Origin: a virus
Taxonomy: Duplodnaviria > Caudoviricetes
Virus record (IMG/VR): IMGVR_UViG_3300048854_000110
Span: 1 to 25,775 of that record
Direction: 5' to 3' (one strand)
Length of the DNA: 25,775 nucleotides
Shown: positions 1-25,775 of the stretch, one piece after another
Position numbering within the stretch: the stretch's first letter is position 1
How the letters are laid out: each line of letters begins with the position of its first letter
Program-made: the position numbers and the translations under genes
The notes under the pieces: model-generated
Told to the model about the DNA's origin: nothing
Databases searched by the model: none
Seen by the model: the letters and a program-made list of their open reading frames with translations, nothing else

Positions 1-301
1 GCGCCTTCCGCCAATCCAGGAAGTTATCGCGGTTGCTCTTGGTGTCGGCTACTCGCATCTCTATGGAAAACTCCAAATCCTTCCTGAGCTGCTCGATCAG
101 CTTTTCCTGCGCCGCTATCGTCTCTTTCGCCACTGCAAGCTCTCGTACTGTTCCGGCAGGATCAGCATCGGTGCTGACTTCGTGCAGGAGGGAGAGAAGT
201 TGCTTATAGTCGGCAATGTGGACGTACATGCCCATAACATCACCAACCATCCCCCCTTGACCTCCGTCATATCTCTCTACCTTCTCCGGATCAAAGCTCA
301 T
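1..301 (-). CDS. Hypothetical protein with coiled-coil segment, runs off the window edge
   Basis: Own translation: ATG at 301 overlaps the upstream stop (ATGA). MSFDPEKVERYDGG...QEKLIEQLRKDLE... is open to base 1. Confidence 0.8.
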   Translation of the reverse strand, partial: MSFDPEKVERYDGGQGGMVGDVMGMYVHIADYKQLLSLLHEVSTDADPAGTVRELAVAKETIAAQEKLIEQLRKDLEFSIEMRVADTKSNRDNFLDWRKA

Positions 302-477
302 TGCGTCACCAGCCCATGCTCGAAGTATTCGTCTACAAGCTCATCCAGAAGTTGTCGATAATGTTCATGTACAGCTGGCGTCAAATGGTTGTAGTCGGTT
401 GGGAAGCCTTTGGCCTCCTGGATTCGCTCCAGCCTTCTACGTATAGCCGCCATCAATGGATCTCTGTCTTCGCTCAT
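298..477 (-). CDS. Hypothetical protein (59 aa)
   Basis: ATG at 477 is coupled to the upstream TGA (TGATG), and the stop overlaps the next start. Confidence 0.75.
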   Translation of the reverse strand: MSEDRDPLMAAIRRRLERIQEAKGFPTDYNHLTPAVHEHYRQLLDELVDEYFEHGLVTQ

Positions 478-644
478 CACTCACCCCTCAACTCTTCCCT
501 GAGCCATCGCTCTGCCTGTTGTCTGCTGCAAGTTATTAGGTCACCGGCCAGAGTTCCATATCCGATGCGCCACACGCCTTCAGGGGCAAGATATCGAACC
601 GCCGAGAATCCGCGCCTGCGCTTCTCTTCGGATAGGGAAATCAT
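477..644 (-). CDS. 55-aa protein resembling the N-terminal lobe of a GH24 (T4-type) lysozyme, catalytic residues absent
   Basis: Not in the ORF track. MISLSEEKRRRGFSAVRYLAPEGVWRIGYGTLAGDLITCSRQQAERWLREELRGE; overlaps both neighbours. Confidence 0.7.
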   Translation of the reverse strand: MISLSEEKRRRGFSAVRYLAPEGVWRIGYGTLAGDLITCSRQQAERWLREELRGE

Positions 645-805
645 TTAGAAGCTCTCCGTCGGCGAACCTGAATGGATATGGCCGCCACAAGAGCGAACGG
701 TAACCCAAGAAACATATACCGAGGTTCAATCTTTATAGATCCCATCAGCATCAACCCCATTGCCACGGAGATTAGACCTAGCTCAACCGCTTCTATTTTG
801 CTCAC
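641..805 (-). CDS. Small two-TM membrane protein
   Basis: GTG at 805 after an AAAGGAG RBS, overlapping the HNH stop. Two hydrophobic segments and a basic tail (RRRRASK). Confidence 0.7.
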   Translation of the reverse strand: MSKIEAVELGLISVAMGLMLMGSIKIEPRYMFLGLPFALVAAISIQVRRRRASK

Positions 806-1047
806 GCTACACGCTCCTTTGCGACCTTGGACCAAGCTTCCCGATTTCTTTCCTGATTGCACTTATGGCAGGCGGCCACCATGTTGCTTCTTTTGTCGTA
901 TCCTCCGTCAACCAGCCGGATCACATGCTCCAATGTGGCTCTGCGCTCCGGGCAATCTCCAAACCTAAGCCCACAGTAGAAACACTTGAATCGCTGCTTC
1001 TTCACTAGCTCATCGCGATAAGATCTCTGGTTTTTCCTCTTCTTCAT
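802..1047 (-). CDS. HNH endonuclease
   Basis: CFYCG...TLEHVI..DGG...SNMVAACHKCN zinc-HNH motif. Confidence 0.92.
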   Translation of the reverse strand: MKKRKNQRSYRDELVKKQRFKCFYCGLRFGDCPERRATLEHVIRLVDGGYDKRSNMVAACHKCNQERNREAWSKVAKERVA

Positions 1048-1108
1048 CTCTATACCTTATGGTGGCAGTCAACCTTACCGATGAGCAGGTAGCGCGGCTG
1101 AAGTGAGG

Positions 1109-1246
1109 TCATGAGCGTCCACCAGGTATAAGTTCATCTAGGCAACGGCAATCGCGGATAATTTGCATGATTCGCGCATCGGTTGGCGGTTCTCCCCGTC
1201 TGAGCAGGATTCCAACCACAGCGTTGATTAATTGCTGTCCGCTCAT
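1109..1246 (-). CDS. Hypothetical protein (45 aa)
   Basis: ATG at 1246 in an ATGA overlap with the upstream stop. Confidence 0.6.
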   Translation of the reverse strand: MSGQQLINAVVGILLRRGEPPTDARIMQIIRDCRCLDELIPGGRS

Positions 1247-1416
1247 TTCTTCATCTCGGCATTTTGCTTGCCGCATGAACACTCGGCAGGCGTGACGCAC
1301 TCGCAATCAGGAAATCCCCATTTGCTCTCTATGTACGCGCACATCTCTGAGAAGAGTTCCAGCTTTGGTCCCTCACCCGCATTCTTGGCAAATTGCAGCC
1401 TTTCCATTGTCAGCAT
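1243..1416 (-). CDS. Small Cys-rich hypothetical protein
   Basis: AGGAGA RBS before ATG 1416; CEC...CSC near the C-terminus. Confidence 0.7.
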   Translation of the reverse strand: MLTMERLQFAKNAGEGPKLELFSEMCAYIESKWGFPDCECVTPAECSCGKQNAEMKK

Positions 1417-2360
1417 TGTTGATCTCCTTTTCTTTCTTTTTGGGCCTCTTCTATCCACTGCGAGGCGATTGACTGGATGTTTTCTGCGCCGTTTCTCTCT
1501 AAGAGAAGTTCGAGCGCCCTATGTGTATCCCTTAGCTTCTCTTCCAACTCAGCGAGCCTATCTTCAGCTTTCTCTGCGCGAATCACTTGATTCATAATTG
1601 CCCTTGAAGACGCATGCAGTGCTTTACCTAGATACCGCTCGTTCCTGCCCAGAGATCCTATTACTACGACTTCACCGAGGATTTTCCCGCACTCCTTTAG
1701 CTGTTGCTCCAGGGCATCGATCTTCGCTTGCTGCGCGTTCCAAGCGGCCTCAAACCCTGAATCAAATGCCGATCCCTGACCTGCATCGCTGGAGAAGCCA
1801 GAAGAGTTCCACCATTTCTGATTGGCTGCATCCCTAGCTGCCTCAAAGCTCTCTTGTGCCTCAGCTTGTGGAACGGGCTTGGGTTCAGCTTCGGCTAGAA
1901 TTCTTCCAACTGCGCGACCAACTCTGTATGCCTGATCAACCTCATCCCCCTGCGTTGTGGCGGTAGATGCGTGAACCGGATGGTCTTTTTTATGTCCGCA
2001 CAGGCAGCGGACATATACCTTTCCTGCCCACTTCCTAGGCTCGAACTTGTGGCCCTCGATCTCCTGCCCCGTTGTGGCGGTAGATGCGGGGGCGCTATGC
2101 TTAGACTTTTCGTGACCGCAATCATGACACCAGCCGCAGTCACATCCGTAGGTTTCATACTTAGCGCACGGATGATCATGATTGAACGGGTTCTTCACTG
2201 CAACTTGCTCCGTTGTGTCGATAGGGGATGGGGTGGGAACATATGTAACTACTGGTGAGGTCGTATCGATGTGGGCTGGCTTAGGGGGAGTGGCTTTCCT
2301 AGATAAATAAGCTAGATGCTCATTCACCTCTTCAGACGACATTTTATTGCGCTCTGTCAT
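1410..2360 (-). CDS. Modular hypothetical protein: two His/Cys zinc-binding repeats and a C-terminal coiled coil
   Basis: CHDCGHEKSKH and CLCGHKKDHPVH are each followed by ASTATT; heptads such as KIDALEQQLKE follow. Confidence 0.8.
   Translation of the reverse strand: MTERNKMSSEEVNEHLAYLSRKATPPKPAHIDTTSPVVTYVPTPSPIDTTEQVAVKNPFNHDHPCAKYETYGCDCGWCHDCGHEKSKHSAPASTATTGQEIEGHKFEPRKWAGKVYVRCLCGHKKDHPVHASTATTQGDEVDQAYRVGRAVGRILAEAEPKPVPQAEAQESFEAARDAANQKWWNSSGFSSDAGQGSAFDSGFEAAWNAQQAKIDALEQQLKECGKILGEVVVIGSLGRNERYLGKALHASSRAIMNQVIRAEKAEDRLAELEEKLRDTHRALELLLERNGAENIQSIASQWIEEAQKERKGDQQC
1953..2088. repeat. 19-bp perfect direct repeat CGTTGTGGCGGTAGATGCG
   Basis: Copies at 1953-1971 and 2070-2088, 117 bp (39 codons) apart, in frame within the 316-aa gene. 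Confidence 0.9.
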
Positions 2361-2364
2361 ATCC

Positions 2365-3000
2365 CTACTCTCCCTTTACCGCTTTGATATTTAGTCGAAG
2401 GTTGTTTATCTCGTCATATTTACCGCAATAGGTGCAATTGCCATCCGAGTCGAACCAATGGCCGTTGTGATTCCGAGGACATGGTTCCTCTTCATAGGAA
2501 ACCAATTCCTTTTGAAGCGACCCCAGCAACTCCTTCAGCTTTTGCTCACGCAGCAGGGATGCCTTTAGCTGGCGCTCTCTAACGGCGATATGCAATTCCC
2601 GCTGATAGTCTCCCAACGGATCGGAAGAACGAGGATCATCGTTTACCTTTTGCGTGGCAATTGCCCTATCGATGTCCGTTATATCCAGCAGCGGCAACCC
2701 ATCCCCGGCCTCGACCTTGGCAGGAATCAGCTCTTTCAGCTTGGCGGCGGCCTCTAGCGCCTTTTTCATTTCCTGCTGATGTATCCACTCGCGAGATCCA
2801 ACCCAAACTTCTATCTTCTCCCCCTCTTTGGGGGCAGGCTCAGTGGGGGCAGGTAGCTTTCTGGCAGCTTCAATGTGTCGCTTATAGTGATTGGTTCCCG
2901 GGAAAGCGTCTCTTAGGTCGAATACACATTGCTCGCCAACCCGAGCATTACAGGTGGGGCATGGGACTGTGTATATGTTCTGCTCACTGATATCGCTCAT
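2365..3000 (-). CDS. Hypothetical protein with N- and C-terminal zinc-finger motifs
   Basis: CPTCNA..GEQC..HYKR at the N-terminus; CP..H..CTYCG at the C-terminus. Confidence 0.8.
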   Translation of the reverse strand: MSDISEQNIYTVPCPTCNARVGEQCVFDLRDAFPGTNHYKRHIEAARKLPAPTEPAPKEGEKIEVWVGSREWIHQQEMKKALEAAAKLKELIPAKVEAGDGLPLLDITDIDRAIATQKVNDDPRSSDPLGDYQRELHIAVRERQLKASLLREQKLKELLGSLQKELVSYEEEPCPRNHNGHWFDSDGNCTYCGKYDEINNLRLNIKAVKGE

Positions 3001-3032
3001 TCTCTTTGTCCTCTTCTGCTGCTGGGGGTTCC

Positions 3033-3266
3033 CTACTTACCGCTCTTCATCAACTTATCCAGCGCATCGGCTAGTGTGTAGCAATCCGATATTGACGTAC
3101 GGTCTGGAAGCAGCAAATCAACCTGAGTGCTCATGTCCTTGCAATTCACGCGCACGATTAGATTTCCTTCGGGACTGCGCTCTTGTTGGATACGCGGCTG
3201 AGCTGGTTTACTGGCAGAACATCCAGCGATGGCTAAAAGAGCTATGAGTACCATCTGTTTCATCAT
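3033..3266 (-). CDS. Predicted lipoprotein
   Basis: MMKQMVLIALLAIAG-C signal peptide with lipobox IAGC; GGGAG RBS. Confidence 0.8.
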   Translation of the reverse strand: MMKQMVLIALLAIAGCSASKPAQPRIQQERSPEGNLIVRVNCKDMSTQVDLLLPDRTSISDCYTLADALDKLMKSGK

Positions 3267-3318
3267 CTTTGTTTTCTCCCTTGTCTCTCCACATAAGCTG
3301 CAATTCCTCTTCCGTTAC

Positions 3319-3693
3319 CTAGCCAAATATGCGAATAGCGAAGTAGTTGATCATCAGGTGAAGCGTGTTGTCAGCAGCTATAAGAAGCCACACGGCAAGC
3401 CATGCCGGTACGTCGCTGGGGTACCCGGTTCCTGAACAGTCGGACCACGCCGGAGGTTTAGGAGATAGGCAATTCTTCGCATATACGACATATCGGGCCA
3501 AGCGATAGCGATCTATAAAAAAGTGAGTTACCAATATGACCAGCCACGCGTTTACGGATGCAACGAAATAGAACGGTACAGAGTAAATGAATGAGTGGAT
3601 CCACGCAGGCCAAAAAGCTTTCGTCTTGTTCTGCGCCATCCAATGGGATTGCGTAACGTAGTCGCCGAATAAATGCAGAATCAACTGAATCAT
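3319..3693 (-). CDS. DUF3307 family membrane protein
   Basis: HLFGDYVTQ..MA..K, H..IY, THFFID and DNTLH motifs. Confidence 0.88.
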   Translation of the reverse strand: MIQLILHLFGDYVTQSHWMAQNKTKAFWPAWIHSFIYSVPFYFVASVNAWLVILVTHFFIDRYRLARYVVYAKNCLSPKPPAWSDCSGTGYPSDVPAWLAVWLLIAADNTLHLMINYFAIRIFG

Positions 3694-3749
3694 TGAATAA
3701 CCTTTCTCTCACTCCAAAACTCTTCCAACTGCTCATCTGTTACGTTGGG

Positions 3750-4352
3750 TCATGCGTCAATCCGCTTGAAGGTGATAGCCCATAGCCATGGGTTGGCGTC
3801 CCATGAACCGTCGCCGTTGATGCAGTCCCATAGCTTTTTGAAAGATGGCTTGTATAGTCCTCTTTCTGCCTGAAAAGGTATCCTCTCTTCGACACCTTCG
3901 GCGGCGGCATCCTCTTCGCTGATCTCCTGCAACCGCTGCACGCGCACATCGGTTAACTCAAGCGTGATGCGCGAGGCCCAACGAGGCATATGGATTGATG
4001 GCTTCCACTTAGCGCCGTTGAGTAGGTGACCACCATCAGCGGCATAAACCGCTTGATCTGGTCCTTCGGTAGTTCCCGCTGAAGAGTACGTATTGCATCG
4101 CCAACTGTAGAACGTCTCCCGCACCCACAGCCGGTCTCCTGGCTTGCTATAGGGGCAATGCCTAAGAATCGTGGAGCTTGACGGATAACGATCCAGAGCA
4201 TATATTCCATCCTTCCATCGATAGATCTTTCCCTGACCCTCTCCATCAATCCAGAGCGGCTGAGGTTTGACTATCCGCCGCGTCTGCGTCTTTCTACCCT
4301 CAAGGATCGCCCTCACCATCGGGGCGCCAAACAATATCGGTCTCTCTTTCAT
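3750..4352 (-). CDS. ASCH/PUA-like conserved phage protein
   Basis: MKERPILF..MVRAILEGRKTQTRR, PGDRLWVRETF, WKPSIHMPRWASRITLE, WDANPWLW. Start 4352 is in an ATGA overlap. Confidence 0.88.
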   Translation of the reverse strand: MKERPILFGAPMVRAILEGRKTQTRRIVKPQPLWIDGEGQGKIYRWKDGIYALDRYPSSSTILRHCPYSKPGDRLWVRETFYSWRCNTYSSAGTTEGPDQAVYAADGGHLLNGAKWKPSIHMPRWASRITLELTDVRVQRLQEISEEDAAAEGVEERIPFQAERGLYKPSFKKLWDCINGDGSWDANPWLWAITFKRIDA

Positions 4353-4972
4353 GCTCGACTCACTTTCCATATACCGGCAGCTATGCCTATTGCTAAAAGG
4401 GCTAATGTAGAAGGCTCGGGAGTAGGGGCTATTGGCGTTACAGGTGGAGCAGCATGTCCGCTATTACCGCCGCTTCCATAAGCACCACCCCAGCCAGCAA
4501 ACCAACCAGGAAAACCGGAATTGGGTCCATATTGCTGATCAACCACCGGACTTCTTTCAGTAGTTTCATAAGTCGGGTATTCCTCCTCTTGAATCATTTG
4601 TTGCGGCGTCTCGGCTGCAAAATCCATTCCATCCCCAGCTTTCGGAATAGCCACGGCCAGAACAGGCTGCCCAGCCACCAACCCAGAGCCATCGATCCCA
4701 GAAGCCCCAACCAATCCTTCATCTCGTGTGCCACACATCACCTCCAAAGCCTTTCTCGCTCGCTCTTTCATCCTTGCCGTCTGCGCGCTCATGTCGCGGT
4801 CGAGATGATGCTTCACCACATACGCCGGGTGCGCATGGTTCCACGCCTGGATCGCCTTCACCCTGCGAGCCCAGACCTCTTTGAGGTCCACATGGCAGGT
4901 CTCAGATACGGCTATCACTGCAGGCATGCCGAGGGAGACAGAGAGGAGGCAGAGTGAGACGGAGCGCTTCAC
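4349..4972 (-). CDS. PEP-CTERM sorting-domain protein
   Basis: N-terminal hydrophobic signal; Gly/Pro linker; C-terminal TPEPSTLALLAIGIAAGIWKVSRA (PEP, TM helix, basic end). Confidence 0.85.
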   Translation of the reverse strand: MKRSVSLCLLSVSLGMPAVIAVSETCHVDLKEVWARRVKAIQAWNHAHPAYVVKHHLDRDMSAQTARMKERARKALEVMCGTRDEGLVGASGIDGSGLVAGQPVLAVAIPKAGDGMDFAAETPQQMIQEEEYPTYETTERSPVVDQQYGPNSGFPGWFAGWGGAYGSGGNSGHAAPPVTPIAPTPEPSTLALLAIGIAAGIWKVSRA

Positions 4973-5256
4973 TTGGCCTCCAGCAAAGTTCGCAAGTCGC
5001 TAGTGGTGGCTTGAGCGGCTGACCCCATCTCCGCGCATGAACGCAGATGAGCAGAGGCAAGCATTACTCTATCGACACGGTGAAGGTCCAGTAAGCCAAC
5101 GCCCTCTCGATACAGCGCTAACTGCGCATCCTGCACATCAGATTTAGTGATCCGATCAATGATTGCGGCGGCTCTCAACATGGTGGCCTTGAAGGTTTGT
5201 TTCATTACCAACTCTTCCGCTGGAGATAGTGCTTTCTCTTTCACTTCAGCCTCCAC
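4969..5256 (-). CDS. Hypothetical protein
   Basis: Fills the operon and overlaps both neighbours. Confidence 0.7.
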   Translation of the reverse strand: MEAEVKEKALSPAEELVMKQTFKATMLRAAAIIDRITKSDVQDAQLALYREGVGLLDLHRVDRVMLASAHLRSCAEMGSAAQATTSDLRTLLEAK

Positions 5257-5552
5257 ACGCGCACGTAGCGGCCCCGGTTCGACACTCGTTTGCTCGGTAC
5301 GAAATGGCCCGTAAACTCCCAGTTGTCCGACTTGAAGACTGAGCCAGCAGCGTTGCCTAGATCCTCACTTGATAGGCCGATGGCCTCAAGGAAGGGCTGG
5401 TAATCATCCGCCGTAACGCAGCGATCGGCTCGGCCGCGGGCGATCAGTTCAAGCTGGGCACGGACCTTGTTGATGAGGTCATTGCGGCTTGCCGAGGCTT
5501 GCGCTATCCCTGCTTCTTTCAGTTCGAGGCCGGCGAAGAGATCGAGAGTCAC
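5241..5552 (-). CDS. Conserved phage hypothetical protein, possibly winged-helix-like
   Basis: GTG at 5552 after GGAGG; TADD..GNAAGSVF..S.R..N.GR.VRVW pattern. Confidence 0.75.
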   Translation of the reverse strand: MTLDLFAGLELKEAGIAQASASRNDLINKVRAQLELIARGRADRCVTADDYQPFLEAIGLSSEDLGNAAGSVFKSDNWEFTGHFVPSKRVSNRGRYVRVWRLK

Positions 5553-5707
5553 GCTGCCTCCAATCGAAGCTGGAACTGACTTGCCTTCTCCGGCTGCTTC
5601 AGCTCCCCCTGTTTGGCAGTCTCTTGGTAGGTGCATGACTCGCACTCCCACACATACTGCCCATTGCGGTAGCACAATATCTCGTTATGGTTGGGATGGT
5701 GTCTCAC
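5549..5707 (-). CDS. Small zinc-ribbon-like protein
   Basis: GTG at 5707 overlaps the exonuclease stop; HPNH...WECESC. Confidence 0.65.
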   Translation of the reverse strand: MRHHPNHNEILCYRNGQYVWECESCTYQETAKQGELKQPEKASQFQLRLEAA

Positions 5708-6414
5708 TGGCTTATGTCTCCTTGCGCAAAGTTGTCGAATGCGGCGGACCATTGATCGATTGGTGGGGCTTGCTCCAGGTACTCCGAATTCTTAGGAAGA
5801 ACCCATTGGCCAAGCTCGCGAACTCCCTTTTCAACTTCCTCGTTGAATCGGTAGACCTCGTCTTCCATGCGCTTGATAATCTCTTCGTCGCGCTGTAGCC
5901 GGATTACCCAGGGCTTGAACCGAGGGTGGTAGGAGACAAAGTCTGCCCATTCGCGCTCGCAGCAGAGCATGTTCCAATACATCTGCGGCCTGTGCTCCTC
6001 TGGGACCACGCCATCCTGCATCCACTCGCAATGGGTCGTGATGCGTCCACACTTGATCTCAATAAGACCGTCGCTGTTGACCAGACCATCGGGGCTACTC
6101 GCAGCGAAATCCCACTCCGGATGCAGTACAAGGCCAACCCGATCCACCATCACATCTCGCTCTACCTCATAGGCAGCTCGGGCGTAAGGCTCTAACTCTG
6201 TACCTCGGTCCATGTCTGCGGAAACGAAGTGATCTGATGCAAGTCCGGTTAGGCGCTCGGTGATGAGCTCAAGGCGGTACTTAGCCCTTGCCGCAGACTC
6301 ACCTTCTTTTCGCTTGAGGACCGCACAGGCGTCTGAGACTCTTGAGGCGGTCACCTTGCCAACCCGGTGAGCTAACCATTCCGCACTGCCTTGCTCTACG
6401 TTGACGACGCGCAT
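5704..6414 (-). CDS. YqaJ / lambda-exonuclease family 5'-3' exonuclease
   Basis: EQGSAEWLAHRVGKVTAS, GTELEP.AR..YE, ASSPDGL, IEIKC and Q...MLC..REWADFVSY motifs. Confidence 0.95.
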   Translation of the reverse strand: MRVVNVEQGSAEWLAHRVGKVTASRVSDACAVLKRKEGESAARAKYRLELITERLTGLASDHFVSADMDRGTELEPYARAAYEVERDVMVDRVGLVLHPEWDFAASSPDGLVNSDGLIEIKCGRITTHCEWMQDGVVPEEHRPQMYWNMLCCEREWADFVSYHPRFKPWVIRLQRDEEIIKRMEDEVYRFNEEVEKGVRELGQWVLPKNSEYLEQAPPIDQWSAAFDNFAQGDISQ

Positions 6415-7475
6415 TAGTAAGCCACCTTTACATTGGGGATCTGGCCTTTAGCGATAGCAGTGATAGCCTTTCGGGCATCATCATTTGATAAGCCAGCAGC
6501 TACCAGGGCCTGCAGGGCGGTATTGTTCACCTCAGCCCTATGCGCTTTGTCTTTCTCCCGCGCCTTCGCCTCTTCCTCCACGCGGCGCTTCTCATTGGCC
6601 ACACGCTGGCGCTCGGCTTCGATAGCGGCTTGCTTCTCCCGCGCATGACGCTCTTCGGCAGCGATACGATCCGCCTCGGCCTTGCGGGCCTTCATCTCTG
6701 CGGCTTCTTTTGCGATGATCACGTCGTGCTCACGCTGGCGCGCTTCACGCTCTAAACGTGCTTCTCGCTCAGCAGCTTCTCGTGCAGCCTGCTCCTCCCG
6801 AGCCTTAGCCTCGCGCTCTGCGCGCTCCTTAGCTTCGCGGGCGATACGCTCCTCGCGGTCCCGCTGTTCACGCTCAGCCGCCTCAGCACGTAGGCGAGCT
6901 AGCTCAGCGGCTTGCTCCTCGCGTACCTTGATGCGCTCCATGATGTCTTTGGTTCGCAGTATCTCGGCATCGATAACCTGCTTAGCTCTAGCACCGAACT
7001 CTTGCCAATCTCGTGAGGCGTAAGTAGCCTGCAGGAATTGCAGGCGGAATTCGATCTCCTGCGAAGTCTCCGTGGCTCCATACATCGAGCTTTCCGGGAT
7101 CTCGGCTATCGCTTTCTCGTGCGCGGCTACTCGCTCTTTCTCGGCATTCTCCCAATCCGTGAGGGGCTTGCGCACTTCGGCCTGCAGCGATTCGAATTCG
7201 TTCCAGACGCGCCGGCCTTCGGCATCTATCACCGCCAAACGCTTTTTCTCGTCGGCAACCAAGGCTTTACGCTGGTCGTCGATGAATGTCTTGCTTCGTG
7301 CGATCTTGTAGGAGAGTGAGGCAAGCTCCTTGCGATTGCCGGGGGTGGATATGTCCAGCTTCGCGGCCTGGTCCAATGCCTCAGTCCGGATCTTCCCGAT
7401 AATCGGGTCGATGACCTCTGGTTTGAATAGGTCAATCGGTGCGAGTTTTTCAATAACTGCAAGTTCGGTAGACAT
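6414..7475 (-). CDS. Phage coiled-coil protein associated with the recombination module
   Basis: R.ELASLSYKIARSKT, long E/R/A-rich helix and a C-terminal IAKGQIPNVKVAY, as in lambdoid early-region proteins. Confidence 0.85.
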   Translation of the reverse strand: MSTELAVIEKLAPIDLFKPEVIDPIIGKIRTEALDQAAKLDISTPGNRKELASLSYKIARSKTFIDDQRKALVADEKKRLAVIDAEGRRVWNEFESLQAEVRKPLTDWENAEKERVAAHEKAIAEIPESSMYGATETSQEIEFRLQFLQATYASRDWQEFGARAKQVIDAEILRTKDIMERIKVREEQAAELARLRAEAAEREQRDREERIAREAKERAEREAKAREEQAAREAAEREARLEREARQREHDVIIAKEAAEMKARKAEADRIAAEERHAREKQAAIEAERQRVANEKRRVEEEAKAREKDKAHRAEVNNTALQALVAAGLSNDDARKAITAIAKGQIPNVKVAY

Positions 7476-8248
7476 TACCTAGCTTCCTTTCCATAGAGCT
7501 CTGCCTTCTTCAGGTCCTTGGCTTTGATAAATGCTTGCATCGCGGCCTTATCTCCTAGGTCCTGCGCGATTTTGTAGCCTGCACTGAAGGTCTTCTGCAG
7601 GATGGGGAGGGAGTCTGCAGCTTCGATAAGACCCATCACGCGGTCATAGTCTCCGGTTTCCATCTCTGGCTTTTCGCCAGACCCATTGCCGTCGTCATCC
7701 ACGTTTCCTTCTGTACTAGCCAAGCCGGTGGCTAACTCGAAAGTGGTGATCTTGGCATAGGTGATCGAAGACTTTACCTGCTGGAGAGGGTTCTTAGCTC
7801 CCGAAGTGTCTTTTTGTACGGTCATCCATTTCGTGACGCCTTTATGGCCTAGAGCATGGGTGATTGTGTATCCGACGCGGATGTCGGCGCCGCCCTGATC
7901 TAGGTCCCACTCCCCGCTCAGGCCGTACTTTCCTAGAATCGGCGTCACCGTGTTCACCAGGTTGCCGATGGATGTATAGCGAGATCCGTATTGCTTATTC
8001 TCTTTGTCCTTAGAGATAAAGATGGCTTCCTTCTTGAAGTCGGCCATCGCCTGAACGTAGGCCTTCTCAGCCTGTTTAGCCTCCCACTGGAACTGCATCT
8101 CCATGAGTCGCTGCATTCGGTCAAGGTCGGCATTCTGCGACATAGCCATCTGCAGAAGCATCATTGGAGTTACTTGCGGAGCGGGTACATCTTTGGCTCC
8201 TTCAAGGGCTACGGAGTCCTTCAGTTGTTGATCCAGTACGGTACTCAC
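7475..8248 (-). CDS. erf: ERF family single-strand annealing protein
   Basis: D.DRMQRLM.MQ..WE...A..AY..AM, N..YGSRY, ITHALGH, NPLQ..SSITYAK and terminal DDDGN. Confidence 0.88.
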   Translation of the reverse strand: MSTVLDQQLKDSVALEGAKDVPAPQVTPMMLLQMAMSQNADLDRMQRLMEMQFQWEAKQAEKAYVQAMADFKKEAIFISKDKENKQYGSRYTSIGNLVNTVTPILGKYGLSGEWDLDQGGADIRVGYTITHALGHKGVTKWMTVQKDTSGAKNPLQQVKSSITYAKITTFELATGLASTEGNVDDDGNGSGEKPEMETGDYDRVMGLIEAADSLPILQKTFSAGYKIAQDLGDKAAMQAFIKAKDLKKAELYGKEAR

Positions 8249-8338
8249 TTAGCGCCTCCAGGGGTTCAAGTTGTCGTTGAGGTAAATGCAGCCGATTACT
8301 ACGAGAGAGAGCAAGGCAGGAGCGAAGAAGAGAATCAT
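8249..8338 (-). CDS. 29-aa single-TM microprotein
   Basis: MILFFAPALLSLVVIGCIYLNDNLNPWRR; ATGA overlap upstream, stop abuts the ERF start. Confidence 0.6.
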   Translation of the reverse strand: MILFFAPALLSLVVIGCIYLNDNLNPWRR

Positions 8339-8484
8339 TGGTCGTAACCTTTCTGGCGGTCAGCATGGGCAGCTACTCGTGCCAGTGACCAGAAGAAGAA
8401 GATGGAAGCCGCATAGAGGACTGCGGCGCTGACGGTGATGAAGATTCCGCTTAGGTAGCTGATCTGAATGCCGAAGAGAGTCAT
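8335..8484 (-). CDS. 49-aa single-TM microprotein
   Basis: MTLFGIQISYLSGIFITVSAAVLYAASIFFFWSLARVAAHADRQKGYDQ; GAGGT RBS and ATGA overlaps. Confidence 0.7.
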   Translation of the reverse strand: MTLFGIQISYLSGIFITVSAAVLYAASIFFFWSLARVAAHADRQKGYDQ

Positions 8485-8690
8485 GCTGCCACCTCGTCAG
8501 GATCTGGCTGTATAAATCCAGCATTGACATCTTCTAGAGCTCGCTTGAATGCATCTCGCTTGCTTAGCCCAAAGGCGCAGATATAGTTGCCAGCGAACAC
8601 CGTGTATCTTGTCATCTGTGCTCCCGCAGGTTCGGTAGTGACTCTTGCATGCGGAAATCTCCTGCGAAACTCTCGCTCAAACTTGCTCAT
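8481..8690 (-). CDS. Hypothetical protein (MSKFEREF..., 69 aa)
   Basis: ATG 8690 in an ATGA overlap. Confidence 0.75.
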   Translation of the reverse strand: MSKFEREFRRRFPHARVTTEPAGAQMTRYTVFAGNYICAFGLSKRDAFKRALEDVNAGFIQPDPDEVAA

Positions 8691-8857
8691 GCTGCTGCCT
8701 TCCTTTCCTCTTCCGCGTTGCATCGGCATTCGCTCTCTGACTTGAAACAAAGCATGCAGTCGTAAACCTCAAGGCCGTCGTCTTCTGGATCGTCCGAGGC
8801 ATTTGTATTGGCGAGGTCGTACTGATACTCCAGATAGTCAAGGGATGGGCCGATCAT
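8687..8857 (-). CDS. 56-aa acidic protein with CxxC...CxC
   Basis: Not in the ORF track. MIGPSLDYLEYQYDLANTNASDDPEDDGLEVYDCMLCFKSESECRCNAEEERKAAA; ATGA overlaps at both ends. Confidence 0.72.
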   Translation of the reverse strand: MIGPSLDYLEYQYDLANTNASDDPEDDGLEVYDCMLCFKSESECRCNAEEERKAAA

Positions 8858-9045
8858 GCTGCCACCTGCTTCTTCTCCGCTCGTGCGATGGCGCGGGTGA
8901 TGTGAAGGCGGGCGCTATAGAGCTCGGCCTCAAGGTCCTCGTCCTGCCGGTCGGCAATGTGGGAATCGATCAATTTCTGGATTACCTCAAGGGCTGATGG
9001 CAGAAGGTAGCGGGGAAGCTTCGGGGTGAATGTTGGTTCAGGCAT
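8854..9045 (-). CDS. Hypothetical protein
   Basis: AAAGGAG RBS, TAATG coupling with the regulator gene. Confidence 0.75.
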   Translation of the reverse strand: MPEPTFTPKLPRYLLPSALEVIQKLIDSHIADRQDEDLEAELYSARLHITRAIARAEKKQVAA

Positions 9046-9332
9046 TACAGGTCTCCTTTTGCAGGAATTTTTTTGCGGGACACAGTTAGGCCAATTTCCG
9101 TAACAACTAAATTGCGGAACTTGCCGGGGGCCTGATCAAGAAGAGACTTCTGAATCAGCCGAGAAATCGTATGCCGTATAGTCGACTTTGAGCGCCGTGA
9201 TAGCTTAGCGACTTCATCGAAGGTGGGTGAGGCTCTATGCCGATTCACATAGTTGCGAATGGCGCGTAAAACCTGCATTTCCGCCTCAGAAATGGTTACT
9301 ATGCCGTTCACTTTTGCTCTTGTCTTCCTCAT
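9045..9332 (-). CDS. LexA-type winged-helix DNA-binding domain-only regulator (no S24 peptidase domain)
   Basis: SEAEMQVLRAI..Y......SPTFDEVA......KSTI...I.RL.QK.LL...PGK.R.L matches the LexA N-terminal domain; only 95 aa. Confidence 0.85.
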   Translation of the reverse strand: MRKTRAKVNGIVTISEAEMQVLRAIRNYVNRHRASPTFDEVAKLSRRSKSTIRHTISRLIQKSLLDQAPGKFRNLVVTEIGLTVSRKKIPAKGDL

Positions 9333-9340
9333 AGAAAGTA

Positions 9341-9369
9341 ACTATGAGGCATGCACACACCTGTGTCAA
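9341..9369 (-). promoter_or_regulatory. Leftward sigma70 promoter (PL-like)
   Basis: TTGACA (9369-9364), 17 nt, CATAGT (9346-9341). ATG follows 8 nt later with no RBS. Confidence 0.8.
9352..9366. promoter_or_regulatory. Operator B TGCACACA-N2-TGTGT
   Basis: Lies in the PL spacer; the same motif occurs at 11471-11485. Confidence 0.7.
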
Positions 9370-9382
9370 GAACAATTCTTGA
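9366..9382. promoter_or_regulatory. Operator A palindrome TCAAGAA-N3-TTCTTGA
   Basis: TCAAGAACAATTCTTGA overlaps the PL -35 box; identical arms occur at 11423-11439. Confidence 0.85.
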
Positions 9383-9447
9383 TAAACCAAGAGATTCTTA
9401 TGCACACAAGAAATTCACCCTAAGAGAAGGAAACCTCAAGAATAATG

Positions 9448-9476
9448 TTGAAAGTCGACTTACCCGGTGTTACTGT
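9448..9476 (+). promoter_or_regulatory. Rightward promoter for the peptide/7-TM cassette (PRM-like position)
   Basis: TTGAAA (9448-9453), 17 nt, TACTGT (9471-9476) with an extended -10 TG; degenerate operator A at 9436-9452. Confidence 0.7.
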
Positions 9477-9555
9477 TCAGATTCCATGACCACGAAGGCA
9501 ACTGTTCGAAGAAGGAATAATCAACTCCAGGCGCCATTGCGCTCGGAGAATACCT

Positions 9556-9726
9556 TTGAAAACTCAGTTGATTTTTGCTTTGGCTATCGTTCTTGGTCTT
9601 GGTTGTTTCGCTGTCGCAAAGCCTTCCGCTCAACACGCAAGCCTTACGACGACAAACGATGGAGTTCCGGTCCCGATGTGCAATCCCACCCAAGACAACT
9701 GCAACGCGGCAGGCGGACCGCGATAG
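9556..9726 (+). CDS. 56-aa secreted pre-peptide with C-terminal PxPxC-x6-C motif (candidate signalling peptide)
   Basis: Not in the ORF track. GGAGAA RBS at 9545-9550, TTG start; MKTQLIFALAIVLGLGCFAVA/KPSAQHASLTTTNDGVPVPMCNPTQDNCNAAGGPR. Confidence 0.88.
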   Translation: MKTQLIFALAIVLGLGCFAVAKPSAQHASLTTTNDGVPVPMCNPTQDNCNAAGGPR

Positions 9727-9750
9727 GCAGCGGCCTCCAATGGAGGCCAT

Positions 9751-10515
9751 GTGCTATCTAATTGGTGGATTACAGCGCTATCGACTATAGAGATCTGCGC
9801 GCTCTGCGCGGCGTTGATTGCAATGTCGCGCAGGCCTATAGTTCTTTATCGGTGGCCTTCTTTGTTTGCATCGCTTTTATTGGAATGCAGCAGGGACATC
9901 ATTCTGATGAGCTGGCTCTCGAGGCCGGGCCACTATAAGTCTTACTTTTGGGTTTACTGGGTCACGCAGGTGATACGGGCGATGTTGCGGCTATGGATCA
10001 TAGGCGACATCATGCGTTCTTTTCAGGGAATAGATTTTCTTCCATCGAAGATATATCTATTTGTCGGGGTAGCCGGCGCCACGATGGGACTGGCTTCCGC
10101 TTATTACTGCTTTCATTCTCCGGGGAAGCTGCCGGAGCAATGGATCAACTTGGCATTCATGCTCAATCAGTGCGTCAATGTTGGATGGTCGACGTTCTGC
10201 ATTGCTATCTTGGCAGCTATAAAACTAATCAACCTTGGCTGGAACCCATCAGGGGCTAAGGTGACAGTTGCTATTGTTATGCGCATCGTGGGCGATCTTT
10301 TGGTGGGGGAGATGTTTACTTCTCACTTCAGAATCATCCGCGTTTTGGGCAATTGCTTCGATTCGATTATGACGATCGGAGTATGCCTTATGCTGACTTG
10401 GTTATTCATCAACCCTTTGGCTGATGATCGGAGCAGGGTCGAAGATCCTGCCTCGGAAATGGTTAGACGAAGCGCAGCCATGTTGCTCGCCTTCGGAAAA
10501 AAGAGAGAGGGCTAA
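9751..10515 (+). CDS. Predicted 7-TM membrane protein (candidate peptide receptor)
   Basis: GGAGG RBS, GTG start, about seven hydrophobic segments by eye, short C-terminal helix, no enzymatic domain. Confidence 0.85.
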   Translation: MLSNWWITALSTIEICALCAALIAMSRRPIVLYRWPSLFASLLLECSRDIILMSWLSRPGHYKSYFWVYWVTQVIRAMLRLWIIGDIMRSFQGIDFLPSKIYLFVGVAGATMGLASAYYCFHSPGKLPEQWINLAFMLNQCVNVGWSTFCIAILAAIKLINLGWNPSGAKVTVAIVMRIVGDLLVGEMFTSHFRIIRVLGNCFDSIMTIGVCLMLTWLFINPLADDRSRVEDPASEMVRRSAAMLLAFGKKREG

Positions 10516-10523
10516 AGCCGACG

Positions 10524-11015
10524 ATGAGAGACATAATCATCGCGTTATCAGCAATACTTGTTTTAAAACTTCTGCCACAGAAAAAAGACTTCATGCTGAC
10601 CTGCGAAGAGATGAGCTTGCGAGCACCAAAAGGGCACTATGAAGATCTCTGCGAATACGGGACGGGAGGGTCCAAGTTTGACGACCCATCCTTCTGGATC
10701 GCGTCGGACGGCGTTCATGGGCTCAGAGATCGAATGGCCGTCTCGTACTTTTATCTGCGACTCGTTCAGAATCACCGCAAGCTTAGGACAATCGACCTAT
10801 CAGACAGCTATGACATATGGTCGAAACTGATTAGGCAGCTTTTCTATAGCATTCTGGCATTGCCAGAAGCAGCACTGGGCCATCTCTACCACACTCATTA
10901 CCGAGCAGCGCGCAAATCCGTAGCGCTCTATTGCGAATTGCTTATTCGGGCCAACACGCTGTGTTTCTCTGCATCTAATCGCTTGTGTCCCATAAATACC
11001 CCTGAGTTGTTGTAA
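10524..11015 (+). CDS. N-terminally anchored helical protein (candidate transducer)
   Basis: Starts 8 nt after the 7-TM stop; hydrophobic N-terminus IIIALSAILVLKLL. Confidence 0.8.
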   Translation: MRDIIIALSAILVLKLLPQKKDFMLTCEEMSLRAPKGHYEDLCEYGTGGSKFDDPSFWIASDGVHGLRDRMAVSYFYLRLVQNHRKLRTIDLSDSYDIWSKLIRQLFYSILALPEAALGHLYHTHYRAARKSVALYCELLIRANTLCFSASNRLCPINTPELL

Positions 11016-11031
11016 TATCAGGACTAAATCT

Positions 11032-11418
11032 ATGCCTAGCTACTCCAAAAGCACCCCAGACCTGCTCAAAAAGCGGCTGAGGGAGCTATATGAAGAACTG
11101 GCTTTGACATCTCCCCAGGTCATGCAGGAAATTCGCCTTATCGAAGGCCTTTTGAAGGCCACAGGCGAAGACTCTAGCCAGCCCTACGCCAGCATCACAT
11201 CCCCCTGGGATGCGATCGATACCTGCTTGACTTTGCGCGGTGACTGGAAGATGACTAAGGTGCAAATTATGGAAGAGATCTTGAACGGTGGATATCTTGC
11301 GTCCAAGCCCAAAGCATCCCGCGGTCTGCTCAATGACAGCCTCAACTACCACATCAAAAAAGGCTACCTCACGATGAAGGGTGAGCTCATTGGGCGCAAC
11401 CCTAAGAAGAATTCTTGA
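11032..11418 (+). CDS. Coiled-coil plus winged-helix-like protein (candidate repressor)
   Basis: N-terminal heptads, then DAI..CL......MTKVQIMEEI..GG...LNDSLNYHIKKGYL...GELIG. Its 3' end overlaps an operator. Confidence 0.72.
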   Translation: MPSYSKSTPDLLKKRLRELYEELALTSPQVMQEIRLIEGLLKATGEDSSQPYASITSPWDAIDTCLTLRGDWKMTKVQIMEEILNGGYLASKPKASRGLLNDSLNYHIKKGYLTMKGELIGRNPKKNS

Positions 11419-11439
11419 CTAATCAAGAATTCTTCTTGA
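11402..11439. promoter_or_regulatory. Tandem operator A sites
   Basis: CTAAGAAGAATTCTTGA (11402-11418) and TCAAGAATTCTTCTTGA (11423-11439), 21-bp period. Confidence 0.85.
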
Positions 11440-11464
11440 CATGATGTCTGAAGTAACCTAAGTT
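11436..11464 (+). promoter_or_regulatory. Rightward sigma70 promoter (PR-like)
   Basis: TTGACA (11436-11441), 17 nt, TAAGTT (11459-11464). Confidence 0.8.
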
Positions 11465-11497
11465 TGTCTCTGCACACAGTTGTGTGTTAGAGACAAA
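11463..11497. promoter_or_regulatory. Extended inverted repeat containing operator B
   Basis: TTTGTCTCT...CACACA-GT-TGTGTG...AGAGACAAA. Confidence 0.7.
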
Positions 11498-11829
11498 TGG
11501 CCCATTCCCGTAAAAACCCCGAAGCAATCAAGCGATATCCAGACGGTCGCATCCGATGCCGCACAAAGACGGCGTGGGAGAAGATACGCAAGATCGTGTT
11601 CGACCGTGAGGAGGGGTTGTGCGAGGGCTGCATGACTTGGGCACCCCTGCACAACACCGAGGATGCGTTTGCCGGTCACGCACACCACATCAACGGACGC
11701 AAGGAAGGGAACGATCATCCTGACGTCCTGAAGTGGCTCTGCGGTAGGTGCCATTCCAAGGCACACATTCCCGACAAAGTGGTGCCGGCCAAGCCCAAGT
11801 ATTCACTCCCATCAAGCGAGGTGGCGTGA
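11497..11829 (+). CDS. HNH endonuclease
   Basis: W.KIR..VFDREEGLCEGC...HAHHI.....G.D....L..LCGRCH..AH. Confidence 0.88.
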   Translation: MAHSRKNPEAIKRYPDGRIRCRTKTAWEKIRKIVFDREEGLCEGCMTWAPLHNTEDAFAGHAHHINGRKEGNDHPDVLKWLCGRCHSKAHIPDKVVPAKPKYSLPSSEVA

Positions 11830-12743
11830 TGGGAAGAATACGCACAATAAAGCCGGAGTTCCCGCAGTCCGAATCCATCGGTAGGCTCTCGCGGGATGCG
11901 CGGCTTCTTTTCATTCAACTCTGGACGATTGTCGATGATTCGGGTGTTTCTCGCGGAGCCTCGCGAATCCTCGCGAGCCTTCTTTACCCGTTCGATGACG
12001 ACGCGGTAAGCGGTATCGAGGCATGGATCGAAGAACTGGAAAGGGAAGGGATGGTGGTCCGTTATCAATCTGAGGGAACCACCTACATACAAATTATGAA
12101 CTGGTTGAAACATCAGAAGATAGACAAGCCAAGTCCTTCTAGACTTCCTCAATTCGCGAGCCCTCGCGAGGATTCGCGAAAGGTAGCGGCTGTACCTAGG
12201 ACCATGGACCTAGGACCGATACCACCTAAATCCGCCTGTGAGGCGGACGAGTTGAAAAAGTTCGAATCTGGATTGAAAAAGTTCGGTGGTGAAGGATCTG
12301 CGTCGCTCCATGTTTTCGCCGAAGAATTGCTCGCTGACGGAGGTTGGGAGGTTGTGCGGGAATACCCCGTAGCTGATCGTGGCGATGGGAGGAGAGGCAA
12401 GGTCGATCTCGTGGCGACTAAGAAGTTCCCGGACGGATCTCTGTCCTGGGCGATAGAGCTTGATTGGAAAACTCCCCGCGAAAAATCCCTTCACAAGCTT
12501 CAGCAGATCGACGCCACACGCATCGTGGTTCTGCGCGAAGGCCAAGCTGATTCCAAGGTGCCCAATGGTTTCTGTCTGATAAATATCAAGCCCGCCTTGG
12601 GTCAGCAAAGCATCCAGAAAATCCAACCAGGATTGTCGCCTCCCACACCACACCATGCATACCAGGAATCGGCAGAGACGCTAGGCTTCTGCGCGCAGTG
12701 CGGTTTCAGCAAGGATCACGAATCACACAGGGAGGCAGCATGA
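11829..12743 (+). CDS. Phage replication initiator-like protein with C-terminal PD-(D/E)xK-like domain and zinc module
   Basis: MGRIRTIKPEF...LSRDARLLFIQLWTIVDDSG...NW.KHQKIDKPS N-terminus; later REYPV...GKVDLVA...AIELD. Start in a TGATG overlap. Confidence 0.8.
   Translation: MGRIRTIKPEFPQSESIGRLSRDARLLFIQLWTIVDDSGVSRGASRILASLLYPFDDDAVSGIEAWIEELEREGMVVRYQSEGTTYIQIMNWLKHQKIDKPSPSRLPQFASPREDSRKVAAVPRTMDLGPIPPKSACEADELKKFESGLKKFGGEGSASLHVFAEELLADGGWEVVREYPVADRGDGRRGKVDLVATKKFPDGSLSWAIELDWKTPREKSLHKLQQIDATRIVVLREGQADSKVPNGFCLINIKPALGQQSIQKIQPGLSPPTPHHAYQESAETLGFCAQCGFSKDHESHREAA
11951..12180. repeat. Two triplets of TCGCG(A) at 10-bp period (candidate origin iterons)
   Basis: At 11951/11961/11971 and 12154/12164/12174; 11961-11977 is the exact reverse complement of 12163-12179. 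Confidence 0.65.
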
Positions 12744-13000
12744 TTCCAATTGGGAAAGTTTTACAGCGCGCCCGCGAATTGCAGGGCTTGAGCAGACCGC
12801 AGATGGCCGATCTCATCGGCGTAATTCGCCAGCAGGTTTACAAAGTCGAGGCCGGACATGCGAGCCCCAGTTTGGCCACGATTGAGAAGTTCTCCAACGC
12901 CCTTGGCATACCGGTCTGGCAGCTCATCAAGATCGCCCAAAAAGAAGAGTGGTTATCCCGCAAGCGCAGAGAGAAGTTTCTCTCGAAGGAGGCGGCGTGA
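12740..13000 (+). CDS. XRE-family HTH regulator
   Basis: R...GLSRPQMADLIGV.RQQVYKVEAG...PSL.TIEK...ALG; GGAGG RBS. Confidence 0.92.
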   Translation: MIPIGKVLQRARELQGLSRPQMADLIGVIRQQVYKVEAGHASPSLATIEKFSNALGIPVWQLIKIAQKEEWLSRKRREKFLSKEAA

Positions 13001-13167
13001 TGGGCAGACCGAGAAGTCCGGAAAGGGCAGAGCTGATGAAGAATTACTCGCTATCCAAGTCACAGCTTCACCGACTGAGCGGGAAGAAACTGGAGCAATT
13101 GAACGCATGTCAGAACGATGCGGCGAGGCGGCTGCTGCTAGGTGTTGGCAGAAAGAAGGCGGCATGA
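13000..13167 (+). CDS. Small basic hypothetical protein
   Basis: GGAGG RBS, TGATG coupling, MGRPRS start. Confidence 0.72.
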   Translation: MGRPRSPERAELMKNYSLSKSQLHRLSGKKLEQLNACQNDAARRLLLGVGRKKAA

Positions 13168-13319
13168 GGCGAGGCTATCAAGACGACTGCGGTTGCATCT
13201 ACTGCAAGGGCATTCGTCGTGACCGCGAACAGGACCGCAAGGAAGCTGAGCAATTCGAAATCGATAAACCAGCACTGGTTCGGATCGTGACGGAATGGAG
13301 GAAACGCCATGAAGCATAA
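13164..13319 (+). CDS. Small Cys-cluster hypothetical protein
   Basis: ATGA overlap; CGCIYC. Confidence 0.68.
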   Translation: MRRGYQDDCGCIYCKGIRRDREQDRKEAEQFEIDKPALVRIVTEWRKRHEA

Positions 13320-13434
13320 GAAGCCGCGCTACAGCCTTGTGGACTGCGATTGGTGCAGCACAGGCCTGGTTGAGCAGTGCGAGAAGTGCGGCGGCTCGGG
13401 CAGCATCCCGGTTGTGGAGAGGAAGACGTGGTGA
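13309..13434 (+). CDS. 41-aa zinc-finger microprotein (DnaJ-like CxxCxGxG)
   Basis: Not in the ORF track. GGAGG RBS; MKHKKPRYSLVDCDWCSTGLVEQCEKCGGSGSIPVVERKTW. Confidence 0.68.
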   Translation: MKHKKPRYSLVDCDWCSTGLVEQCEKCGGSGSIPVVERKTW

Positions 13435-14627
13435 TCTACGGATCTGTATGCAGCGGTATCGAAGCCGCAACTGTGGCATGGCATCCCCTAGGAATGAAGC
13501 CGGCTTTTTTCGCTGAGGTGGATAAATTCCCGTCTGCTGTCCTGAAACACCACTATGCTGGCGTCCCGAACGCTGGTGACTTCACTGCCATTGGAGCGAA
13601 CGACTATGAGCCAATCGACCTTCTGGTCGGAGGAACACCTTGCCAAGATTTCAGCGTCGCCGGTCTCAGAGCAGGAATGGACGGCAAGCGTGGTCAACTC
13701 ACAATCGAGTTCGCTCGACTTGCTGGCAGGCTCCGGCCTAGATGGCTGGTATGGGAGAACGTCCCCGGCGTCCTGTCAATTGATGGCGGACGAGCTTTTG
13801 GCCTGTTTCTCGGACAGTTGGGGAAACTCGGGTATGGGTTCGCCTACAGGGTTCTTGACGCTCAGCACTTCGGAGTTCCACAGCGGCGCCGTCGCGTCTT
13901 CGTTGTCGGACATCTTGGAGACTGGCGACGTGCCGCAGCGGTACTTTTTGAGCGCCACAGCCTGTCGGGGAATCCTGCGCCGCGCAGAGAAAAGGGGCAA
14001 GTCGCTCCCACACTCCCTTCGCGCCGCTCTGGAGGCGGTGGCCTCGGCGGAGACTTCGACTATGACGGTGGGCTCATTGCCAGTACTGGAGACATCGCTC
14101 ACTGCTTGAACGCTGGTGGTATGGGGCGTCAGGATTACGAGACCGAGACTCTCATAGCCCAAACTCTCACCAGCGGAGGAACTGGAGCGCGTGGCCATCT
14201 TGATCCAGTAAATACCACGCTGCTGCCGGTGGCCTTCGACTGCAAGCGCGGAGGTGAATCTGGAGAGGTATCGCCAACCCTACGCAGCATGAGCCACGAC
14301 GGAAGCCATGCGAACGCCGGTGGGCAGGTGGCAGTGGCATTCGATACCACCCAGATAACAGCACCCATATGCAGGAGTCAGCCCGCAGAGGGAAAGCCTT
14401 GCCACACTCTTTCTTCGCAGGCTCATCCTCCTGCAATCTTCGGGAGCATGGCGGTGCGCCGCCTAACTCCCCGCGAATGTGAACGCCTACAAGGCTTCCC
14501 AGACGACTACACGAAGATCAGCGACAAGACAGCCGATGGACCGCGCTACAAGGCTCTAGGAAACAGCATGGCTGTGCCGGTCATGCGATGGATAGGTGAA
14601 CGCATACAGATGGCGGAGGCAGCATGA
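13431..14627 (+). CDS. dcm: DNA (cytosine-5) methyltransferase
   Basis: Motif I SVCSGIEA, IV GGTPCQDFS, VI ENVPG, VIII QRRRRVF, IX RRLTPRECERLQGFP, X YKALGNSMAVP. Start GTG at 13428 or 13431. Confidence 0.96.
   Translation: MIYGSVCSGIEAATVAWHPLGMKPAFFAEVDKFPSAVLKHHYAGVPNAGDFTAIGANDYEPIDLLVGGTPCQDFSVAGLRAGMDGKRGQLTIEFARLAGRLRPRWLVWENVPGVLSIDGGRAFGLFLGQLGKLGYGFAYRVLDAQHFGVPQRRRRVFVVGHLGDWRRAAAVLFERHSLSGNPAPRREKGQVAPTLPSRRSGGGGLGGDFDYDGGLIASTGDIAHCLNAGGMGRQDYETETLIAQTLTSGGTGARGHLDPVNTTLLPVAFDCKRGGESGEVSPTLRSMSHDGSHANAGGQVAVAFDTTQITAPICRSQPAEGKPCHTLSSQAHPPAIFGSMAVRRLTPRECERLQGFPDDYTKISDKTADGPRYKALGNSMAVPVMRWIGERIQMAEAA
13606..14109 (+). CDS. Overprinted +1-frame protein inside the methyltransferase (M.EcoHK31I beta-subunit-like)
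   Basis: GGAG RBS at 13593-13596, ATG 13606; SLSDILE..VPQRYFLS..AC.GILRRAEKRGK.LP..L..AL. Confidence 0.65.
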   Translation: MSQSTFWSEEHLAKISASPVSEQEWTASVVNSQSSSLDLLAGSGLDGWYGRTSPASCQLMADELLACFSDSWGNSGMGSPTGFLTLSTSEFHSGAVASSLSDILETGDVPQRYFLSATACRGILRRAEKRGKSLPHSLRAALEAVASAETSTMTVGSLPVLETSLTA

Positions 14628-14932
14628 CCCCAGAAGGCGAGCTCAAGGCCGAGGTGAACGAGTACCTGAGAGATTCGGGCCGCTTCTTTCTTCGCATGCA
14701 GAGCGGCCGCGTCAAGGTGAAGAGGGGGGTTATGCATCTCTGCCCAGAAGGAACTGCTGATTACCTAGTTTGCTGCCCAGACCCGCGCTGGATCGAGTTG
14801 AAGGCGCCCGGAGCAAAGACCAAGAAGGAGCGAGCAGAGAAACAGCAAGAATTCGCGGATAGGGTCATAGCCCTCGGCCACAAGCACCTGACGGCGGAGA
14901 CGTTGGATGAAGTGATTGATTTTGTGAAGTAA
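14624..14932 (+). CDS. VRR-NUC domain nuclease / putative junction resolvase
   Basis: E..L...V..YL, GTAD, WIELK.PG, KQQEF.....ALG motifs. Confidence 0.88.
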   Translation: MTPEGELKAEVNEYLRDSGRFFLRMQSGRVKVKRGVMHLCPEGTADYLVCCPDPRWIELKAPGAKTKKERAEKQQEFADRVIALGHKHLTAETLDEVIDFVK

Positions 14933-14950
14933 CTGCCTTGGAGGGAACAC

Positions 14951-15142
14951 ATGAGATGCACCGAATGCAATTCGATCGCGCTTAGGTTAGGGACAAGGGG
15001 CCGAGCATACTGCGGAGCTCATGAAAACAAGGCATGGGAACAGGCCAAGGAAGACGGGGCTCATAAGTCGAGGATGGCAGACATTCGATCGGCTGAAGAG
15101 AGAGACAACTTCTTCCATGAGCGAATGCTGAGGGCCGTATGA
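14951..15142 (+). CDS. Small zinc-binding hypothetical protein
   Basis: GGAGG RBS; CTEC...YCGAH. Confidence 0.75.
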   Translation: MRCTECNSIALRLGTRGRAYCGAHENKAWEQAKEDGAHKSRMADIRSAEERDNFFHERMLRAV

Positions 15143-15387
15143 CAGTACCGATCGGGCTCGCGCTAAGGGCAGCAAGGAAATCTCGCAAGATGACTCAGGC
15201 GGAACTTGCCAAAAGGTCAGGCGTCGACCGCACTTACATTTCTCAGATCGAGAACGGAAGATTTACTCCTCGTCTTGAGCGCGTGGAAGAGCTATCAACG
15301 GCCATGAAACTGAGCATTTCTCAGATTTTCCTTCAGGCGGAACTGATAGCCGAGACAAATGTTGTCCCCCACAATCCTTCTGCATAA
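15139..15387 (+). CDS. XRE-family HTH regulator
   Basis: LRAARKSRKMTQAELAKRSGVDRTYISQIENGRFTP. Confidence 0.95.
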   Translation: MTVPIGLALRAARKSRKMTQAELAKRSGVDRTYISQIENGRFTPRLERVEELSTAMKLSISQIFLQAELIAETNVVPHNPSA

Positions 15388-15464
15388 TTCGTTAGGCGCT
15401 GCACCGATGATGATGCATCATGCACACGAGCACATAGTGTGCAGTAGTGAGAATTAGGCATATT

Positions 15465-15503
15465 CGAGGAGAATCAGCTAAGGGCCGGTCTCCTCGGTTT
15501 TTT
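15465..15503 (+). terminator. Putative intrinsic terminator ahead of the late genes
   Basis: Stem CGAGGAGA (15465-15472) / TCTCCTCG (15489-15496) followed by GTTTTTT; the loop is long. Confidence 0.55.
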
Positions 15504-15542
15504 CGCCCGGCAACGCGCATGGCCGATAAGCGCGATAACTGT

Positions 15543-15842
15543 ATGAACAATAGATTTCCTGTCTTCAATATCACGCAAGGTCACAATGTTCGTTACAAAC
15601 AGGCACTCAAGTCTATTGAGGCCTGCTCGTGCGCCTGGGTGGTAGAAGGCGAGTCTGTCCGCGATCTCACCCTTGCTGAAGCAATCCAAGCTCGCAATGT
15701 GCAAGCCAAGATGCGTGACCCGTTGCCCTATGCTGAGTTGTTTGGGCTTCGCTTCGAAGGTAAGGAAGAGGGCAAGCGGGAGCGCAACATGCTGGTCTGG
15801 GAAGCAACCCAGTTTGTCTCAGAGAAATTGGAGGCGGCATGA
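15543..15842 (+). CDS. Hypothetical protein
   Basis: Open frame coupled to the next gene by GGAGGCGGCATGA; start uncertain (15519 or 15543). Confidence 0.7.
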   Translation: MNNRFPVFNITQGHNVRYKQALKSIEACSCAWVVEGESVRDLTLAEAIQARNVQAKMRDPLPYAELFGLRFEGKEEGKRERNMLVWEATQFVSEKLEAA

Positions 15843-16132
15843 CGACTTGGACCAAGGCTATTACCAATTGGAAGTCGACACTCTCAGGCCTTCTCACGGT
15901 CACGCTCGCCACTTCGACTGCTCTGTTGACGATTCCGGCAGTTCAGAACCACGTCAAGGCTGTGGGATGGCTGATGGGGGTGCAGGCTGTGGTCAAGGTT
16001 TGGGTGTCCCTCATCCAGGTAGATGCCGGCACCGCGCTCGCCAAGGTTCCAGGAGAGTCCGAGCCTGTTGCAGTCCCATCCCATGAAGTTCCAGATAATC
16101 CATCGGCGAAGCCGGTGACAGGAGAAAATTAA
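15839..16132 (+). CDS. Two-TM membrane protein, holin candidate
   Basis: NWKSTLSG N-terminus and two hydrophobic helices; position in the late region. Confidence 0.6.
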   Translation: MTTWTKAITNWKSTLSGLLTVTLATSTALLTIPAVQNHVKAVGWLMGVQAVVKVWVSLIQVDAGTALAKVPGESEPVAVPSHEVPDNPSAKPVTGEN

Positions 16133-16539
16133 TGAACTTCCTCAAGTCTCTCGGACACATCGTTCTCAAGGTCATCACCTTTGGCGCTTACGCTGCCAAG
16201 GACGCCGCCCCGATCCTCGCTCTCATCTTTGGGCCTGCATTCTCGGCTCTGGTGACTGGCACAGCAACCGCCATCATCACGGCTGAGGCTACTGGCGCTG
16301 CCGCTGCACAGGCCGGAGCTGATGCAGGAGCCAACGGTGCGCAGAAGGCCGCTCTGGTTATTGCTTCAATCGAGCCCCTCGCTCTGCAGTATGCCAAGAC
16401 GCTTGGTGTACCGAATCCCACACAGGCCCAGCTTCAGGGATGGACAGATGGCTTTGTGGCTGCGTTCAATGCCCTCGGCCTTGATCTGAGCAAATACACG
16501 GAAGTTCCGGTGCCTGCCGCGGACGCACCAAAGGCATAA
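16132..16539 (+). CDS. Ala-rich membrane-associated hypothetical protein
   Basis: AGGAG RBS, TAATG coupling; hydrophobic N-half, GAQK motif. Confidence 0.8.
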   Translation: MNFLKSLGHIVLKVITFGAYAAKDAAPILALIFGPAFSALVTGTATAIITAEATGAAAAQAGADAGANGAQKAALVIASIEPLALQYAKTLGVPNPTQAQLQGWTDGFVAAFNALGLDLSKYTEVPVPAADAPKA

Positions 16540-16543
16540 GCAT

Positions 16544-16879
16544 TTGTCCCGGGCCAAGGTTCACGACGTCATTTTGTTGAGTCTTCGAGTAGTGATCCTC
16601 GCGCTTTGTATGTTCACCCTGTTTGGCGGTCATTATCCTCCCGTAGTCGCCCAGTCATCTGTGATGACAGTTGAAGACGCCGTGCAAGACACAAACATCA
16701 AGGCGCTGAATGAGCACATATCGTCGACTGACGAGAGAATGCAAAAACAGTGGGAGACGATGAACAAACTTTCGACGGATATGGCAGGGATTCAGGGGGA
16801 AGAGAGACTAATCGGAATCCTGCTCGGTTCGGGCATGAGCATCAGCATCTTCTTACAGGTAAAGAAACGCTCCTCATGA
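16544..16879 (+). CDS. TM-coiled coil-TM membrane protein
   Basis: Hydrophobic ends flank heptad repeats; start uncertain (TTG). Confidence 0.72.
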   Translation: MSRAKVHDVILLSLRVVILALCMFTLFGGHYPPVVAQSSVMTVEDAVQDTNIKALNEHISSTDERMQKQWETMNKLSTDMAGIQGEERLIGILLGSGMSISIFLQVKKRSS

Positions 16880-17160
16880 GCAGCCTGGAGAGATTCATCC
16901 GTCAGGATATCTTTCACATCTGCGCGTTCATCACGATCAACGCCTTTGTTGCCAATTTCTTACCTGACGCGAACAAGCTTAGAAATTACCCGCGGATTCG
17001 CTATGCCTATGAGGTTCTAGTCGATGTCATCGCGGGCTTCAGCCTCAATTGGAGGACTTCTCTGCCAAGCTTGGACGCCCAATTTTTGGGCTTCAAGAGA
17101 ACCGCAAAGCATATCTTCCGAAACTGGCAGCAGACCCGTATAGACAAGAAAGTATTGTGA
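16876..17160 (+). CDS. Hypothetical membrane-associated protein
   Basis: ATG 16876 in an ATGA overlap. Confidence 0.7.
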   Translation: MSSLERFIRQDIFHICAFITINAFVANFLPDANKLRNYPRIRYAYEVLVDVIAGFSLNWRTSLPSLDAQFLGFKRTAKHIFRNWQQTRIDKKVL

Positions 17161-17170
17161 CACCGAGCCG

Positions 17171-17473
17171 ATGATCAAACTTGGTATCTACATGACCCTC
17201 GTGAACGCGGCATTGGCCTACCTAATCATCAAACAACAGGAGAAGAACATGGCATCGACACGCGACCAGCTTGACGCAAAGATCACCGAAGTAGGAACCC
17301 GCTTGGCCAATGTGATTGCAGATCTTCAGGCCAAGATTGACGCCGGCTCCCAGCCTGAGGACTTCCAGGCTGAGGTAGACAAGCTTCAGGCGGTAGTGGA
17401 CGCTCTGAACACAGCTGACCCAGACCAGACCAACAACGAAACCCCGGCGGCCCCGAGCTCGACCGTAGTCTAG
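17171..17473 (+). CDS. Coiled-coil protein with optional N-terminal TM (second start at 17249)
   Basis: AGGAGA RBS precedes the in-frame ATG 17249; a hydrophobic leader lies upstream of it. Confidence 0.75.
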   Translation: MIKLGIYMTLVNAALAYLIIKQQEKNMASTRDQLDAKITEVGTRLANVIADLQAKIDAGSQPEDFQAEVDKLQAVVDALNTADPDQTNNETPAAPSSTVV

Positions 17474-17481
17474 TGATTGAG

Positions 17482-17625
17482 ATGAGCGCTCTCGAATCCT
17501 TAGTGGCCTTCGTTGTCATTATGGGTGCGGTGGCGCTCATCTTCGCGCTTGGCTACAAGTTGGGCGCAGACAGCAAGGCCCGCATGAGAGATGCACGCGG
17601 AAGATTTATCAAGAGAGAGCAGTGA
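17482..17625 (+). CDS. 47-aa single-TM protein with RDxxGRF tail
   Basis: Not in the ORF track. MSALESLVAFVVIMGAVALIFALGYKLGADSKARMRDARGRFIKREQ; GTGA overlap with the next gene. Confidence 0.72.
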   Translation: MSALESLVAFVVIMGAVALIFALGYKLGADSKARMRDARGRFIKREQ

Positions 17626-17816
17626 AAGCCAAGGTCTACTGCTTCGGTCATGGATGGGCTTTCGAATACCCTTCTGGCCAAGCCAGATACGTGGGCCGCT
17701 GGGAAGAGATCTGGCCGATTTTTGATGAGTGGATGAGACGAGTTGAGATAAATGCATGCCTTGATAATTACCGGGCTCGCATGGGAACAGAAGCACAGAC
17801 TAAGGGGATGGCATAG
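17622..17816 (+). CDS. Hypothetical protein
   Basis: Overlaps both neighbours. Confidence 0.65.
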   Translation: MKAKVYCFGHGWAFEYPSGQARYVGRWEEIWPIFDEWMRRVEINACLDNYRARMGTEAQTKGMA

Positions 17817-18256
17817 TGGCAGGCGGTAGACCGAGCAGTTTTAGACCGGAGTTCGTGGAGCAAGCGGCAAAGCTGGCTAAACTCGGCGCGACTGACATAC
17901 AAATGGCTGATTTCTTTGGTGTTAGCGAGCAGACCCTAAATGCGTGGAAGAACAGCAACCCAAAGTTTCTTGAGTCCCTAAAGGCCGGCAAAGAGGAATC
18001 GGACCAGAGAGTAGAGCATTCGCTATATCGGCGCGCTCTTGGTTACGAGCATGACGCGGTAAAGATCTTCTGCTCGAAAGACGGTGAGGTCACGCAAGTT
18101 CCTTATCGAGAGATTGTTCCGCCTGACACAACTGCCTGCATTTTCTGGTTGAAGAACCGCAAGCGTACTGAGTGGAGAGACAAGTACGAACATACGGGCG
18201 AGGACGGCGGCCCAATTTCATTCACAGTGACCCGAGCGGGTTCAAAGGAGCGATAG
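17816..18256 (+). CDS. terS: Terminase small subunit
   Basis: GRPS.F.PE, HTH (GATD.QMADFFGVS..TL..WK), VE.SLY.RA.GY, PPDTTACIFWLKNR, EHTG.DGGPI. Confidence 0.9.
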   Translation: MAGGRPSSFRPEFVEQAAKLAKLGATDIQMADFFGVSEQTLNAWKNSNPKFLESLKAGKEESDQRVEHSLYRRALGYEHDAVKIFCSKDGEVTQVPYREIVPPDTTACIFWLKNRKRTEWRDKYEHTGEDGGPISFTVTRAGSKER

Positions 18257-18781
18257 ATGGCAGACGAGACGCAGTACAACGATGGTGGTGAGCAGTTGAA
18301 TGCAAATGGCCTGCCGGAAGGCTCCGCTTCTGTTACGGGTGGATACGATGGCGCCGAGGTAGGGCAGGGCTCAGTCCCCGCAAGCACTGCGGCCCCACAG
18401 GATGTTGTAGTGAAGGGAACGCCGGTCGAAGCCAACAAGGTGCCTGAACATCTGGACTTCGCGTCCTCTCGCATCCCTTACCACACAGCAACGACTGAGA
18501 AGATCGCTCGCGAACGTGCCGAAGCCCTGAAGGATGAACCGGTGAAGGAGTATCACTACGAAATGAATGGCTATGTGGTGGAAGAGGTCGAAGGCCCGAA
18601 CCCGCAGGCGACGAAGGTTGAGGATGCGAACAAGCTCTGGAAGGTCACGCAGGGCGACTTCGAGCAGTACTTCAACAATCAGCGCGCAGCTGAGATCTTT
18701 GCCAACACGCACTCGCCTCAGTTTGCGGCGAATTCGACGGTGAAGAACAGCACAGCCGTTCAGGATCTGCCGAAGACCTAA
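18257..18781 (+). CDS. Acidic hypothetical protein
   Basis: AAAGGAG RBS; abuts terS. Confidence 0.8.
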   Translation: MADETQYNDGGEQLNANGLPEGSASVTGGYDGAEVGQGSVPASTAAPQDVVVKGTPVEANKVPEHLDFASSRIPYHTATTEKIARERAEALKDEPVKEYHYEMNGYVVEEVEGPNPQATKVEDANKLWKVTQGDFEQYFNNQRAAEIFANTHSPQFAANSTVKNSTAVQDLPKT

Positions 18782-19317
18782 AAGCTGGCATACTCTCCGA
18801 AGTGCTTTGTAGCAGACGAGCAATAAGCAGCATGGGCCTCTTCCTTAGTTGAAAACGTTCCTAGATGAATCAGGCGCTTGTTCACGCGGATAGAGGCCTT
18901 GAACTTTCCACCATATGCCAGGGTTACGCCCTTCAAACCTGAAGCAGCTCGGCTCTGAACCTTACGGTTCATGGCATTCTGAGCGAAGGTGACGGGCCGA
19001 AGATTGCAACGGCGGTTGTCCATTGGATTACGGTTGATGTGGTCAACCATTCCGCCGATGAGAAATCGCTGCATTCGTACAACAGGATGCTTTCCGTCTT
19101 TAGGAATGTGCGTGCCGACATAGAAAGATCCCTTATCTTTCATGGTAGCCCAGTTCATCGCTTGGAGAGCTTCGGCATCTTCCCGATTGACTAAAGCAAA
19201 CATGCCGCGTGTCAAAGGTATGTAGGCGATCGAGGCCGAGATTGGAATGATTGCTTGACGCGGGCTGTAGGGACCTGTGGCGTTACCGAGTTTTCTTGGC
19301 ATAACGTAAGTGTACAT
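18778..19317 (-). CDS. HNH-AP2 homing endonuclease-like protein
   Basis: IPLTRG..ALV, VDHINRN.MDNRRCNLR..T..QN..N, and AP2 region SG.KGV...F.A.I......IHLG.F...EEA..AY...A..HFGEYA. Confidence 0.92.
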   Translation of the reverse strand: MYTYVMPRKLGNATGPYSPRQAIIPISASIAYIPLTRGMFALVNREDAEALQAMNWATMKDKGSFYVGTHIPKDGKHPVVRMQRFLIGGMVDHINRNPMDNRRCNLRPVTFAQNAMNRKVQSRAASGLKGVTLAYGGKFKASIRVNKRLIHLGTFSTKEEAHAAYCSSATKHFGEYASF

Positions 19318-19340
19318 TAATTATATCGCCTTGATCCACA

Positions 19341-20972
19341 ATGAATAGCATTCATCTGCAACCCAAACAGGCCCAACTTCTGGACTTGGTAGAGAACTCG
19401 CCTGCTACGCGGATCGGAGTGGGCGGCGGTAGAGGAGCAGCAAAGTCAGCGGGCGCTGATCGAGTAGCACTTGCTTTGATGATGGAGCGGCCAGGATTCG
19501 TCGGCTGCATCTTCATGCGGAACTATGACCAAGTCCGCAAGTACCACATCGAAGCTATCCTCAGGGACTATCCAGTGCTTGAGGGGTATTTGAAGAAGTC
19601 GGATTCCAAGCTCAAGATTCCTGTGGGCGATGGATTCTCTGAGTTGGATTTCAGTTACGCTGAATCGCTCGAGGATGTGAAGCGGCGGTTCCGATCAGCT
19701 AATTACGATCTCATCATCGTTGATCAGGCGGAACAGCTGACTTGGGAAGAGCTGAGTGAGATGGGATTGGCTGCACGTTCCAAGCGGACGACGGCCAAAG
19801 TCGTTCACCTGTTTAACATGGGCGGCATCGGGATCCAGGAGTTGCGGAACCGATATGGCCCAGTCAAGAAGTTCAACGACAACGAGCGACCAGAGGCGTA
19901 CCGGTTCCTGCATGTCTATCCGTGGGACAACGTTGAGTGGGCTCGACAAGCATTAGAGTCTGAAAGGCTGACCGAAGACGACTACTACTCGTGGTCAGAC
20001 TCGCAGCGGTTCGATTACTTTACGCAGAACACCGAGTACGGCCGGACGCTGAACGCTCTGGATGATTCAGTAAGGGCCAGAGATCTATTGGGCTCATGGG
20101 AATCGCTCGAAGGCGCTTACTTTGGCCGAGTGTTCGATTACAAGGCCACGCTGAAGTCGTCTGAAGTTTGTGAGGGCATCATTCGGCCCTGGGATTCGCG
20201 TTGGCTGTCGACTGACTGGGGCAAGACGCACTACTGCTCGACGCATTGGCATGGCAAGACGACGCTGACGCCGAGCGAGGTAAAACATTGGTTGGGATGG
20301 GATGTCCCTCGATCGCTGACGGTGGTTTCGACCTACCGTAGGCTGATCGTGAATGAGTTTACAAGCTCGCAAGTGGCAGCCGAGTTGATTTCGCGCACGC
20401 CAAAGCATGAGCGAGAGAGGCTGAAGCGGTATCCGTTCTCCCCTGAGCAGTTCGGTGAGAGAGATTCTGAAGATACAGTGCCGATCATCATCGGCCGTGA
20501 GTTAGGGAAATACGGTCTGCCTTGGCCCGAGCGCGCAGACAACAGCCGCAAACCTGGCTGGCAGTTGATGTATGAGTTGCTGAACAACACAAGGATTTGG
20601 GCAACGCCTCCCGAATTGAGAACAAAGGAGATGGAGGCAGAGGCCGGCGACACGGTCTGGATCATCTCTTCGGAGTGTCCCGAGGCGCTAGAGACGATTC
20701 CAGTACTGATGCGGAATGAGAAGGACCTCGACGACGTGGTGAAGACAGATAAGGGCATGGCCGTGCTGGCCATGGACGTTGCCGATGACCTGAGGTATGG
20801 GTTGCAGTCGATGTTGGGCGCCGGACGTAAGCCAGACAAGGTTGTGCATGGTGAGAAGCAGATGGCGCGGCTTCAGCATGGAGATTACCAGACGGCTTAC
20901 ATGGCTGAGCTGAGTTTTAGAGCGCAACAGAGCGGGCCTGAGTTTTCAGTAAGCGGGAGACGGCGACGATGA
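19341..20972 (+). CDS. terL: Terminase large subunit
   Basis: LQPKQ motif, Walker A GGGRGAAKS, Walker B LIIVDQAE, nuclease STDWG and DVADDLRY. Confidence 0.92.
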   Translation: MNSIHLQPKQAQLLDLVENSPATRIGVGGGRGAAKSAGADRVALALMMERPGFVGCIFMRNYDQVRKYHIEAILRDYPVLEGYLKKSDSKLKIPVGDGFSELDFSYAESLEDVKRRFRSANYDLIIVDQAEQLTWEELSEMGLAARSKRTTAKVVHLFNMGGIGIQELRNRYGPVKKFNDNERPEAYRFLHVYPWDNVEWARQALESERLTEDDYYSWSDSQRFDYFTQNTEYGRTLNALDDSVRARDLLGSWESLEGAYFGRVFDYKATLKSSEVCEGIIRPWDSRWLSTDWGKTHYCSTHWHGKTTLTPSEVKHWLGWDVPRSLTVVSTYRRLIVNEFTSSQVAAELISRTPKHERERLKRYPFSPEQFGERDSEDTVPIIIGRELGKYGLPWPERADNSRKPGWQLMYELLNNTRIWATPPELRTKEMEAEAGDTVWIISSECPEALETIPVLMRNEKDLDDVVKTDKGMAVLAMDVADDLRYGLQSMLGAGRKPDKVVHGEKQMARLQHGDYQTAYMAELSFRAQQSGPEFSVSGRRRR

Positions 20973-21301
20973 GCGAAGCTAGTGTGTTTTGGTTTGTAGC
21001 GGGCGCAGTTCTCGGACTGGCGATAGGCGTTATCTGCATGTACCTCGACCGTTTTGGTCGAGAGAGGTTGAGAAAGCTAGAAGTAAGCAGTGAGATCGAG
21101 CCAGTGTCCCGAGGCAAAGCGGTCATAGCCAGAGTGGATGCGGAAACGAAAACTGTATATCTGACCGCACAGCCTCCACCCAACGACTTTGCAGTAAACG
21201 GCCCTCCCCGCCGCAAACCCTGGGTTGTTCGCAAGCGTGAGCTTGAGGAAGCAGCCCGCACAAAGCGCAAGAAGATCGAATCCTTTTCGGAGTATGTATG
21301 A
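20969..21301 (+). CDS. N-terminal TM hypothetical protein
   Basis: ATGA overlaps; hydrophobic N-terminus. Confidence 0.75.
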   Translation: MSEASVFWFVAGAVLGLAIGVICMYLDRFGRERLRKLEVSSEIEPVSRGKAVIARVDAETKTVYLTAQPPPNDFAVNGPPRRKPWVVRKRELEEAARTKRKKIESFSEYV

Positions 21302-21573
21302 ATCAAGTCGCGTTAATAGATAGTGCGGTACGCATCGCGGAAGTTCTAAACAACGTTCCGATCGAAGATCGTTACTACGTTGCCGAGATCGCAGCAAAAC
21401 TGAGCGAACGGAATCAGGCAATACGGGCGCGAGAGGAGGCAGAGCGCGAATATCAGAACTATGCCACAACTGCAAATGCGATAAACGCCGACATGGCCTT
21501 GAAGCAGCAGCAATGCGCCACCAACTCAGGTGGAAGATTGGGGAGCCAAATTGGGCAAGCTATTCGGAGCTAA
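21298..21573 (+). CDS. Hypothetical protein
   Basis: GGAG RBS, ATGA overlap. Confidence 0.72.
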   Translation: MNQVALIDSAVRIAEVLNNVPIEDRYYVAEIAAKLSERNQAIRAREEAEREYQNYATTANAINADMALKQQQCATNSGGRLGSQIGQAIRS

Positions 21574-21577
21574 AGCG

Positions 21578-21691
21578 ATGATGAAAGAGCCGGTGCTGGA
21601 CGACAAGAAGAAGCCAGCCTTCTTGAAGAAGGCAGGAGCTAAGGCTATGCCTAAGGGCTCGAGCATGCTCAAGAGGCTGACCGGCAAGTGA
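21578..21691 (+). CDS. 37-aa Lys-rich microprotein
   Basis: Not in the ORF track. MMKEPVLDDKKKPAFLKKAGAKAMPKGSSMLKRLTGK; GGAG RBS and GTGA overlap. Confidence 0.62.
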   Translation: MMKEPVLDDKKKPAFLKKAGAKAMPKGSSMLKRLTGK

Positions 21692-21921
21692 TAGGCGCTT
21701 TGGCTTGTGTCTTTGGTGTCGAAGGGAACTATATGACGGTGAAGAATGCGCACGTCTTCTACGAGGGCATGAAGGTTGCTATCGTCCGTGACTTGGACAC
21801 GATGAAGCCCATCGCCGAGACGGAGATTCGCAAGGTCTACCCTAACCGGCGAACCCTGCAGTTGCGTGCATGGCCCAAGGCTGATATTCGCCCCGGCGAT
21901 CTACTGTTGGTGACTGAGTGA
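21688..21921 (+). CDS. Small beta-rich hypothetical protein
   Basis: GTGA overlaps at both ends. Confidence 0.72.
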   Translation: MIGALACVFGVEGNYMTVKNAHVFYEGMKVAIVRDLDTMKPIAETEIRKVYPNRRTLQLRAWPKADIRPGDLLLVTE

Positions 21922-24137
21922 ACGAAGTAGACGAGCTGCCCGAGATCGATACGGAGGAGACTGAAGACGAGGAGCTTGGCACTCTCGCCGATGACGAAGA
22001 GCTCCAGAAGCGCATCATCTCCAAGATCATCGAGCACAACGCCAAGGGTAAGGCCAACCGCATGGCTGAAGTTCAGCTGGCGCGTGATCAAAGGCTTTAT
22101 TTCAGAGACATTCAACAGATCTGGTGGGACGAGGACGCGGAGAACATCACGTTTGAGTCGCCGGACAATGATGCGCCGAACGATCGCGTGTTCAACATCT
22201 ACCAGCCTTACGGCAAGATCTTTATCTCCACCTTCATGGGGGCAAGACCTAAAGTAAGGGCTGAAGCCGATGATCCGTTCGATTCGACCAGCGTAAGGAA
22301 CACGGCGAAGGCGCAGACTTACGAACGCGTCTACCGCAAGTTCAACGACACGCCGACGCAGCAGATGGAAACAGCGCGCCTGATGTGGACTGATAGCCGG
22401 ATCGTTACCCGGACGGTCAAGCGGGACGACGGCAAGATCATCACCGAGTTCTGGGGCACGCTCGAAAGCCGAGTTCAGATCACTGCGAAGTATGACATTG
22501 AAGTCCCGCTGAAGAACAATGCTCTGATCGAGCTTGAGGACGAGTTTCCGACCGTCCAGATAAAGCGGGAGTACGACAAGGCCCGCAATAAGATTAACAG
22601 CGGCAACGGTGACAGCTACGAGCGCAACGCACGCATCGCTGTGAAGCGTCAGGCTGGGACGGATACCTCGATCGATGTGCAGACCGGTGAGGACGCTCAT
22701 GGGCTGGCTACGAAGACCTGGAGCTACATGCGGCCGGAGTTCTTCGAGAACTTCGATAAGGGCGACAGGGAACTGCTGGAGCAGATGCATCCAGACGGCC
22801 TCTGTTTGGTTCGGAATGGCGATGTCTATCTGGATAGCTATGACTGCCAGATCGATGGAGAACTAGACGTCATCCTCCCGCTGCCAGGCGATGGCATGAG
22901 CCGCCCGAGTGTGGGCAAGACGACAATGTCTCTACAGGACTCGGCCAACACGGCACAGAACCTGGTTGAGGAGACCTTTGATCACGGCATCCCCACAACG
23001 TACTGGGATACCAGAACAGATATTGATGCTTTGAACAAGTCCCGAGAGATGCCGGGGCAGAGCCGAAAGTTTACGCGTACGGCAGGAGAGGCAGCGTCGA
23101 ACCATTTCTTCCAGACGCAGCCTGTCCAACCTTCGGTGCAGCTGATGAACTATGTTGAGAACCTCAAAGGGCCTCAGGCTCAGTTCGCAAGCGGTCAGCA
23201 GCCAGCAATCTTCGGCGCTGAAATGCAGGATCAAAAGACAGCCTCAGGCTACGCGCAGGCCCGCAATATGGCTCTTGGCCAGATGGCGATCGTCTGGAAA
23301 CCGTATACAGCGTGGTATGCGCGAGAGATGACCAGGGCTGTGAAGATGTCGGCGAACCATGACAAGAACATCGTCACGACGCTGCCGGCTTTACGGAAGG
23401 GTGGACGTCCGCAGGCGGTCAGCTTGTCGCCTACGGATCTTCAGGGGCTCTCGTTCACGAACGAATCGGATGAGAACTTCCCCGAGACGTGGACCGAGAA
23501 GTCGAACAAGATGATGAGCCTGCTTCAGATCGGCGGCCCGATTGCCGATTGGGTTCTCGAGACGGAGCCAGACAATCTCTATTCGCTGAAGCAGTACATT
23601 GGCTTGGATGAATTGGTAATCCCGGGTGAGGACATGCGCAACAACGTCCTTGCAGACATCGCAGCGATGGAGCATATGGTTCCCGAGCCGGACGTGACGC
23701 AGATGCCACAACAGGCATTCCCGGGCGTAGGTCAGCCTCCTGTCCAGATCCCCGAGGTAAGCCCAATTCCTCTGGATACGGACTTCCTTGAGGACGACGA
23801 TTACGAAGTTGGCTGGAAAACGGTGAAGCATTGGGTTCAGTCGCCCGCGGGTCAGGATGCGAAGCGGGACAATCCGGATTGGTTCAAGAACGTCAGGCTT
23901 TATGGGCTGCAGTACAAGCAGAAGGTTGACGAGATCAATTCAGCCAAGCAGCAGGCCATGCAGCCGCCACCGGAACCACCGAAAGGTCCAGGCGAGACGA
24001 TTGGATACAAAGATCTCCCGGTAGCCGGGAAGATTCAGCTGGCAGCGAAGGCAGGGATTGAGTTGACGCCTGAGGACATTCAGGCACAGACCGCGCAGGA
24101 AGCAGCAGCGAACGCACCACCCCCAGGAGTTGTGTAA
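21918..24137 (+). CDS. Portal protein (P22-like size and layout)
   Basis: 739 aa, downstream of terL; YF...QQ.W, VFNIY, RPKVRA, TASG and a Gln/Pro-rich C-terminus. Confidence 0.82.
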   Translation: MNEVDELPEIDTEETEDEELGTLADDEELQKRIISKIIEHNAKGKANRMAEVQLARDQRLYFRDIQQIWWDEDAENITFESPDNDAPNDRVFNIYQPYGKIFISTFMGARPKVRAEADDPFDSTSVRNTAKAQTYERVYRKFNDTPTQQMETARLMWTDSRIVTRTVKRDDGKIITEFWGTLESRVQITAKYDIEVPLKNNALIELEDEFPTVQIKREYDKARNKINSGNGDSYERNARIAVKRQAGTDTSIDVQTGEDAHGLATKTWSYMRPEFFENFDKGDRELLEQMHPDGLCLVRNGDVYLDSYDCQIDGELDVILPLPGDGMSRPSVGKTTMSLQDSANTAQNLVEETFDHGIPTTYWDTRTDIDALNKSREMPGQSRKFTRTAGEAASNHFFQTQPVQPSVQLMNYVENLKGPQAQFASGQQPAIFGAEMQDQKTASGYAQARNMALGQMAIVWKPYTAWYAREMTRAVKMSANHDKNIVTTLPALRKGGRPQAVSLSPTDLQGLSFTNESDENFPETWTEKSNKMMSLLQIGGPIADWVLETEPDNLYSLKQYIGLDELVIPGEDMRNNVLADIAAMEHMVPEPDVTQMPQQAFPGVGQPPVQIPEVSPIPLDTDFLEDDDYEVGWKTVKHWVQSPAGQDAKRDNPDWFKNVRLYGLQYKQKVDEINSAKQQAMQPPPEPPKGPGETIGYKDLPVAGKIQLAAKAGIELTPEDIQAQTAQEAAANAPPPGVV

Positions 24138-25439
24138 ATGGACGAGATGGTAATGGACACCGCCGAGATCGAAGCGCCGGAAACTGGTGCAGAGGAAGTC
24201 GAACAGCCAGAAACTGAGCTTGAGAGTGAGGTGGAGCAGCCCGAGGAAGAAGTAGAGGGCGAAGAGACTGAAGGCGACGAACCCTCCGAAGACGAAGAAG
24301 AGGCCGAAGCCAAAGAGGGCGAGCAGACTCAGCCTGACGGCCGCAAGATGCCTGATGGGCTCAAGAAGGCAATCGCAAGCCTCAAGGCTACGAGCCCTGA
24401 GGTAGCGAAGCAGATCAAAGGGCTTTACTACTCAGATCAGGAGTATCGCGCTGCCTTCCCGACGCCGTTGGAGGCACAGGCAGCGAAGGGGCTGATTGAG
24501 GAGATTGGCGGCCCTGAAGGGCTGCAAGAGATTTCAGCCGAGCGCGAGGAAGTGCAGAACCTGTTTGACGGCCTCGATAACGGCAACAAAGAAACAATCA
24601 AGGGCCTGGCTGATCGGAACGAAGAAGGATTTCTGAAATCCGCGCCGCACGTCATCAACGAGTTTGCCCAACGCGCCCCTGAGCAGTATCAGTACTACTC
24701 CAACCGCCTGACGCTGAACACGATGGCGAACGCAGGCTTCAGCCTTCAGAACCTCCGCACAGCTTATGAGGCGCGCAAAGAGTCTGACCCTGGCGCCGCT
24801 GCAGTCATCGCCGAGATCTATAACTCGATGTATGACATGAACCAGAAGGCAGCCGAGTTCGAGCAGAAGCGCACGGATCCGCGAGAAGAGCAGTTGAAGC
24901 AGGATCGTGAGAAGTTCGAGACGGAACGTCGTGCCACCTTCGAGACTGGCGTAGCCGAGAAAGCTGAAAGGTTCCTGGCAGACAAGATGAAGCCGGAGCT
25001 CGATCGCATCATTGGCAACCGGAAGGTCGATCCGGAGGCGATGAAAGAGTTTCAGAGCATGGTGCAGCGTAAGGTTGGCGAACTGCTGGCCGCAGTTCCC
25101 GGTATAGAGGACAAGCTGGAAGCTTATTACCGCTCCGGTGACGCGGCAAAGTCTGTGGCTTACATTCAGGGTCAGTATCAGAGACTTCTCCCGCAGGCCG
25201 CCAAGGTAATTGAGCCGTTCCTTCGCAACATCGCGCCAGCGGCAGGACAGAAGACTCCCGCGAAGCAGGGAACTATAGCTAAATCTCAGCCGAGCGAGGC
25301 CGGAACGATCAAGTTGAAGGAGATGCCGGATTGGCATGAGCTTGATCCAACATGGAGCTCGACCATTGAGGCTACCGCGATGCTCATGGAAGGTAAAGCC
25401 AAGCTGAAGAATGGCCGCTGGGCCACTGGCTGGGCATAA
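24138..25439 (+). CDS. Capsid scaffolding protein (putative)
   Basis: Very acidic N-terminus and a long helical body; lies between portal and presumed capsid gene. Confidence 0.7.
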   Translation: MDEMVMDTAEIEAPETGAEEVEQPETELESEVEQPEEEVEGEETEGDEPSEDEEEAEAKEGEQTQPDGRKMPDGLKKAIASLKATSPEVAKQIKGLYYSDQEYRAAFPTPLEAQAAKGLIEEIGGPEGLQEISAEREEVQNLFDGLDNGNKETIKGLADRNEEGFLKSAPHVINEFAQRAPEQYQYYSNRLTLNTMANAGFSLQNLRTAYEARKESDPGAAAVIAEIYNSMYDMNQKAAEFEQKRTDPREEQLKQDREKFETERRATFETGVAEKAERFLADKMKPELDRIIGNRKVDPEAMKEFQSMVQRKVGELLAAVPGIEDKLEAYYRSGDAAKSVAYIQGQYQRLLPQAAKVIEPFLRNIAPAAGQKTPAKQGTIAKSQPSEAGTIKLKEMPDWHELDPTWSSTIEATAMLMEGKAKLKNGRWATGWA

Positions 25440-25443
25440 AAGT

Positions 25444-25566
25444 TTGTGCGGCGGCGTGGAAGGACACGCGCCATAGCGGATAAGTCTGCACGTAATCGCC
25501 TCCGCTGCCCGCTGCTGGACGCAGCAGCTAAAGGTGCAGAGCTGGTATCAAGCCCAGCCCGCACAA
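25444..25566 (+). ncRNA. tRNA-like structured RNA (acceptor-, D- and T-like arms, no anticodon arm)
   Basis: Stems TTGTGCGG/CCGCACAA, GCGTG/CACGC and GCTGG/CCAGC in tRNA geometry, with two inserted hairpins and a 7-bp pseudoknot. Confidence 0.62.
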
Positions 25567-25767
25567 TTCAAGTTTCGTCACACCACTGCAAGCGAATTGG
25601 GAGCGAGCCCCGTCCTCTCCGGAGGAAAAAATGTGCTTCGCGAACATGGCAGTGACACCGTACCACCCGCAATAAAAATCATCCGCTGCAAGGTCTTACA
25701 CAGCACTACCCGGGCTGCGCCTTAGGGCGAAAGGGGTGACCAGCAAGCACACCAACAGGTGTTTGTT

Positions 25768-25775
25768 ATGGCTGC
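25768..25775 (+). CDS. Possible start of the major capsid protein gene
   Basis: AGGTG then ATG GCT GC at the window edge; based on gene order only. Confidence 0.35.

Follow-up and report, generated by a model that had tools for sequence, protein, structure and literature searches.

A conserved peptide/7-TM/partner/winged-helix cassette in the phage immunity position: a possible signal-controlled repressor operon

Introduction

Control by four parts, i.e., peptide, receptor, intermediate and repressor, is known from the PhrI-RapI-ImmA-ImmR system of ICEBs1, in which PhrI is the inhibiting peptide. RapI is reported to make the protease ImmA cleave the repressor ImmR (PMC9956884). In lambda, whose cI-rexA-rexB operon lies between outward early promoters with palindromic operators over both, RexA is reported to bind CI and to help the switch to lytic growth (10.1101/2021.04.19.439022). 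A phage pre-peptide gene beside a receptor gene in a lysis-lysogeny context is characteristic of the arbitrium/RRNPP systems, where a short, imported peptide is paired with the cytoplasmic TPR protein AimR, and phiCDHM1 carries agrB/C/D, with a phage-encoded peptide and a multi-pass membrane sensor (both PMC11945551). In the LytTR Regulatory Systems HdrRM and BrsRM, the regulator is held inactive by a co-encoded membrane protein, with direct repeats at the -35 box of the operon (PMC6193735).

In the present study, a phage locus that a sequence-only reading had put forward as a peptide-signalling lysis/lysogeny switch was analysed computationally. The window, i.e., the whole stretch of DNA analysed, is an entire virus record of 25,775 bases; it is a fragment, without an integrase match. 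Four of its genes form one conserved cassette in the immunity position, which is a new type of phage immunity region within the literature searched, where no description of the cassette was found (most subscription journals lay outside the scope of the search). The locus bears on two open questions, namely, the induction of temperate phages without a RecA-cleavable repressor and peptide-based decisions outside Gram-positive hosts.

Results

Window, assembly and host

The left-running genes of the window include recombination functions (ERF, YqaJ), and the right-running genes include replication, methylase and terminase functions. Positions 7667-13928 were covered without any difference by one contig from a soil run, which is possibly the source of the record, so this match serves as an assembly check only. 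The nearest Atlas clusters of the 7-TM protein encoded in the cassette were bacterial, most commonly Acidobacteriota (score 0.95, with taxa drawn from few members); for this reason, the host is probably a member of the Acidobacteriota, and a diderm host is probable. The link to Acidobacteriota made in the first reading was supported in so far as the 7-TM protein has relatives there.

Several other features of the window were recorded. Among the early left-arm genes, positions 4349-4972 (minus strand) encode a protein with a PEP-CTERM sorting motif (PF07589 and TIGR02595, both over the cut-off), and an HNH endonuclease gene (18778-19317, minus strand) lies on the opposite strand immediately ahead of the large terminase gene. 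The gene at 11748-12743 (plus strand) fuses a replication initiator N-terminus to a second domain matching phrog_1347 (function unknown). The Pfam scan of the window ORFs returned an XRE gene at 12698-13000, and a second small XRE-like helix-turn-helix ORF was seen by eye in the right operon (15139-15387, plus strand). Contig record 5 of run X1, placed on window positions 8339-14949, represents a deeper-covered relative, patches of which match both sides of the cassette and not 8972-11491.

The four genes of the cassette

The cassette consists of the following genes:

9556-9726, plus strand: pre-peptide, 56 aa, with a TTG start behind GGAG and a hydrophobic leader followed by the Pro/Cys loop PxPxC-x-P-x3-4-C
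9751-10515, plus strand: 7-TM protein, 254 aa, predicted N-out/C-in, without a catalytic domain
10524-11015, plus strand: partner, 163 aa, with one N-terminal hydrophobic anchor followed by a region of no known family
11032-11418, plus strand: helical hairpin plus winged-helix (wHTH) protein, 128 aa, the likely immunity repressor

This layout agrees with the four co-oriented, closely spaced genes described earlier, the gaps being 24, 8 and 16 nt in the 5' to 3' direction, and no terminator-like sites were found between 8900 and 11900. The four window proteins gave no match in Pfam (above the cut-off), PHROGs, NCBIfam or PADLOC.

The substitution pattern indicates that all four ORFs are real genes under purifying selection. 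In DNA contigs of close relatives (four DNA runs of one other study, low-depth contigs, 40 differences listed and 7 unlisted), the synonymous share among the differences listed was 8/8 for the peptide, 8/8 for the partner, 10/12 for the 7-TM gene and 1/1 for the wHTH gene, against 0/8 and 1/16 in two overlapping alternative frames. Between the related records L002 and L003, the peptide gene carries two synonymous and no other changes, and the 7-TM gene 26 and 11, respectively.

The 56-aa pre-peptide was confirmed as an ORF, and the motif residues P, P, C, P and C are invariant in six of six phages, with a disulfide predicted between the cysteines. The leader, for which export is predicted, and the conserved motif stand directly 5' of the 7-TM gene in all seven records, the window included. 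A lipoprotein assignment of the peptide was ruled out, the leader Cys missing in four of six. A DNA pattern for the peptide loop retrieved 65 loci, three of which were phages already known; a profile screen of the other 62 found none with a 7-TM, partner or wHTH match, this screen being circular for L003-L008, from which the profiles were built.

The search for the 7-TM family gave 121 matches at E ≤ 0.001, and no recurring Pfam family, and no TPR family, was found among 117 members. The model built on 117 sequences (pLDDT 92) contains seven long helices, in line with the roughly 7-TM protein of the first reading, and a C-terminal helix. All of the top 50 structure matches to this model were of GPCR type (best Z 13.2, rmsd 4.4, 205 aligned), with the reservation that a Z near 13 is reachable by helical bundles alone; Foldseek listed rhodopsins and GPCRs with a best E of 7e-3 and none at E ≤ 0.001, and the identity in the fold matches was 5-10%. 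The modelled protein therefore shows a resemblance to the GPCR/rhodopsin fold of a strength that helical bundles can reach. Loops 1, 3 and 5 and the tail are K/R-rich, and the same loops are more conserved (2.3-2.7 bits) than loops 2, 4 and 6 (3.1-3.6 bits); this combination of charge and conservation suggests an N-out/C-in protein that is conserved on its inner face and variable on its outer one. A conserved Lys in helix 7 (the retinal site) is absent (at most 5% of the 117 rows at any position), and the HExxH zinc protease motif occurs in 0/117 7-TM rows and 0/6 partner rows. Several scans of viral, genome and plasmid contigs for the 7-TM protein by exact short words or close similarity returned nothing.

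The third protein has, as claimed, a single N-terminal hydrophobic segment (six of six), after which come basic residues, so the body of the partner is likely cytoplasmic. No relationship was detectable between partner and 7-TM protein, and a single partner gave a weak NCBIfam match below the cut-off (E 0.041).

The fourth protein, previously called winged-helix-like, was modelled as an N-terminal helical hairpin (residues 9-43) followed by a winged helix (54-124), the latter with a best fold match at Z 9.3, rmsd 2.0 and 68 aligned. A subfamily scan gave two loci, both already known, and scans of viral and genome contigs and GenBank phages by exact short words or close similarity gave no match; five further relatives were found beyond L001 and the cassette phages. 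In L001, two tandem hairpin plus winged-helix genes (773-1486) are divergent from an operon and have no peptide, 7-TM or partner gene upstream; the class I palindrome described below is absent from its 1.5 kb, although the third helix of the wHTH is near-identical.

Promoters, operators and the LexA-type gene

The following features flank the cassette:

9045-9332, minus strand: LexA-type DNA-binding domain without peptidase domain, 95 aa (PF01726, E 7e-6), leading the left early operon in a Cro-like position
9341-9369, minus strand: PL-like promoter TTGACA-17-CATAGT, consensus match 10/12
9355-9366: class II palindrome RCAC-N4-GTGY, inside the PL spacer
9366-9382: OL1, a putative operator of class I with the sequence TCAAGAA-N3-TTCTTGA, lying over the -35 box of PL
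9387-9412: OL2 and one more half-site of class I, both weaker, from the half-site map
9436-9451: class I-like site in the OM position, its halves 2 nt apart, covering the cassette promoter's -35 box
9448-9476, plus strand: candidate cassette promoter (PRM-like), TTGAAA-17-TACTGT with extended -10, from a manual scan and below the threshold of the general promoter scan
11402-11418: putative class I operator OR1, 2 mismatches
11423-11439: putative class I operator OR2, perfect, over the PR -35 box
11436-11464, plus strand: PR-like promoter TTGACA-17-TAAGTT, from a manual scan, with same-placed matches in L003 and L005
11474-11485: class II palindrome RCAC-N4-GTGY, just 3' of the PR -10 box

The outward-facing early promoters around the cassette were thus recovered as predicted consensus matches, PL being listed by the general promoter scan and PR and the cassette promoter not. 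For the single promoter claimed ahead of the cassette, the window has a candidate match with TG at 9448; the same manual scan gave a comparable match in none of six related loci. The palindromes of class I and class II and the LexA-type gene are newly noted here, the first reading having left out the operators, the gene at 9045-9332 and the XRE gene.

The 17-bp class I palindrome has two matches in the window at ≤ 1 mismatch, against 0.01 expected, and these lie over the -35 boxes of PL and PR; the third copy, OR1, overlaps the wHTH stop. At the level of sequence, the two outward early promoter candidates share palindromic operator-like sites, as in a lambdoid immunity region. Note that the class I half-site overlaps TTGACA, so that its conservation is partly promoter-driven. 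Among the differences listed for close relatives, OL1, OM, OR1 and OR2 carry none, and the 4 nt that separate OR1 from OR2 carry three.

Phage-specific palindromes, picked by eye in the related phages, occur at both cassette flanks in G000 (the window), G001 and G002: G001 carries the half-site of the window, spaced by 2 nt, at its two flanks and at no other place, and G002 carries a different palindrome at its two. AT-rich palindromes were seen in G003, G004 and G005, in one place each. G000 and G001, which use the same half-site, have 13/17 residues of the wHTH third helix in common, and G002, with the other half-site, keeps 4-5/17; at the same time, the LexA-type helix of G002 keeps 9/15 with G001. 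In these three phages, the putative operator versions track the wHTH third helix better than the LexA-type helix.

The stop of the LexA-type gene overlaps the start of the next gene, and one copy is found in five of five related phage records (open frames 95-101 aa). It is not detectably related to the wHTH (probability 12%). RCAC-N4-GTGY, a motif chosen after looking, has two matches in the window, both at the cassette flanks; elsewhere, it occurs at both flanks only in L003 and at one flank in L002 and L007, and is absent from the flanks of L005, L006 and L008. Its shape resembles the Gram-positive LexA box, so either the LexA-type protein or a host factor may bind there. None of three SOS-box-like patterns was found at the cassette flanks. 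A perfect 8-bp inverted repeat with a 7-nt spacer (window 9327-9349) covers the -10 box of PL and the beginning of the LexA-type gene.

The cassette in related phages

When viral contigs were searched with 7-TM proteins as queries, six further records were found (L004 and L003 being one and the same). The order peptide-7TM-partner-wHTH is kept in all five that are long enough (L003 and L005-L008), which were found via the 7-TM protein alone; the sixth, L002, ends inside the partner gene. The linkage of 7-TM homologues to an upstream peptide and a downstream partner, proposed as a check on the first reading, is kept in these records. Three of the five records are complete by terminal repeats, and each of the five has a tyrosine integrase and one wHTH.

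The absence of a cI/S24 autopeptidase repressor was borne out: no S24 domain was found in 35 scanned ORFs of the window, a fragment that by itself proves little, or in the five related records, with the control positive in 9/14 genomes. PF07022 was likewise found in 0/5 related records. In the complete genomes G001 and G002, HTH_3, phrog_3 and phrog_8 gave no match, so that neither genome shows any cI-type family and the wHTH and the LexA-type domain are what remains; in G004 and G005, the matches to these three profiles lie inside the early operons.

Terminase identity is 78-85% among G000-G002 and 18-22% for G003-G005 mutually and against the rest (one cut at the region end). Since the latter are so dissimilar, the cassette, judged by the terminases, crosses phage lineages. 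Its proteins have 26-48% identity among G000-G002 and 19-48% throughout, so the cassette is more divergent than the terminases, a pattern resembling that of immunity regions. It lies between the early operons in G001, G002 and G004, and beyond xis-int, at a distance from the divergent promoters, in G003 and G005; the earlier statement that it fills the interval between the early promoters is thus true of the window and fails in two of five relatives. In G003, the wHTH gene overlaps the partner gene. Pairwise identities of the peptide, 7-TM protein and partner track one another (p 0.013-0.025), and those of the wHTH follow neither the 7-TM protein (rho 0.05, p 0.43) nor the partner (rho 0.31, p 0.16), all with the low power of six phages. 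One relative sits on a 4.1-Mb contig.

Additionally, a small ribbon-helix-helix gene (L006 2783-2980, minus strand; PF01402 E 9e-4, just under the cut-off) is divergent from the cassette in G003. Stretches resembling tRNA ends, possible attachment sites, were seen by eye between integrase and cassette (L006 ~2525-2580, L008 ~7350-7382), and ARAGORN called no tRNA in any of the five loci.

Discussion

The position, the fold, the operators and elimination of other candidates make it likely that the wHTH protein is the repressor, i.e., the equivalent of CI, and it likely represents a new repressor family. The wHTH has no self-cleavage domain and the other three genes travel along with it across unrelated phages, and because of this, the peptide, 7-TM protein and partner would be its off-switch. 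That the cassette is a signal-controlled repressor operon, with an envelope signal setting dormancy, has in our judgement about an even chance of being right, and the same balance applies to control of the wHTH by peptide, receptor and partner, which we infer from linkage alone; such peptide-receptor control of the repressor is plausible.

In the proposed mechanism, the wHTH would bind the class I palindromes, shut PL and PR and tune its own promoter, and the LexA-type protein, acting at the class II sites, would lower early promoter activity. The peptide would be exported, close its disulfide loop and bind the 7-TM protein on its variable outer side; on the inside, the conserved face of this protein would act on the anchored partner. 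The partner, in turn, would capture or release the repressor via the N-terminal hairpin of the latter, a step that would replace self-cleavage driven by RecA. Which way the signal acts is a guess: with the peptide bound, the repressor would be free and lysogeny maintained, and with the peptide lost through envelope leakage, proteolysis or reduction, the repressor would be held at the membrane and induction would follow.

A looped peptide of 3-4 kDa in a diderm would collect in the periplasm, being too large for porins. The default reading is therefore sensing within one cell, with envelope integrity, redox or the number of co-infecting genomes as the quantity that would be sensed, a logic like that of CpxP or MgrB. 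Density sensing is less sure, the host being probably diderm. If the cassette nevertheless served communication between phages, here outside the Firmicutes, the disulfide-looped peptide from infected or lysogenic cells would be read by the GPCR-like receptor in other cells and relayed via the anchored partner to a new family of non-cleaving wHTH repressors; peptide, receptor and operator would be phage-specific, and soil phages would count kin before choosing lysis or lysogeny. We regard this as unlikely, though still to be reckoned with, and rate it lower because both release and uptake of the peptide would be needed.

Several observations speak against the main reading, namely, the placement in G003/G005, L001, the wHTH distances, the overlap of operator and TTGACA, the fold match at helical-bundle level, the comparison of helices in three phages and the exclusion genes of lambda. 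The last of these lead to a rather unlikely explanation in which the wHTH represses on its own, as ordinary repressors do, and the triplet is superinfection-exclusion or abortive-defence cargo on the same lysogenic transcript, the peptide perhaps being an immunity factor. RexA and RexB of lambda are reported to be expressed from PRM together with CI (10.1101/2021.04.19.439022), the triplet has diverged strongly, in the manner of defence genes, and the wHTH stands without it in L001 and has distances that do not follow those of the triplet. However, the repressor gene closes the cassette, starting 16 nt after the partner gene (and overlapping that gene in G003), and none of the 19 proteins compared matches PADLOC 2.0 defence profiles. 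Exclusion or defence cargo is usually swapped freely, whereas these four genes stay joined in unrelated phages, including those with a relocated cassette; moreover, no self-cleaving repressor is present to account for induction. Cargo and relay can both hold, by analogy with RexA, which is described as also binding CI and shifting the switch.

Two further explanations were weighed, and we consider both improbable. The LexA-type protein, or a host factor, could be the master repressor at the class II sites, with the wHTH regulating mainly its own promoter or host genes and the four genes forming a self-contained sensory module. The LexA-type gene is indeed present once in each of five relatives, class II palindromes stand in repressing positions at PL and PR of G000 and G001, and in G003/G005 it is the sole regulator at the divergent promoters besides xis. 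Yet it heads or sits within the early lytic operon, where its translation is coupled to that of lytic genes, so the protein would hardly be made alone in a lysogen, and it is the class I sites that cover PL, PR and the cassette promoter, which is the pattern of CI. Alternatively, the triplet could be a copy of a host peptide/receptor system that rewires host envelope signalling, linked to the repressor by shared lysogenic expression only; the bacterial, most commonly Acidobacteriota, clusters that look like the 7-TM protein and the relative on the large contig fit this, but in the phage, ligand, receptor and partner stay joined to a phage DNA-binding protein, which goes beyond the needs of mimicry.

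With four short genes, two promoters and defined candidate operators, which can be rebuilt as reporters, the cassette is a compact test bed. To a so far uncharacterised peptide/7-TM family it adds a first candidate output (repressor and sites), and its 7-TM protein may be a bacterial peptide receptor of GPCR-like fold. Even if the triplet is exclusion cargo, the repressor family and the triplet match no family of Pfam, PHROGs, NCBIfam or PADLOC.

The likeness to GPCRs and microbial rhodopsins, of a strength that helical bundles can reach, is one of fold only, i.e., a seven-helix bundle predicted to be N-out/C-in, and the low identity, the missing conserved helix-7 Lys and the lack of a G protein set the phage protein apart; the lipocone paper (PMC12419801) does not cover the family. 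LytTR Regulatory Systems share the membrane protein co-encoded with a regulator and repeats at a -35 box, but the regulator here is a winged helix and probably a repressor, palindromes replace direct repeats, a peptide and a partner are added, and no LytTR Pfam match was found. The conclusion that neither arbitrium nor agr architecture is present stands. As in arbitrium, a phage pre-peptide gene lies beside a putative receptor gene, and as in phiCDHM1, the sensor would be a multi-pass membrane protein; unlike in these systems, the receptor is a 7-TM and not a TPR protein, the peptide is predicted to carry a disulfide loop, a partner and a separate DNA-binding protein are present, and no histidine kinase or AgrB match was obtained. 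The four-part logic is that of ICEBs1, with no homology found, a 7-TM receptor, an intermediate without HExxH (0/6) and a probably diderm host. With the lambda immunity region, the cassette shares its place in an operon between outward early promoters, each overlain by palindromic operators, a neighbouring small gene for a DNA-binding protein that diverges from the cassette promoter, and membrane and soluble companions in the repressor operon. It differs from cI-rexA-rexB in that the repressor candidate is a winged-helix protein with an N-terminal hairpin, last in the operon and without S24, the companions comprise a Cys-loop peptide, putatively exported, alongside a 7-TM protein and its anchored partner, and the gene in the Cro position encodes a LexA-type domain.
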